This document shows positions 1-64,000 of a DNA stretch of 64,000 bases, one piece after another. The stretch covers positions 124,001-188,000 of the forward strand of contig JAXGZF010000007.1 of assembly GCA_040771865.1 (NCBI GenBank), in the 5' to 3' direction. The notes beneath the pieces are model-generated. The model had not been told where the DNA came from. It made no database searches and worked only from the letters and a program-made list of their open reading frames with translations. The translations under genes were made by a program, and so were the position numbers. The DNA comes from Desulfobacterales bacterium (lineage in GTDB: Bacteria; Desulfobacterota; Desulfobacteria; Desulfobacterales; UBA2245). Position 1 is the stretch's first letter; every line of letters begins with the position of its first letter.

Positions 1-155
1 CATCTTATCCCCCAAGCTGCGTATCAGTTCAAGAAACCTCGGATGGAGAGGTTATGAAAATTTCTTTATCACATTACGCGCATCCGCAAACAATATTTTG
101 ATGCATCCAACTCTTTTTCGAGCACTCCGGATTTTGTTCAAACCGTTTTGAATCA

Positions 156-2372
156 TCAGGCCTCGCTGAGTTCGAAAATCCCCTCGGGATCGAGAATCAA
201 CCCAATCTGGCCGTCTCCCATGATCGCCCCGCCGGAAACCCCTCGAAGATTCTTCAGACGCTCCCCGAGATTCTTGATCACCACCTCGGTTTTTCCGATA
301 ATCTCGTCGACCATCATGCATTTGGACTGACTTTCTCCGTCCACCACCAGCACAATGGCCTCCCATGGAACCATCCGCTCCGGCCGGATGTTGAAAAGCT
401 CGTACAATCGTACTAGCGGCATCAGGCGCCCCATGACATTGATGATCTCTCCCTTTCCGACGACGTTGGCATAGGCGCTCTCCTGAGGCCGAAACGCCTG
501 GCGTATGGCGGAGGTCGGCAGAATATATCTTTCCGGTCCGATCTTGACGATCATTCCATCGATAATAGCCATGGTCAACGGAAAACTCGTCACCAGGGTT
601 GTGCCTTTCCCCGGAGCGCTTTCAATTTCGATCTTGCCCCTTAACTTTTCAACGGCCTGTTTGACCACGTCCATGCCCACGCCCCGGCCGGATACATCGG
701 TGATCTTCTCGGCCGTGGACAGGCCGGGCATTAGGATCAGCCGGAACACATCCTGATCCGACATTCCCTCATCATTTTCAATGAGGCCGTTTTTAATGGC
801 TTTATTCAGAATTTTTGTCCGGTCCAGCCCCTTTCCGTCATCAACGATCTCAATGACGACATTGCCGCCCCGGTGATAGGCTTTGAGCTGGATCAACCCC
901 TTTTCCGGTTTGCCTTGTTTAATACGCTCGGCAGCGGGTTCGATTCCGTGGTCCACGGAATTTCGAATCATATGCACCAGAGGGTTGTAGATTTCATCCA
1001 CCATGTTGCGGTCGATTTCCGTTTCCTCGCCTTCCATTTCCACGGCGATCTGCTTGCCCGTACTTTTGGCAAGGTCTCTGACCAGGCGCGACATTCTCTG
1101 AAAGGTCTGCTTGATGGGAACCATTCTCAGCCCGGTGGAAAGCCGCTGCAGACCCGAGGTGATTCGGAAGAACTGGGCGATGTCCCGCGTCAGATTGCGG
1201 TCGACGGTCAGCTGGTTCTTGATGTCCTGCTGAATCATCGACTGGGTGATCACCAGTTCGCCCACCATGTCGATCATATCATCAAGTTTCTGCGTGTCCA
1301 CCCGAATCGTCGAAGTATCCGTAATCTGGGCTGTCTGCTTTCGAAGAGCCTGGGAAACCTGTCTGGGCGTAACCTTGCCCTCGCCGATCAGAGCCTCGCC
1401 CAGCTTTTTGGGAGGATCGCCCTTGGCGGCCTTCAAGCCTTGTTCAAGAATTTCGGGCGTAATCGCCCCATCATCAATAAGAATCTCGCCAAGCTTTTTC
1501 CCGGTCGGCAGATCATTCTGACGAACCTTGTTAATGCGCGCCATCAGAGCCTTGATATCAAGATCCAGGGCCTGCGCCGGCGAACCGGCCAATCGATCCT
1601 TCAACTGGCCGATCAGCATCTTCAACGCATCGGCGCCGTCCAGAACCACGTCAATGACCGGCGGCGTAACCTGAAGCTGATCGTTCCGGGCGTCATCCAG
1701 AAGGTTTTCCAGATTATGCGCCAGATCGCGGATGGTTTCCAGATTCAGAAAGCTCGCAACTCCCTTCATCGAATGAAATGGACGGAATATGGTATTGATA
1801 TAGTCCTTATTGCCCGGCTCCTGCTCCAGGTTCAGGATATTGACCTCAATTTCCTCTATATATTCGAGGCCTTCGGAAATAAAATCTTTCAAGAGGGACT
1901 CATCCTGAATTTCGGCCTCCTGCGGCGGCGAAACCGGCTGGTCTGACTTTGAATCCGAGCTTTGAAGAGCTTCCGGCGGGGACTGATCCCCAACCTGAGA
2001 GCCTTCGACAGAAATCGGCGCACCTGAAATCGCGGAAGCCGCCTCCAGAAAATCCTGAATGCTTCCGGTATATTCACCGGAATTCTGAAAACTGTCGGCA
2101 ATCCGCTGCATCAGGGAAATTCCGCTTTCGATCTGTTTAAACGCATCTTCCTTGGAATCGACGGCATCGAGAATAAATTTTTCCAGAATATGCCCCATTG
2201 CCCGGGCCGTCTGAATCAGAAGTGGAATATCAAAATTCTGCGCCTCCTGAGTCACCTCGTCAAGCTGGTTGAGAAATTTTCCGGAAGTGGGAATATCCAG
2301 TTTCTGGCCGTCGAGAAACAAAAAATCCGACGCCATTCCATTGAGTTTGTTGATCAAGGAATCAATTTGCAT
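156..2372 (-). CDS. cheA: Chemotaxis histidine kinase CheA with internal MshEN-like repeat
   Basis: Hpt motif FRPFHSMKG, dimerisation region IRVDTQKLDDMIDMVGELVI, HATPase motifs (RNSVDHGIE, DDGKG, SGRGVGMDVV), C-terminal CheW domain. Confidence 0.97.
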   Translation of the reverse strand: MQIDSLINKLNGMASDFLFLDGQKLDIPTSGKFLNQLDEVTQEAQNFDIPLLIQTARAMGHILEKFILDAVDSKEDAFKQIESGISLMQRIADSFQNSGEYTGSIQDFLEAASAISGAPISVEGSQVGDQSPPEALQSSDSKSDQPVSPPQEAEIQDESLLKDFISEGLEYIEEIEVNILNLEQEPGNKDYINTIFRPFHSMKGVASFLNLETIRDLAHNLENLLDDARNDQLQVTPPVIDVVLDGADALKMLIGQLKDRLAGSPAQALDLDIKALMARINKVRQNDLPTGKKLGEILIDDGAITPEILEQGLKAAKGDPPKKLGEALIGEGKVTPRQVSQALRKQTAQITDTSTIRVDTQKLDDMIDMVGELVITQSMIQQDIKNQLTVDRNLTRDIAQFFRITSGLQRLSTGLRMVPIKQTFQRMSRLVRDLAKSTGKQIAVEMEGEETEIDRNMVDEIYNPLVHMIRNSVDHGIEPAAERIKQGKPEKGLIQLKAYHRGGNVVIEIVDDGKGLDRTKILNKAIKNGLIENDEGMSDQDVFRLILMPGLSTAEKITDVSGRGVGMDVVKQAVEKLRGKIEIESAPGKGTTLVTSFPLTMAIIDGMIVKIGPERYILPTSAIRQAFRPQESAYANVVGKGEIINVMGRLMPLVRLYELFNIRPERMVPWEAIVLVVDGESQSKCMMVDEIIGKTEVVIKNLGERLKNLRGVSGGAIMGDGQIGLILDPEGIFELSEA

Positions 2373-2374
2373 AA

Positions 2375-3451
<1,077 letters not shown>

Positions 3452-3961
3452 CTAACGTCCATCTTGAACATAAGGATACCAGTCTCCCTTGCGAAGGGTG
3501 TTGACCTTGTACACGATCGCCTCGTTTTTCAAGGTATTATAGACAATCTTTCTTCCCATGGTACCGCCCACGTCCTCGGATATGGTTCGAATCCGGTTTT
3601 TGTTTAAGACCGATCTGGCTACGGCTATGTTTTCCCGAGCGACTTTCATGCATGCAGCCGAACTGTCGGATGCGCCCCCAAAAATCTGTGCGTACATATC
3701 CTTGTTGCGACTTCCTTCCTGTTGAAACATCCGGATCATGTGCTCAAGCGCCGCGTTGCCGTATTGAGATGTGGCTTTTTCAGACTCCGAAAAGCGCGGA
3801 TACAAGTAATTCGCCATGCCGCCGCATTGATTTCTGCTGTCCCAGAAAGATACCGCCACACAGGATCCCAGAACCGTGGATATTAGATGCGGCGTGCGGG
3901 TCAGAAAAATATAGCCGGGCATCAAAAAATATTCAGCCAGCTGAATATTGCTTTCGCTCAT
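3452..3961 (-). CDS. cheD: CheD-family paralogue, catalytic His apparently replaced
   Basis: STVLGSCVAV, IFGGA and EDVGGTMGRKI motifs; GGMANY where GGMxHF is usual. Confidence 0.85.
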   Translation of the reverse strand: MSESNIQLAEYFLMPGYIFLTRTPHLISTVLGSCVAVSFWDSRNQCGGMANYLYPRFSESEKATSQYGNAALEHMIRMFQQEGSRNKDMYAQIFGGASDSSAACMKVARENIAVARSVLNKNRIRTISEDVGGTMGRKIVYNTLKNEAIVYKVNTLRKGDWYPYVQDGR

Positions 3962-4413
3962 TTCACGGCGTCTTCTTCCTGAAAAGTCAAAATACAGGAA
4001 AATCCCTCGCCATCCGACTCAAAACCCGCTGCAATCGAACAATCTGAATCCGGTACCGTCTGAATCTGCCCGGTTTTTTTTGACAGCTGAGGCAGGCCCA
4101 GATCAAATACCCGATCGGCGTCAAATTTTCGCAGAAAATTGCCGCAAATCATATTGGCGGACTCCTTGAGGCAATCCTCCACAATCACCGGGTTGATTTC
4201 ATCCGGTTCCAGATTAAGCATGTTCATCGCCATGGTCCGGGCAAAATTTTCGGGGAAAAAGAATTGCATCTGACCGTCTCGAGGCCCCCTGAATGAAATC
4301 TGCGCGGCCATATCATAATGTCCGCCGATCTGGACCTGTTCCAGAAAAATGTAGAACATTTTTTCAAACACCTCAAAAATCGAGGTCACCCACACCTGTT
4401 TCGTCCTGTCCAT
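3958..4413 (-). CDS. cheX: CheX/CheC-like chemotaxis phosphatase
   Basis: DCLKESANMICGNFL (ExxN motif); lies inside the che operon. Confidence 0.75.
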   Translation of the reverse strand: MDRTKQVWVTSIFEVFEKMFYIFLEQVQIGGHYDMAAQISFRGPRDGQMQFFFPENFARTMAMNMLNLEPDEINPVIVEDCLKESANMICGNFLRKFDADRVFDLGLPQLSKKTGQIQTVPDSDCSIAAGFESDGEGFSCILTFQEEDAVK

Positions 4414-4804
4414 AGGCTCCGTCTTTACTCATTCCCAGAACCTCGTAAAGCGTGCTTCGAAGTTCTTCGGGTTGAAAGGGTTTTTTGATAAATCCTTTGG
4501 CGCCGTGGCTCAAAGCCTCCTGCATCCGCTCGTCGCTGCCTTCGGTCGTAATGATGATCACGGGAATTTCCTTATACAGATCATCGGCCTGCATGGCTTT
4601 TAGCAGCTCCAGTCCGTTGACTTCGGGCATATTGATGTCGGAAATGATCACATCCACCCAGTTTTTCTTGAGTATTTCCAGCGCTTCTCTTCCGTTGGAC
4701 GCCTCATAGCAATGATCCATTTTAAATCCTGAAATCGTAGCAATCTTTTTGATTACCGCCCGCATGGCACCGGAATCATCAACGATCATGATGTTGCAAG
4801 ACAT
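4373..4804 (-). CDS. cheY: CheY-like single-domain response regulator
   Basis: IMIVDDS, ISDINMP, ITTEG, KKPF motifs. Confidence 0.9.
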   Translation of the reverse strand: MSCNIMIVDDSGAMRAVIKKIATISGFKMDHCYEASNGREALEILKKNWVDVIISDINMPEVNGLELLKAMQADDLYKEIPVIIITTEGSDERMQEALSHGAKGFIKKPFQPEELRSTLYEVLGMSKDGAYGQDETGVGDLDF

Positions 4805-4830
4805 ATTAACCTCTCGGGTTGCCGGTAATT

Positions 4831-5679
4831 TTATTCAATATTTACAAGTCCTCTGGCGGCCTCTAATTGATCTGTCAACTCGACAATGCTTTCTTCGACA
4901 TCCCGCATTCGAAGATTAAACTTCTCAATGACCTCGCCGAGTCCCCGGTAGGCCAGGCCGTCCTCTCCGACCCCGATTCCCGTCATCAGACAGATTTGGT
5001 CGGAAAGATAAACCAGCCAGGGAATGGTCTTGTTTTCCTTTTCCAGCAGATCGGGCCGGTGATGAAAAGCGATGGCCTCCATGATGTCTTCCGGAAATTT
5101 CCAATGTTCGGCAATGCGCCGCCCCGCCTCGGCGTGATTGATTCCAATGAGTTGCTCCTCGGCTTCCAGGAAAGAACGCCCGTGATGGATGACCAGTTCC
5201 ATGACTTTCTGAAAAGATTCGCCGACGAACTCTCCCATGACCAGTTTTCCAACATCGTGCAGCAGGGCCGCCGTATATAATTGAGGATTTCTGCGCCGAT
5301 ACAGTTTCTGAAACAGGATTTGCGACATCAGGGCAACCGCCACGGAATGCTCCCAGAGCTGAATCCCGGTCGGCACATATCCCTTGACCGGCCCGTGGTA
5401 AAATTTTGAAATTCCCGCGGTTCGGACCGCACGGATGATGTTTTCCTGTCCCAGATAGGTTACGGCGTCCATGATGGAACGAATGGGCTGCCTGACGCCA
5501 AAATAAGCCGAGTTGCTCATCTTGAGGATCTGAGCCGCGATGGCCTGATCCAGTTCGATCACCCGCGCGAGTTGGGCGGCCGAATAGTCCCCGGAACTGA
5601 TCAGTTCTTCGACCTTCCTCACAGTCGCCGGAAAAGCCGGAATCCTTTCAATGGTTTGAAGGATCTTATCAAGCATCAC
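4831..5679 (-). CDS. HDOD domain protein
   Basis: IPAFP, ILKMSNSAYF, LWEHSVAVA, AALLHDVGKL, INHAEAG, WKFP, AIAFHH. Confidence 0.92.
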   Translation of the reverse strand: MMLDKILQTIERIPAFPATVRKVEELISSGDYSAAQLARVIELDQAIAAQILKMSNSAYFGVRQPIRSIMDAVTYLGQENIIRAVRTAGISKFYHGPVKGYVPTGIQLWEHSVAVALMSQILFQKLYRRRNPQLYTAALLHDVGKLVMGEFVGESFQKVMELVIHHGRSFLEAEEQLIGINHAEAGRRIAEHWKFPEDIMEAIAFHHRPDLLEKENKTIPWLVYLSDQICLMTGIGVGEDGLAYRGLGEVIEKFNLRMRDVEESIVELTDQLEAARGLVNIE

Positions 5680-6158
5680 AACTCCCTTGCCATGCCTTGA
5701 GCGCTTTTAACCGTGCACCGGCCGTCTGCAATGCCAAGACTGACGGTGCGGTTGAAGTTTTGTCCAGTATCTTCTTTGTCGATAAATACATTGTTCTTCC
5801 AGAAAATTTTTCGAACTGCGGTAATATTTTTCTGCCCGATCCGAAAAAAATTAGTATCGTTCAGAATGCTGGCGCCTCCGGCGATTTTAACAATCATCCT
5901 CTTTTTTTCAGCGCCCAGCTGATAGCAGGCTTTGAACAAAAGCGGAATGCCCGTATCGGCGAACATGCACGGATTCTCTCTGGCCTTGTCCGCATCCAGG
6001 GCAGCATTGGGCAGCATAAAATGCAGCATGCCGCCCACCCGGACATGGGGATCATATACGACAACCGCGATGCATGACCCCAGCGCGTAAGTAATGAGAA
6101 CGTCAGAAGAATTTTGAGACGCTTTAAAGTCTGAAATGCCAACCACAATCGTCGCCAT
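5676..6158 (-). CDS. cheD: Chemoreceptor glutamine deamidase CheD
   Basis: TYALGSCIAV, GGMLHFMLP, KIAGGA, IGQKN motifs. Confidence 0.93.
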   Translation of the reverse strand: MATIVVGISDFKASQNSSDVLITYALGSCIAVVVYDPHVRVGGMLHFMLPNAALDADKARENPCMFADTGIPLLFKACYQLGAEKKRMIVKIAGGASILNDTNFFRIGQKNITAVRKIFWKNNVFIDKEDTGQNFNRTVSLGIADGRCTVKSAQGMAREL

Positions 6159-6162
6159 AAAT

Positions 6163-6981
6163 CTATTTCCGATAAACGCTGGGCTCTATGTATTTGAAGT
6201 GATGGTTTAATCCTGTCAGGCTCTCCGAGTGTCCCACAAAAAAATATCCTCCATCCCGCAAGCAGTTGTAAAACCGGTTGACCAGGGCGCCCTGGGTCTG
6301 TTTATCGAAATAAATCATCACATTGCGGCAGAAGATAATGTCAAAAACAAAATCACGCGAAGGATCTTCCATTAGATTGAAGCGCGAAAACCGGACCATG
6401 CTCTGTATCCCGCGCTTTACCCGGCAATATCCAGCCCAGTCGCCTGTGCCTTTTTGAAAATATTTTTTCACCAAAGGGGAAGGCACGTTCTCCAGCCGCT
6501 CTTTCGCATAAATCCCCTCCATTGCAGTCTTCAACACGCGGGTGGATATATCCGTTGCGGCGATGCGGACATCCATGCCGCCTTCCGAAAAACACTCCCT
6601 GGCGGTGATGGCCAGCGTATAAGGCTCCTCTCCGGTGGAGCACCCGGCACTCCATATTTTCAACTGCGAGGGCGGCTGGGCGCTTGTTTTGATGGCTGAA
6701 AAAATGCTGCTCAGCTTTTTGAAGTGTTTGTCTTCTCTGAAGAAATAGGTCAGGTTGGTTGAAAGGGAGTCGATCATGCTGATCAGTTCGTCGGTGCCTT
6801 CTTCCGTAGTAACATACCGAAAATAATCGGAGAAAGAATCAAAACTCCCTTCTCTGAGCCGCTTGCTGAGCCGGGCCTTGACCAGTTCCTTTTTACCGGC
6901 GTGAAGGTTAATGCCGCACTGTTCATAAACCAGTCGGCTGATCTTTTCAAAATCTCTGTCACGAAGATCGACTGTCGTCAT
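6163..6981 (-). CDS. cheR: Chemotaxis methyltransferase CheR
   Basis: TNLTYFFRE, IWSAGCSTGEEPY, FDIIFCRNVMIYF, VGHSE. Confidence 0.97.
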   Translation of the reverse strand: MTTVDLRDRDFEKISRLVYEQCGINLHAGKKELVKARLSKRLREGSFDSFSDYFRYVTTEEGTDELISMIDSLSTNLTYFFREDKHFKKLSSIFSAIKTSAQPPSQLKIWSAGCSTGEEPYTLAITARECFSEGGMDVRIAATDISTRVLKTAMEGIYAKERLENVPSPLVKKYFQKGTGDWAGYCRVKRGIQSMVRFSRFNLMEDPSRDFVFDIIFCRNVMIYFDKQTQGALVNRFYNCLRDGGYFFVGHSESLTGLNHHFKYIEPSVYRK

Positions 6982-7100
6982 ATCCGCCTCTGAAAATCAA
7001 TTATGTCCGGCCTCCATGAGAAAGGCCTACGTCATAAAAATGGCAGCGCCGAAATTTCGACAACACCGATGCCGTCATCAAATTCACCGGTCAATCGCAT

Positions 7101-7610
7101 TTATGCCGCAAGGCTTTCGAGTTCTTCCTTGCTCAACACCAGATCGATATCCAGCAGAATTTTAATCGCATTATTGATTTTCGCCATGCCCAGAATGTAC
7201 TGGGTGTTCAGCTTCACACCGAATGTGGGAGTATCTTCGATGTCCGAGCTCTTGATGTTCAATACCTCGGAAACGGAATCCACCACAATTCCCATCATCA
7301 CCGACGCGGCATCGCCGACGGTTTCGACCACCACAATACACGTCCGGTCGGTATAATCCATGGCTTCCATGCTGAATTTTCGCCTCAAATCCACCACCGG
7401 AATCACCTTGCCGCGCAGGTTGATTACGCCTTTGACAAACTCAGGCGTCTGTGGCACCGAGGTAATCGGCATCATGCCGATAATTTCCTTAACCTTCAGA
7501 ATACTGATTCCATATTCTTCTTCGGCAAGCGAAAAGGTCAGATATTTGCCTTCTCTGACAGCCTGTTTCTGCTTAACTTCAACTTGGGCATTTGCGGCAT
7601 CTTGCGCCAT
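7101..7610 (-). CDS. cheW: Chemotaxis adaptor CheW
   Basis: YLTFSL, GVINLRGKVIPVVDLR, GIVVDSVSEV; start moved to ATG at 7610, which has a GGAGG RBS. Confidence 0.95.
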   Translation of the reverse strand: MAQDAANAQVEVKQKQAVREGKYLTFSLAEEEYGISILKVKEIIGMMPITSVPQTPEFVKGVINLRGKVIPVVDLRRKFSMEAMDYTDRTCIVVVETVGDAASVMMGIVVDSVSEVLNIKSSDIEDTPTFGVKLNTQYILGMAKINNAIKILLDIDLVLSKEELESLAA

Positions 7611-7812
7611 AAATTTTTCCTCCTGTTGGCCACTTTCTAAGACATGCTGATTTCGGAACTTTTCGACACCCTGTCGCACTTATTGCATTATCGGTTAATA
7701 TTCAACAGTCATCACCCGTTTTTTTCACACGTTTTCAGGCAGATGGTTCACCACTCAAAAACCGGCCATAAAAACGTCCATTCATTGTCCTGCCGATTTT
7801 GACCGAAAAATA

Positions 7813-7828
7813 TGCAAACCATATGCCT
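7813..7828 (-). promoter_or_regulatory. Sigma54 (-24/-12) promoter candidate for the che operon
   Basis: Minus strand reads AGGCATATGGTTTGCA, i.e. GG-N10-GC, about 200 bp upstream of cheW and next to a sigma54 activator gene. Confidence 0.7.
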
Positions 7829-7950
7829 TGATTTTAAAAATGCGAAAAAAATTCTAGACCATCATCGTTCGTTGCTGGCAGCGGCGTTGAATGATTTCAG
7901 ACCATGGCCGTTTCCAGAAAAAATCGATCTGGAAATCCGTTCTGAATTAC

Positions 7951-7964
7951 GTCATTTTTTTGAC
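7951..7964. promoter_or_regulatory. FleQ-type enhancer box candidate
   Basis: GTCATTTTTTTGAC, a 14-bp GTCA-N6-TGAC palindrome about 125 bp upstream of the sigma54 promoter; resembles the Pseudomonas FleQ box. Confidence 0.55.
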
Positions 7965-8060
7965 AAATTTGGGTTTTATAGATTGAACTTTCTGCAAATT
8001 TATCTTATAAAGCAATACAATTTGAATTGTATCATGCCGGATCGATTCAGAAGGAATTGT

Positions 8061-9470
8061 ATGAAAGCAAAAATACTGATTGCGGAAGACAACGCCCTGA
8101 GCCGTGAAAACCTCAGCGAACTGCTGTCCTCTGCCGGATATGACGTCAAGGCTGTTGAGGACGGCCGCCAGGCCATGGATGCATATGTAGAAGACGCATA
8201 CGACATGGTGATTACGGATCTGAAAATGCCCCATGTGGACGGCCTGACGCTTCTGAAATTCCTGAAAGAAATCAACCCGGATAATATTGTCATCATGGTC
8301 ACCGGCTACGGAACCGTCGACACGGCGGTAAATGCCATGAAGCTGGGTGCTTTTGATTTCATTGTCAAACCCATCAAGGAAGACCTTGTTGAGCTGACCG
8401 TCGAACGGGCACTGGCCTATGCCCGCCTGAAAAAAGAAAACATCACCCTCAAGGATCATCTGAAGGAAAAATACGATTTCGGGAAAATGATCGGTTACAG
8501 CGATTCGATGAAACAAGTTTTTGACACCATCGAAAAGGTATCCCGATCCGACAGCACGGTAATCATATTCGGAGAAAGCGGAACCGGCAAGGAACTCGTC
8601 GCCAGAGCCATCCACTTCAACAGCGATCGCAAGAACAATCCCATGGTTCCCGTCAACTGCGGCGCCATTCCCGAAGATCTGCTGGAAAGTGAACTGTTCG
8701 GACATGAAAAAGGCGCTTTCACCGGCGCTATCCGCAATCGACTGGGACGTTTTGAACTCGCCCAGGGAGGAACGATCTTTCTGGATGAAATCGGCGATAT
8801 GAGCCCCTCTCTTCAGGTCAAACTCCTTCGCGTACTTCAGGAAAAACAGTTCGAACGCATCGGGGGCGTCAAAACCATTCACGCGGATGTCAGAATCATC
8901 GCCGCAACCAATCAGAATCTTGAAAAAGCCGTGCAGGAAAACCGCTTTCGGGAGGATTTGTATTACCGGATCAATGTAATTCCCATCAATCTGCCTCCCC
9001 TGCGAAAACGCGGTCCGGACATCGCCATTCTGGCCAACCATTTCATCAGAAAATTCAGCCAGGCAAAGGGAAAGCAGATAACCAAAATCTCACCAGAGGT
9101 CATCAACTGCTTTATGCGCTATTCATGGCCAGGAAACGTCAGAGAACTTGAAAATCTAATGGAAATGCTGGTCGTCATGAAAGAGGGCACCGAAGTGGTG
9201 CTATCGGATATTCCCGAAAAAATCCGGCAGCATCAGAAAGAAGAAACATCTATTCAAAACTTTGCATTCTCTGAATATGGCATATCCCTGAACGACATGG
9301 TCTCTGATTTTGAAAGAAACCTGATTTTACAAGCCCTTGAAAAAAGCGGGGGAATCAAAAACAAGGCGGCCAAGCTGTTGAACCTGAACCGAACCACTCT
9401 GGTCGAAAAACTCAAGCGTCTCAACATTTCAAGCATCCCCCGCAGCTCGCGCAGGGCAAAGGACAGATAA
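8061..9470 (+). CDS. Sigma54-dependent response regulator (REC-AAA+-Fis HTH), FleQ/FlrA-like
   Basis: REC domain from MKAKILIAED (start 8061), GESGTGKE, GAFTGA, FLDEIGD, WPGNVREL; HTH ends RTTLVEK as in FleQ/FlrA. Confidence 0.93.
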   Translation: MKAKILIAEDNALSRENLSELLSSAGYDVKAVEDGRQAMDAYVEDAYDMVITDLKMPHVDGLTLLKFLKEINPDNIVIMVTGYGTVDTAVNAMKLGAFDFIVKPIKEDLVELTVERALAYARLKKENITLKDHLKEKYDFGKMIGYSDSMKQVFDTIEKVSRSDSTVIIFGESGTGKELVARAIHFNSDRKNNPMVPVNCGAIPEDLLESELFGHEKGAFTGAIRNRLGRFELAQGGTIFLDEIGDMSPSLQVKLLRVLQEKQFERIGGVKTIHADVRIIAATNQNLEKAVQENRFREDLYYRINVIPINLPPLRKRGPDIAILANHFIRKFSQAKGKQITKISPEVINCFMRYSWPGNVRELENLMEMLVVMKEGTEVVLSDIPEKIRQHQKEETSIQNFAFSEYGISLNDMVSDFERNLILQALEKSGGIKNKAAKLLNLNRTTLVEKLKRLNISSIPRSSRRAKDR

Positions 9471-9546
9471 GGGGCTCCCGGGATTGGGCCGGCAGAAACT
9501 CATCATGTTTTTGACCCGTCTGAAATCATCAGCCTTCAATAGGTCC

Positions 9547-9695
9547 TAACAGGGTGTTGAAAAACAAGAATCAGGCCGTCAGGCAAGGCGCGCGGCGATT
9601 CGACAAGCGCAGCATATTCAAGCATATGTGAGCATTGGCGAGGGCCGCGCAACGCTGAACGGCTGCCTCAGACGCAGTTTTTCAACAGCCTGCTA
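9547..9695. mobile_element. MITE-like miniature inverted-repeat element
   Basis: 19-nt terminal inverted repeats TAACAGGGTGTTGAAAAAC and GTTTTTCAACAGCCTGCTA (2 mismatches), non-coding interior; the right end supplies the nnr stop codon. Confidence 0.7.
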
Positions 9696-11270
9696 AAGAA
9701 TCAGTTCGGGGCCTGAATACTTGCGAAAAAGCGCTGCTTCGAATCCTTCACGGCACTGCCTGACGGCGAGAGGAAGCAATTCCAGAATATCCTGAGCGGT
9801 CATGCCGTCCGCGCCCTTTTCCAAGGCAGCCAGATCACCGGCCGCGCCATGGATGAAAACGCCCTGGCGAACGGCATTGGAAAGCGGCAGGCCCATGGTG
9901 AACATCGCAGCAATCGTTCCGGCAAGTACGTCGCCTGAACCCGCCGTAGCCATTCCGCTATTTCCGCTCAGATTGATAAATACCCGTTGATCGGGAGTCC
10001 CGACGAGGGAATGCGCGCCCTTCAACACGACAATCGCATTGAGCTTTTCCGCCGTTTCCTGCAGAATTTCCACCGGCCGGTCCAGAATTTGCGAAGCGGC
10101 AATACCGGTCAGCCGTGCCATCTCTCCCAGGTGAGGCGTCAAAACGGTCTGCGCCTTTCTTTTGGAAACTACCGGCAGATGACTGCAAACCGCCGTAATC
10201 CCGTCTCCGTCCAGCAGGAGAGGCCGTGAAATTTCCGCGGCCAGACGGCGCGTCAGTTCCTGAGTTTCCAGATTCAGAGAAAGCCCAGGTCCCAGAACGA
10301 CCATGTCCATTTTTTCGGCAATTTCCAGAAGTGCAGGCACATTCTCCAGCGAAATGCTGCCCGAAGAAGTCTGATTTTGGGGAATAAAGACAATCTCGCT
10401 GCCCTTGCTGGCCACAAAAGGAATCACGTCGGCCGGAGCGGCCAATCGGGAATACCCGCCGCCGGCTTTCAAAAACGAGAGGGCCGAAAAATACGGCGCG
10501 CCGTAATACCCGGACGCACCGGCAATAAACAGCACATCTCCGAAGGTTCCCTTATGCCCCCAGGCATTTCGCGGCGGCAGCGCCGGAGGTTCATTTATAG
10601 CGACCATCAGGTCATCTGCATCGAACAACTGTCGGGGAAAAGAGATATGGGTTGCGTACAGTTCTCCGCCATGGGCGTATCCAGGATACAGCAGATTTCC
10701 CAGTTTTGGCAGCCCGAATGTGACCGTATAATCGGCCTGAACGGCTGTACCCAGAACCTTCCCGTTATCTCCGCTCACTCCGGAAGCAATATCCAGGCTC
10801 AGCACCCTCCTGCCGCTGCCGTTGATCCGGTCAATCACCTCGGCATAGACCCCGGAAACCTCCCGAACCAGACCGGTTCCGAAAATTGCGTCCACAATTC
10901 CGTCGCACGAAAAGAGGTCGGATTCAACCTGATCCGCCGAGTCAACTTGCACAATCTCCAGAGGAATGCGTCGAATGATTTCCAGATTGGCTTTGGCAGC
11001 CCCCTGAAATTTATCAGGGTTCCCGATGATAAACACCCTGGCATGTCCGCCCCTGGAGTGTATCTTTCGCGCCACTACAAAGCCGTCTCCGCCGTTGTTG
11101 CCGATGCCGCAAAAGACGGCAAAACGTTTTCCGCTGATGCCGATCTTTTCGCTGAGCACATGAAAAGCGGCAAGACCCGCATTTTCCATCAATACGGTCT
11201 CGACAATTCCGAATCGTTCCACCGCGGTCTGGTCCATCTGCCTCATCTGTTCAACACTGCAAACCTTCAT
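9693..11270 (-). CDS. nnr: Bifunctional NAD(P)H-hydrate epimerase/dehydratase
   Basis: LMENAG, GNNGGDG, DAIFGTG, HKGTFG, LTPHLGEM, VLKGA, MATAGSGDVLAG; start at MKVCS with RBS. Confidence 0.95.
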   Translation of the reverse strand: MKVCSVEQMRQMDQTAVERFGIVETVLMENAGLAAFHVLSEKIGISGKRFAVFCGIGNNGGDGFVVARKIHSRGGHARVFIIGNPDKFQGAAKANLEIIRRIPLEIVQVDSADQVESDLFSCDGIVDAIFGTGLVREVSGVYAEVIDRINGSGRRVLSLDIASGVSGDNGKVLGTAVQADYTVTFGLPKLGNLLYPGYAHGGELYATHISFPRQLFDADDLMVAINEPPALPPRNAWGHKGTFGDVLFIAGASGYYGAPYFSALSFLKAGGGYSRLAAPADVIPFVASKGSEIVFIPQNQTSSGSISLENVPALLEIAEKMDMVVLGPGLSLNLETQELTRRLAAEISRPLLLDGDGITAVCSHLPVVSKRKAQTVLTPHLGEMARLTGIAASQILDRPVEILQETAEKLNAIVVLKGAHSLVGTPDQRVFINLSGNSGMATAGSGDVLAGTIAAMFTMGLPLSNAVRQGVFIHGAAGDLAALEKGADGMTAQDILELLPLAVRQCREGFEAALFRKYSGPELIL

Positions 11271-11404
11271 AATTTTCCTCATTGGGTTTTTGCGGTGCAA
11301 ATTATTCTGATTGGCATTTGCAAAATGCCGTCCATCCGAATCCGGCGCATTCTTCGCGTCATTTTTTAAGCTGGAAACCGCATCAACGACGAATTGATGA
11401 AATC

Positions 11405-12361
11405 TCAACCCCACAAAACCGGATCATCATCGAAATGATCAGCCACCGTGCGACCGATGGCATCCATTTGCGCCAAGTCTTCCGGCGCCAGCTTTATATC
11501 CGCTGCACGGGCGTTTTCCTCGGCTTGAACGGCGTCTCGGGCACCCGCGATCGCGCAGGTTCCGGGTTGCGCGCATACCCAGGCCAACGCCAGCTGCCCG
11601 ACGCTGACGCCGTACTGCTGAGCCAAGGGCCTGAGCCGGCTCAAGGCATCCTGCACACGCCTGAAATGCTCCGGCTGCATCAGCCGGTTGCGGCGGCGAT
11701 GATCTTTTCTGGCAAAACGATGGTCCTGACCGAACTTTCCGGTCAGCAACCCCTGGGCCATCGGCGAATAGGCCAGTATGGAGATTTCTTTGCCTCTGCA
11801 AAAAGGGGCCGCATCCCTTTCCACATGCCGCCAGAACAAGGAATACGGAGGCTGAAGGCTTTCGATGGGGCCGAAGCAAAGGGCTTCCCGCAGCTGACTT
11901 TCCGAAAAATTGGAAACCCCGACAGCGCGGATCTTTCCCTGGCGTTTCAGATCGTTCAAGGCCCGCATGGTTTCCTCGACAGGAACCGACCGGCTTCCCC
12001 AGGAGCCCGCCGGCCAGTGGATCTGATAAAGATCGATATAATCTGTCTTTAAATTATTGAGAGACCGATGACAGGCTTCAATTATCTGATCGAAGGCCAG
12101 ATGATGGCAGTGGACCTTGGTGGCGATCACCAGTCTGGAGCGCAGATGTCCCACCGCACTGGCGATCATCCGTTCGGAATGACCGTCGCCATAAGCTTCC
12201 GCCGTATCAATCGTCGTGACGCCGGCATCGACGGCCGCCTGAATCGCACGAAGGGTCTGTGAATCCTCGATTCCGGCCCACATGCTCTTCCCGGCCTGCC
12301 AGGTCCCCAGAATGACGGCTGAAATCTCGATACCGGTCTTGCCGAGCATGGCGTATTTCAT
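11405..12361 (-). CDS. Aldo/keto reductase
   Basis: IDTAEAYG, IATK, DYIDLYQIHWP, GKIRAVGVSNF, AYSPMAQGLLTGK. Confidence 0.95.
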   Translation of the reverse strand: MKYAMLGKTGIEISAVILGTWQAGKSMWAGIEDSQTLRAIQAAVDAGVTTIDTAEAYGDGHSERMIASAVGHLRSRLVIATKVHCHHLAFDQIIEACHRSLNNLKTDYIDLYQIHWPAGSWGSRSVPVEETMRALNDLKRQGKIRAVGVSNFSESQLREALCFGPIESLQPPYSLFWRHVERDAAPFCRGKEISILAYSPMAQGLLTGKFGQDHRFARKDHRRRNRLMQPEHFRRVQDALSRLRPLAQQYGVSVGQLALAWVCAQPGTCAIAGARDAVQAEENARAADIKLAPEDLAQMDAIGRTVADHFDDDPVLWG

Positions 12362-12527
12362 ATAATATTTTCTCCGGTGTTTTGATGCTCGATTTTACTT
12401 TCTAAGGCCTTGAGGCCTGCGAGGTCAAGCCAAAAGGATATCATTCAAAGACGTCGGCATTGAAATCGGCTTGTTAATGTCGCTATAATGACGCCGAAAA
12501 ATTCAAACCGGAAATCAGAAAAGGATC

Positions 12528-13037
12528 ATGCCAATGGAGCGAAAACCGATCATCGGCGTCATGGGCGGCGGACAGGCCGGCAGTGATGCGCTGAATCAGA
12601 GCTATCTGTTGGGAAGCCTCATCGCCAGGCAGGGCTGGATTCTGCTGAACGGCGGCAGAAATACAGGCGTCATGGACGCTTCGGCCAAGGGCGCACGGGA
12701 CCATGGCGGACTGACCATCGGCATTCTGCCGGATAGTGACCGGAGCAGAGTTTCGGATCATATTCTGATTCCCATTGTCACCGGAATGGGAAGCGCTCGA
12801 AACGCCATCAATGTACTATCGAGCGACGTGGTGGTGGCATGCCCCGGCGGGCCGGGCACCCTGTCTGAAATCGCTCTGGCCTTGAAAGCCGCCAAGCCCG
12901 TCATTCTGTTTCATTTTGATGCAGGTACTCTGCCGGACCGATTCGAGAAAACCGGACTGGTGCATCGTGCTGACACCGCGGAACAGGTTATTGAAATCAT
13001 TCAAATGCTTCGAACACAGGCCATCTTTTGCCGATAA
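12528..13037 (+). CDS. LOG/SMF-like Rossmann protein (TIGR00725 family)
   Basis: IIGVMGGG, GVMDASAKGA, TIGILP, GMGSARN, GTLSEIALA. Confidence 0.88.
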   Translation: MPMERKPIIGVMGGGQAGSDALNQSYLLGSLIARQGWILLNGGRNTGVMDASAKGARDHGGLTIGILPDSDRSRVSDHILIPIVTGMGSARNAINVLSSDVVVACPGGPGTLSEIALALKAAKPVILFHFDAGTLPDRFEKTGLVHRADTAEQVIEIIQMLRTQAIFCR

Positions 13038-13053
13038 CAAAATTCAACCGCAA

Positions 13054-13761
13054 CTATACGCTGTGCAATTCTTCTTGACGCCAGTGCCGCAGAATTGCCC
13101 CTGCCAGAACCAGATCCTCGGGAGTCGTGATTTTGATATTGAACCGACTTCCTGGAATCACCATCACGGGCTTTCCCATGCGCTCCACCAGAAAAGCGTC
13201 GTCCGTTCCCGTCACCCCGTCGGACCGGGCCTTTTCATGGGCGGACCGGATCAGGTCGCAGCGAAAAACCTGAGGCGTCTGGGCCAGCCAGATCGGTTCC
13301 CGAGAAAGGGTGTGAACGATTCGTCCGGATGCATCGACCTGTTTGAGCGAATCATGAGCGGGAATGCCAAGAATGCAGGCCCCCATGGCTTTTGCCCCAT
13401 GGATGCAGGCGATAATCTGCGCAGAGCTGACAAAAGGCCTGACCCCGTCATGTATGGCCACGATGCCCTCATCCGTCCCAATCGCTCTAAGCCCGTTGTA
13501 TACCGAATCCTGACGCCGCGGACCGCCGGCGACATGAAGAACGGGCTTTTTAAGCCCAAGGGAAGACGACAGTGAGGGGCCGTAAACCTCAACGTCGTTC
13601 TGAGGTACGACCCAGACCAGTTGATCGATGCGCGGACAGGCATCGAAGACTCTGAGAGTATGCGCCACTATTGGCAGACCATCCAAAGGAATATACTGTT
13701 TGGGGCGGGAATCCTTCATTCGGACGCCGCTGCCGCCGGCAACGATCAGGGCTGTGATCAT
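13054..13761 (-). CDS. ispD: 2-C-methyl-D-erythritol 4-phosphate cytidylyltransferase
   Basis: IVAGGSGVRM, PKQY, RQDSV, IHDGVRPF, AQTPQVF, TDDA, NIKITTPEDL. Confidence 0.96.
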   Translation of the reverse strand: MITALIVAGGSGVRMKDSRPKQYIPLDGLPIVAHTLRVFDACPRIDQLVWVVPQNDVEVYGPSLSSSLGLKKPVLHVAGGPRRQDSVYNGLRAIGTDEGIVAIHDGVRPFVSSAQIIACIHGAKAMGACILGIPAHDSLKQVDASGRIVHTLSREPIWLAQTPQVFRCDLIRSAHEKARSDGVTGTDDAFLVERMGKPVMVIPGSRFNIKITTPEDLVLAGAILRHWRQEELHSV

Positions 13762-13816
13762 AAAAGCAACACAATCGCATGATGCAAGGATGGAAACGAG
13801 AAACGGCCCGGTCCGA

Positions 13817-15106
13817 TCAGCGCAGGTAGCCAAGTTCCTGAGGCAGCGGAACGCCCTTTCCCATGGTGTCTTCTCCATAATTGACCCGGGCTAGAATCTG
13901 AAGGTCGTTCAATGCACGGGCATCACCCTCGAAAACCACTTCGGTAATTTTTTCTTTCTGAATCTTGCCGCCGGCCCATTGAATGTCCAGAACGCTTCCG
14001 GCATCAAAACGGTCAGGACCGATGCAAAGCTCCACCTGGCCGCCGTAATGCTGGACAATCTTGGCAACCAGCAGACTCGGCCTGCAGTGAAATCCCAGAT
14101 TCATCGGAATTCCTACCCGAAGGGTTCGGCGTTCGATGTTTTCGTTCAGCACGTTGCGGGCCAGTTCATTGCCGGTCGCCAGAAAATAACAGACATAATA
14201 CAGACCGTAATTCACGGTAAAATCCATCAGCTTTCTCGGGTCGATCAGGGCGGACAGCTTCTGCTGAACCTCTTTATAAATATTTTTATAGCCGGCTTCA
14301 TGCAGATGCCTTTCATAAAAATGCAGCATTCTGCCGATCATCTGCAGAAGGTGGAAAATCAACGAAATATTGCTTCTAAGCTGCTTGAGCCTGCGGTTTC
14401 CGAACCGGGACCCGCCGTAAATGACATAGGTATCAAAAGATGACTGGAGATTGTGCACCATCACCTCATAGCGCATGATCTCCACCTCGTTGACTTTTTC
14501 CGGAACCAGGGCCTCCATTTCCGCCTCATCAAAAGGACGGTACAACCCCAGTTGTTCGAAGCTTCTTGAAATGCTCAAAAATTCACTGGCAACTTTGACG
14601 ATGTGCTTTTTCTGCTGATCCCGGTCCTCATCATCAATATCGGATTCCAGTATCTCATCGGTTCTGACGCTCGGAAAATCCAAGGGAGTGAAATCTTTCG
14701 AAGGAAAAGGGATTCCCAGGCGCCGGGCCTCGTCAAGAATCACCGGCGCCATGTTGATCAGGCACTGGGTCAGAAAACCGATATTGGCTTCCCCTTGCTG
14801 TCTGAATTCTTCATCCTCAGGCAAATCATAAGACATCAGGCGATTGGCGATATGTCTCTGGGAATAGCCGGCGATACTCAAATGCCGAACCGCTGCGCTC
14901 AACTCCCGGTAGAAATACCAGTTTTTATTGTTTTTGGCGCCGTGAAAATCCAGAAAATCTTCAAGTAGTTGAGAAGAAGCAATCAGCGTGGAATAAAGCT
15001 TCTTGGTAAAATACCGGGAAGAGCGCTCAATGCGGCAAAGATAACTGCAGCATTTGAGATAATCATAGGAAAAAATTCTAAGATTCTCAAAAAAAAGCCC
15101 CGTCAT
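13817..15106 (-). CDS. Large helical protein with C-terminal HPr phosphocarrier domain
   Basis: C-terminal LGFHCRPSLLVAKIV and FDAGSVLDI resemble the HPr His15 and Ser46 regions; N-terminal ~320 aa not recognised. Confidence 0.75.
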   Translation of the reverse strand: MTGLFFENLRIFSYDYLKCCSYLCRIERSSRYFTKKLYSTLIASSQLLEDFLDFHGAKNNKNWYFYRELSAAVRHLSIAGYSQRHIANRLMSYDLPEDEEFRQQGEANIGFLTQCLINMAPVILDEARRLGIPFPSKDFTPLDFPSVRTDEILESDIDDEDRDQQKKHIVKVASEFLSISRSFEQLGLYRPFDEAEMEALVPEKVNEVEIMRYEVMVHNLQSSFDTYVIYGGSRFGNRRLKQLRSNISLIFHLLQMIGRMLHFYERHLHEAGYKNIYKEVQQKLSALIDPRKLMDFTVNYGLYYVCYFLATGNELARNVLNENIERRTLRVGIPMNLGFHCRPSLLVAKIVQHYGGQVELCIGPDRFDAGSVLDIQWAGGKIQKEKITEVVFEGDARALNDLQILARVNYGEDTMGKGVPLPQELGYLR

Positions 15107-15131
15107 GAATCACTCCGGTCATCTCCTTCAC

Positions 15132-16316
15132 CTATACTATCGACTCCTGAGTTTTTAAAATCGTCTGATCGAGCTTTTCCCTCAGATTTGCCGGCAACCC
15201 CTCGATGTCCACATTTAAAAACCCGCGCACAATAGTTGAAATCGCGGCCTCCTCGTCCAGGCCCCGGGCCATCAGGTATTCGATTTCGTCCCGATTGATT
15301 CGACCTACCGCCGCCTCATGGGACATTTCGACATCCGGAACATGGCCTTCCAGCTCCGGAACCGCCTTCATCAAGCCGTCGTTGAGAATCAAGCCCTTGC
15401 ACTCCAGGTGGGCCTTGACGCCTGCCACCTTGCCGACCAGATCGCCGCGGGCGATAATCGTGCCTCCGGAGGTAACGGACCTGGAAATAATTTCGGCCCG
15501 GGTTTCAGGCGCGCTGAGCACCACCCGCGATCCTACGTCCAGATGAGCGCCCTTGCCGGCTACCAGTACGCTGTTGTATCTGGCTACAGCGCCCCGGCCG
15601 TTCAGGTAGGTCGTGGGAAACATCTGCAGAGAACCCACGGGTCCGAGGGAGATATAATTCGATATGATCACGCCTCCCTCTTCAACGTGGGTGACGGTTC
15701 TGGGGCGCACATTGACCTGCTCTCCCCAGTCGTGAATCATGGTGAAAATCAGCTTGGCGCCCTTTTGAACGAAGAATTCGGAAACCCCTACATGCAGACC
15801 GGAAACCAGATGCGGCGATGTGGCGCAGCCGGTGATGATGTGCAGGGTAGATCCGGGCTCGGCGATGACGATATTGTGAACGGACTGGGCAAAACCTTCC
15901 TTGGCGATGTACAGGCAGGCCTGAACCGGGGTTTCGACGATCACGCCGGCGCGGGAACGGATAAAATAGCCTTCATGGGCGGACCTGGACGCCAGCGAGG
16001 TGAATTTATCGGTCTCTGGGGAAACGCTTTTCCACATATAATCGGAGAGCCATTCGTATTTTTCCCGCGCCTGGGATATTCCCATAACCTCAACGCCCTC
16101 GGAGCAACTCTGGCAATGCACAACCGATTTGTCCATCTGAATGAAGGTGGCGGATCGTCCGCTTTTCCGGGTGTCCACACCAACATCCAGAAACTGTCTG
16201 GCGTCGGTTTCATCTATCGCCGTCAATTCTTCAACGTACTGATGGGTTTCGGCATCCGTCTGATAATTTTCAAGATTGACGTCTTTGGTCCGATCTATAT
16301 CGTGCATTTGACACAC
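15132..16316 (-). CDS. sufB: SufB/SufD-family Fe-S scaffold (SmsB-like)
   Basis: VHNIVIAE, IITGC, HVGVSEF, HLECKGL, SHEAAVG, EYLMARGL. Confidence 0.9.
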   Translation of the reverse strand: MCQMHDIDRTKDVNLENYQTDAETHQYVEELTAIDETDARQFLDVGVDTRKSGRSATFIQMDKSVVHCQSCSEGVEVMGISQAREKYEWLSDYMWKSVSPETDKFTSLASRSAHEGYFIRSRAGVIVETPVQACLYIAKEGFAQSVHNIVIAEPGSTLHIITGCATSPHLVSGLHVGVSEFFVQKGAKLIFTMIHDWGEQVNVRPRTVTHVEEGGVIISNYISLGPVGSLQMFPTTYLNGRGAVARYNSVLVAGKGAHLDVGSRVVLSAPETRAEIISRSVTSGGTIIARGDLVGKVAGVKAHLECKGLILNDGLMKAVPELEGHVPDVEMSHEAAVGRINRDEIEYLMARGLDEEAAISTIVRGFLNVDIEGLPANLREKLDQTILKTQESIV

Positions 16317-17053
16317 TCCTCATACCCGTACTCCCGAATCCATTTCAGAATCTCTCTGGCATTTCTCGAACACCGCACCCTGCCGTTATAAAGCACATGG
16401 CCTTTATCCGCGGTAATATAGTCCAGAATATGGCCCGTATGGGTAATCACCAGAGCCGACTTGGCGCTGCTGGCAATCACGTCCTTGTGGGGCAATACGG
16501 TCGGCTGGCTGAGTCCTCTGCCCAACAGGGCGTTAATGGTCTCTCCCAGGAGCACAATGCTTTCCAGATCCACTCCGGACTCTGGCTCATCAAGCAGAAC
16601 GAGGTCGGGCTGCTGCGCCATCAACTGAAGCAATTCGGAACGCTTGATTTCGCCACCGGAAAAATTATGGTTCACATCGCGATCCAAAAAGTTCTTGAAG
16701 TTCAATCTCTCGGAAAGCGCTTCGACATCGACCTCACGGCCTCTGGCGCAGATTTCGACTATGGAACGGGTCTTCAGACCGTTGATGGTGGGCGGACGCT
16801 GAAAGGAAATCCCCACTCCCAGACGCGCACGTTCGTAAATGGGCATCCGGGTGATATCTTCGCCTTTGAAAACAATACGGCCCCGTGTAACGACGTATCC
16901 TCCAAACCCCATGATCGTCATCAAAAGCGAGGTCTTTCCACTTCCGTTGGGCCCAAAAAGAATATGGGTTTCTCCCTTCGGAATCTGCATATTGACGTTT
17001 TTAAGTATCGGTTTTCCTCCGACCTCAACAGCAAGTTCCTCAATCAACAGCAT
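16295..17053 (-). CDS. sufC: SufC-like ABC ATPase (SmsC-like) with C-terminal CxxC
   Basis: GPNGSGKT, FQRPP, FSGGEIKR, LLDEPESGVD, ITHTG; ends EECVKC. Confidence 0.9.
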   Translation of the reverse strand: MLLIEELAVEVGGKPILKNVNMQIPKGETHILFGPNGSGKTSLLMTIMGFGGYVVTRGRIVFKGEDITRMPIYERARLGVGISFQRPPTINGLKTRSIVEICARGREVDVEALSERLNFKNFLDRDVNHNFSGGEIKRSELLQLMAQQPDLVLLDEPESGVDLESIVLLGETINALLGRGLSQPTVLPHKDVIASSAKSALVITHTGHILDYITADKGHVLYNGRVRCSRNAREILKWIREYGYEECVKCTI

Positions 17054-17109
17054 AAGCGCTTCCTCAAAAAATTATATTGGCAAATTCCTCTTTCTGGATG
17101 ATTAAACGG

Positions 17110-17484
<375 letters not shown>

Positions 17485-17535
17485 ACCGTAATCATATAAT
17501 ATGCATCCTGTCCGGAATGTCGATCCGATCTGAAT

Positions 17536-18243
17536 TCAGGATTGGTCCCAGTAAAGCAGTCTTTCGCAATGCGGGCAAAATTTCAGGCTGTCGCATCTCT
17601 GAAGTTCGTTGTACATCTGCGGGGGAATATTCATATGGCATCCATAACACACCGAGCGTTTAACGGGTGCAATAAAGATCACGCCGACATCTTCCCTCAG
17701 CCTCAATATCTTTTTCATCAGATCCGGCGCAATCCTGTTGGAAACCTCGTGCCGCGATTCCTCCAGCCTGTCCATTTTCTTTCTGGAACCTTCGATTTCG
17801 GCTTCAATCAGCCTGCTTTGCGCGTCCAGCTTGCGCTTGAGATCTTCATATTCCCGTTTCTTATCAGCCAGAGCTCCTTCACCGGCCTCGATCCTGCCAA
17901 GAAGAGCGATCATTTCGTCTTCGATCAGGGAATTTTTGGATTTGATATCTTCGATTTCCTTTAAAAGGGCCTGATACTCCCGATTGTTCTTTATCGAGAA
18001 CAGTTTTGCCTCGCTTTTCTTGACATGATCCAGATTGTTCTGGACTTCGGATTCACAATTCCGGTACAATTTTTTTAAATCCATCAGCCCGGATTTTTCC
18101 GATTCTACCTCGCGTTCAAACGCTTCCGAACTTTCTTTAAGTTCCCGAATTCTTTCCGGAGCGCTCTCAATCACCCGACGCGTTTGGCTGATCTGAATTT
18201 CAATCTCCTGCAGCTTGACCATATTATCAATGGCGGATTTCAT
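17536..18243 (-). CDS. Coiled-coil protein with C4 zinc ribbon (DUF164 family)
   Basis: Long coiled coil with KNNREYQAL, CYGCHMNIPPQ and CPHCERLL; usual neighbour of nif3 and rnpB. Confidence 0.9.
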   Translation of the reverse strand: MKSAIDNMVKLQEIEIQISQTRRVIESAPERIRELKESSEAFEREVESEKSGLMDLKKLYRNCESEVQNNLDHVKKSEAKLFSIKNNREYQALLKEIEDIKSKNSLIEDEMIALLGRIEAGEGALADKKREYEDLKRKLDAQSRLIEAEIEGSRKKMDRLEESRHEVSNRIAPDLMKKILRLREDVGVIFIAPVKRSVCYGCHMNIPPQMYNELQRCDSLKFCPHCERLLYWDQS

Positions 18244-18294
18244 TCTCTGCTCCCGGATAGACTTCGAGCGTCATCTCTCCAATTCATTTTCAAT

Positions 18295-19116
18295 TTATAG
18301 CACCTCAAAAGGATCCCTTTCAAGACCGCAGGCTTTGACCGAAACCTTGAATCCCTGCCCGGCAAGCAGCGAACCGAGGCGCTCTGCAAGCACCTCGACG
18401 ATCAGGTGTTCGGAGCCAAAATGACCTATATCGATCAAGGCCCTTTTCTCGCTTTCAATGTTTCGGGCATCATGGTAGCGCAGATCTCCGCTGACATAGA
18501 CCTCGGCATTCGAGGCCAGGAAATCGTTCAGCAGACCTGAACCGCTTCCGGAACAAACCGCCACCCGGCGAACCATCAGTTCCGGGTTTCCGGAATACCG
18601 GACCATTGGAAGATTCAATTTTTTCTTAATCAAAGACGTAAAAGCCGCCAGTGGCATCGGACAGGGAAGATCGCCGATCCGGCCAAGTCCCTGAACTTCT
18701 TTATCCGGCGGTATGCACTCATCTCCGTCAACATGCAAAGCCTTGCGGCAGGTCAAACCGATTCGATCGCACAAAACATCGTTGACGCCTCCGGCCGCCT
18801 TGTCCAGGTTGGTGTGAGCCGCAAAAACAGAGATCCGATGAACGGCCGCGGTTTGTATTGCGGCGCCGATGGGCGAACAGAAGTCAACGGAATGAATCGG
18901 ATGAAAAATCAGAGGATGATGGGTGACAATCAGGTCAACCTGGTTGAGAGCTGCGGCGTCAACGATTGAGGGGTGAGGATCCAGGGCAACCCAGACAGTA
19001 TTTACCGGCCACTGCCGATGGCCGACCTGCAGACCGACATTATCCCAATCCTCCGATAGACTGGAAGGGCAGATTGCCTCCATGGCCCGGATAACGTCGG
19101 TCACTTTTGCGCTCAT
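18295..19116 (-). CDS. Nif3-like dinuclear metal centre protein (YbgI/YqfO)
   Basis: WDNVGLQVG, THHPLIF, AHTNLD, AVCSGSG, SGDLRYH, DIGHFGSE. Confidence 0.94.
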   Translation of the reverse strand: MSAKVTDVIRAMEAICPSSLSEDWDNVGLQVGHRQWPVNTVWVALDPHPSIVDAAALNQVDLIVTHHPLIFHPIHSVDFCSPIGAAIQTAAVHRISVFAAHTNLDKAAGGVNDVLCDRIGLTCRKALHVDGDECIPPDKEVQGLGRIGDLPCPMPLAAFTSLIKKKLNLPMVRYSGNPELMVRRVAVCSGSGSGLLNDFLASNAEVYVSGDLRYHDARNIESEKRALIDIGHFGSEHLIVEVLAERLGSLLAGQGFKVSVKACGLERDPFEVL

Positions 19117-19268
19117 GCCCGCGCCGCGTTTTGATTCCATCTCAAATGACTGAACCCTCTTGTACGTTCAACTGCTGCGCTTTTCAAACTTAAATTTCCT
19201 CAAGCATCCAGCCTGCATGCCGGCATGGGTTTGCACTCTCAAAACCCGGCAGTGTATCCGCACATTTC

Positions 19269-19302
19269 AAAAATAAAAAGGGCGCGCTATCAGCCACGCC
19301 CT
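19269..19302 (-). terminator. Rho-independent terminator downstream of the tRNA
   Basis: Minus strand AGGGCGTGGCT-GAT-AGCGCGCCCT followed by TTTTATTTTT. Confidence 0.6.
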
Positions 19303-19373
19303 AAATTTCCCCCATGGGCTCAGCACGAAAGCGCAGGCGGCTTTGCGCTTTTGCACCTATCGTGGAAAAACAG

Positions 19374-19446
19374 TGGGCCCACCTGGGTTCGAACCAGGGA
19401 CCGACCGGTTATGAGCCGGTGGCTCTTCCAGCTGAGCTATGGGCCC
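19374..19446 (-). tRNA. tRNA with CAT anticodon, most likely tRNA-Ile2 (lysidine); CCA not encoded
   Basis: GGGCCCATAGCTCAG...CCGGCT-CAT-AACCGG...GGTTCGAACCC...GGGCCCA; position after rpoD is typical of Ile2. Confidence 0.93.
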
Positions 19447-19468
19447 GCAAGTTCATGCAACCAGAACC

Positions 19469-19497
19469 TATCTAACGATAGAATGTTGTTTTGTCAA
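19469..19497 (-). promoter_or_regulatory. Sigma70-type promoter of the tRNA
   Basis: Minus strand TTGACA-N17-TAGATA just upstream of the tRNA. Confidence 0.55.
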
Positions 19498-19500
19498 GCA

Positions 19501-21261
19501 TTAGCTCTCGATAAAACTTTTCAATTTGCGGCTGCGCGTGGGATGCCGCAACTTACGGAGCGCTTTGGCTTCAATCTGACGGATCCGTTCGCGTGTAACC
19601 GCAAAATCCTGTCCAACTTCCTCAAGGGTATGATCGGCCTTTTCTCCGATTCCAAAACGCATGCGAAGCACTTTTTCCTCACGCGGCGTCAGGGTAGCCA
19701 GTACCTTGCGGGTCTGTTCCGCCAGATTCAGGCTGACGGCGGCTTCAGATGGCAGCATGAATTTCTTGTCTTCAATGAAGTCGCCCAGATGGCTGTCTTC
19801 CTCCTCGCCAATCGGTGTTTCAAGAGAAATCGGCTCCCGCGCGATTTTCAAGACCTTGCGGACTTTCTCCAGAGGAATCTCCATTTTTTCGGCGATTTCT
19901 TCAGGAGTCGGTTCCCTGCCCATTTCCTGAACCAGATACCTTGAAGTGCGGATCAGTTTATTGATGGTTTCAATCATGTGAACCGGAATTCGTATGGTAC
20001 GCGCCTGATCAGCGATCGCCCGGGTGATGGCCTGCCGAATCCACCAGGTTGCATAGGTGCTGAATTTGTAACCCCGCCTGTACTCAAACTTGTCGACCGC
20101 CTTCATCAGACCGATGTTTCCTTCCTGAATCAGGTCGAGAAACTGCAATCCCCGGTTGGTGTATTTCTTAGCAATGCTCACCACCAGCCTGAGATTGGCC
20201 TTGATAAGTTCTGATTTTGCAATCTTGGCTTCACGCCTGCCGTCATCCACCGCCGACATCACGCGTTTGAGCGATCTGCAGCGCGACTTGACCAGACACT
20301 CCCGGGTCTCAATTGCATTCTGAATGTCGTTCAGATCTTTAAAAATGAGCTCAATTTCCCTGGGCTGCAAACCGGATCGGCAAAGGGCCCAGTTGGTAAA
20401 CGCAGTCCTGTTTCGAAACAGTTCCTTAAAATCGCCGACCGGCGCATTGAAGGCCTCGGCACACATGGCGATCATCTTGTTGAAACTGTCAAACCAGTCA
20501 ATCTGACATCGAATGATTTTCTCAATTCTGTCGATGATACCGCTCTCCAAACGCCATTCCTTGAGCAGATCGAACATCTTATGATTGCGCCTGGTGATGC
20601 ATCGCCGAACCCGGCGTTGCTCTCCGGCATCCAATTCCTCCGAAAAAAGCTTTTCCCGGAAGACCTTGTTTTCCTCGTCAATCTGCCGTATGGCATCAAT
20701 CGTGCTCAGAAACTTTTCAAGCTGAACGACTTCGTCCACATAGGCATCCCCCTCGTCAATATCCCGCAATACATGCTTGGGCCGGACTGTTTTGTCTTGA
20801 ATGCGAGTTCCCAGATCTAAGACGCATGCAACCCCCGTGGTCGTATCCAGAAGCGCCCTTAAAACCTCCTGCTCTCCGGCTTCGATCTGTTTGGCAATTT
20901 CCACCTCTCCTTCCCTGCTCAGCAGCGTAACCATTCCCATCTCACGCAGATACATCTTGACCGGATCGGTAACAGCGCCAAAATCGCTCAGGGACTCATC
21001 CTCAAGTTGACTCTTCTTAACCTTGACCTCTCGATCCCGGTCGAAGACTTTATTGCCATTAACAATTTCGATATCCACCTCATCGAATATCATCAGGGTT
21101 TCATCGACCTGATCAACTGCGAGCATCTCTTCGGGAAGCGCCTGATTAATCTCTTCATAAGTCAGATATCCCTGCCTTTTTCCCTTTGAAATCAAATCAT
21201 TGATGGCATTCTGCCCGGTCGTGTCGATATTCTGAGTTTTAGGAGATGTTTTTTTTGTCAT
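19501..21261 (-). CDS. rpoD: Primary sigma factor sigma70
   Basis: [67 protein letters not shown]. Confidence 0.99.
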
Positions 21262-21297
21262 ATAAGTATGTCCTCCTGCGCATAGAATCCAGAGAGC

Positions 21298-23085
21298 CTA
21301 AGATCGCTCCCTGGCCTGAGTTTGCCTTTCGCGCAACAATTCGATCAGCAGGTCCTGATTATTTTCTGCTTCGGCCGCCTTGATTCTCTGTAGCAGAGTG
21401 TCCTTTTCCCGTTGAACGCTGATTTCGAACTGGTATATGAGATTCAAGCACCCTTCCCGGTTCCAGGACTGTTCATCCATGGCCAGCGAAGCAGCCATAC
21501 GGCGCTGTTCGTCGTTTTCCATCCGCTGCATCAGATCATGTACGGATATCGCCTCTCCCCGCTCTTGATCCAATATAATTTTTCCGATACTCATCAGCAT
21601 AGCATTCTGAAACTTATCAACAAGTCGACGAGCTCTGACCTCCGGTAAAATTTCGGGGAACTGAAGCATCATCGCGACAAGCTGCCGTTCGAATCGGTGG
21701 AATCTTGTTGTCCCGTTCCTGCAGCCCGGGACCGTGGATCGTTCATTCAATACATTTCGCGACCTTGAATCGACTATTTCTTTATCCTTAAACCGTAAAA
21801 CGGTTCTGACTTTTTCCAGAACCGCTTTTTCCTCAACCCCGATGCGATCGGCCAGGCTTCGGACATAGAGACTGCGGGCCACCGGATCACCAACGGATGC
21901 CAGCAACCGACTGATCTGCGAGATAATCCTCAATTTCCCCTCTACGGACAAGCCGTGTTGTTTGATGGAGGTTTCCATGAGAAAGTTCATGGGATCCATC
22001 GCATTTTGAGCGATTTTTTCAAACGCGTCGGACCCGAACTTCATTAAAAAAGAATCCGGATCTTCCCCCGAGGGAAGCACCAGAATGCGGCCCTGAATCT
22101 CTTCTTTCCGAAAGGTTTCAACCGTGCGAAGAGCGGCCTTGATGCCTGCCTGATCCGAGTCGTAGACCAGAACAAATCTGCTGGCATAACCCTTGAGCAT
22201 ATGCACATGATCCGGAGTTAAAGCCGTGCCCAGCGTCGCTACGGCATTCTCAATTCCATGGCAATACATCGATATCAGGTCAAAATACCCTTCAACAATG
22301 TATACGACATCGGTTTCGCGGCATCTGAGTTTTGAATGATTCAACCCGTAGAGGATCCGGCTTTTGCTGTACAAAGCGGTTTCAGGCGAGTTGAGATACT
22401 TGGGCAAACTGTCGTCCATGACGCGTCCGCCGAATCCAACCAATCTGCCGCCGGCATCCATGATCGGAAACATGATCCGGTTTCGAAAACGATCATAATA
22501 ACCGGGTTTGTCCTTTCGGGCGATCGCCAGACCTGCCGTTGCCAATAAATCCGGAAACACTCCCTGCTTCGACATGAAACTAAGCAATCCGTCCCAACTG
22601 TCCGGCGCATATCCGACGCCAAACCTTTGAAGCACATCTTCCCGCATTTCCCTTTTTTTTAAATACGCTCTCGCCAAGCGGCCTTGGGCGACGTCCAGCA
22701 GACAGTGCCGAAAAAAATCCATCGCCCGACGGTTGATCGACAACAAGGCCTCCTGCCGCTTCATTCGGGATTTCATCTCCGGCGGCATCTTTTCCATGGA
22801 GACTTCAATACCGCAACGGCTGGCCAACTGCCGGACCGCCTCCGGAAAAGAAATGGCATGATACTTCATGACAAAACTGAACACATTGCCGCCTTCTCCA
22901 CATCCGAAGCAGTGAAACATCTGTTTATCCGGACTCACCGTAAAGGAGGGAGTTTTGTCGGAATGAAACGGACAGAGGCCCACATAGTTGCGTCCGGTCT
23001 TGTTCAGCATCACCACCTCGGATATGATCCCGACGATATCTGAAGCATTTTTAACGGCTGACACGGTTTCTTCTGGGATGAACAT
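21298..23085 (-). CDS. dnaG: DNA primase
   Basis: CPFH and HCFGC zinc finger, DRFRNRIMFPI, KYLNSPET, VEGYFD, YDSDQAG Toprim motifs. Confidence 0.98.
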   Translation of the reverse strand: MFIPEETVSAVKNASDIVGIISEVVMLNKTGRNYVGLCPFHSDKTPSFTVSPDKQMFHCFGCGEGGNVFSFVMKYHAISFPEAVRQLASRCGIEVSMEKMPPEMKSRMKRQEALLSINRRAMDFFRHCLLDVAQGRLARAYLKKREMREDVLQRFGVGYAPDSWDGLLSFMSKQGVFPDLLATAGLAIARKDKPGYYDRFRNRIMFPIMDAGGRLVGFGGRVMDDSLPKYLNSPETALYSKSRILYGLNHSKLRCRETDVVYIVEGYFDLISMYCHGIENAVATLGTALTPDHVHMLKGYASRFVLVYDSDQAGIKAALRTVETFRKEEIQGRILVLPSGEDPDSFLMKFGSDAFEKIAQNAMDPMNFLMETSIKQHGLSVEGKLRIISQISRLLASVGDPVARSLYVRSLADRIGVEEKAVLEKVRTVLRFKDKEIVDSRSRNVLNERSTVPGCRNGTTRFHRFERQLVAMMLQFPEILPEVRARRLVDKFQNAMLMSIGKIILDQERGEAISVHDLMQRMENDEQRRMAASLAMDEQSWNREGCLNLIYQFEISVQREKDTLLQRIKAAEAENNQDLLIELLRERQTQARERS

Positions 23086-23316
23086 GGTAAAGGCTACCCC
23101 CAGATGTCATTCATTTGGCAAGCCGGACAATGTTGGAAGGCACCCGCATCGTAAAAGTACCCGGGCGGCTCTTGCGGTGAAGGACAATAAATTCGATGAC
23201 CACCCCAACGCAATCAAAACATCGGTCAAAAGCCGAATCAATTTCATTATATTAATATAATTTCGAATCTTATCAGGTCAAGACGGGCCCGATGGAAACC
23301 CAAAGAAAAAACCCCT

Positions 23317-24051
23317 TCAGCCCGCGGTGCTTCGTGTCAGTTCAATGGCCTGTTTGAGGTCCAGAGTCCCGGCATAAAGGGCCTTTCCTGCAATTGCACC
23401 CACAACACCGTCAGGTTCAAGTTTAATCAGGTCAATAATATCCTGAATGCTTGCAATCCCCCCCGATGCCACTACCGGAATGGCTACGGCCTGCGCAAGG
23501 CGCCGGGTTTCTTCGAGATTGGGTCCGGTCTGCATGCCGTCGCGATGAATATCGGTAAAATTAATGGCCGCCACGCCGCAGTCCTCAAAACTTCTGGCCA
23601 GATCCACCGCGGAAATCCGCGTATCATGCGTCCACCCATTAATCGAAACATAACCGTTCCGGGCGTCGATTCCCACAACGATACGCCCTGAATACGCCTT
23701 GCAGGCATCTTGCACGAGCTGAGGATTGCGAATGGCTTCGGTTCCGATTATCACCCGGTTCACCCCAAGCGACAGATATGTTTCGATCGTGTCCATGGTG
23801 CGGATTCCGCCGCCGACTTGAATCGGCACGTTTACGGATTGAAGAATTTGTTTAATGGCATTCATGTTGCGCGGATTCTTCGATACTGCTCCGTCCAGAT
23901 CCACGACATGAATGATTTCAGCCCCTTCCCGAGCCCACCGCATGGCCATGGCCGAAGGATCGTTGGAAAAGACCGTTTCTGCATCCATACGGCCTTGAAG
24001 CAGTCTGACGCATCGACCTTCTTTAATATCAACAGCTGGAATAATGATCAT
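23317..24051 (-). CDS. hisA: ProFAR isomerase HisA
   Basis: IIPAVDIKEGRCVRL, HVVDLDGA, QVGGGIR, TDIHRDG, ASGG. Confidence 0.97.
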   Translation of the reverse strand: MIIIPAVDIKEGRCVRLLQGRMDAETVFSNDPSAMAMRWAREGAEIIHVVDLDGAVSKNPRNMNAIKQILQSVNVPIQVGGGIRTMDTIETYLSLGVNRVIIGTEAIRNPQLVQDACKAYSGRIVVGIDARNGYVSINGWTHDTRISAVDLARSFEDCGVAAINFTDIHRDGMQTGPNLEETRRLAQAVAIPVVASGGIASIQDIIDLIKLEPDGVVGAIAGKALYAGTLDLKQAIELTRSTAG

Positions 24052-24731
24052 TTTTTCGGAAATGATTTGAGCACATCTTCGATACCAAGAGCAGCCATCT
24101 GATCAGCGGTCATCCACTGCCCCCCGCCCTTTAGAAATGTGCTGATTTTGAGCGCATTGTCTGATAACGCGCGCTGGGTTTCATCGAAACGTCCGGTCCA
24201 GACGATACGGCCGTCCGAAACCTGAAGCAGATGTATGTCAAATGCCACCGATGCCGGTGAATCCACTGAATACGCGACTCCGACACGATCCTGATACCGG
24301 TAAAGATGACCGATCAGAACAGCGTCCGCCTCCATATGCCTTCCTATTTCCAAGAGCATCTCCCGATCGGAACGCCCCTTTGCTTCGGCAGCGATCAAAT
24401 CCGGAAAGCTTTCAAGAACCTGTTCGGGGGCAAGGAGGTCGTAGCCGAATCCTTCGGACATTGTATTAAAGAGCTTTTCAGAAAGCGGACCTTCAACGCC
24501 GTCCGGAATTACGCCCGCCGCAAAAATATCGCCGCATAACGGGCATCGAATATTGCCTTCATGCCCATAAATCGCCGTCAGATCCTTAAACGGCATGACC
24601 AGTATTTTATTTATATCTTCTAGTGGTTGAGTTTGAGTTAATGACCTCATGCCAGTACAGCCGGCAAGCAGAAACAACCCCGCCATAATCACTATCACGA
24701 TACGTTCGGAAAGATATTTACGCTTCAGCAT
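24048..24731 (-). CDS. Putative lipoprotein
   Basis: Signal peptide with lipobox LLAGC; internal CPLC; ADAVLIG and ASVAF segments suggest a CsgG/TolB-N-like fold (tentative). Confidence 0.7.
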   Translation of the reverse strand: MLKRKYLSERIVIVIMAGLFLLAGCTGMRSLTQTQPLEDINKILVMPFKDLTAIYGHEGNIRCPLCGDIFAAGVIPDGVEGPLSEKLFNTMSEGFGYDLLAPEQVLESFPDLIAAEAKGRSDREMLLEIGRHMEADAVLIGHLYRYQDRVGVAYSVDSPASVAFDIHLLQVSDGRIVWTGRFDETQRALSDNALKISTFLKGGGQWMTADQMAALGIEDVLKSFPKK

Positions 24732-24787
24732 ACTCTCCTCAGATTATCCGATATCTGGAAGGAAAAGAGCCTATCGTCTTCAACAGA

Positions 24788-25378
24788 CTACAGGGTTCCT
24801 TTGGTGGAACGAACGTCGATGATCCGTGCATCTATCGATACGGCCTCATCCAGAGCCCGGCCAAACGCCTTGAAAACGGACTCCAGAATATGGTGTTCGT
24901 TTTCGCCGTAAAGACCGTTTATGTGAAGGTTCATTCCACCTCGAACGGCAAATGCGCGAAAAAACTCATTGGCCAGGAACCGATCAAAGCCGGCTGATAT
25001 TTGGATCGCAGGAGGAAGACGATACACAAGGAAGGGACGCTTGGACAAATCCAGGGCAACCGAGGTCAGGGCGTCATCCATGGGAGTTGCCGCGAAACCG
25101 AAACGCCGGATTCCTTTTCTGGAGCCCAGGGCCTTGTCCAGCGCATCGCCCATAACAAGCCCCACATCTTCAACCGTGTGATGAAAATCCACCTCGATAT
25201 CCCCTTCGGCGACGAGCTTCAGATCAAAGAAACCATGCACGGCAAAAAGACGCAGCATATGATCGAAAAAAGGAATGCCTGTCGATATATCATGGCTGCC
25301 AACGCCATCCAGCTTCAGCAGCGCACGGATTTGGGTTTCACCCGTTTTTCGCTCAACCTCGGCAAAACGTTCTTTCAT
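24788..25378 (-). CDS. hisB: Imidazoleglycerol-phosphate dehydratase
   Basis: RKTGETQI, FFDHML, DFHHTVEDVG, PMDDAL, NEHHILESVFKA, STKGTL. Confidence 0.98.
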   Translation of the reverse strand: MKERFAEVERKTGETQIRALLKLDGVGSHDISTGIPFFDHMLRLFAVHGFFDLKLVAEGDIEVDFHHTVEDVGLVMGDALDKALGSRKGIRRFGFAATPMDDALTSVALDLSKRPFLVYRLPPAIQISAGFDRFLANEFFRAFAVRGGMNLHINGLYGENEHHILESVFKAFGRALDEAVSIDARIIDVRSTKGTL

Positions 25379-25659
25379 GATTGACCCCTGAGATGTAACC
25401 AGGCTTCCTGAAAGGGACTTTCACCTCTATCCGTAAAAAAATCAACTATGTATTTCAATTGATCGGATTGGATACAGGCGAGTTCAGCTGTTCTTGAATC
25501 TTAAAAACCGAAAACCGCTTCGATTCTCCCGCCCTGTAAATAGCCAACCATATCCAATCTTCTTCAAAGGACACGCACGTCGACTACTTGATTTTCAATC
25601 AGCGTCAAAGCGACGTCAATCGGCCAAGCGAGTATCTTCTCCCGCGGTTTTCCAAAAAA

Positions 25660-25735
25660 TGGTGGAGATGAGGGGGATCGAACCCCTGGCCTCGGCGTTG
25701 CGAACGCCGCGCTCTCCCAGCTGAGCTACATCCCC
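25660..25735 (-). tRNA. tRNA-Ala(CGC)
   Basis: GGGGATGTAGCTCAG...CGGCG-TT-CGC-AA-CGCCG...GGTTCGATCCCC...CTCCACCA; G3:U70 pair present. Confidence 0.96.
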
Positions 25736-25966
25736 ACTATCAACAAACATCAAGATTGGCTATCATACAATAACACGCCGGTCAATAAATATTTGCCAAT
25801 CGCGGGGTAAATATCCGGTTCCGCCGCTTATCGAATGCAAAGATCTTTTTCCATGCGCTCGATACGGTTTCGAATCTAGAATTTGAATTCATTGACTTTT
25901 TCGATTAAATCCTGATACAGATTCAATAACGGTTCCAAATTACCAGCCTTATTCAAGGAGTTTGCC

Positions 25967-26173
25967 GTGAAACAGAAAGATTTTCAAATACCCAATATCA
26001 CCTGCAATCACTGCATCAGAGCCATTCAGGACGAATTGACACAAATCAAAGGCGTGGTATCCGTTTCCGGAAACCCTCAAGATCGCCGGATTTTTGTGGT
26101 CTGGTCCACGCCGGCTTCAGAAGAGGAAATCCGTCGGGTCCTTTCGGAAATGAATTACCCCGCCCAAAATTGA
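25967..26173 (+). CDS. copZ: Copper chaperone (HMA domain)
   Basis: 68 aa with NITCNHC; AAGGAG RBS; immediately upstream of copA. Confidence 0.88.
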   Translation: MKQKDFQIPNITCNHCIRAIQDELTQIKGVVSVSGNPQDRRIFVVWSTPASEEEIRRVLSEMNYPAQN

Positions 26174-26206
26174 AACTCAGTAAAAACAGATTCAGAGAAA
26201 CGGTCC

Positions 26207-28648
26207 ATGGAAGAGATTCGCCTGCCAGTTGTCGGGATGACTTGCGCCAACTGTGCAATGAACATCGAAAGACGGCTGAAAAAAATCGACGGCATCGCCG
26301 AGACTGATGTCAGTTTTGCCACCGAAAACGCCCGTGTGCGTTTCGATCCTCGAATACTGTCCCTGGCGCAAATCGTCAACGCCATTGAAGACAGCGGGTA
26401 TTCTGTGCCCCTGTCCCGGACGGAACTTGCGATTATAGGAATGAGCTGCGTCAATTGCGCCGGCAACATCGAAAGATTTCTGATACGAAAAGTGCCTGGA
26501 ATCGTTCGAGCGTCGGTAAATTTTGCCGCGGAAAAGCTTGTTGTCACCTATGTTCCCGGAACCTGCGACGGCAAAGATATCATCGATGCGGTCGCCAAAG
26601 CCGGCTACCAGGCGGTTGCGCCTTCTGAAAGCGAGGAAGAGGCCGATACGGAAAGTGTGGCCAGGCAAAAGGAGGTCAGAGACCAGACTCAAAAATTTAT
26701 CGTCGGCGCCGCCTTCGCGCTTCCCCTGTTTCTCCTGAGCATGAGCCGGGACTTTGGCATTATCGGCGCCTGGAGCCACGCCCCGTGGATGAACGGATTC
26801 TTCTGGGTTTTGGCAACGCCGGTTCAGTTTTATACCGGCTGGGATTTTTACCGGGGAGCAATGGTCAGCCTTCGCAATAAAACCGCCAATATGGATGTGC
26901 TGGTGGCCATGGGCTCTTCGGTCGCCTATTTTTTTTCCCTGGTTGTTCTGTTTTTCCCGACCCTCAGCGAGCATGTCTATTTTGAAACCTCTGCCGTCAT
27001 CATCACCTTGATCAAGCTCGGCAAAATGCTTGAATCCCGGGCCAAGGGCAGAACCGGCAGCGCCATCCGCAAACTCATGGGGCTTCGACCCAGGCATGCC
27101 GCAATTCTTAAAGATGGCCGTGAAGAGCTGATTCCCATCTCCCAGGTTCGGGTATCGGACATTGTCCTGGTTCGTCCGGGCGAACGCATTCCGGTCGACG
27201 GAACCGTGCTGGAGGGAGAATCCACGGTAAATGAGTCCATGTTGACGGGAGAACCCCTTCCCGTGGATAAACATCCCGGAGATCCGCTGACCGGAGGCAC
27301 CATCAATGAACACGGTTTTCTGAAATTCCGGGCCGACCGGGTGGGAAAGCAGACCGCTCTGGCCCAGATCATACGGCTGGTGGAATCCGCCCAGGCAAGC
27401 AAAGCCCCCATTCAGGCCATGGCGGACCGCGTCGCTTCGGTTTTTGTTCCAGCCGTCATTCTGACTGCACTGCTGTCCTTCGTTCTGTGGTGGTCGTTTT
27501 CCGGCACCTTTACAACCGCGACAATCCGCCTGGTCGCCGTCCTGGTCATCGCCTGCCCCTGCGCCATCGGTCTGGCCACTCCCACAGCGATCATCGCCGG
27601 AACCGGAAAAGGAGCCGAATCCGGAATTTTGTTCAAAACCGGAGAAGCGCTGGAAACCGCCGCAAAAATCACCGCCGTCGTACTTGACAAGACCGGCACA
27701 TTAACCATCGGAAAACCGGAAGTCAGCGACGCACTGCCTCTGACGCCGAATTGTGACAACGAAATGGATTTGCTGAAAATAGCGGCCAGCGCGGAAAAGG
27801 GTTCCGAGCATCCCCTTGGAAAAGCCCTTGTCAGGGAAGCTGAAAACCGGGGGATCGTGCTTTCCGCGCCGACCGGCTTCAAGGCCTTCGGGGGTCAAGG
27901 AATTTCGGCCATCGTCAACGGCGAACAAATTGAGGTGGGAAAACCCGAATGGATCCGTCAGAACGGAGTCGATACCGCCTCTGCCGGCCCTGCAATCCGA
28001 GACCTTCAAAACGCAGGAAAATCCGTCATGGCCGTTTCCCGCGAAGGGATGCTCTGCGGACTGATCGCGCTGTCGGACACCCTGAGAGCCGAAGCCGCCG
28101 AAACCATCAGCCGGCTTCGGGAACACGGTCTTCGAGTGATCATGCTCACGGGAGACACCCGGCAAACGGCCGAGGCGGTATCAGGCCAGATTCATATCGA
28201 TACCTTTGTCGCCGAGGTGCCTCCCGAAGAAAAAGCTTCCGCGATCGCCCGTTTTCAGAAGGAAGGGTACAAAACGGCCATGGTCGGCGACGGCATCAAC
28301 GACGCGCCGGCACTTGCACAGGCCGATCTGGGTATTGCCATCGGAACGGGAACGGATGTCGCCATTGAGACCGGGGATGTCATCTTGTCCTCAGGCAATC
28401 TTCTGGGCATTGTGCGGGCCGTTTCACTGAGCCGTTCCACCATGCGCACGGTGCGGCAGAATCTGTTCTGGGCGTTGTTTTACAACACGATCCTGATTCC
28501 TGTAGCAGCAGGAATTCTGAATCCGTTTGATTCCCTGCCGCACTTTCTGCGTCAGCTGCACCCGATTCTGGCCGCAGGCGCCATGGCTTTAAGCAGCATA
28601 TCCGTGGTTTCCAACAGTTTGCGTCTCTCTCGCATTCGACTGGATTGA
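26207..28648 (+). CDS. copA: Cu(I)-translocating P1B-type ATPase
   Basis: Two HMA domains (GMTCANC, GMSCVNC), [37 protein letters not shown]. Confidence 0.97.
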
Positions 28649-28672
28649 AAAATCCAGCAGCATTCTTGTTTG

Positions 28673-30916
28673 TCAGGCAGGCAGGATGTTTTGAAGAAGG
28701 TCCGAAATGCCGTCTCGAAGCCGCTCGATTGCTTCCAGGATTTGCACGGATCTTTGTTCAAGATCACAAAGCGCCGTAATTGTCTTTCTTTTATCATCGC
28801 TTTTTCGCCCGATCTGATCGACCAGTTCGGCCAGATCCTTGTCAATTACCTGAAATCGTTCAAAAAGCGTTTCGTACAGATTCTCGGCAACCGCATCGAT
28901 GAGTTTGTAAAGGTATTGAAATTTGAGATTTTCCCTGTAGTCGGTCAGATTGGCTTCAAGGGATCGTTCAGTATCCCGCTTGAGCCGAACCATACCATCC
29001 TTGAGCGCCATCACCTCGCGCTGCTGGCGGGTGACCGCTTTTTTTCTCAGCACCCTTTTGATTGCCGTGAACAGCGTATAAAAACCGAGCCGAAAAAACG
29101 CCTCGCTTCTGATCTTTGCCGAATATCTTAAAACGGCCGTGGCGGGGGGGAGTTGAAGTCCTGAAAGTTCCTTGATCATTTCGATATTTCTGAGCCTGTT
29201 GCCAGAAACACTGGCAATGCCTGGAATTGAAAAACTTTGAAGGGTGCGGTTGTATTCGTCCAGGGCGTCATTGAGCATGTTCTCGTATGGCCCTGAAATT
29301 GCTCCAACGGCCTGCACGATTTCCTTCTCGAGCCTACGGACATGACCAGCCACCCTTGGGTTGAAATGTTCGACCATGAAGGCATCCAGGGACTGACGAA
29401 ATTCATGGAAGGCCAGGCACATGGCGCCAGAAAAGCCGGCTGCATTCAAATTCTTTTCATGATTTTTTTCCGGAATCGAAAAACCCCGAATAAAGTCAAC
29501 GATGTCTTTGGCCGCCAGCCCGCTCCTGAAGTCAAAAAACCGGTCCAGAGCTTGTTTCTGCTCCTGCCGGATCTGTTGTACAGCCCCTTCCAGAGTGCTT
29601 TTCAGCATGGACCTGATCTGCTGCATCCATTTCTGATGAATGCGGATTTTGTCCACAAGCTCCATGGCGCTTTTCGTGTCCCGCCCGATAACGTCCCGGC
29701 ACATGCCAACCTGGTGATGGAATCCCGCAGCAATGATTCGGAGTCTCTCCAAGTGGTTCTTGAGCAGTAGAGCATATCGTTCTCCGGCGATTTTCCGGTC
29801 AAACGCCTCGGTAAAAAGGGTGGTCTGACGGTTTGAAAATTCCACCAGATCCTTTTCCCCCTCCCACTGTTCCAAGCGGGCCTGATCCTTTTTGGAAAGC
29901 AATGGCTGTACCGAACGAAACAGGTTGTAAAGAGCGGAAAGGGAAAATATTTGCGGTTGATCGCAGACCAGGCACAGGGACTCTTGAATCTTGCCGATCA
30001 GAACAATAAGATCCTCCAGAGATTCATGCTCGCTCACGTCGCAGTTGATCACAAAAACGATATTCTCCAGAATCCCCATCTCCCGGATCATGGAAAGCAG
30101 CTTGAAATCAGCCTGTCGCAGACCGGTGCGGCTGCTGATCACATAGACCAGGAAATGCGCGCGGAGCAGATAATCCTGAACCCTGGCAAGATGCAGCGGA
30201 TTGGGAGAGTCGCTGCCCTGGCAATCAGCGATCTCAATTCCAAAATCCCAATCGTTGTCGATCTCAAGCAGCATGTCTTCCAGATAAACGGCCAGGTCAT
30301 CGTCTCCGGCGAACTTTCTGTGCTCGACAAAGCCTTTGGCATCATATTCATGCACCTCCCTGTCGGGTCCGACCAGGGAGCAAACGCGATCATATCCTTT
30401 CAAATAATGGATCGGCAAAGCGGAGGCCGGATGCCTGAGCCCGTTCGCAACCAACATATCCGTGTCCAGACCCGAAAGGATCTCGGACAATTTTGCCCGA
30501 TCCGCGCTGCGGCGGATATCAAAATCCGCCGCTTCCTTGTCCGGGGGCAGCAAAGCCATGGCTTTCTGAATGTCGGCGTTGATCTGGTCCCATGCTTTAA
30601 AATAAAGTTTCGCCGAAAGCCGATCGCCTCTTCGAATTCGGGTGACCACCGCCGTCACGATGCCGGCGCCTCTTTTAAGATAATCACCGTTTAGCATCGA
30701 GTTGATAAAGGTGCTTTTCCCCGACTTCACCGCCCCCACAACAGCGATTCGAATTATGTCTCCATGTATCTCTCCGCCGAGACGGCCGCAGGTGTTTCTC
30801 CACGTCGAAAACACCTGATCGTCCGATACAAACAAGGATGAAGCCTTATCGAGAAGACCCGCCAGATCTTCACTGATCTGAAGGAGTTTTTGCTTTTTTT
30901 CCTGATAAATTTTCAT
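28673..30916 (-). CDS. Bacterial dynamin-like GTPase
   Basis: N-terminal P-loop GAVKSGKSTFIN, GAGIVT, IADCQG (G3 variant), long helical C-terminus. Confidence 0.8.
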   Translation of the reverse strand: MKIYQEKKQKLLQISEDLAGLLDKASSLFVSDDQVFSTWRNTCGRLGGEIHGDIIRIAVVGAVKSGKSTFINSMLNGDYLKRGAGIVTAVVTRIRRGDRLSAKLYFKAWDQINADIQKAMALLPPDKEAADFDIRRSADRAKLSEILSGLDTDMLVANGLRHPASALPIHYLKGYDRVCSLVGPDREVHEYDAKGFVEHRKFAGDDDLAVYLEDMLLEIDNDWDFGIEIADCQGSDSPNPLHLARVQDYLLRAHFLVYVISSRTGLRQADFKLLSMIREMGILENIVFVINCDVSEHESLEDLIVLIGKIQESLCLVCDQPQIFSLSALYNLFRSVQPLLSKKDQARLEQWEGEKDLVEFSNRQTTLFTEAFDRKIAGERYALLLKNHLERLRIIAAGFHHQVGMCRDVIGRDTKSAMELVDKIRIHQKWMQQIRSMLKSTLEGAVQQIRQEQKQALDRFFDFRSGLAAKDIVDFIRGFSIPEKNHEKNLNAAGFSGAMCLAFHEFRQSLDAFMVEHFNPRVAGHVRRLEKEIVQAVGAISGPYENMLNDALDEYNRTLQSFSIPGIASVSGNRLRNIEMIKELSGLQLPPATAVLRYSAKIRSEAFFRLGFYTLFTAIKRVLRKKAVTRQQREVMALKDGMVRLKRDTERSLEANLTDYRENLKFQYLYKLIDAVAENLYETLFERFQVIDKDLAELVDQIGRKSDDKRKTITALCDLEQRSVQILEAIERLRDGISDLLQNILPA

Positions 30917-31416
30917 ATTTCTTCGGCTCGAATATGACGGTTCAATTTTCCATATGCGCTGCGTCAACCTGATAAAAACGATCACAGACATGCAGGCGAA
31001 CCGACCTTCCTGCCGAAAAGGCCACCGCCATACGAAGGGTTTTCTAAAGATTCATCTCCTTAAAATCAGAAAGTACCCTACAACGCCTTGAGCTTGTTTG
31101 TCAAAACTTTACTTTACTCGCAACGGCATCAGAACACCGAATCCATCCGCAGTCTATCCAATTATCTCTGCTGATACTCCGACCGTCGGTTTACCTCCAA
31201 ATACAAGCCAGACTGCTCTCTGTACAAAGAGTTGTCGGCAGGATACTCATCTTACTGAGCGCGGAATCTACTTACTAACCTAATCACTTGTAAAATCTGT
31301 GATTTTATGATAGCTTTCCTTAAAATGACTGCTATATCGGCAAGACGGCTTTGGAACAAGCCTTTATCTTAAGCGGAAAGCGTGGAAACGGCTTCTTTGG
31401 AGGGGAAATTACATTC

Positions 31417-31569
31417 ATGTCGGAAAAGAATCCCGAATGTCCGCTTTATAATCCTCTAAACTGCAAGGAATACTATAACCCCAAGCTCTGTGCTTTTGTC
31501 CGCGAGGACAGAACCTGCCTCAAGAAAAAAAAGCCCAAACCCAAACCAGCGGAAGATACGTCCGACTGA
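31417..31569 (+). CDS. Small 50-aa four-cysteine basic protein
   Basis: GGAGG RBS, then MSEKNPECPLYNPLNCKEYYNPKLCAFVREDRTCLKKKKPKPK... Confidence 0.6.
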   Translation: MSEKNPECPLYNPLNCKEYYNPKLCAFVREDRTCLKKKKPKPKPAEDTSD

Positions 31570-31573
31570 ACTT

Positions 31574-32143
31574 TCAGGCATGACCGGCCGTATCGGAAAG
31601 CAGTACCGGATCAATTCCCATTTTTTTAACCGACGCTTCCCATTTCTGGTCCGTTTTGGCATTAAAAAGGATATCTTCGTCGATCGGACAGGTGAGCCAG
31701 GCATTGCTGCGAATTTCTTCTTCCAGCTGGCCTGCTCCCCATCCGGCGCATCCCAGAGCGATCATGAAAGTTTGCGGGCCACTTCCCATAGCCAGGGATT
31801 CAATAATATCCCGGGTGTTGCTCAACGCCAGCGAAGGCGTGATCATCAGCGTTCCGCGCCATTCAAAGGGCGGGCCGTGCAGTATGAATATTTCATGGGA
31901 ATGAACCGGTCCTCCCATATAGACAGGGGACGAGCCCGCCTGGTCAACCGGCTCAAGGTTCAGCTCTGCAAAAATATCCCTTGCCAGAATTCGGGGCACA
32001 ATACGATTGATCACAATTCCCAGGGCGCCTTCGGATGTATGCTCGCACATACAGGTAACCGATCGATAAAAATTCGGGTCTGAAAGCCCTGGCATGGCAA
32101 TCAGAAACTGCCCTTTAAGACGGGAATTTCCGGAAAATTCCAT
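31574..32143 (-). CDS. YqgE/AlgH family protein
   Basis: LKGQFLIAMP, DPNFYRSV, GALGIVINR, MGGPV, LGCAGWGAGQLEEE, AGHA. Confidence 0.94.
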   Translation of the reverse strand: MEFSGNSRLKGQFLIAMPGLSDPNFYRSVTCMCEHTSEGALGIVINRIVPRILARDIFAELNLEPVDQAGSSPVYMGGPVHSHEIFILHGPPFEWRGTLMITPSLALSNTRDIIESLAMGSGPQTFMIALGCAGWGAGQLEEEIRSNAWLTCPIDEDILFNAKTDQKWEASVKKMGIDPVLLSDTAGHA

Positions 32144-32326
32144 TTCAACCCCCAAGCAATCCGTTTACCGGAAACAAATTCTCTCATCCCCTTGCATCCG
32201 CCGTGTTCGACCCGTCGAAGAATCGCCAGGCCTGATACAGGGGACGGTGGTCAGCTTATCCCTGCATCATGACATTTCGAACACTCGACACCGGCCGCAA
32301 TACGTTCATCACGTCAAAGAGGTACT

Positions 32327-33485
32327 GTGAATCCGGATACTTGTCAAGCATCCAGTGCCGCAAATGGAATCATTACGGTAAAATCCGGTTACGGCGTTCG
32401 CCTTCGCAAAATCGAGCTGATCGAAGCGGGGCATCCATTGCCGGATAACGCGGGACAAAAAGGAGCGGAATCGATTCTGCGCATCGCGCAAAAAGCTTCG
32501 GAAAGGGATCTGATCTTCTGACTGATTTCAGGCGGAAGCTCGACCCTGATGCCGCTGCCCGCTCCGGGCATCCGTCTTTCCGACAAGCGGAAAACCTCCG
32601 AAATTCTGATAGCCTGCGGCACAACGATTCGCGAAATCAATGCGATTCGAAAACACATCTCGGCAATCAAGGGTGGACAACTGGCCCGGATTGCGGCGCC
32701 AGCGACTCTGATCAGCCTGATTTTATCCGATGTGGTGGGCGATAATATGGATGTTATTGCCTCAGGCCCCCCGACGCCCGATCCGTCCACCTTTACCGAC
32801 TGTCTGCACATAATTGAAAAATACGCCATAGCCTCCCTGCTGCATGAAGCAGTATTACATCACATCAGAAACGGCGCAGCGGGCGCCAAACCGGAAACCC
32901 CAAAGCACGGAGAATCTTTTTTCAAGAACATCTTCAACCAGATCAACGGCAGCAATACCCGGGCTCTGCGTGCGCCGAAGCCAGAGCCAGAGTTCTCGGC
33001 TATAATTCGCTGACGCTCTCTTCCATGTTCGAAGGAGACGCCCGCGAGGTTGCCCGGTTTCACGCAGCCATTGCCCGAGAAACGCTTCACACCGGCCAGC
33101 CCGTATCTCCACATCAGCCTGCATTCTTTCCGGCGGCAAAACCACCGTGAAAGTTTGCGGCCATGGGCTTGGCGGACGGAATCAGGAATTTGCTCTCACA
33201 TTTTCCATGGAAATTCAGGGGAAGGATCGGATCGTGTGTCTCAGTTCAGGCGCGAACGGCGACGACGGACCAACCGATGCCGCGGGCGCTTTTGTCGACA
33301 GTCGAACCATGAAACTCGCACGCGCTGCCGGCTTGGATGCGAAGCATTTTCTTGCACAAAATGATTCGTACCGTTTTTTTAAAAGGATCGGCGACCTGTT
33401 CATCACCGGCCCCCCGCAGACCAATTTAATGGGTCTTCGAATACTGCTGATCATCCGGAGTTTAAGGCTTAACGGCAAGGTTTAG
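32327..33485 (+). pseudogene. Glycerate 2-kinase (DUF4147/MOFRL, TtuD-like) pseudogene
   Basis: Motifs EAGHPLPD, LISGG, INAIRKHISAIKGG, SDVVGD, IASGP, GGRNQE and DGPTDAAGA are split by an in-frame TGA at 32519-32521 and frameshifts near 32973 and 33112; N-terminus missing. Confidence 0.9.
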
Positions 33486-34315
33486 AACTGTCCATAGCTG
33501 TGAAGCCCGGGCAGCAGGTTGACGCCGAAATAGGTAAACAGAACAGCGGCAAAACCGAGAACCGACAACCAGGCGATCCGTTTTCCGGACCACCCCCGCA
33601 TCATCCGGGCGTGAAGCAAAACAGCATAGACAAACCAGGTGATCAGAGACCAGGTTTCCTTGGGATCCCAGGACCAGTAGCTTCCCCAGGCTGAATTGGC
33701 CCATACCGAGCCGGTGATGATCCCGATGGAAAGAAACAGAAATCCGAACATCACCAGTTGATAGGTCAGCTCGTCCAGCATCTCGTTATCGGGCAGATGG
33801 CCCAGAATGCCGTCTTTGTCGCCGCGGGTCCTGATCAGATACATGATGCTGACGCCGAAGGCGATGGCAAAGGCCGCGTAGCCCAGAAAACAGGTCATCA
33901 CATGAACGGTGAGCCAGTTGCTCTTCAAGGCCGGAATCAGGGGTTGAATCTTGTCGCTGATATTCGGGGACATCGACGCATAGGCCATGGCCAGAAAGGC
34001 CAGGGGAGCAGCAAAAGCGCCGATCGTCCGGTTCCGGTATCGATGCTCGAGGACCAGATAAATCAGCGCGATGGTCCATGCAAAAAACACCAGGGACTCG
34101 TAGAGGTTGGAAAGGGGAGCATGTCCGTAACCCATGCGATAGGACTCCACCCAGCGCAGACCAATGCCGGCCGTGTTGCCCACAACCCCGGCCAGCGTAA
34201 CCCAGGTTGCAATCTTTCCGAGAAAGGCCTTTCTGAAAACCCATGCGGCGATATACAGGACGGCCGCTGCGCCGTATATGAATGTGACGATGGACAAGAC
34301 GTTCGAACTGGTCAT
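33482..34315 (-). CDS. ccsA: Cytochrome c biogenesis system II protein CcsA/ResC
   Basis: PLSNLYES, PALKSNWLTVHV, WGSYWSWDPKETW, GLHSY. Confidence 0.96.
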   Translation of the reverse strand: MTSSNVLSIVTFIYGAAAVLYIAAWVFRKAFLGKIATWVTLAGVVGNTAGIGLRWVESYRMGYGHAPLSNLYESLVFFAWTIALIYLVLEHRYRNRTIGAFAAPLAFLAMAYASMSPNISDKIQPLIPALKSNWLTVHVMTCFLGYAAFAIAFGVSIMYLIRTRGDKDGILGHLPDNEMLDELTYQLVMFGFLFLSIGIITGSVWANSAWGSYWSWDPKETWSLITWFVYAVLLHARMMRGWSGKRIAWLSVLGFAAVLFTYFGVNLLPGLHSYGQF

Positions 34316-34373
34316 AAAAATATCCTCATCTGTAGAATTGACGCGCAAATAAATCAGCTGCGTCCTGAAACGC

Positions 34374-35759
34374 CTAGGCGCTTTTTCCCAACTCCCCGGC
34401 TATTTTTTTCAGCCGCTTCTGCATGCCGATCCGGTTCTTGGTGGCCGTGCCGGAAACCAGAACCCGGATTTTTCTGTCACTTCCGGCAATCTCGACAAAA
34501 AGGCGCTGGTGAGACATGAAAAACGTGATGAAACACCCGATAATCATCACGATAAAGCCCGCGTAAACCAAAGGAACGCCCGGATCTCCGGTGATCTGAA
34601 GGCCCGTGTAATACACCGGTTTGAATTCTTTCACGGAAACGGACCAGGCCCCTTTTCTCATTTTGTCGAACGAAGGGTACTGCACCGGCATCAGAATCGT
34701 TTCCGCCCTTCCCTGGGCATCGGTCAGAATCCCCATGAAGGTTTGTCCCAGATTCATGTTCCGGAAATGATAATGGTCCTGAAATCCTTTCAGCACAAAA
34801 CTGCCGCCGCCTTCCGGAAGCTCAAGGGGGCTTCCGATGGCAGCTTTCTTCTCATAATTTTCTCCGCTCTCTCTGCTGACAAGCTCCAGAACCACCTCCC
34901 TGGGAGGCATGGTCCCGTAGCTTGCCTGAAACACATTGATTCCCTTGTAGCGCATGGGATCATTGACGATGATGTCCCTGTTCAGAACCGGTTTGTCCTG
35001 CTCTATGACCGTCAGGCGGGAGCGATACTCCTTTGGCGCCCCTGTATCGTAAAAACTGACATTGAAGTCATCGCATCGAATCTGGAACGGAAGCTGATGC
35101 GTCTTTCCGGAGTTACGAAGCCGGACACTGTCGACGGTTTCTCCCACAGGAATGTTCGCCGAACCGTCGAAGCCGAAAATCGATCCGATCAACCCGCCGC
35201 AGAGAAGCAGCACCACGCTGAGATGCACCGTGTAAACCCCCAGACGGGTCCAGCGCCCCCTTTCGGCCGTGATGCGAAAGCCGTTCTCGATTTCCTCGAC
35301 CTTATGGAAAGCAAATCCTTTGCGGGTTGCCTTCTCGGCGCCGTCTTTCAGGGTCGGCAGTGCGGCGGCCGTTGAAAAGCGGATCGCGTCATGATTGTTT
35401 CGAAACTGTTCCGGATTAAACCGGGGGTTTCGCGTGAAAACGACTTTCCAAGTGGCGGAAAGCCGCTCGATGGAGCATACCACGATATTGACGGTCAACA
35501 TCACAAGCAGCAGCCGGAACCACCAGCTGTGATACATGTCGAACATGCCGGCCGCATTGAACAGCCGGTAAAAAGTCTCGCCGTATTCCTGAAAATACGC
35601 CGCCGGATCGGCATTCTGGGGGATCAGCGTTCCGACAATGGAAGTGGCCGCCAGAACCGATAGTAAAAATATGGTCAGCCGAACGGAAGCAAAAAACTTC
35701 CAGATCCGCTTGGCAAAAGAATCTTCGGAAACCGATTTGTTCATCATGGATCCTTTCAT
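34374..35759 (-). CDS. resB: Cytochrome c biogenesis protein ResB/CcsB
   Basis: SVRLTIFLL, GTLIPQ, YHSWWF, VHLSVV, VNDPMRYKG, YTGLQI, DPGVPLVY. Confidence 0.93.
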   Translation of the reverse strand: MKGSMMNKSVSEDSFAKRIWKFFASVRLTIFLLSVLAATSIVGTLIPQNADPAAYFQEYGETFYRLFNAAGMFDMYHSWWFRLLLVMLTVNIVVCSIERLSATWKVVFTRNPRFNPEQFRNNHDAIRFSTAAALPTLKDGAEKATRKGFAFHKVEEIENGFRITAERGRWTRLGVYTVHLSVVLLLCGGLIGSIFGFDGSANIPVGETVDSVRLRNSGKTHQLPFQIRCDDFNVSFYDTGAPKEYRSRLTVIEQDKPVLNRDIIVNDPMRYKGINVFQASYGTMPPREVVLELVSRESGENYEKKAAIGSPLELPEGGGSFVLKGFQDHYHFRNMNLGQTFMGILTDAQGRAETILMPVQYPSFDKMRKGAWSVSVKEFKPVYYTGLQITGDPGVPLVYAGFIVMIIGCFITFFMSHQRLFVEIAGSDRKIRVLVSGTATKNRIGMQKRLKKIAGELGKSA

Positions 35760-35928
35760 CAGGTCGTCAGATTGAGTCTAATCTTTTAGCAAACTTGCAC
35801 CCGGGTTGCAATAAGGATGCGAGTTCCGAAGCGCACGGATCTTCATCATTCACAAACTTTCAAATGTTCTGCGAATACGCTGAGGAGCGCATTTTAACAA
35901 CAGACGAGTCCTGCCCATAGGTTGCACC

Positions 35929-35957
35929 TTGACTTTCAGCGCCCCGCTTCATATAGG
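35929..35957 (+). promoter_or_regulatory. Sigma70-type promoter candidate for tex
   Basis: TTGACT-N17-TATAGG. Confidence 0.5.
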
Positions 35958-36043
35958 AGGGTTCCTGCCGGCAGTCGAAGCCGGACACCGCAGTGATGCA
36001 AAACCATTCGATCGGTATTGATGCTGATTCAAAAGGAGCATGC

Positions 36044-38299
36044 ATGAATCCTTTTTACATGGAAATAATCGCCGCCGAGCTGACCATCAGCCCCTCGCAG
36101 GCGCAGGCGGTTGCAACGCTTCTGGAAGCGCAGGCCACCATTCCCTTTATCGCCAGATACCGCAAAGAGGCCACCGGAAGCCTGGACGAGGTGGCGGTCG
36201 GCGCGATCCGGGACCGGCTCGAACAACTTCAGGAACTCGACGCCCGCAAGCAAGCGGTGCTGAAATCCCTGGAGCAGAACGGTCATCTGACCGACGTACT
36301 GAAGCAAAGTGTCGCAGCCGCCGGGACCCTGGCCGAGGTGGAGGATATCTACCTGCCCTATCGACCGAAACGCCGCACCCGGGCCGGCATTGCCAGAGAA
36401 AAAGGACTGGAGCCCCTGGCCCTTTCTATTTTTGCGCAAACCGGCATGGATCTTCAATCCGAAGCCCTCACTTACCTGGATTCCGAAAAAGGCGTGCTTT
36501 CCGTTGAAGATGCGCTTTCCGGCGCTCGGGATATCATGGCCGAAATGATCAACGAAAACGCCGAAGCAAGGTCCCGAATGCGGGAGCTTTTTTTCGCCCG
36601 AGCCGTTTTTTCCAGCCGGGTGGCTGCGGGCAAGGAAGCTGAAGGCGTCAAATTCAAGGACTACTTCGATTGGGCCGAGCCGGTCTGCGATGCGCCTTCC
36701 CACCGTATTCTGGCCATGCGCCGCGGCGAAAACGAAGATATTCTGAACCTGAGCATCGCTCCGCCCGAAGCCGATGCACTGGTTCTTCTGGAGTCGATCT
36801 TTGTCAGCGGCAACGGGCCGGATTCCGAACAGGTCCGATCCGCGGCCGCAGACGCTTACAAGCGCCTTCTGTCCCGATCCATGGAAACCGAAATCCGGCT
36901 GGGGCTCAAGGAACGGGCCGATGCCGAGGCCATTCGAATCTTTGCCGAAAACCTGCGGCAGCTGCTGCTGGCGCCGCCCCTCGGGGCCCGCCGCGTCATG
37001 GGAATCGATCCGGGATTTCGAACCGGATGCAAGGTGGTCTGCCTGAACCGTGAAGGCAAATTCCTGCATCACGAGACCGTCTATCCCCATCAGTCCGAAA
37101 AAGCCGCGCAGCAGGCCGCTGACACCATACGCAAACTCTGCCGTGACTTTGAGATCGAAGCTGTTGCGGTGGGAAACGGAACCGCCGGCCGGGAAACCGA
37201 AGCCTTCATTCGAGGCCTGAACCTGGAATCACTCATGGCGGTGGTGATGGTCAACGAAAGCGGCGCTTCAATATACTCTGCCTCCGAGGCGGCCCGGAAG
37301 GAATTCCCGGATCTGGATCTGACCATCCGGGGGGCGATCTCCATCGGGCGGCGCCTGATGGATCCGCTGGCGGAACTGGTCAAAATCGACCCCAAGTCCA
37401 TCGGCGTGGGCCAGTACCAGCATGATGTGGATCAAAGCGCCTTGCGCCGAAGCCTGGACGATACGGTGGTCAGCTGCGTCAACGCCGTGGGCGTGGATCT
37501 GAACCGCGCCAGTGTTCAGCTGCTCACCTACGTGTCCGGCCTGGGACCCCAGCTTGCCGGAAACATCGTGGCCTTTCGGGATGAAAACGGGGCGTTCGAC
37601 TGCCGGCAGTCCCTGAAAAAGGTGCCCCGGCTCGGACCCAAAGCCTTTGAGCAGTGCGCCGGTTTTTTAAGAATCCGCAACGGCCGGAACCCGCTGGACG
37701 CCAGCGCCGTCCATCCGGAAAGCTATCCGGTCGTGGAAAAGATGGCGGCGGATTTGAACTGCACGGTTTCGGATCTGATGAAAGACGCATCTCTGAGAAG
37801 CGCCATCGATATCACCCGATATGTATCTGATGCGGTGGGGCTTCCCACCCTTCAGGACATTATGTCGGAACTGGCAAAACCGGGTCGGGACCCGCGGAAA
37901 GATTTTGAGACCGTTCGTTTCGCCCATGGAATCGAAACCATTCAGGATCTGAAACCGGGCATGAAACTTTCCGGAATCGTGACCAATGTCACGGCCTTCG
38001 GCGCCTTTGTCGATATCGGCGTCCACCAGGACGGGCTGGTGCATGTCAGCCAACTGGCCGACCGGTTCGTCAAGGACCCGTCCCAGGTGGTCAAGGTGCA
38101 GCAGAAGGTCCGGGTAACGGTTCTGGAAGTGGATCTGGATCGAAAGCGGATCTCACTTTCCATGCGGTCGCTGCCGGAAAAGGCCAAGGCTTCTTCAAAA
38201 CCGTCATCTTCAAAAACGCAGCCGCAAAAGCGACTCAAGCAGGAAAAAACCGAACCCCGGCCCTTCAACAACCCATTCGCCGACCTGCTTCGAAAATAG
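36044..38299 (+). CDS. tex: Tex transcription accessory protein (S1 domain)
   Basis: TIPFIARYRKEATG, GIDPGFRTGCK, ESGASIYSAS, IGVGQYQHDV, C-terminal S1 domain. Confidence 0.97.
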   Translation: MNPFYMEIIAAELTISPSQAQAVATLLEAQATIPFIARYRKEATGSLDEVAVGAIRDRLEQLQELDARKQAVLKSLEQNGHLTDVLKQSVAAAGTLAEVEDIYLPYRPKRRTRAGIAREKGLEPLALSIFAQTGMDLQSEALTYLDSEKGVLSVEDALSGARDIMAEMINENAEARSRMRELFFARAVFSSRVAAGKEAEGVKFKDYFDWAEPVCDAPSHRILAMRRGENEDILNLSIAPPEADALVLLESIFVSGNGPDSEQVRSAAADAYKRLLSRSMETEIRLGLKERADAEAIRIFAENLRQLLLAPPLGARRVMGIDPGFRTGCKVVCLNREGKFLHHETVYPHQSEKAAQQAADTIRKLCRDFEIEAVAVGNGTAGRETEAFIRGLNLESLMAVVMVNESGASIYSASEAARKEFPDLDLTIRGAISIGRRLMDPLAELVKIDPKSIGVGQYQHDVDQSALRRSLDDTVVSCVNAVGVDLNRASVQLLTYVSGLGPQLAGNIVAFRDENGAFDCRQSLKKVPRLGPKAFEQCAGFLRIRNGRNPLDASAVHPESYPVVEKMAADLNCTVSDLMKDASLRSAIDITRYVSDAVGLPTLQDIMSELAKPGRDPRKDFETVRFAHGIETIQDLKPGMKLSGIVTNVTAFGAFVDIGVHQDGLVHVSQLADRFVKDPSQVVKVQQKVRVTVLEVDLDRKRISLSMRSLPEKAKASSKPSSSKTQPQKRLKQEKTEPRPFNNPFADLLRK

Positions 38300-38387
38300 G
38301 CATCCCCTCTTCCGCCGGACGCGGCTTTGAAAACGGCAACCATCCGGCGCTTGCGGCTGCTTTTGATTTTTGTTATACGGAAACATT

Positions 38388-38831
38388 ATGCGAGCCGTCG
38401 TTCAAAGGGTCACTCAGAGCAGCGTCAGCGTCAGCGGTCAGGTCGTCGGCCGGATCGGTCCGGGTCTTCTGGTGCTTCTGGGCGTTGCCCGGCGGGACAC
38501 GGAGAAGGATGCGGATTTTCTGGCGGAAAAAATCATCCACCTTCGCATTTTTGAAGACGAGGACGGCAAGATGAACCGGTCCCTGGCCGATATTCACGGG
38601 CAGATGCTGGTGGTATCCCAGTTTACCCTTCTGGGCGATTGCCGCAAAGGCCGTAGGCCGTCCTTTGCGCAAGCCGCTCCGCCCGATATGGCCGAATCGC
38701 TTTACCGGTATTTTGTGGACCGGATCCGTGAAAAGCGGATCTCTGTGCAGACCGGCCGGTTCCGGGCCATGATGGAGGTTTCGCTGGTCAACGACGGCCC
38801 GGTCACCTTTATCGTCGAAAGCACAGCATAG
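38388..38831 (+). CDS. dtd: D-aminoacyl-tRNA deacylase
   Basis: [33 protein letters not shown]. Confidence 0.98.
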
Positions 38832-38905
38832 CCCATCCCGTAACAAATGGTTGAGAAATTCAGATGATCTGTCATTCGCCGATCCCTTTTAGAGGCATCC
38901 AGTCT

Positions 38906-40156
38906 ATGACGCATCGAATTCATGTCCTGACGGCACTGTTTTTTTTCAGCATGCTGCCGATGTCTCTTTTCCCCATGACAGCTTCAGGTGCGGACCTTGC
39001 CAGCCGGATCGGGGCAAGAGACGCGGTCTGCATTCAGGCCCCCGACGGCCGGATGATATTTTCCAAGAACGCCGATGTTCCGCTTGTACCCGCATCGATT
39101 CTGAAAATTCTGACCTCCCTGGCTGCCATCGACGCTCTGGGACCGGAGTTTCGTTTTAAAACGGACTTTTACCTGGATGCCGAAACCAATCTCTGGATCA
39201 AGGGATATGGGGATCCGCTGCTGGTATCCGAAACCGTGGAGAAAATCGCAAAATTCCTGTCCGGCCGCATTCCGTCTTATCGAAACCTCTATCTGGATGA
39301 TGCTTTTTTTGAATCGGCCCTGGTCATTCCAGGCGTCGGAAATTCCCTGGAGCCTTTTGACGCGCCCAACGGCGCACTTTGCGTCAATTTCAACACAATC
39401 AACTTCAAGCGCACATCGACGGGCGCTTATGTCAGCGCAGAGCCCCAGACCCCGATGCTGCCCTGGGTGCTTCCACGGGTCCGGAAATCGGGACTTCGGG
39501 AAGGGAGAATCCCGCTTCCGACACGGACCCATGACGCGACCCGGTACGCCGGCGAGCTGTTTGCCTTTTTTTTGGCCCGGAACGGCGTGACCGCCTCCGG
39601 CCGGATTGGACCCAAATCGCCTGTACCCGAAGATGCCCGGCTGGTTTATACCCATCAGTCGCCCCTGGCCCTGACCGGATTGACGGCCCAGCTCATGGAG
39701 TTTTCCAACAATTTCATCGCCAACCAGCTGATTCTTGCGGCCGGCGCCGAGGCCTTCGGGCCCCCGGCCAGTCTGGTAAAAGGAATCCGGCTTCTGAAAA
39801 GTTATGCTCAGGAAAGGCTGGGCATTCTGAATCTGCCGGTGAGCGAGGGGTCGGGAATATCGAGAAATAACCGGATTTCCGCCCGGCAAATGCTGAAAAT
39901 TCTTGCGGCATTTTCACCGCATTACCATCTGATGCGGCAGAAAAACGGCATGTATTTTAAAACCGGAACCCTGAAGGACGTTCAAACCCGGGCCGGCTAT
40001 ATTCCGGATGAAGGGGGAAGGCTTTACGCTTTTGTCGCGATGGTCAACACGCCGTCAAAATCCGTGGATCCGATCCTGGAAGGCGTGCGCACCCTGATTC
40101 AATCCCACCGGCGCACTTCAGGAAGCGTAGGTTGGATCCAAACCGCTGGTGATTAG
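38906..40156 (+). CDS. dacB: D-Ala-D-Ala carboxypeptidase/endopeptidase (PBP4, peptidase S13)
   Basis: PASILK (SxxK), GYGDP, FSNN (SxN), GSGISR, KTGTL. Confidence 0.92.
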   Translation: MTHRIHVLTALFFFSMLPMSLFPMTASGADLASRIGARDAVCIQAPDGRMIFSKNADVPLVPASILKILTSLAAIDALGPEFRFKTDFYLDAETNLWIKGYGDPLLVSETVEKIAKFLSGRIPSYRNLYLDDAFFESALVIPGVGNSLEPFDAPNGALCVNFNTINFKRTSTGAYVSAEPQTPMLPWVLPRVRKSGLREGRIPLPTRTHDATRYAGELFAFFLARNGVTASGRIGPKSPVPEDARLVYTHQSPLALTGLTAQLMEFSNNFIANQLILAAGAEAFGPPASLVKGIRLLKSYAQERLGILNLPVSEGSGISRNNRISARQMLKILAAFSPHYHLMRQKNGMYFKTGTLKDVQTRAGYIPDEGGRLYAFVAMVNTPSKSVDPILEGVRTLIQSHRRTSGSVGWIQTAGD

Positions 40157-40912
40157 CGCGTATGCGCTGTGGTTGTGAATGGATTCGAAGTTTTCGGCGC
40201 TCACCGAAAACCAGGTGATGTTCCTGTCCTCCGAAAGCTTTGCGGCAACGTCCCGGACGATATCCTCGACAAACTTGGGGTTTGCAAACGCTTTTTCCGT
40301 CACATATTTTTCATCCACCCGCTTGAGCACCGAGTAGACGTCGCAGGAAGCCGCCTTCTCCGCCATATCGATCATGTCCTCGATCCATAAGAACTTCTTG
40401 AAACGGGTGGCCACACGCACCATGCCCCGCTGGTTGTGGGCGCCCGTTGCGCTGATTTCCTTGGAACACGGACATACCGATGAAATCGGCACCGTGACCT
40501 CGGCGATCAGATCGGTCTTTCCGTTCGGATCACTTGAACCGATGATGCGGCAGGCATAGTCCATCAGGCCGGGGGAACGGCTTACCGGCGCCTGTTTCTC
40601 GATAAAATAGGGAAAGGCCACCTCGATATGAGCCGAGGCTGCGTTCAGGAGAGACTTCATCTGCCGCAGAACCGCCGAGATGCTCTTCAGGGAAACATCG
40701 GACCCCAGGGCGGCATGAAGCATTTCAACAAACCGGCTCATGTGGGTCCCCTTGAATTCGTGGGGCAGATCCACATACATGCTGACCGTGGCAACCGTGT
40801 GTTGGAACCCCTTTTTCCGGTCCAGCACGGTGATCGGATACCGCAGTCCCTTGATTCCCACCTTGTTGATGGGAATATTGCGGTCATCGTACTGACTCTG
40901 TACGTCTTTCAT
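40118..40912 (-). CDS. folE2: GTP cyclohydrolase IB
   Basis: MKDVQ, KGTHMSRF, CPCSKEIS, GAHNQRG, KRVDEK, NPKFVED, ESIHNHSA. Confidence 0.97.
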   Translation of the reverse strand: MKDVQSQYDDRNIPINKVGIKGLRYPITVLDRKKGFQHTVATVSMYVDLPHEFKGTHMSRFVEMLHAALGSDVSLKSISAVLRQMKSLLNAASAHIEVAFPYFIEKQAPVSRSPGLMDYACRIIGSSDPNGKTDLIAEVTVPISSVCPCSKEISATGAHNQRGMVRVATRFKKFLWIEDMIDMAEKAASCDVYSVLKRVDEKYVTEKAFANPKFVEDIVRDVAAKLSEDRNITWFSVSAENFESIHNHSAYALITSGLDPTYAS

Positions 40913-40944
40913 AAACAATCCAATGAATGCGTTCCGCGCCGGCA

Positions 40945-41676
40945 TCAATCCAGCAGACACCCTGTCATGGGTCGGCTCATCGAACGGAAGATATTCCCCT
41001 TGACCTTGCGGTTTTCCCGGTACAGGCGGTTCAGCATGTCCTTGATCCCGCTTCTCCTGGAATGATGCGCCGAAGGGCAGGGATTGACATACTCCGGAAA
41101 CTCTTTTTCACGGACAAAGCGCCGGATCACATCCTCATCGACAAAGGCCAGGGGTCGAATCACGGTAAAACGCCCGTCAAAAAAACGCTGACTGGGACGC
41201 ATGGTGCTGATCTCACCCGCATAGAACATGTTGATAAAAAGCGTTTCGATGATATCGTCCTTGTGATGGCCCAGCGCCAGCTTGCGGCATTCCAGCTGGG
41301 CCGAGACCTCGAAAAGACGCTTTCTTCTCAGGCGGGAACACAGAAAGCAGGGATTTTCACGGTTCTCGTCGCTGTGGGCCCGCAGGCCGCAATCGGTATG
41401 CTCCACGCGAAGCGAAAATCCCATGTCGCCGCAAAATTTCTGCAACTCATCGCTGAATCCGCCTTCAAAACCCGGATCGATATGGATGGGAAAAAGTTCG
41501 TATGCAACGGGCGCCCGGGATCGGCGTTCCTGCAAGGCCCAGAGCAGTGCGAGACTGTCCTTTCCGCCGGAAACGCCGACGGCGATACGGTCGCCGTCGG
41601 CAATCATCTCATACCGGTGAACGGCCTTGCCCAGCGCCCGGTTCAGCGCCCTGTATGTGCCGCTTGAAGGGTTCAA
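40945..41676 (-). CDS. ttcA: tRNA 2-thiocytidine(32) synthetase
   Basis: SGGKDS PP-loop, CFLCSRLRR, LGHHKDD, IRPL, NPCP. Confidence 0.92.
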   Translation of the reverse strand: MNPSSGTYRALNRALGKAVHRYEMIADGDRIAVGVSGGKDSLALLWALQERRSRAPVAYELFPIHIDPGFEGGFSDELQKFCGDMGFSLRVEHTDCGLRAHSDENRENPCFLCSRLRRKRLFEVSAQLECRKLALGHHKDDIIETLFINMFYAGEISTMRPSQRFFDGRFTVIRPLAFVDEDVIRRFVREKEFPEYVNPCPSAHHSRRSGIKDMLNRLYRENRKVKGNIFRSMSRPMTGCLLD

Positions 41677-41679
41677 AGA

Positions 41680-41892
41680 TCATTCAGAAGGCGGCGCCGG
41701 CTTTTCCTGCCGAATCACGACCTTTCCGGCCGCGATTTCCCGCAGGGACACCACGATATCCTCGTTCTTGGGAGATGCGACCAGATACTCGGCCCCTTCG
41801 CGTATCTGCCGGACCCGTTTGGCCGCCGTGTGAATCAGGATGAACCTGTTGGGAATCCGTTTCAAACAGTCTTCTACGGTTATTCGTGCCAC
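41680..41892 (-). CDS. rpoZ: RNA polymerase omega subunit
   Basis: (M)ARITVEDCL..NRF..AAKRVRQ..LREIAAG; GTG start with GGAGG RBS. Confidence 0.95.
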   Translation of the reverse strand: MARITVEDCLKRIPNRFILIHTAAKRVRQIREGAEYLVASPKNEDIVVSLREIAAGKVVIRQEKPAPPSE

Positions 41893-41952
41893 AACAAACC
41901 TCCGTTGCAATGCCTGCCACGGCGCATTCGGGCCATGGGGATTGATCGCTTC

Positions 41953-42420
41953 TTATAAAATATCCACGAGTTCATACTGGCGGATTCCTCCCGGCGCCTT
42001 GAGAATCAGGGTTTCCCCGGTCTTCTTGCCGACGATGGCTCTTCCCAGGGGAGATGTCACCGAAATGCGCCCTTTTTCGATATTCGACTCATCCGGACCG
42101 ACAAGCTGATATTGAACCGTTTCTCCGGTATCGATATTTTCAAGAAGCACTAAAGAACCGAAAACAGCCCGGTCCTTGGACAGATTGTCGGTATCGATGA
42201 TGTCCGCCGAAGCCAGCTTGAACTCGAGTTCGCACATGCGACCTTCGATGAAGCCCTGCCGGTTCTTTGCGGCTTCGAATTCAGCGTTTTCTGATAGATC
42301 GCCATGTGCCCTGGCTTCTTCAATGGCCCGAATAACCTGCGGGCGCTCATTGGCTTTGAGATATTCCAGTTCCCTTTTCAGCGCTTCATACCCCTGCCGG
42401 GTGATGGGTGTGCGTTCCAA
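41953..42420 (-). CDS. greA: Transcription elongation factor GreA
   Basis: ARAHGDLSENAEF, ISVTSPLGRA. Confidence 0.98.
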   Translation of the reverse strand: MERTPITRQGYEALKRELEYLKANERPQVIRAIEEARAHGDLSENAEFEAAKNRQGFIEGRMCELEFKLASADIIDTDNLSKDRAVFGSLVLLENIDTGETVQYQLVGPDESNIEKGRISVTSPLGRAIVGKKTGETLILKAPGGIRQYELVDIL

Positions 42421-42455
42421 AACGGTGCTCCTGGTTCAGGTTTTTGAATAAACGG

Positions 42456-43478
42456 TTATAAATATTTGTCCGACAGAATCTCGGCGATCTGAACAGCGTT
42501 GGTGGCCGCTCCCTTTCGGATATTGTCCGCCACCACCCAGAGGTTGATGCCGTTGGGTATTGAAAAATCCTTGCGAATGCGCCCGACATAGGTCAGATCC
42601 TGACCGGCGGCCTCAATCGGCATCGGATAACGTTTTTTCAGCGGATCATCCACCACCTTCACGCCGGGCGCCTTTTCAAGCAGACGCCGGACCGCCTCGA
42701 CGGATACAGGCCGAACGGTTTCCACGTTCACTGATTCCGAATGCCCGTAAAACACGGGTACTCGAACCGTAGTGGCCGTGACCCCGATGGTCTCGTCTTC
42801 CAGAATTTTCCGGGTTTCGTTGACCATCTTGATTTCTTCCTTGGTGTATCCATCTTCCAGAAACACATCGATTTGAGGTAAACAGTTAAAGGCGATTTGA
42901 TAGGGATAAACCTTGTTCTCATATTTTGAAAAATTCATCATGGCCCGGGTCTGGTCGAACAGTTCATCCACCGCCTTTTTACCGGTACCGGAAACCGCCT
43001 GATAGGTCGATACCACGACGCGCCGGATTCCGAACTCCTGATGAATGGGTTTCAGGGCCACAACCATCTGTATGGTTGAACAGTTCGGGTTGGCGATGAT
43101 GCCTTTTTGCGTATAGCCGGCCACCGCATGGGGATTGACCTCCGGCACCACGAGGGGAACCTCGGGATCCATGCGCCAGGCGCTGGAATTGTCTACCACC
43201 ACGCAGCCCCACTTCGCGGCAATCGGAGAAAATTGCGTGCTGATCGTTCCGCCCGCCGAAAAAATCGCGATATCCATTCCCTTGAAGGATGTATCGGTCA
43301 ATTCCTCGACCGCTATCGTATCGCCCCGGAAGTGCAATTTTTTACCGGCCGAACGTCCGCTTGCCAGAAATTTTGCCGACTTGACCGGGAAATTGCGTTC
43401 TTCCAGGCATGCAATCATCTGGTTGCCCACTGCACCGGTCGCCCCAACCACGGCCACGTTGAATTTTTTATTGCTCAA
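42456..43478 (-). CDS. asd: Aspartate-semialdehyde dehydrogenase
   Basis: VGATGAVG, DNSSAWRM, IANPNCST, STYQAVSG, RVPVFYGHS, DNIRKGAA. Confidence 0.98.
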   Translation of the reverse strand: MSNKKFNVAVVGATGAVGNQMIACLEERNFPVKSAKFLASGRSAGKKLHFRGDTIAVEELTDTSFKGMDIAIFSAGGTISTQFSPIAAKWGCVVVDNSSAWRMDPEVPLVVPEVNPHAVAGYTQKGIIANPNCSTIQMVVALKPIHQEFGIRRVVVSTYQAVSGTGKKAVDELFDQTRAMMNFSKYENKVYPYQIAFNCLPQIDVFLEDGYTKEEIKMVNETRKILEDETIGVTATTVRVPVFYGHSESVNVETVRPVSVEAVRRLLEKAPGVKVVDDPLKKRYPMPIEAAGQDLTYVGRIRKDFSIPNGINLWVVADNIRKGAATNAVQIAEILSDKYL

Positions 43479-43519
43479 AGCGCCTTCTCCTTATCAGACT
43501 GATCATGTCTCCGCGTAAA

Positions 43520-43567
43520 CGAAAACAAAACGTTTTACCTCGACCCAGGTAAAACGTTTTGTTTTCG
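43520..43567. repeat. Perfect 21-bp inverted repeat with 6-nt loop
   Basis: CGAAAACAAAACGTTTTACCT-cgaccc-AGGTAAAACGTTTTGTTTTCG between psd and asd. Confidence 0.85.
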
Positions 43568-43706
43568 GCACACGCTATCATGTTTGCCGAAAAACGGCAA
43601 ATCATTTTTCGTGCTCCGTTTTCTCCGAATGCAACCTGTTTGACGAATTACAGGCGCCTTCTGAAAGAAAGAGACTTTCCTGAAATCCGGAAAGCCGACC
43701 CGCGTA

Positions 43707-44408
43707 TCAGGATTCCGGGAGACGCCCGAGAATCGAGGTGCCTGCCTGAACCTTTTCTCCGACTCGAACATTGAGCCGGGCATCCGGCGGCAGATAGACG
43801 TCCAAACGCGATCCGAAGCAGATCATTCCGAAGCGCTGACCCCGTTGCGGCGCATCTCCGATGCGAAGGCCGCAGATGATGCGCCGGGCAATCAGGCCGG
43901 CGATCTGAACCACGGTGTACCTCGTTCCGCCGGCGGTCTTCATGAAAACCGCGTTGCGCTCGTTGTCCGAGGACGCCTTGTCCAGATTGGCGGAAACAAA
44001 TCGGCCAGGAAAATAGCGGATATCCTCGACCACGCCTTCATGGGGAATGCGGTTGACATGCACGTTGAAGACCGTCATGAAAATGCTGACCTTGATGCAT
44101 CGGCCTTGATAATAAGGACTCTGGGCGATCTCTCCGGCCTCGACGATCTTGCCGTCCGCGGGAGAAACCACCGCCCCGGCTTTGGTGGGAATGACGCGAT
44201 CCGGATCTCTGAAAAAGCAGCAGATTCCGAATGCGGCCGCCAGGCCGATCAGGGATAAAATCTCCCAGCCCAGCAAGGCAAAAACCGCCGTCGCAAAGGC
44301 GGCGGCCCCGATATATGCATATCCGGGCCTGGCTATGGGAAAGGCCGTCTGGCTTGGCGGATCGGTCCAGGAAAATCGGCTCATCGGTTCCATCCTCTCT
44401 GAATTCAA
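43707..44408 (-). CDS. psd: Phosphatidylserine decarboxylase proenzyme (short type)
   Basis: FFRDPDR, SPADG, NVHVNR, NERN, QIAGLIARRI, FGSRLD cleavage motif. Confidence 0.95.
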   Translation of the reverse strand: MNSERMEPMSRFSWTDPPSQTAFPIARPGYAYIGAAAFATAVFALLGWEILSLIGLAAAFGICCFFRDPDRVIPTKAGAVVSPADGKIVEAGEIAQSPYYQGRCIKVSIFMTVFNVHVNRIPHEGVVEDIRYFPGRFVSANLDKASSDNERNAVFMKTAGGTRYTVVQIAGLIARRIICGLRIGDAPQRGQRFGMICFGSRLDVYLPPDARLNVRVGEKVQAGTSILGRLPES

Positions 44409-44472
44409 TCAAATCAACGGCATTCGAATTGCCCGCAAGCTGGTTGTGAATATCAGAACCCCCCGCAGGCTG

Positions 44473-45171
44473 TCAATGGTGCTGAAGGCCGTGCTTTCGT
44501 TTCATTTCGGCCTCGGATTTGCGGATATAACGGGGTTCGAAACAGGCCAGATCATCCGCATCGCCGGCGCAAAACCGGTCATGGGCCAGCATGGCCACAG
44601 TGGCCGCGCGTATCGCATTATCGGTCACCGTCGCCATACGAAGGTTTTCGCCCAGAGAACGGCCGATCTCATCGGCATAGGCAACGGCGCCGTCGCCGAT
44701 CAGCAGACAGGGTTCATGAATATCGGAAACCGCCGCGAGCGGAGCGCACACCCTTTCGGGACCCAGTTTTTGAATTTTCCCCTTGACATACCGGAACTTC
44801 GCCTCGTAGACCTCTCCCTTGCGGGCGTCCAGCAAAGCGCAGATGAGGCCGGGAAAATACGAGGCCTGAAAGGCCAGCGCATCCAGGCTCGACACGCCGA
44901 CCAGGGGTTTTTCCATGGACAGAGCCAGTGCCTTGATCGTGCTGATTCCGATTCGAAGACCGGTAAAACTTCCCGGACCCCTGGAGACGGCAAATCCGTC
45001 GACATCCGTAATCGCAACTCCGGAAATGCGCAGAATCTGATCGATCATGATCATCAGGTGTGTGGCATGGGTCCGTCCATTGCCCAGGCTCCATTCGGCC
45101 ACCAGTGCCCTGTCTTCCATCAGAGCCGCGCTGCAGGTCCTGGAAGCCGTATCCAGCGCCAGAATTCGCAT
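44473..45171 (-). CDS. tsaB: t6A biosynthesis protein TsaB
   Basis: MRILALDTAS, GPGSFTGLRIG, LDARKGEVY, EPRYIRKSEAE. Confidence 0.95.
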   Translation of the reverse strand: MRILALDTASRTCSAALMEDRALVAEWSLGNGRTHATHLMIMIDQILRISGVAITDVDGFAVSRGPGSFTGLRIGISTIKALALSMEKPLVGVSSLDALAFQASYFPGLICALLDARKGEVYEAKFRYVKGKIQKLGPERVCAPLAAVSDIHEPCLLIGDGAVAYADEIGRSLGENLRMATVTDNAIRAATVAMLAHDRFCAGDADDLACFEPRYIRKSEAEMKRKHGLQHH

Positions 45172-45193
45172 AAGGTTCAATCTCGATCGACGG

Positions 45194-47671
45194 TCAGTTT
45201 TTCTGCGCGCCGCTTTCCGGACTCGCGTTTTCTTCCGTGCCGCGGTCCGAGGCATCCTGCTTTTTTCTCTTTCGAGGCCGGAGTTTTTCGCCCTCGACAG
45301 CCTCTTCCAGAGAGATGCCAAGCACCTCGTCCATGTTTTTGACCCGCACAAAGCGGATCTTGCGCTTGACGTTTGCAGGAATTTCCGAAAGGTCCCGCTT
45401 GTTTTTTTCCGGAATGATAATAGTGGTGATCCCCGCTCTCAGAGCGCCCAATGCCTTTTCCTTGAGTCCTCCGATGGGCAGCACCCTTCCGCGAAGCGTG
45501 ATTTCCCCGGTCATGGCCACATCCTTGTTCACGGGCCTGTGGGTGATGGCCGATATCAGGGCCGCGGCCATGGCGATTCCGGCCGAGGGTCCGTCCTTGG
45601 GAATGGCCCCGGCCGGCACATGAATATGAACGTCCAGGTTTTCCAGATAGTTTTCCTCCACGCCGAAATCCTTCAGGTGAGAACGCGCATAGCTTAAGGC
45701 AGCGCGGGCGGATTCCTGCATCACCTCGCCGATCTGTCCGGTCAGAATCAGCTCGCCCTTGCCGGACAGCAGGGTCGCCTCCACGTAGAGGACCTCGCCG
45801 CCGACCTGGGTCCAGGCCAGTCCGGTGGAAAGGCCGATCTGACTCTCTTCCTTGTCCATTTCCGGATAATACTGGGGAATTCCCAGGTATTTCTCCAGAT
45901 TGCTTCGAGTGATGGAAAAAATCCCCTTGTCCCCTTCGGCCACCCTGCGCGCCACCTTCCGGCAGATCTTTCCGATCTCCCGCTCCAGGTTTCTCAGACC
46001 CGCCTCGGAGGTATATTCGTTGATGATCTGCGTCAGAACCCCGTCGCTGATATGAAGCATCCTGGGCTTCAAGCCGTGCTCCTTGATCTGACGGGGAATC
46101 AGAAAGGTTTTGGCGATCTCGCGTTTTTCCTCCAGGGCATACCCGGAAAGATTCAGCACCTCCATGCGGTCCAGAAGGGCCGAGGGAATCGTATCCGTGA
46201 CATTGGCCGTCAGAATGAACATCACGTCCGAAAGGTCGAAGGCGAGATTCAGATAATGATCGCTGAAAGAGTCGTTCTGCTCGGGATCCAGAGCCTCCAG
46301 AAGCGCCGATGACGGATCTCCCCGGAAATCCGCGCCGAGCTTGTCGATCTCGTCCATCATGAAGACCGGATTCCGGGTGCCGCACTGCTTCAGCCCCTGA
46401 AGAATGCGGCCGGGCAGTGCGCCGATATACGTGCGGCGATGACCCCGGATCTCCGCCTCGTCATGAACCCCGCCCAGAGAGATGCGGACGAATTTCCGGT
46501 TCATGGCGCGGGCAATGGCCTGACCCAGGGAAGTTTTTCCCACGCCCGGAGGACCGGCAAAGCAAAGAATCTGCCCCTTCATTCTGGGATTAAGCTTTCG
46601 AACGCTGAGGTACTCCAGTATCCGGTCCTTTATCTTTTGAAGGCCGTAGTGCTCCTTGTCGAGAATCTCCTTGGCCTTGGGAATATCGATGACGTCTCGG
46701 CTGGACTTGCTCCAAGGCATCTCGACCAGCCAGTCCAGATAGGTGCGCACCACCGAGGACTCGGCGGAATCCGGATGCATCTGCTCGAGTCGTCGAAGCT
46801 GCTTTCCGGCCTCCTCCTCGGCGTATTTGGGCATCCTGGCCCGTTTGATCTTTTTTTTGTACTCCTCGACTTCCTGCGCCTTTTCATCCAGTTCGCCCAG
46901 CTCCCGGTGAATGGCCCGCATCTGCTCCCGCAGGAAATAATCCCGCTGGCTCTTGGAGATCTCATCCTTGACGTTGGACTGGATTTTGGCCTGCATGGAG
47001 GACAGTTCCACCTCCCGCGACAGCAGGTCGTTGACCTTTCTCAGGCGCTCCACCGGATCCGTCATCTCCAGAATCAGCTGGGAATCCTCGATCTTCAGCT
47101 TCATGTTGGACACCACGAGATCGGCGAGTTTGCCGGGATCATCGATGTTTTCCAGAATCGAACCCACATCGATGCTCAGCTCTCCGCGCAGGGCCAGAAT
47201 CTTCTGGGAATGCTCCCGGACATTGCGCATCAGGGCCTCGATTTCAAGGTTCATCTCCGGAATCGGCTCATCCTGAATCAACTCGACGCGGACCCGGTAA
47301 ACGCTCTTTTTTCTCACGTAGGAGAGGATTTTGGCCTTGGTGATTCCCTGAACCAGGACCTTGACGCGCCCGTCGGGCAATTTGAACATTCTGAGAATTC
47401 GGCTCACCGTGCCCACGGTAAAAATTTCCTCGGCCTGCGGGCTTTCCGTGGCAGGATCCTTCTGGGTGGCCACCATCAGATAGCGGTCCTTGGTTACGGC
47501 CTCTTCCACGGCCCGAATCGATTTGTCCCTGCCGACAAAAAGCGGAAGCAGCATATCGGTAAAGATCACCACATCCCGGACCGGCAGCAGGGGCAGGGTT
47601 GTGGGAATATCAAGGTCGGTTTCCTGTTCTTCGATGATGCTGATCAGATCATCTCTGTCTGTTTCTGCCAT
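45194..47671 (-). CDS. lon: ATP-dependent protease La
   Basis: LON N-domain, GPPGVGKT, HRRTYIG, PKDGPSAG, IGGLKEK. Confidence 0.98.
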   Translation of the reverse strand: MAETDRDDLISIIEEQETDLDIPTTLPLLPVRDVVIFTDMLLPLFVGRDKSIRAVEEAVTKDRYLMVATQKDPATESPQAEEIFTVGTVSRILRMFKLPDGRVKVLVQGITKAKILSYVRKKSVYRVRVELIQDEPIPEMNLEIEALMRNVREHSQKILALRGELSIDVGSILENIDDPGKLADLVVSNMKLKIEDSQLILEMTDPVERLRKVNDLLSREVELSSMQAKIQSNVKDEISKSQRDYFLREQMRAIHRELGELDEKAQEVEEYKKKIKRARMPKYAEEEAGKQLRRLEQMHPDSAESSVVRTYLDWLVEMPWSKSSRDVIDIPKAKEILDKEHYGLQKIKDRILEYLSVRKLNPRMKGQILCFAGPPGVGKTSLGQAIARAMNRKFVRISLGGVHDEAEIRGHRRTYIGALPGRILQGLKQCGTRNPVFMMDEIDKLGADFRGDPSSALLEALDPEQNDSFSDHYLNLAFDLSDVMFILTANVTDTIPSALLDRMEVLNLSGYALEEKREIAKTFLIPRQIKEHGLKPRMLHISDGVLTQIINEYTSEAGLRNLEREIGKICRKVARRVAEGDKGIFSITRSNLEKYLGIPQYYPEMDKEESQIGLSTGLAWTQVGGEVLYVEATLLSGKGELILTGQIGEVMQESARAALSYARSHLKDFGVEENYLENLDVHIHVPAGAIPKDGPSAGIAMAAALISAITHRPVNKDVAMTGEITLRGRVLPIGGLKEKALGALRAGITTIIIPEKNKRDLSEIPANVKRKIRFVRVKNMDEVLGISLEEAVEGEKLRPRKRKKQDASDRGTEENASPESGAQKN

Positions 47672-47854
47672 TTTTTCTCCTGTTCCGATAAGATGCCTTC
47701 CCGGCAGTAAAAAAACCTGTCCGCCGGGAAAAGTACTCAATTAAGATAAGATATATTTTAAATTCCGCAATATCAATCTTGATTTTTTTCCTTGCACCGC
47801 CCTAATATGCAAAATCAGCTGAACTTTCATAAACGATAAAAGCAGGACTGGGGC

Positions 47855-48628
47855 ATGCCGGAAGCACTTTGGGTCGGATTCATATTTATCACGGGTTTGT
47901 GTCTGGGAAGCTTTCTGAATGTATGCATCTGGCGCATCCCCACCTCTCAATCCATTGTCTTTCCAGGATCCATGTGCCCCTCATGCAAGCACCCGATTAA
48001 ATTTCACGACAATATTCCGGTAATCAGTTTTCTGATTCTCAGGGGCCGGTGCCGCGCATGCGGAGCGCCGATCTCCGTCAGATATCCGCTGGTGGAACTG
48101 GCGACCGGGAGCCTGGCGCTCTGCGCATATTTCAAATTCGGCATCAGCCTCGAGGCGCTGATCGTCTTTGGCTTTATCTGCATGCTGCTGGTGGTCGCCC
48201 TGATCGACTTCGACCATCGAATCATTCCGGACATCATCTCGCTTCCGGCCATTCCGGTCGGATTGATCGCCTCTTTTTTTCTCGGCTCGCTGTCCTGGAC
48301 AGACTCCCTGCTGGGCATCCTGTCCGGCGGCGGCATACTTCTGGCCGTCGCCTGGGTTTATTACCGGATCACCGGCAAGGAAGGCATGGGCGGAGGCGAC
48401 GTCAAGCTGCTGGCCGCCATCGGCGCGTTCACCGGCTGGCAGGGCGTCATTTTTACCGTTTTTGTCTCATCGCTTGTCGGCAGCATCAGCGGATTCATTC
48501 TCATGGCCCGCAGCGGAAAAACCATGAAAATGGCCATTCCCTTCGGTCCGTTTCTCTCCCTCGGAGCGATCATCTATCTTTTCTGGGGGCAGGAACTGGT
48601 TCGCTGGTATTTTTCTCTTTTTTCCTGA
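47855..48628 (+). CDS. pilD: Prepilin peptidase/N-methyltransferase
   Basis: GSFLNVCIWR, two CxxC pairs, IDFD, GMGGGDVKL, PFGPFL. Confidence 0.96.
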   Translation: MPEALWVGFIFITGLCLGSFLNVCIWRIPTSQSIVFPGSMCPSCKHPIKFHDNIPVISFLILRGRCRACGAPISVRYPLVELATGSLALCAYFKFGISLEALIVFGFICMLLVVALIDFDHRIIPDIISLPAIPVGLIASFFLGSLSWTDSLLGILSGGGILLAVAWVYYRITGKEGMGGGDVKLLAAIGAFTGWQGVIFTVFVSSLVGSISGFILMARSGKTMKMAIPFGPFLSLGAIIYLFWGQELVRWYFSLFS

Positions 48629-48760
48629 CGACAGCGGGCCGATGCCAATTCGAAAAATGAGCCCGCGCTCAAAGCATCTACCCCGGCCGTCACCAGCGAA
48701 CCGTGTCTTTTTACCGTCCGTTGCCGAATCATTCCACAGCGCATTCGGCAGGAGAACTGT

Positions 48761-49486
48761 ATGCGGCTTGCCGTCATCTCGGACATTCACGGCAACATGG
48801 AGGCCCTTGAGCAGGTTCTGGCCGACATCGACCGCTCCGGCGTTGATGAAACCGTGTGCCTGGGGGATATGATCGGATACGGGCCGGATCCGCGAGCCGT
48901 AATCGGACGCGTTCAAAAGCGGGAAATTCCCTGCGTGGCCGGCAATCATGAGCTTGCCGTTAATGACCCGGCATGCATGCTCGAAATGAATCTTTACGCC
49001 CGGATTTCTCTGGAATTCACCCGCGGCATGCTTTGCGAGAAGGACCTGGACTTCATCAGGCGGCTGCCGTCCTTTCTGGTTCTGCACGAATGCCGTTTTG
49101 TTCACGGATTTCCCCCGGACAGCTCCATTGAGTATCTTTCACGGATTCCGCGGAACCGCATGCGGCAGATCATGGGCCGGATGACCGAAAACATCTGTTT
49201 TGTCGGCCACACCCATCTGCTGGGCCTGGTCGAATTCGACGGAACCGCCCTGAAACGCACCGGATTCAACGGCAACCCCCTTTTTCTGAAGCGAAACCTG
49301 CGTTATATCGTCAACGCGGGCAGTGTCGGCCAGCCCCGGGATCCGGACAAACGCGCCAAATACGTGATATGGGATACGAAAACGAAAACGGTAGAGCCCC
49401 GTTATGTCGACTACGACCGTCGAAAAACGGCCGGAAAGATCCGCGACGCCGGTCTTCCGGAGATCCATGCACATCTTCTCCTCTAG
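48761..49486 (+). CDS. Metallophosphoesterase (calcineurin-like)
   Basis: SDIHGN, LGDMIGYG, GNHE, VHG, GHTH, NAGSVGQPRD. Confidence 0.94.
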   Translation: MRLAVISDIHGNMEALEQVLADIDRSGVDETVCLGDMIGYGPDPRAVIGRVQKREIPCVAGNHELAVNDPACMLEMNLYARISLEFTRGMLCEKDLDFIRRLPSFLVLHECRFVHGFPPDSSIEYLSRIPRNRMRQIMGRMTENICFVGHTHLLGLVEFDGTALKRTGFNGNPLFLKRNLRYIVNAGSVGQPRDPDKRAKYVIWDTKTKTVEPRYVDYDRRKTAGKIRDAGLPEIHAHLLL

Positions 49487-49517
49487 AATTTAAAAGAGCC
49501 GAGAAAGGAAACCGTTC

Positions 49518-50618
49518 ATGAAATTCACCCTTCCCCGATACTTCCCTCCGGACTTCAGCGGCAGGATCCTTGCCGCAGTCCCGCCGGCCCGGTTTGAAAC
49601 CGTGACGCAGGCCGGAGTGGCGCCGAAGGGATATCATGCCACCTCGATCTTTCCCGAATATTTTCAGGTCGAGAAAGGACGCTGGATACTGGCCGAAAAC
49701 TCCCGCATGGACTGCGCGGCGGTGCTGGAAAGTGATCGGTCCATTTCGGTTAAGGAACTGCGCCGTCTTGAAATCGGCGACCGGGTCGCCTGCGGCCGCA
49801 AGGAAAACGGAGAAGAAGGAATACTGGTTCATGCGCGGGCCTTTGAACTTCGGGAGAATTGGAGCGACAAGTTCGTGTTCCGATCCCACCTGACCCGGGA
49901 GACCTCCTTTTCGATTGATTACGACGAACTGTACGCCCTGCTGGATCATGAGCGCGACCACGGATTCACCCTCTGGGTCCTGGGACCGGCCGTGGTGTTT
50001 GACCAGGACGCCAGAAAGGCGTTCGTCCGCCTGATTCAGCGCGGATATGCGCAGGGGCTTCTTGCGGGGAACGCCTTGGCCACGCACGATCTGGAGGGAG
50101 CTCTTTACGGAACCGCCCTGGGTCAGGAGATCTACTCCAAAAAACGCGCGGCCCTGGGCCATTACAATCACCTGGACACCCTGAACCGCATCCGGGGTCT
50201 GGGTTCGATTGAATCGGCCGTTTCCTCCGGCCTGATTCAGGACGGAATCATGCACGCGGTCATTGAAAACCGGATACCTTATGTGCTGGCCGGATCCATC
50301 CGGGACGACGGCCCGCTTCCCGAGGTGATCGCCGATGTCTGCAAGGCTCAGGACCGGATGCGCGATCTGGCGCAAAAAGCCACCACGGTCATCGCCCTGG
50401 CCACCCAGCTGCATGCGATCGCCACGGGCAACATGGTTCCGTGCTACCATGTCGAACCCGACGGCCGGGTGCGGCCCGTGTATTTTTATGTGGTGGACAT
50501 GTCGGAGTTCGCTGTCAGCAAGCTCGCGGACCGGGGATCGCTGACCGTGCGTTCGATTCTGACCAATGTGCAGGATTTTGTCGTCACCGTGGAGCGGGGG
50601 CTTCGGCGCGACCCGTGA
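49518..50618 (+). CDS. AgrE/ArgZ C-terminal-like (TIGR00300, LOR/SDH) putative ornithine cyclodeaminase
   Basis: GVAP..YHATS, MDC, LGPAV, AGNALATHDLE, LYGTALG, LAGSIRDDGPLP, LHAIATGN, KLADRGS. Confidence 0.8.
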   Translation: MKFTLPRYFPPDFSGRILAAVPPARFETVTQAGVAPKGYHATSIFPEYFQVEKGRWILAENSRMDCAAVLESDRSISVKELRRLEIGDRVACGRKENGEEGILVHARAFELRENWSDKFVFRSHLTRETSFSIDYDELYALLDHERDHGFTLWVLGPAVVFDQDARKAFVRLIQRGYAQGLLAGNALATHDLEGALYGTALGQEIYSKKRAALGHYNHLDTLNRIRGLGSIESAVSSGLIQDGIMHAVIENRIPYVLAGSIRDDGPLPEVIADVCKAQDRMRDLAQKATTVIALATQLHAIATGNMVPCYHVEPDGRVRPVYFYVVDMSEFAVSKLADRGSLTVRSILTNVQDFVVTVERGLRRDP

Positions 50619-51546
50619 TCCGGGTTCCGGCGGACCCCAGAACCGCTGCCTCGATCCGGTCCAGGGAGGCAATGACGGCGCGTTTTCCCCCGAAGCGGAT
50701 AAATTCCACGGCCGCCTCGATCTTGGGCCCCATCGAGCCTTGCGGAAACTGTCCCTGCTGCAGGAATTGTTCGGCCTGATCCAGACTGAGTTCGGACAGA
50801 AACCGCTCCGAAGGCTTTCCGTAATCCAGGGCAACGGCCGGGACGTCTGTGGCCATCACAAAAATCTCCACTCCCACCTCCCGGGCCAGCCTGGCGCTGG
50901 CCAGGTCCTTGTCGATCACCGCATTCACCCCGCAGAAAGAACGGCCCTCCCGGATCACAGGAATTCCGCCGCCGCCGCAGCAGATCACGATAAAGTCCAT
51001 CTCGATCAGGGCTCGAATCTCGGCTTTTTCCACGATGGTTTTCGGCCGGGGCGAGACCACCACGCGCCGGAACCCGCCGTGAATCTTTCGGACCGGATAG
51101 GGAAGACCCTGAGCCTCGTTTTCGGTCAATACCGGGCCAATGGGCTTGGAAGGGTTTAAAAACGCCGGGTCATTTTCATCCACCACGACATAGCTGATCA
51201 GGCTGACGATTTTTTGGTCCGAGATTCCCAGACCCATGAGCTCGCTGTCCAGGGTCGATTCGATCATATAACCGATCTGGCCCTGGGTCTGGGCCACCAG
51301 AATCTCCAGGGGCAGCCGGCCTGCCCCGGCGCAGCGCTCCTCCTTGAGCAGCAGGTCTCCGACCTGAGGGCCGTTTCCATGCGTGATAATGATGTGATAG
51401 GTCGAGGAGAGCCGGGCGATCTGCCGCATCGGCACTCTCAGATTTTCAAGCTGCTCGCCGATGGTTCCGGTCTGTCCTTTCCGAATCAGGGCGTTTCCGC
51501 CTAGAGCGACGAGCAGAATGGGTTTCGTCAGGTTTTGCGACCTCAT
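50584..51546 (-). CDS. arcC: Carbamate kinase
   Basis: VALGGNAL, ITHGNGPQVG, PSKPIG, GGGGIPV, VIDKD, GSMGPKIEAA. Confidence 0.96.
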   Translation of the reverse strand: MRSQNLTKPILLVALGGNALIRKGQTGTIGEQLENLRVPMRQIARLSSTYHIIITHGNGPQVGDLLLKEERCAGAGRLPLEILVAQTQGQIGYMIESTLDSELMGLGISDQKIVSLISYVVVDENDPAFLNPSKPIGPVLTENEAQGLPYPVRKIHGGFRRVVVSPRPKTIVEKAEIRALIEMDFIVICCGGGGIPVIREGRSFCGVNAVIDKDLASARLAREVGVEIFVMATDVPAVALDYGKPSERFLSELSLDQAEQFLQQGQFPQGSMGPKIEAAVEFIRFGGKRAVIASLDRIEAAVLGSAGTRITGRAEAPAPR

Positions 51547-51564
51547 ATGACAAACTCTTAAAGA

Positions 51565-51640
51565 AGATGGGGTCCGTAAAAGTCAAAAATACGGAGAAAT
51601 GCAGCGCAACACAGAAATTGGACTTTTTACGAAGCCGTCA
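51565..51640. repeat. Short degenerate MITE/REP-like inverted repeat
   Basis: GATGGGGTCCGTAAAAGTC versus GACTTTTTACGAAGCCGTCA; the right arm supplies the stop codon of the upstream gene. Confidence 0.5.
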
Positions 51641-52963
51641 TTTTTTCAGGTTTTCCATTCGCCGCAGCAGCGTCTCTTCCAGCGTGGGAAGGCCATGGTC
51701 CTTGTATTCGTAAAACACCCGCAGGCTGGGCTTGTTCAAAGACACGATGCGGGTGAGCTGAATGGGTGTTGCAAAAAGCACCAGATCGCAGTCCGCGGCA
51801 TTGATGGTGTTCTCAAGATCCTCTATCTGCCGGCGGGAATAGCCCGTAGCCGGCAGCACCGTGTCGATATGGGGATAGTTGCGCAGGGTTTCCTGAATCG
51901 ATCCCACGGCATAGGGCCTTGGATCGACCAACTGGGCGGCGCCGTACAGATCGGCGGCGATGGCCCCGGCGCCGAATGCCATTTCGCCATGGGTCAGGGT
52001 CGGCCCGTCTTCCACCACCAGAACCCGCTTTCCGCGGATCAATTCGGGCTGGCTGACCAGAACGGATGATTCGGCCAGCACGATGTCCGCGCGCGGCGCA
52101 AAGGTTTCGATGTTGCGCTTCACCATTTCGACCTTGTGCGGCGGGGCCGTGTCCACCTTGTTGATCACGGCGATATCGGCCATCAGCATGTTGGTTTCCC
52201 CCGGATAATACCGGCGTTCATGCCCGGCCCGGTGCGGATCGAACAGAACAATATGCACATCGGGATAAAAAAACGGAGTGTCGTTGTTGCCCCCGTCCCA
52301 GACGATCACATCCGCCTCGGCTTCGGCGGCTCCGAGTATTTTTTCGTAGTCCACGCCCGCGTACACCACGATGCCTTGATCCACCAGGGGCTCGTATTCC
52401 TCGCGCTCCTCGATGGTGCATCGGTGGACTTCAAAATCTCTGTAGTCTGAAAATCTCTGAATTACCTGGGTTTTCAGATCCCCGTATGGCATGGGATGGC
52501 GAACGACGACCACCTGCTTTCCTTGAGCGCGCATGACCTCACAGACCCTGCGGGTGGTCGGCGATTTTCCGCAGCCGGTGCGGACCGCGCACACAGCAAT
52601 CACCGGTTTGAAGGATCGGAGCATGGTATAGGTGGCGCCCATGAGAATGAAATCCGCCCCTTCGGCCATGGAGATGGACGCCTTGTGCATGACTTCCTCG
52701 TGGGGTACGTCGCTGTAGGAAAAGACCACGAGATCCACGGCATGTTTCCGGATCAGACCGGCCAAGTCACTTTCAGGATAAATGGGAATTCCTTCGGGAT
52801 AGTCGGCGCCGGCCAGTTCGGGCGGATACAGCCGGCCGGCGATGTCCGGAATCTGCGCGGCGGTGAAGGCCGCGACCCGGTATCGGGCATTGCCCTTGAA
52901 GTACACGTTGAAGTTGTGAAAATCCCGGCCCGCAGCCCCCATGATGATCACGTTTTCAACCAT
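51638..52963 (-). CDS. arcE: Arginine synthetase ArcE-like P-loop protein (often annotated cyclic 2,3-DPG synthase or predicted GTPase)
   Basis: MGAAGRDFHNFN, QIPDI, AVRTGCGKS, RHPMPYG, TIEEREEYE, WDGGNND, VEDGPTLTHG; co-oriented with arcC. Confidence 0.8.
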   Translation of the reverse strand: MVENVIIMGAAGRDFHNFNVYFKGNARYRVAAFTAAQIPDIAGRLYPPELAGADYPEGIPIYPESDLAGLIRKHAVDLVVFSYSDVPHEEVMHKASISMAEGADFILMGATYTMLRSFKPVIAVCAVRTGCGKSPTTRRVCEVMRAQGKQVVVVRHPMPYGDLKTQVIQRFSDYRDFEVHRCTIEEREEYEPLVDQGIVVYAGVDYEKILGAAEAEADVIVWDGGNNDTPFFYPDVHIVLFDPHRAGHERRYYPGETNMLMADIAVINKVDTAPPHKVEMVKRNIETFAPRADIVLAESSVLVSQPELIRGKRVLVVEDGPTLTHGEMAFGAGAIAADLYGAAQLVDPRPYAVGSIQETLRNYPHIDTVLPATGYSRRQIEDLENTINAADCDLVLFATPIQLTRIVSLNKPSLRVFYEYKDHGLPTLEETLLRRMENLKK

Positions 52964-53073
52964 GCCCGCACTCCGAAATCCTAATCGCCCTTATTTGAAG
53001 AATCCTGCATTTTGATATGGTATCTCAATCCGCAGGATTCGGCAATGCCTGCGCATCAGAGACCTTGCCTGGA

Positions 53074-53817
53074 TCAGGTTTCAGCCGGGTTCATCCCGAG
53101 AATATGGGAAACCGCCTCCGCTGCGGCACGCAATCCGAAAATGGCCGGCATATGACAGATACTGCCGATCGGGGCGCGGGAACGCCCTGTGTCCCAAGGT
53201 TCCCAATCCTCATCCGGAACCGGCAGCCTGTTCAGGGCGGACTCCGTGGAAAATACGCAACGAATGCCCGTACGGACGCCGAACCGCTGAAGTTTTTTTC
53301 GAACGATACGGGCCAGCGGGCACACGCGGGTCCTGGAAAGATCCGCGACCATCACGGTCGACGGGTCCAGGCGCGCGGCCGCCCCCATGCAGGAGATCAC
53401 GGCAAGGTTCATGGATACGGCCTCTCTGAGCAGATCCACCTTGGAGGCCACCACGTCTATGGCGTCGATAATCACATCGGGCCGGCAGGAAAGCTCGTCG
53501 TGCACATTGTCGCCGTCGACAAACACATGACGGACCTCAACACGGCATTGAGGATTGATATCCAGGACCCGGCGACGGGCGACCTCGGTCTTGGCCATTC
53601 CGATGGTGGATTCCAGGGCAAAAAGCTGGCGGTTGAGATTGCTCGGGGAAACCAGATCAAAATCCACCAGCGTCAGACGGCCGACCGCGCTTCGGGCCAG
53701 GGCCTCCACCGCATAGGAACCTACGGCGCCGAGACCGAAGATTGCCGCATGCGACCCGGCCAGGACGGCGGTTCGCTCGGTTCCGATCAGCTGCTCCAAA
53801 CGTGCAAAACGTCTCAT
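53074..53817 (-). CDS. tcdA: tRNA threonylcarbamoyladenosine dehydratase (ThiF family)
   Basis: FGLGAVGSY, SNLNRQ, IDAID, MGAA, CPLAR. Confidence 0.9.
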   Translation of the reverse strand: MRRFARLEQLIGTERTAVLAGSHAAIFGLGAVGSYAVEALARSAVGRLTLVDFDLVSPSNLNRQLFALESTIGMAKTEVARRRVLDINPQCRVEVRHVFVDGDNVHDELSCRPDVIIDAIDVVASKVDLLREAVSMNLAVISCMGAAARLDPSTVMVADLSRTRVCPLARIVRKKLQRFGVRTGIRCVFSTESALNRLPVPDEDWEPWDTGRSRAPIGSICHMPAIFGLRAAAEAVSHILGMNPAET

Positions 53818-54605
53818 GGGTTCTCCGTCCATCCTTTTATCAGATTTCCGAATAGATGAAGGGAATTGGAAAAGGTCAGTTCCGCGGTTTTTCGCATATC
53901 CGCTCCGCGGATCTCGGCAAGGGTCTCCAGAACCCGGCCGAGATGCACCGGTTCGTTGAAATCCGCCTCAAGGCCATAGGGAATCATATCCGGGCTGTCG
54001 GTTTCGATCAGCAGACGTTGAGGCGAAACGATTGCCGCAGCGGATTTGGCCCGCTTGTTTCCCGGACGCGTCAGGGCCGCGCCAAAAGACAGGCAGGCGC
54101 CCAGCTTCTCCAGTTCCCCGGCCAGGTCCGCTGATCCGCTGAAAGCGTGTATCAGGCCACCGTCGGGCAATCCGCCCTCCTGCCCCAAAATATCGATCAA
54201 CACGCCCCAGGCTTTCCGGCAGTGAATGGAAACCGGCCGATGGTATCTGCGGGCGATGCGAAGCTGGACGACCAGAGCTGCATTTTGAAGTTCGCGGGTC
54301 TGCGGGTCAAGGGCGTAATCCAGCCCGATTTCCCCCACACCGCAGGCATGAGCGCCGATGCCGGCCTCCAGCCGCTCCTGCCAGCCTGTTTTGCACTGGT
54401 GAACATGCCAGGGATGCACGCCGAGAGAAGGCAGCACGCCGGAATGCATTCGAGACAATTCGATCACGCCGTCCCAGTCTTGCTCACAGGTCGCGCAGCA
54501 CATCATCCAGAGAATTCCGGCTTCCTGGGCGCGGCGGATCACCTCGGAAGCCCGATTCAGAATTCTTGGATCCTGTAGATGCGCATGAACATCGAAGAGT
54601 TTCAT
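53814..54605 (-). CDS. tatD: TatD family nuclease
   Basis: DVHAHL, GVHPW, GEIGLDY, IHCRKA, HAFSG, LIETDSP. Confidence 0.95.
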   Translation of the reverse strand: MKLFDVHAHLQDPRILNRASEVIRRAQEAGILWMMCCATCEQDWDGVIELSRMHSGVLPSLGVHPWHVHQCKTGWQERLEAGIGAHACGVGEIGLDYALDPQTRELQNAALVVQLRIARRYHRPVSIHCRKAWGVLIDILGQEGGLPDGGLIHAFSGSADLAGELEKLGACLSFGAALTRPGNKRAKSAAAIVSPQRLLIETDSPDMIPYGLEADFNEPVHLGRVLETLAEIRGADMRKTAELTFSNSLHLFGNLIKGWTENP

Positions 54606-54871
54606 GAATGCGTATCCTCTGTTGTAAAGAGCCTCGCAACGCTGGAGGGCGGCCTTTCGCGCAGTTTTTCAGTTGCCTGACATCTGAACCGGCCACAATA
54701 AAATGTCAAGGGCTATTTGAAGCGGATGGGGCCTGCGTGCAAACGGAAAAAAGAAGCAACACCGGCGTCAGCCATCACCGGCAGGCTTTCTGAGGCTTAT
54801 CCGCTTGAAAGTCCGTTCCCGTGATGCTTTACATTCAAGCCTGGCGATGATAAGAGTCTGCCGACAGCGAC

Positions 54872-55738
54872 ATGCAAACAGGCGGACTCATGGCAGACCC
54901 TTCAAATCATCGCGCGATCATATGCACGCAGTGCCGGAAACTGATCGGCGCCGACGAACCGCGGTGCCCCTTCTGCGGGGCTTCCCAGTCCCCCTTTCAG
55001 CGCCGGATACGATCGATGATGCTGAGGCTTTCGGACGAGCAGGCCGCCATTCGGGCCATTATCTACCTCAATATCACCATGTATATCATCAGCCTTTTAC
55101 TGAATCCGAGATCCGTCGGCATTTCGCTGAATCCCCTGACCACCCTGTCCCCTTCCAACGGAAGCCTGCTGCTTCTGGGCGCCACCGGAACCATACCCAT
55201 CGATGAGCTGAACCGGTGGTGGTCCCTGGTATCGGCCAACTACCTGCACGGCGGCCTTCTGCATATTTTCTTCAACATGGCGGCCCTGAGTCAGGTCGGC
55301 CCGCTGATCGCCCGGGAATACGGGACATGGCGGATGATCAGCATTTACACCCTCAGCGGCGTTGCGGGATTTGCCGTCTCCTACCTGGCCGGAGTCAATT
55401 TTACCATCGGCGCATCAGCTGCCCTGTGCGGCCTGCTCGGCGCGGCGCTGTATTTTGGAAAAAGCGTCAAAGGCCCTTACGGCCGTGCCGTCTACCGGCA
55501 GATCGGCGGATGGGTTGTCGGGTTGGCGATTTTCGGACTCATCGTTCCGGGAATCAACAACTGGGCGCACGGCGGCGGGCTGGTCGCCGGCATTCTGATC
55601 GGATGGTTTTCGGGTTTTGCGGATACCAAACGGCAGACGATTTTCCATCGGGCGCTGGCCGCCGTCTGCGTTGCGGCCACGATCATCGTTTTGGCAGGGG
55701 CCACAGGTTCCGCGCTGTATTACCTTCTTCGCGGATAA
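54872..55738 (+). CDS. Rhomboid intramembrane protease with N-terminal zinc ribbon
   Basis: CTQC and CPFC pairs, HGGLLHIFFNM, IGASA, NNWAHGGG. Confidence 0.92.
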   Translation: MQTGGLMADPSNHRAIICTQCRKLIGADEPRCPFCGASQSPFQRRIRSMMLRLSDEQAAIRAIIYLNITMYIISLLLNPRSVGISLNPLTTLSPSNGSLLLLGATGTIPIDELNRWWSLVSANYLHGGLLHIFFNMAALSQVGPLIAREYGTWRMISIYTLSGVAGFAVSYLAGVNFTIGASAALCGLLGAALYFGKSVKGPYGRAVYRQIGGWVVGLAIFGLIVPGINNWAHGGGLVAGILIGWFSGFADTKRQTIFHRALAAVCVAATIIVLAGATGSALYYLLRG

Positions 55739-55809
55739 TCCGCAGACGGCGGCAGGCCTGAATTCCTGAACCGCTGCACGCATAAACACTTTCCGGCGAA
55801 ACCGCCATC

Positions 55810-57159
55810 GTGTATAAAGGAATGATGATGCGTGAAAAGACCTCCCGAATGGCAAATTTTTTAAAAACCGACATCCGGAACCTGAGACTCGATGCGTTTC
55901 TGCCTCCGAAAGGCCGTCCCGGGCTTGCATGGCTTGGAATCCTGCTGGTTTCGGTGCGCAAATTCATTCAGGATGCCAGTCCGCTCAGGGCTTCGGCCCT
56001 GACGTTTTACACCGTCCTTTCCGTGGTGCCCATCATGGCCATGGCATTCGGCATTGCCAAAGGATTCGGGGCCGCCAAACTTCTGGAAAAACAGATTCTT
56101 GAAAACTTTCCGGCCCCTGAAGCCGTGTTGCTCCGCATTCTGGAGTTTGCCAACAACATGCTTGAAAACACCCGGGGCGACGCCATCGCCGGCATCGGCA
56201 TCGTCGTGCTTTTCTGGACGGTGATCAAGGTGATGAGCCACATCGAACGTTCGCTCAATGCCATCTGGCAGGTCGAAAAACCCAGAAGCTTTCTCCGGAA
56301 ATTCAGCGATTACCTTTCCATCATCCTGGTCAGCCCGGTGCTGATCATTCTGTCCGGAAGCGCGACCGTGTTCATCACCACCCGGCTGCAGGACATTTCC
56401 GACAAGGTGGCCCTGATCGGATATTTTACGCCGGCGATCTTTTTCAGCTTCAAACTGATCCCCTACGTCCTGATCTGGATCGTTTTCACCCTCATCTACA
56501 CGATCATGCCCAACACCCGGGTGCGCTTGAAATCGGCTCTGCTCGCCGCCGTCGTCGCCGGAACGCTTTACCAGCTGCTTCAGTGGGGTTATATCAAATT
56601 TCAGGTGGGCGTTGCCCAGTACAACGCCATTTACGGAAGCTTTGCCGCCCTTCCCCTTTTCCTGGTCTGGCTTCAGCTCAGCTGGAGCATCGTCCTTTTC
56701 GGCGCGCAGATCTCCTATGTTCACCAGAACATGGACGCGCTGGACCCGTACCCGGATTACCGGGAACTGAGCCCGCGCCTGAAAAAACTGCTCTGTCTGA
56801 GCATCGCCCGCATGCTGGTGCAAAAATTTGAAAAGGGGGAACCGCCTTCTACCCTCGCGCAGGTTTCCAAAGCCCTTGAAATACACCCTCGCCTCGCGCA
56901 GCAGCTTCTGGACGACATGTGCCGGGCCGGAATTCTCAGCCGGGTGCATATCGAATCAACCGACACGGAAGGATATCAGCCGGCTCTGGATATCCATGGA
57001 ATCTCCATTTCCAGGGTGATCGGCGCGCTGGAACGAAACGGCCTGAACGCCCTGCCGGAAGGACGAATGCCGGATGTTCCGTTTCTGTCGGAAAAAATGG
57101 AACCGCTTGATAAAATTGTGGAAAATTCGCAGGACAATCTGCTTTTAAAAGATATCTGA
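55810..57159 (+). CDS. YihY/BrkB family membrane protein with C-terminal winged-helix extension
   Basis: ASALTFYT, LNAIW, MPNT, YNAIYGSFAALP, LFGAQ; start codon uncertain. Confidence 0.9.
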   Translation: MYKGMMMREKTSRMANFLKTDIRNLRLDAFLPPKGRPGLAWLGILLVSVRKFIQDASPLRASALTFYTVLSVVPIMAMAFGIAKGFGAAKLLEKQILENFPAPEAVLLRILEFANNMLENTRGDAIAGIGIVVLFWTVIKVMSHIERSLNAIWQVEKPRSFLRKFSDYLSIILVSPVLIILSGSATVFITTRLQDISDKVALIGYFTPAIFFSFKLIPYVLIWIVFTLIYTIMPNTRVRLKSALLAAVVAGTLYQLLQWGYIKFQVGVAQYNAIYGSFAALPLFLVWLQLSWSIVLFGAQISYVHQNMDALDPYPDYRELSPRLKKLLCLSIARMLVQKFEKGEPPSTLAQVSKALEIHPRLAQQLLDDMCRAGILSRVHIESTDTEGYQPALDIHGISISRVIGALERNGLNALPEGRMPDVPFLSEKMEPLDKIVENSQDNLLLKDI

Positions 57160-57192
57160 ACCGGCACAAGGCTGTCGGAGACAAGGAAAACA

Positions 57193-58269
57193 ATGAAAAT
57201 CTTTACTTTAAAATTGATCCCCGGAGACGGCATCGGCAAGGAAGTGATGTCTGCGGCCCGAAAGGTGCTGGGCCGGATCGAACGGCTCGGCGGCGACCTG
57301 CGCTTCGAACTTCAGGAACTGGACTGGGGCTGCCAATACTATCTTCGCCGCGGGCGCATGATGCCCGAAGACGGACTGAGCATCCTGTCGGACTGCGACT
57401 GCATTCTGCTGGGTGCCATCGGCTTTCCGGGCGTTCCGGACCATATTTCTCTCCGGGGCCTTCTGCTGCCGATCCGGCAGGGATTCGACCAGTACGTCAA
57501 CCTTCGGCCGATCCGGTTTTTTGAAGGCCTGAACTCTCCCCTGAAGCTGTCCGACAGCAAGGACATCGATTTTGTCGTGATTCGCGAAAACTCCGAGGGC
57601 GAATACTGCGGCGCCGGCAGAATCGAGTACAAAAGCACGCCGGATGAAACAGCCGTCCAGGAAGCGCGGTTTTCCCTGAAAGGAACCGAGCGCATCATCC
57701 GCTATGCCTTCGAATACGCAAAGAACCATCAGCTTCCGAGCCTGATCAGCGCGACCAAATCCAATGCCCTGAACTACTCCATGGTGTTCTGGGACAGCAT
57801 ATTCGAGCGGATCAGGACCCAGTATCCGACCGTCGAGGCGCAAAGCATTCATGTCGACGCCCTGGCCGGCCTGTTCATCCTCAATCCGAAAAAACTGAAG
57901 GTGGTGGTGGCCAGCAATCTGTTCGGAGACATTCTCACGGACCTGGGATCGGCCATGCTGGGAAGCATCGGCATCTCTCCTTCGGCCAATCTGAATCCCG
58001 AGAAGAAATATCCCAGCATGTTCGAACCCATCCACGGCTCGGCCCCGGACATCGCCGGAAAGGGCATCGCCAACCCGATCGGCATGATCTGGTCGATCAT
58101 TCTGATGCTCCAGCATCTGGGCCTCGACCGGATCTCCGAAATGCTCACACAAGCCATGGCCCAAGTGATTTGCGAAAAAAAGGTCCGTACACCGGACATG
58201 GGAGGAAACCAAGGGACAGATCAGGTCGTCGACGCCGTGTGCGGAAAGCTCACAAAAATTTGGGGATAA
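57193..58269 (+). CDS. Tartrate/D-malate dehydrogenase (isocitrate/isopropylmalate dehydrogenase family)
   Basis: IPGDGIGKEV, FDQYVNLRP, RENSEGEY, SATKSN, SNLFGDILTDL, SMFEPIHGSAPDIAGKGIANP. Confidence 0.88.
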   Translation: MKIFTLKLIPGDGIGKEVMSAARKVLGRIERLGGDLRFELQELDWGCQYYLRRGRMMPEDGLSILSDCDCILLGAIGFPGVPDHISLRGLLLPIRQGFDQYVNLRPIRFFEGLNSPLKLSDSKDIDFVVIRENSEGEYCGAGRIEYKSTPDETAVQEARFSLKGTERIIRYAFEYAKNHQLPSLISATKSNALNYSMVFWDSIFERIRTQYPTVEAQSIHVDALAGLFILNPKKLKVVVASNLFGDILTDLGSAMLGSIGISPSANLNPEKKYPSMFEPIHGSAPDIAGKGIANPIGMIWSIILMLQHLGLDRISEMLTQAMAQVICEKKVRTPDMGGNQGTDQVVDAVCGKLTKIWG

Positions 58270-58349
58270 AAAAGGAAACCAATGCGCTTGCAGGAACGCA
58301 TTTCGCTGAATCCGGAGATCTGGAGCATCGAAAAAGTGTTTTCACCTCA

Positions 58350-58682
58350 TCAAAAACGTTTTGGCGGTCGAGGATTGCAGCAACTCCGAAGTAAATAGAA
58401 CTCCCGCCCATAATTCAAGGTCATCCAAAGGACTCGAAACCCCTGCCCGCCTTGCTGAAGAACATGGGTACAGATCATGATGGTGAGATGAACTGCAAGA
58501 TGGGTCAAAAATGATTCAATCTTTTTCTCATCGTCTGCAAGATCATCCCGCGATTTCATATTGTGAAAATGAACGAATTTCCTTATCCATGCGCAATAAG
58601 ACCTTTCCGTATGGATTGAATAATGCCTCAACCGCATGACATCCCGCACCTCATCCAATAATTTCCTATCTGTTGTTGACAT
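58350..58682 (-). pseudogene. intI: Integron integrase pseudogene with internal deletion
   Basis: IntI N-terminal domain (KLLDEVRDVMRLRHYSIHTERSYCAWI..FLTHLAV) fused directly to the C-terminal TIMICTHVLQQGGQG; SSPLDDL is readable in another frame; catalytic domain absent. Confidence 0.9.
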
Positions 58683-58760
58683 ATCGCATAAAATAAGATT
58701 TTAAGAATTGAAGATTCGATGCATCGCGGAATTATAAAATAGCAATAACAATCGATTTTT

Positions 58761-58779
58761 GACCAATCAATGGTTGGCT
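58761..58779 (+). other. attI recombination site
   Basis: GACCAAT-CAATG-GTTGGCT upstream of the divergent intI; GTTGGCT is the exact reverse complement of the R'' (AGCCAAC) of the first attC. Confidence 0.8.
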
Positions 58780-58807
58780 TGTCCTGTTAATCACAGCTGG
58801 GGAGTCG

Positions 58808-59440
58808 ATGGTGATTGTTTATGTTCTAATAGTCGGTGCTATTGTGGGCGCCCTGTTGTTTTTCAGATCTCGAAAACAGGGCAAAAGGTCGCCTGTCCTC
58901 CGAGAGAAACTTCTATCAGAAAGGAGTATTGGCGGAGTCGTCAAGATGCAAGTGGTAGAACAACTGATCGACACCAATCAGGTGAGACAGCTAAATGCTG
59001 TGAAACTTCTTGCCAAGATAGGCAAACCGCAAACATTAGAACAGAATTTAATAACAAGAGATCCGACGGGTTTCATATACTTTGCGACGTTCTACGATGC
59101 CAGAATTCGATATGGCGAAACGAAACCGGAATATGTTAGGGAAGAAGATCACTATAGACGCCGCTATGAGGAAGCGCATTCGTATGGACTGGCTCTTAGA
59201 GGAAATGAAATACCCACTTTAGACATTCTCCGGTTTTTGCGACTGAGAAAGGAGCTAAATCAACTTTCGGACAGGAGTTTCACTCGTATCAAAGACGCAG
59301 TTGAGTATCTATCGCAGTTGCCTGATATTGATCAGCGTCTAGACCAATTCACGCCAAGAAAGAACTATTTCCAGCTCAAAAACATCAATCTTGATATGGC
59401 GTACCTGAACCGCCAATGGGAAATCATTGATAAGACTTGA
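58808..59440 (+). CDS. Cassette 1: membrane-anchored hypothetical protein
   Basis: N-terminal hydrophobic helix followed by basic residues; GGGAG RBS; bounded by attI and attC. Confidence 0.8.
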   Translation: MVIVYVLIVGAIVGALLFFRSRKQGKRSPVLREKLLSERSIGGVVKMQVVEQLIDTNQVRQLNAVKLLAKIGKPQTLEQNLITRDPTGFIYFATFYDARIRYGETKPEYVREEDHYRRRYEEAHSYGLALRGNEIPTLDILRFLRLRKELNQLSDRSFTRIKDAVEYLSQLPDIDQRLDQFTPRKNYFQLKNINLDMAYLNRQWEIIDKT

Positions 59441-59455
59441 CACTTCAAGAGAAGC

Positions 59456-59515
59456 AGCCAACAACCGCTCCAACTCGACCGGATAAAGCACCGGCGGGTT
59501 AAGCGCGCGTTAGGC
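59456..59515 (+). other. attC site (60 bp)
   Basis: AGCCAAC...AACTCGACCGG-ataaagca-CCGGCGGGTT...GTTAGGC imperfect hairpin just after the stop codon. Confidence 0.88.
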
Positions 59516-59562
59516 TATTGCTCCTCGTTCGCTCGCGCAGGTTTAAAAATGAAAGTTAATCA

Positions 59563-60843
59563 ATGAATATCGACGACTGGATAAAAATTCACAAAACGAA
59601 TTTCGGCAGCAGTTTTGAGGAGATGTTCGTCATCAAAGTGCTGGCCAAGGTCAACGACATCGACCTGAACACGGTCAGCACTCAGTATCAGTTCAAGGAT
59701 CTAGACGGTAAAAACCGGTATTGCGACTTTGTCATCCAAGAGGGTTCAATAAAAATCGCGATCGAGATTGATGGCTACGACAAGCGAAACACCGGCCAAG
59801 GAATGAGCCACGATGATTTTGTTGACTGGCAACGAAGACAGGCTGCTCTTACGGCATACGGCTGGCATGTGCTTCGCTTTGCCAACAGAGATGTAAGTAA
59901 CGAGCCGAGTCGTTGTAAACGCTACATCGAACTACTATTGAGAGACCAGCGTAACAAAAGCCTGCATCAAGCCAGCATAGAAGAGGATATTGAACGCTTG
60001 AGTTATCGGCTGAAGATTGCCCAGAGCGGAGCCGGCGCTGCAGAACAGGCCGGCAAATTGCAACAAGAAATTAGTATTCTGAAAAAACAACTTAAACTTG
60101 CGCAAGACGCCAAGCCACTCACTTCCAGCGATAAAAACGAGCTGGAGAAGATGGTGGCCAGATTGGAACAAGAAAAACAGGAGCTAAAGGTCACGCACGA
60201 CAAAATAAAAGAAGAAAAAGAACATCTAACGGCCTCCAACACACAACTGGAAAGCCAGAAACAGGTTTTGGGTGGAGAAAACAATACAATGAAAACGACA
60301 ATTTGGGCGTTTGCGACCATAATCAGTATTTTGATTTTGGCGGGTGTCTATGTATTCAGTGGCGCCAACAATGTACAGCAAGCCAATCCTAAAAGCGCGC
60401 AGACGATTACGCCAATTGACGTCAATACCTCTACACCCAAGGCGCAAATACAGGCATCTCAGCCAGCGCCTCAAGTGACTCAGCAGGTTTATTCCCAAGC
60501 ACTAAATCAAGCCGCGTCAACATCCGCGCCATCATGCGATTCTTCCATCGATTGGCGTCTGGCTAAAAATTATGTGGGCCAGCGCGTTGCCGTGCGCGGC
60601 ACTGTAGCGGAATACCGCTATCTGGTGAACGGGAAGGGCAGACCCACCTGGATTAGTCTCGGCGCAAAATATCCTGTCGAGAATCGGCTATCGGTGGTAG
60701 TTTGGGGTGATGATCGCAGTAAATTTGGTCGCGCACTTTCGGAAAATCTGGTCAACCGCCAAATCTGCGTCACCGGCGTGATCAAATTGTATGACGGCAC
60801 TCCACAAATCACCCTGAAATGGCCGCAGAATTTGGTGTTTTAG
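59563..60843 (+). CDS. PD-(D/E)xK-like (DUF559/Vsr) nuclease - coiled coil - TM - OB-fold protein
   Basis: RYCDFVI..IAIEIDG..RRQAALTAYGWHVLRF; heptad-rich middle; TM IWAFATIISILILAGVYVF; C-terminal AKNYVGQRVAVRGTV...ICVTGVIKLYDGTPQI. Confidence 0.78.
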   Translation: MNIDDWIKIHKTNFGSSFEEMFVIKVLAKVNDIDLNTVSTQYQFKDLDGKNRYCDFVIQEGSIKIAIEIDGYDKRNTGQGMSHDDFVDWQRRQAALTAYGWHVLRFANRDVSNEPSRCKRYIELLLRDQRNKSLHQASIEEDIERLSYRLKIAQSGAGAAEQAGKLQQEISILKKQLKLAQDAKPLTSSDKNELEKMVARLEQEKQELKVTHDKIKEEKEHLTASNTQLESQKQVLGGENNTMKTTIWAFATIISILILAGVYVFSGANNVQQANPKSAQTITPIDVNTSTPKAQIQASQPAPQVTQQVYSQALNQAASTSAPSCDSSIDWRLAKNYVGQRVAVRGTVAEYRYLVNGKGRPTWISLGAKYPVENRLSVVVWGDDRSKFGRALSENLVNRQICVTGVIKLYDGTPQITLKWPQNLVF

Positions 60844-61060
60844 TAGCGATTGTTGCGCTATGACTTTTTAAGTTATTAAATCATTTATTTATATGTTGTC
60901 TCGCCGTACGGGTCAAAATGCACAAGATACAAGACCAAATGTGGTAGGGCAGATGAGTGAATTAATAAATGAATTCCCAGGCAAAGACATCCGAAACAGA
61001 TAAAAGGAAGTATAGTTTATTAGATAAAAACGGAGCTCAAATTTAGATGGTCTTGTTTCG

Positions 61061-61078
61061 CTATCAATGAATTGATAG
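61061..61078. promoter_or_regulatory. Operator-like palindrome
   Basis: CTATCAAT-GA-ATTGATAG about 40 bp upstream of the next start codon. Confidence 0.45.
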
Positions 61079-61118
61079 ATACATGTTTAATCATCAAAAA
61101 CTCGAATGGAGGCTTGTT

Positions 61119-61676
61119 ATGAACTTGTTCCAAAAAGCTGGACTGGTTTCATTAATGATCTTATTATCAATAGCCATTTGTCCATTTCTATCTTATGCCG
61201 ACTCGCTTAAAGATGCTTATAAGGCTCTAAAAAAAATCGAGATGCAGGCGGAATCAGGACCTGACAGGAGAACTTATCGGGACTTGGTCGTTGATGCCAA
61301 GACAGAGATTGAATTGTTACCTGAAACGGGTGACATAACCTGCATATCACATTTAAAAAGGGCCTCGTATGCTTATGAAATAATAAATGAAATTTGGCAA
61401 TCTATGCAGGTGAGCCGAGCAACAAACATTAGTGCTGGGTGTGTGCCTGTAGCTAAATATGATGCGTGGCTGAAAGAATTTCCGGCCTTACTTACTTGGA
61501 AATGGGGTAAAACAGGTGTTGGTGTTGATCCAACAAACGAAGCGAAATCTCCATCTTTTGACTGCTGTATAATAGATATGATAAGTTTTGAAATGGCTTG
61601 TGCACCTTGCCTTTTCAATGAAGCAAGTTTAGAGCTGAACCTCGCGAAACAGTGTCTCAAGAATAGACTGGAATAG
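61119..61676 (+). CDS. Secreted cysteine-rich hypothetical protein
   Basis: GGAGG RBS, signal peptide ending SYA-D, several Cys residues. Confidence 0.7.
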   Translation: MNLFQKAGLVSLMILLSIAICPFLSYADSLKDAYKALKKIEMQAESGPDRRTYRDLVVDAKTEIELLPETGDITCISHLKRASYAYEIINEIWQSMQVSRATNISAGCVPVAKYDAWLKEFPALLTWKWGKTGVGVDPTNEAKSPSFDCCIIDMISFEMACAPCLFNEASLELNLAKQCLKNRLE

Positions 61677-61706
61677 CATCACTAAAATAGTGTGTAGAAA
61701 CTGGGT

Positions 61707-62456
61707 ATGAATGTGAGATGGACAAGGAAGACGAGTGGACAGAAGTTCAAGATTCAGGGGAACTTACCTTCGCCAGTATTCAGAGCCTATGAGCATCAGC
61801 AGTATTCGGCTGACTTCGCGGAACGCGGACATATTCGATTGGGCTCTTTGCTTTCATACAGGAATATAGAAAATCTTGGGCGTCGAGACACTTCCGAAGG
61901 TGAGCCAAAGCTCCGGATTCCGTCCGATGTAACAACGATTTTCCTGGAAAACAAGACTCTGAAACGCATCGGTGAATCTGTTGCCCCGGGCTATCTCAAC
62001 TATTCCGGTTCTTTCCACAATCCTCTATACGCCTTTTGTGTCGCAGATTCCACGGTCCATCATGATCACCTTCGAAGGCAGTTCGGATGCCATATAGTTG
62101 AGATTTTCAACACGACTGCCTTCCTTGTAGAATTTAAGAATTCACTTAGCAGACTTCAACTTCCTGATCGTGAAGTATTGTTTGTGGATAGTTGCTCAGT
62201 CCGATATGATAAGGGTGAAATTGGGGAGTACCCAACGGACGATCATGATCGGATATACTATACACAAAAACCACCAGATTTTGCGTCAGATTGCGAATGG
62301 AGGGTAGTTATAGCCCTGGCAGGTCCGCTCAAGGAAGCACCTAAAGAGCTATTCCTCGACCTTGCGAATCCGAAACTATTCTGCCGACAGATGTCCATTT
62401 ATCAAAACCCTGCACCAACTGCGCAAACAGCAAGCGCCAATGGGGTTTTGCCTTGA
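61707..62456 (+). CDS. Hypothetical protein, DUF2971-like
   Basis: GHIRLG..YRNIE..RRD..EG, LYAFC, FG..IVEI, VRYD, K..F...CEWR pattern. Confidence 0.6.
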   Translation: MNVRWTRKTSGQKFKIQGNLPSPVFRAYEHQQYSADFAERGHIRLGSLLSYRNIENLGRRDTSEGEPKLRIPSDVTTIFLENKTLKRIGESVAPGYLNYSGSFHNPLYAFCVADSTVHHDHLRRQFGCHIVEIFNTTAFLVEFKNSLSRLQLPDREVLFVDSCSVRYDKGEIGEYPTDDHDRIYYTQKPPDFASDCEWRVVIALAGPLKEAPKELFLDLANPKLFCRQMSIYQNPAPTAQTASANGVLP

Positions 62457-62526
62457 CAGGCATCTTGGGGACTTTAATTATCTAAATAACTTGAACGATT
62501 CCCCTGTCTGAGGTATTTGAAAACCT

Positions 62527-62682
62527 ATGCCAAGATCAGCCGGATTTGATGCGCCCGGGATTCTGCACCACGTGATAATCCGGGGAATTGAACGCCAGGA
62601 CATTTTCCGAAATAAAGCGGACAAGGAAGATTTTGTCGACCGGTTGTCTAAGCTTGTCCCCGAAACCCCGCACTTTACTTAA
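62527..62682 (+). pseudogene. Truncated REP-associated tyrosine (RAYT/Y1) transposase, N-terminal 51 aa
   Basis: Translated by hand, not in the ORF track: MPRSAGFDAPGILHHVIIRGIERQDIFRNKADKEDFVDRLSKLVPETPHFT*; stops before the HUH motif. Confidence 0.82.
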
Positions 62683-62689
62683 TATCATC

Positions 62690-62727
62690 TTATCAGGGCA
62701 AATTGACCTGATAATCAATGGTTATGC
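62690..62727 (+). other. Second attI-like site with overlapping palindrome
   Basis: TGATAAT-CAATG-GTTATGC shares AATCAATGGTT with the first attI; GTTATG is complementary to R'' CATAAC of the next attC; TTATCAGG-N9-CCTGATAA palindrome at 62690-62714. Confidence 0.62.
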
Positions 62728-62740
62728 ATAGTAAATAATT

Positions 62741-63574
62741 ATGAAGTGTGACAATCCAAGGATATTTGTAGATACGGCAATTATAAGATACGCGGCAAGT
62801 GTAAAACTTGTTCAATCTGCCAAATTGGAAGAAGGAACCATTACTTCGAAAAATGGAGAAAGCAGAGGTGCAACGTTTCTTGTCTACAAAAATGAAGTTA
62901 AAGAACCAAATAAATCCGACATAAGTCTTGAAAGAGAAATATCTGCCATAAGAAAAATTGCAGAATTAGCCCTTAACGGAAAAATAGGTCTCTTTTATTC
63001 GCATGAAGTAAATTTAGAATTGTTGTTTCAGCCAGAAGTTGATTTGGCATTTGGAAGAATGATGGGAGCACCTTGTCACATTGTTCATTCTCCGCTTCTG
63101 AAAATGACACCGGAAAACTTTAACGAGAGTGATGAGTCTGAATTTCCATTTAAGTTTTGGGGAAGCGACACAGCTAATGATGATAGTAATGTTTATGAAA
63201 AGATAAAGAATGAATTTTTTAGGCTTCCAGTTGGCTGCTTCCATTCAAGACTAAAATTTAAATCCGGTATTATTGGGCTTCGGGAAACTCATGGGTTAAA
63301 CGTAAATGCATCGAGATTCATGTTCCCATTTCTTGAGTTAATTGACAACATAAGGTTTAAGGAAATATTAAAGATACTTAATGTTGGTTCTGTTCGTGAT
63401 GAAAAGAAGAGAAATAATCTTTACATAGACGCTTATCACTTATGGTCCGCAGAGGAGTCAAAATGTGAATATTTTCTTACAACAGATGGACCTTTGCTTA
63501 ATCAGTTCAAGGGTAGTGTCACTGAAGCTATTAACCCGACCAATTTGCTGGCTTTGTTAATGAACCGAGTATGA
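62741..63574 (+). CDS. Cassette gene: expanded PIN-like nuclease domain protein
   Basis: N-terminal IFVDT, mid SHEVNLE, C-terminal DAYHLWSAEESKCEYFLTTD. Confidence 0.68.
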   Translation: MKCDNPRIFVDTAIIRYAASVKLVQSAKLEEGTITSKNGESRGATFLVYKNEVKEPNKSDISLEREISAIRKIAELALNGKIGLFYSHEVNLELLFQPEVDLAFGRMMGAPCHIVHSPLLKMTPENFNESDESEFPFKFWGSDTANDDSNVYEKIKNEFFRLPVGCFHSRLKFKSGIIGLRETHGLNVNASRFMFPFLELIDNIRFKEILKILNVGSVRDEKKRNNLYIDAYHLWSAEESKCEYFLTTDGPLLNQFKGSVTEAINPTNLLALLMNRV

Positions 63575-63590
63575 ATAAATACAGTAAAGC

Positions 63591-63665
63591 TCATAACACG
63601 GCGCTAAACCCGGCCACCCAAAGTGCTGACGCACTTTGGGTGGCCGGGTTAGCTGAGCGTTATAC
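63591..63665 (+). other. attC site (75 bp)
   Basis: TCATAAC-acggcgcta-AACCCGGCCACCCAAAGTGC-tgac-GCACTTTGGGTGGCCGGGTT-agctgagc-GTTATAC. Confidence 0.93.
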
Positions 63666-63682
63666 GGGGGAAAGACTCACGC

Positions 63683-64000
63683 ATGAAATGGGAACTGAAG
63701 GAACTCGAAGATGCTGTTCGTGACGTCCACGGTGACCAGTACGCGGACGCAATCCACGAACCCCTTCAATCGTTTAGCTGGAAGAGCGATATGGCCAACT
63801 TCCACGCATGTGAAGCCGAACAAATCCTCAAAGAGGCTATCGTCGCTACGCCAAAAATCAACGATCACGACCCACCTGCGATCTCCACTGCCAAGGCAGT
63901 GATGTTGGCTGCGGCACCTGGTGACGCCGGGCAACACTTGCGTTTAGCACGATTCAAAGCAGAAGCTCATATAATCGCCTCTGCGCAAGCTCTGCATTCA
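63683..64000 (+). CDS. Next cassette gene, partial (runs off the window); helical hypothetical protein
   Basis: Open frame MKWELKELEDAVRDVHG...RFKAEAHIIASAQALHS starting 18 bp after the attC; not in the ORF track because it has no stop in the window. Confidence 0.72.
   Translation, partial: MKWELKELEDAVRDVHGDQYADAIHEPLQSFSWKSDMANFHACEAEQILKEAIVATPKINDHDPPAISTAKAVMLAAAPGDAGQHLRLARFKAEAHIIASAQALHS

Follow-up and report, generated by a model that had tools for sequence, protein, structure and literature searches.

The locus raises the question of why a single gene, lying close to the remnant of an integron integrase in a 64,000-nucleotide stretch of Desulfobacterales DNA (here, the window), should encode a protein that sets a nuclease-type domain and an OB fold on opposite sides of a membrane, and whether such a protein is likely to guard the cell against foreign DNA. 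An earlier note on this DNA had described the product as a nuclease, about 110 residues of coiled coil, one transmembrane (TM) segment, a linker and an OB fold. That list was confirmed throughout, the order from N- to C-terminus being DUF559 nuclease, coiled coil, TM helix, linker and OB fold, laid out as follows:

59563..60843, plus strand: complete open reading frame of 426 amino acids and a stop codon, with ATG start; single-pass membrane protein

59563..59952, plus strand: Vsr/DUF559-type PD-(D/E)xK nuclease domain, residues 1-130, cytoplasmic (Pfam, conservation, AF2, BFVD)

59953..60294, plus strand: helical stalk, residues 131-244 (AF2 helices, homodimer model)

60295..60360, plus strand: single transmembrane helix, residues ~245-266, N-in/C-out (hydrophobicity, positive-inside rule)

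60361..60519, plus strand: disordered periplasmic linker, residues 267-319, rich in Q, P, A and T (pLDDT <50)

60520..60840, plus strand: extracytoplasmic OB-fold domain, residues 320-426 (AF2, Foldseek, conserved cysteines)

The reading frame at 59563..60843 is intact and full length by comparison with its homologues, and most of the top 45 matches cover 100% of the query. The family numbers 184 members at E<=1e-3, for the most part from Proteobacteria, each a single gene for a protein of ~320-500 amino acids. Its members are spread patchily over distant taxa, some in islands and some on plasmids; they are named 'hypothetical' or 'DUF559' throughout, and two of them carry a precomputed PF28159 annotation. 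A whole-protein sequence search of the PDB returned only coiled-coil and TM noise, and no model in PADLOC-DB v2.0.0 covers either the nuclease or the OB fold. PADLOC models for JetC, LmuB and DndD matched the coiled-coil region weakly (E=1.8e-5 to 3e-3), which is coiled-coil noise; a weak match to a type II methyltransferase model spans residues 30-92 (E=0.0089). Literature searches found no description of the DUF559-coiled coil-TM-OB architecture, in agreement with the earlier note, which did not recognise it as a named system.

The N-terminal domain is matched by Pfam DUF559 (PF04480) over residues 54-122 with E=2.4e-5 and 24.6 bits against a gathering cut-off of 20.6, and 84 of 96 aligned homologues match the same family at E<=1e-3. 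With a mean identity to the focal residue of 0.64 it is the best conserved part of the protein, and D55, E68, D70, G71, K74, R92, R105, F106 and N108 are invariant in 96 sequences. The AF2 model places helices at 17-25 and 83-98 and strands at 38-45, 51-60, 63-70 and 102-107, which gives the alpha-beta-beta-beta-alpha-beta order of a restriction-endonuclease-like core. D55 is found on strand 2, E68 and D70 on strand 3, and R91/R92 on the helix that follows; D55, E68, D70 and K74, together with R91/R92, form the candidate active site, in which each residue can be given a putative role. DUF559 is grouped with Vsr in the PD-(D/E)XK superfamily according to Table 1 of PMC3424549, and the structural matches in BFVD bear the names DUF559, Vsr, DUF2726 and restriction enzyme. 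Both the DUF559/Vsr-like motif originally read from the sequence and a PD-(D/E)xK fold at the N-terminus, with acidic residues on strands 2 and 3, are thus upheld.

Among solved structures, the nuclease profile gave a marginal match in the PDB sequences to the DUF559 structure 3hrl (E=0.18), and Foldseek with the full-length model yielded OB-fold hits only among the PDB matches listed. Designed repeat proteins, also matched by the nuclease profile in the PDB sequences, were rejected as hits. The strand-3 motif is E-x-D with a later K, unlike the classical (D/E)xK, so that catalytic competence is argued from conservation alone and nuclease activity of the domain is a prediction from sequence.

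The transmembrane helix coincides with a Kyte-Doolittle 19-mer peak of 2.39 at residue 247, and a conserved M243-K244 motif stands directly before the membrane. K and R are more numerous on the N-terminal flank of the helix, as the positive-inside rule demands, in 87 of 96 homologues, with 9 ties and none reversed, and the first 40 residues hold no signal-like segment, the top 12-mer Kyte-Doolittle score there being 1.27. An N-in/C-out topology is therefore well supported; it puts the nuclease in the cytoplasm and the OB fold on the far side of the membrane, and the two-sided arrangement suggested by the earlier note stands. Conservation is lowest in the periplasmic linker (mean identity to the focal residue 0.13), and the distance from the end of the TM helix to the first OB cysteine ranges from 22 to 136 residues, with a median of 47.

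On the cytoplasmic side, AF2 helices at 133-155, 160-182 and 188-266 make up the stalk and TM region; from about residue 194 onward the stalk is predicted to form a parallel, in-register two-stranded coiled coil, and in 93 homologues the stalk is anywhere from 28 to 158 residues long (median 91). The homodimer model reached an ipSAE of 0.50 (0.37, 0.50 and 0.57 in three runs) against 0.00 for the best control, in a calibration in which 20 of 30 proteins solved as one-chain pairs, and 1 of 23 solved as single chains, came up to the mark, counts that are only approximate here because our own alignment was used. The runs share at least 61% of their contacts, with partner pLDDT of at least 73, and the contacts are in register and heptad-like at 194-261, with additional contacts between the two nuclease domains. 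The model supports, as a prediction, a constitutive parallel homodimer with paired nuclease domains. It does not favour the idea, put forward previously, that the nuclease is activated through oligomerisation of the coiled coil, since the modelled dimer is constitutive and in register and shows no sign of signal-induced dimerisation.

The C-terminal domain was modelled (residues 318-426) with a pLDDT of 93.8. Its strands at 24-36, 45-49, 59-63, 83-93 and 96-101 and its helix at 65-75 (model numbering) correspond to the five-stranded barrel with a helix between strands 3 and 4 by which, along with likeness to known OB folds, an OB fold was recognised. Foldseek against the PDB gave 106 matches at E<=1e-3, and those listed are OB folds only, with TM-scores on the query of 0.49-0.63; they include the anticodon-binding domains of class IIb aaRS, Teb1, Stn1, PolD and the lipoprotein 3f1z. 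The beta-rich domain had thus been rightly likened to OB folds, and the matched PDB folds are nucleic-acid-binding ones. The cysteine pair C325/C402, invariant in 18 sequences and at least 90% conserved in 96, probably forms a disulfide bond. A match between the OB profile and a carbonic anhydrase in the PDB sequences (E=0.37) was rejected as noise.

The focal protein has no match to Pfam tRNA_anti-codon (PF01336); its homologues give sub-threshold matches, with one of 96 matching at E=4e-5, and more distant relatives found with the OB profile score 86-97 bits against a cut-off of 27. The profile search retrieved 3374 representative proteins at E<=1e-3, of which 150 were listed and 135 of these examined. 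The DUF559 motif pattern is missing from 110 of these 135, several of which are fragments of the focal family; an N-terminal hydrophobic segment is present in 75 of the 110 and a lipobox-like motif in 41, so that the domain family mostly lies behind signal or lipoprotein-type N-termini. Some relatives are fused to secreted PLD-type nucleases (P0166, P0167), and the domain also occurs outside transmembrane Ser/Thr kinases (P0236), CHAT proteases (P0126) and TonB_C proteins, so that its ligand may be something other than DNA. The focal OB domain has a pI of 9.8 and a net charge of +7; within the family 10 of 18 OB domains are basic, while 8 of 18 have a pI of 8.0 or less, some as low as 4.6-4.7. 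The earlier suggestion that the OB fold senses DNA is accordingly possible: it fits a fold class that binds nucleic acid and the fusions to secreted nucleases, less well the mixed charge and the range of other partners. One variant of the family, L017, has a small domain in place of the OB fold, and a secreted EEP nuclease carries this domain C-terminally as well (34% identity over 85 aa, E=6e-6). The OB domain represents a large uncharacterised family, and identification of its ligand would annotate many proteins at once.

Whether the gene is integron cargo, as the earlier note had it, depends on three further features:

58350..58682, minus strand: integron integrase (intI) remnant, divergent from the cassettes (TIGR02249, Pfam)

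59456..59516, no strand assigned: attC-like imperfect hairpin of 61 nt, belonging to the preceding cassette (fold, shuffle z-scores)

60843..60871, plus strand: terminator-like hairpin with a T run behind it; it overlaps the stop codon (consensus match only)

The remnant matches positions 1-56 of the 315 in TIGR02249, with 53.4 bits against a cut-off of 265, and Pfam Phage_int_SAM_4 with E=7.6e-14, its N-terminal SAM-like part alone being recognisable; with the adjacent Iso_dh gene ending at 58269, a full integrase would not fit. It has the divergent orientation expected of an integron, and the GC content falls at this point from ~56% to ~42%. A Pfam scan gave no match either for what we take to be the 3' part of the remnant or for a 51-aa fragment that we take to be transposase-like. 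The attC-like hairpin has shuffle z-scores of -2.1 to -3.9 and closes with the core GTTAGGC (59509-59515), which stands 47 nt upstream of the ATG and had been remarked in the earlier note; its 5' core AGCCAAC, however, matches RYYYAAC at only 6 of 7 positions, and no strict R''/R' attC core pair occurs anywhere in 58301-64000. That the hairpin is a true attC is plausible but not proven. No attC site follows the gene in 60844-61082, where the terminator-like hairpin is found instead, and the next candidate, an atypical perfect hairpin at 63607-63650, is four open reading frames away. The integron reading thus keeps an integrase remnant and one attC-like site, upstream of the gene, but lacks the second attC of a cassette bounded on both sides. 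Among the 23 annotated loci of homologues, none has an integrase within three genes on either side.

Most homologues come from short metagenome contigs, and the genomic context of the family was assessed in the same 23 loci, each with three genes on either side. Known or candidate defence genes were found in six of them: type I R-M with McrBC, McrBC with HEC-01, Cas10, CBASS, PDC-S41 with Mrr, and SoFic. One plasmid copy is embedded in a type I R-M system, between hsdS and hsdR, and another, on pPNAP01, lies beside AbiE in the cargo of a GMT island, a class of island described as rich in defence cargo (bioRxiv 10.1101/2023.03.28.534373). GAPS1, a PD-(D/E)xK protein of GMT islands, was considered and set aside: its domain lies toward the C-terminus, and the available description mentions no membrane segment or OB fold. 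A defence-type setting, in keeping with the earlier note, is accordingly seen in a minority of homologues, six loci and two plasmid copies; the other 17 of the 23 loci have no PADLOC match within this range. In the window itself the neighbouring genes match no defence family in PADLOC and, a transposase fragment excepted, have no homologue in the 30 loci of the family.

Genes for nucleases of the Endonuclease_NS, SNase or EEP type are found within the same range in 8 of 23 loci, and again on the GMT plasmid pPNAP01, an unexpected link that the earlier note had not noticed. Most of these neighbours carry signal peptides or anchors, and two are encoded on the same strand 20-33 bp downstream, an operon-like spacing. 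In three Pseudomonas species the locus is syntenic, beside an EEP nuclease among metabolic genes and not in an island. That these Pseudomonas EEP neighbours, which clustered with the family, share its OB domain was rejected, BLAST to the focal protein giving no hit; what ties the family to EEP nucleases is the alternative C-terminal domain found in L017. An all-against-all BLAST of the neighbours in the 23 loci revealed no conserved partner gene beyond close relatives, and the homologue loci have no conserved uptake channel or transporter nearby.

The computations show what the domains are, how the chain is oriented in the membrane and that the putative catalytic residues are conserved across the family; nuclease activity, what the OB fold binds, what is cut and a part in defence are inferred. 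The reading that we prefer, and to which we would give slightly less than an even chance, is that the protein is a constitutive dimer whose nuclease is held at the inner face of the membrane to cut DNA as it enters, an analogue of SNIPE to which it is unrelated. Two Vsr/DUF559-type nuclease domains would be suspended in the cytoplasm, close below the membrane, by a stalk of parallel coiled coil, whose helices would run on through the membrane to a flexible linker bearing two periplasmic OB folds. As an entry barrier against foreign DNA, whether of phage, of a plasmid or taken up by transformation, the protein might use its OB folds to dock, on the outer side of the inner membrane, with either the DNA itself or the apparatus that admits it. 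Docking would bring the paired nuclease domains to the point at which the DNA emerges, where it would be cut, and the membrane tether would keep the nuclease off the chromosome. In many genomes the adjacent secreted or periplasmic non-specific nuclease might then provide an outer layer of the barrier. Since phage DNA as a rule passes through the periplasm enclosed in a conduit, sensing of DNA there suits transformation better than phage injection. A broader claim, that the family as a whole is a new type of single-gene, two-compartment immune protein in which periplasmic recognition of foreign DNA or of the entry machinery is coupled to a paired Vsr-type nuclease in the cytoplasm, often as part of a two-layer barrier, is possible but distinctly doubtful.

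The OB fold might instead detect something other than DNA that betrays a breach of the envelope, be it a phage protein, cell-wall fragment or oligosaccharide, and pass the signal down the coiled coil to free the nuclease onto any DNA, including that of the host, as an abortive-infection or suicide device. The occurrence of the OB domain in signalling architectures, outside Ser/Thr kinases (P0236) and CHAT proteases (P0126), and the variable charge of the domain, 8 of 18 being not basic, are in keeping with this; so is the long and variable stalk of 28-158 residues, which is like the signal-carrying tail of ZorA as described in PMC11946911, and the defence-island context applies equally. We nevertheless consider suicide of this kind unlikely, because the predicted dimer is constitutive with its nuclease domains already paired and has no visible switch element, and because the link to secreted nucleases and the replacement of the OB fold in L017 by a nuclease-associated domain are left unexplained. 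Of all the alternatives it is nearest to the model of the earlier note and to the logic of Zorya.

The nuclease neighbours would also fit a role in processing extracellular DNA, in nutrient scavenging, competence or the turnover of biofilm DNA. The OB fold would then hold periplasmic DNA or oligonucleotides released by the neighbouring secreted nuclease, and the cytoplasmic DUF559 domain would process imported fragments or act only as a DNA-binding or regulatory module. An Endonuclease_NS, SNase or EEP gene in 8 of 23 loci and on pPNAP01, operon-like in two cases and mostly with a signal peptide or anchor, accords with this, as does the syntenic arrangement in the three Pseudomonas species, beside an EEP nuclease among metabolic genes; OB-bearing extracellular nucleases such as Xds are known (PMC6746945). 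We regard it as somewhat less probable again than a suicide nuclease, however, given that no uptake channel or transporter is conserved nearby, that a conserved cytoplasmic nuclease active site has no obvious part in scavenging, and that the patchy taxa and the island and plasmid locations look like those of accessory conflict genes. It is, finally, very improbable that the protein is inactive or serves outside defence, as a membrane anchor for chromosomal or plasmid DNA or as a membrane-bound Vsr-like repair nickase: the E-x-D motif in place of (D/E)xK and the marginal sequence likeness to solved DUF559 or Vsr structures would allow it, and some PD-(D/E)XK members are described as having functions other than nuclease activity (PMC3424549), but the most conserved domain keeps its candidate catalytic residues, acidic and basic, unchanged in all 96 sequences, the distribution is accessory and patchy, and repair gives no reason for a periplasmic domain.

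Several known systems resemble the protein in part. ComEC likewise has an OB fold that faces outward, at or close to the inner membrane, and is described as contacting entering ssDNA (PMC12663950), and Xds is described as an extracellular nuclease with an OB fold (PMC6746945). The likeness is one of fold only, there being no ComEC channel or competence domain in the present protein; that the focal OB fold binds nucleic acid is a possibility to which its basic pI and the fusions of its relatives to secreted nucleases point indirectly. Epona and other nuclease-TM fusions, small proteins from Vibrio chromosomal integron cassettes, also join a restriction-endonuclease-like domain to membrane segments (bioRxiv 10.1101/2024.07.02.601686), and the anti-phage function of Epona has been validated in that work. 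Epona is, by that description, Mrr_cat fused to a holin-like 2-TM domain, with no coiled coil and no OB fold, and the words DUF559, Vsr and OB-fold do not occur in the paper. Zorya is similar in having a periplasmic binding domain, a membrane part, a long cytoplasmic coiled coil and a nuclease directed against invading DNA, but is described as a multi-protein system in which a 5:2 ion-driven motor, ZorAB, works with separate soluble effectors, ZorC and ZorD (PMC11946911). The present protein has no motor; each subunit crosses the membrane once and carries the nuclease directly on its one chain, and PADLOC gave no Zor match that would indicate a sequence relationship.

No characterised member of the Vsr/DUF559/DUF2726 clade is known to be anything but a soluble repair or homing enzyme. 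The type of N-terminal domain is common to that clade (PF04480, PF03852; PDB 1cw0, 3hrl, 3r3p; PMC3424549) and to the 426-aa protein, whereas the membrane anchor, coiled coil and periplasmic OB fold of the latter are no part of the clade as so described.

A close parallel in design is SNIPE of E. coli, a nuclease anchored in the inner membrane that is described as cutting phage DNA while it is being injected and as toxic once freed from its tether (PMC13190303). Like the present protein, it is a single polypeptide with a single-pass inner-membrane anchor, a cytoplasmic nuclease and an extracytoplasmic part, short or variable, that is a proposed adapter, and the proposed logic would be shared: DNA is cut where it enters, and the tether prevents self-damage. 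The nuclease of SNIPE is GIY-YIG, that of the 426-aa protein PD-(D/E)xK/Vsr-type, with no homology between them, and neither DUF4041 nor GIY-YIG was found in the latter with Pfam at E<=0.1; it is an analogue of SNIPE, not a member. The orientation is also reversed, the N-terminus being outside in SNIPE as described, and the nuclease N-terminal and the C-terminus outside here. A long predicted dimeric coiled coil and a folded periplasmic OB domain further set the present protein apart, and the function of SNIPE is reported as shown where ours is predicted. If the proposal is right, the way in which SNIPE tells self from non-self, by where the DNA enters, would extend to a nuclease of unrelated fold and to a folded receptor in the periplasm, and might cover transformation and conjugation besides phage. 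The protein would then be a second, independently evolved membrane-tethered nuclease that sorts foreign DNA by place and not identity, with a defined periplasmic domain open to swapping or engineering, and its recurrent pairing with secreted nucleases would point to layered control of DNA entry in natural transformation, plasmid spread and phage defence.

The ORF at 59563..60843 on the forward strand opens with an ATG and encodes a protein of 426 aa, full length by comparison with its relatives. The features that the earlier note had read from the sequence, an N-terminal nuclease joined through a stalk, a transmembrane (TM) helix and a linker to a C-terminal OB fold, were all borne out by Pfam, AlphaFold2, Foldseek and the homologue alignment. 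The full-length AlphaFold2 model, computed from a 96-sequence alignment, is confident (mean pLDDT 85.3) and is divided as follows:

Residues 1-130, an alpha-beta-beta-beta-alpha-beta domain
Residues 133-155, 160-182 and 188-266, helices
Residues 267-319, a segment with pLDDT <50
Residues 320-426, a beta-barrel with one helix

Residues 54-122 match DUF559 (PF04480) with 24.6 bits against a gathering cut-off of 20.6, the related REase_MTES_1575 gives a sub-threshold match, and in a viral structure library the N-terminal domain matches entries named DUF559, Vsr, DUF2726, restriction enzyme and homing endonuclease. DUF559 is grouped with Vsr in a PD-(D/E)XK superfamily listing (PMC3424549, Table 1). 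The nuclease motif is thus upheld by profile score, structural matches and modelled fold, and on its sequence the domain is assigned to DUF559. The C-terminal 109 residues modelled alone reach a pLDDT of 93.8, and every PDB match listed by Foldseek is an OB fold (TM-score on query 0.49-0.63), including class IIb aminoacyl-tRNA synthetase anticodon-binding domains, Teb1, Stn1, PolD and the Klebsiella 'nucleic acid-binding lipoprotein' 3f1z, in agreement with the fold originally claimed. By its modelled structure the domain is an OB fold, tied to PF01336 through more distant relatives only.

No signal-like N-terminus was found in the focal protein, and the positive-inside rule for a TM helix oriented N-in/C-out is obeyed in 87 of 96 homologues, with nine ties and none reversed. 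A profile of the OB domain, searched against 1.84 billion proteins, retrieved 3374 representatives at E<=1e-3; 135 relatives were examined, out of the 150 listed of these 3374, and 25 of them carry the DUF559 motif pattern. Among the other 110, which include several fragments of the focal family, a hydrophobic N-terminal segment occurs in 75 and a lipobox-like motif in 41, and because such features prevail in relatives without the DUF559 pattern, the OB domain is taken to belong to an extracytoplasmic domain family. Its relatives are fused in three to four copies to secreted PLD-type nucleases (the database proteins P0166/P0167), form tandem arrays of up to seven copies on the outer side of a transmembrane Ser/Thr kinase (P0236, 1102 aa), lie beside a CHAT protease (P0126, 727 aa), and are joined to TonB_C and SH3/Excalibur proteins; this is a large uncharacterised family of surface domains. 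Two of its cysteines (C325 and C402) show no variation among 18 sequences and remain conserved to at least 90% when 96 are compared, a pattern that would fit a periplasmic disulfide bond. On the charge rule, the lack of a signal peptide and the extracytoplasmic character of the OB family, the two-sided topology of the earlier note stands: N-in/C-out, with the nuclease inside and the OB fold outside.

At E<=1e-3 the family counts 184 homologues, almost all of which share this architecture, in hosts such as Oceanisphaera, Pseudomonas, Melaminivora, Nitrosomonas, Halomonas-group genera, Luteimonas, Wenzhouxiangella, Polaromonas, Oligella and Halothiobacillus, with more distant forms in Myxococcota and Actinomycetota. 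They are named without exception 'hypothetical', 'DUF559 domain-containing' or, automatically, 'very-short-patch-repair endonuclease', and two carry a precomputed PF28159 annotation. The nuclease domain is the best conserved region (0.64); the TM helix and the OB domain come next (both 0.44), then the stalk (0.28) and last the linker (0.13). Stalk and linker vary in length from 28 to 158 and from 22 to 136 residues, respectively. The candidate active site (D55, E68, D70, G71, K74, R92, R105, F106 and N108) is invariant in 96 sequences. Homodimer prediction for residues 1-270 gave an ipSAE of 0.50 (runs 0.37, 0.50 and 0.57; best control 0.00); among proteins of solved structure, the calibration mark was reached by 20 of the 30 one-chain pairs and one of the 23 single chains, counts that are rough for this dimer since a custom alignment was used. 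The runs share at least 61% of contacts, with partner pLDDT of at least 73, and the predicted interface is an in-register parallel coiled coil that starts at about residue 194 and extends along the TM helix as far as 261, with the nuclease domains also paired through mutual contacts. The prediction supports a putative constitutive dimer. The TM helix is preceded by a nearly invariant motif, M-K-T-T-I-W-A-F (residues 243-250; window 60289-60312), in which at least 90% of sequences keep M243 and K244. Several short database entries, 150-190 aa long (P0127, P0144, P0147), start exactly at the M243 methionine and contain TM helix, linker and OB domain only; they may be fragmentary gene calls, products of split genes or an internal-start isoform.

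The proposal that the gene is integron cargo is the weakest part of the finding. The elements concerned are:

58350..58682, reverse strand, integron-integrase remnant in the expected divergent orientation
59456-59516, attC-like imperfect hairpin of 61 nt, whose terminal GTTAGGC core is perfect and stands 47 nt upstream of the ATG
58808..59440, 61083..61676, 61707..62456, 62741..63574 and 63683..end, low-GC ORFs
62527-62682, forward strand, 51-aa ORF
63607-63650, inverted repeat, 20 bp without a mismatch around a 4-nt loop (z about -10), four ORFs on from the focal gene

In favour of it are the decayed intI, a drop in GC content from about 56% to about 42% where it lies, and the hairpin upstream, with no promoter-like site between hairpin and ATG, as expected for a cassette. 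Against it, the remnant matches model positions 1-56 only, of 315, and the neighbouring Iso_dh gene (57193..58269) leaves no space for the rest. The approximately 45 residues directly after the matched part resemble what we take to be the extreme C-terminus of a tyrosine recombinase (THVL..GG.G-like), which would imply a large internal deletion of the catalytic core; Pfam did not recognise this 3' piece. The 5' core of the hairpin is imperfect, no strict attC core pair was found throughout 58301-64000, and the focal gene is succeeded by a hairpin of terminator type and AT-rich DNA over 240 bp, without an attC. The inverted repeat, flanked by CTAAAC and GTTAGC, is loosely attC-like without an unpaired spacer or bulges, and may represent a degenerate attC, a terminator or a REP-like element. 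None of the 23 annotated loci (30 fetched) has an integrase within three genes of the homologue, and tblastn with the window's intI fragment matched none of the 30. The focal gene thus sits in a decayed integron-like island, and its family is as a rule not integron cargo. GC content falls from about 56-60% to about 36-48% just past the Iso_dh gene, and 58400-64000 is an island of genes without known family that continues beyond the window end: Pfam matched none of the five low-GC ORFs, PADLOC gave nothing significant for the first four, and 58808..59440 and 61083..61676 have an N-terminal TM or signal-like segment. The 51-aa ORF, presumably the truncated N-terminus of an IS200/REP-associated (RayT-type) Y1 transposase, has no Pfam match and a weak tblastn relative in the homologue locus L022 (37.5% identity, 40 aa, E=4.7e-4).

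There is no conserved partner gene among the homologue loci, so the family is a stand-alone gene. Neighbours match PADLOC models (E<=1e-8) in six of the 23 loci:

L001, type I R subunit and McrBC
L002, McrBC-like and HEC-01
L003, Cas10
L007, CBASS cyclase and 2TM effector
L008, PDC-S41 and Mrr
L016, SoFic and Mrr

L005 was left out of this count, its sole match being a TnpB hitting Cas12f models, and the neighbours in the remaining 16 loci gave no match. Five of 72,556 plasmid records match the family, two of them near full length: one copy (L032, 271-6908) shares the interval from hsdS to hsdR in a type I R-M operon with two other hypothetical genes, and the other (L031, plasmid pPNAP01, 56-5444) is cargo of a gamma-mobile-trio island (GmtY/VPA1269/GmtX), adjoining AbiEi/AbiEii. 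A preprint (bioRxiv 10.1101/2023.03.28.534373) reports that islands of this kind are well stocked with defence tools. Among 50,697 phage records none matched the family; in the viral structure library, an uncultured podovirus contig supplies one full-length-like match (E=2.4e-21). Defence context is limited to a minority of loci.

Nuclease genes, a recurrent neighbour new to this analysis and absent from the earlier note, occur at eight of the 23 loci and on one plasmid, in about six independent lineages, and most encode secreted enzymes:

L005, Endonuclease_NS, two copies
L012, Endonuclease_NS, two copies, one on the same strand 20 bp downstream
L017 and pPNAP01, Endonuclease_NS
L007, SNase, same strand, 33 bp downstream
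L011, L014 and L015, EEP nucleases, convergent, syntenic across three Pseudomonas species
L016, EEP nuclease at position -3

Most of these nucleases bear signal peptides or anchors; the L016 enzyme has neither. The L017 homologue has a small cysteine-rich domain in place of the OB fold, and this domain also forms the C-terminus of a secreted EEP nuclease of Pseudomonas (34% identity, 85 aa, E=6e-6); the small cysteine-rich domain in L011 weakly resembles the Ada zinc-binding domain, below threshold (E=7e-4). In L007 (8001-9611) and L012 (7983-9961), where a secreted nuclease follows on the same strand within 20-33 bp, the OB domain of the homologue is acidic (pI 4.7 and 4.6, respectively) and may bind that nuclease rather than DNA.

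For the function of the protein we infer, tentatively, an entry barrier as the best-supported model: a dimer would position two Vsr-type nuclease domains beneath the membrane, the periplasmic OB folds would dock to DNA or to the entry apparatus, DNA crossing at that spot would be cut, and the membrane tether would spare the chromosome. The focal OB domain is basic (pI 9.8). Its charge varies in the family, being basic in only 10 of 18, and the same domain is used by signalling proteins; both points favour the main rival, a suicide nuclease activated by a non-DNA ligand, which is nearer to the sensor model of the earlier note and resembles Zorya as set out in the excerpt of PMC11946911, and which we consider unlikely. 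Processing of eDNA together with the neighbouring, mostly secreted nucleases is a little less probable again, and an inactive protein or a repair role, set beside the invariant candidate active site, is very improbable.

That the architecture is not a named system, as originally suggested, holds: no model in PADLOC v2.0.0 matches the whole protein beyond coiled-coil noise, and in the literature on DUF559, Vsr-like and periplasmic OB-fold nucleases in defence no paper describing it was found; in a Vibrio integron-cassette preprint (bioRxiv 10.1101/2024.07.02.601686) the words DUF559, Vsr and OB-fold are absent. The architecture is clean and testable. Outward-facing OB folds that contact entering ssDNA are documented for ComEC in the extract of PMC12663950. 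The closest proven precedent for the entry barrier is SNIPE (PMC13190303), a GIY-YIG nuclease anchored by a single pass in the inner membrane, which cuts the DNA of phage lambda as it is injected and becomes toxic once its TM segment is removed. The focal protein is outside both SNIPE and Zorya, with functional likeness at most, and by analogy its nearest known class would be that of membrane-tethered nucleases guarding DNA entry.
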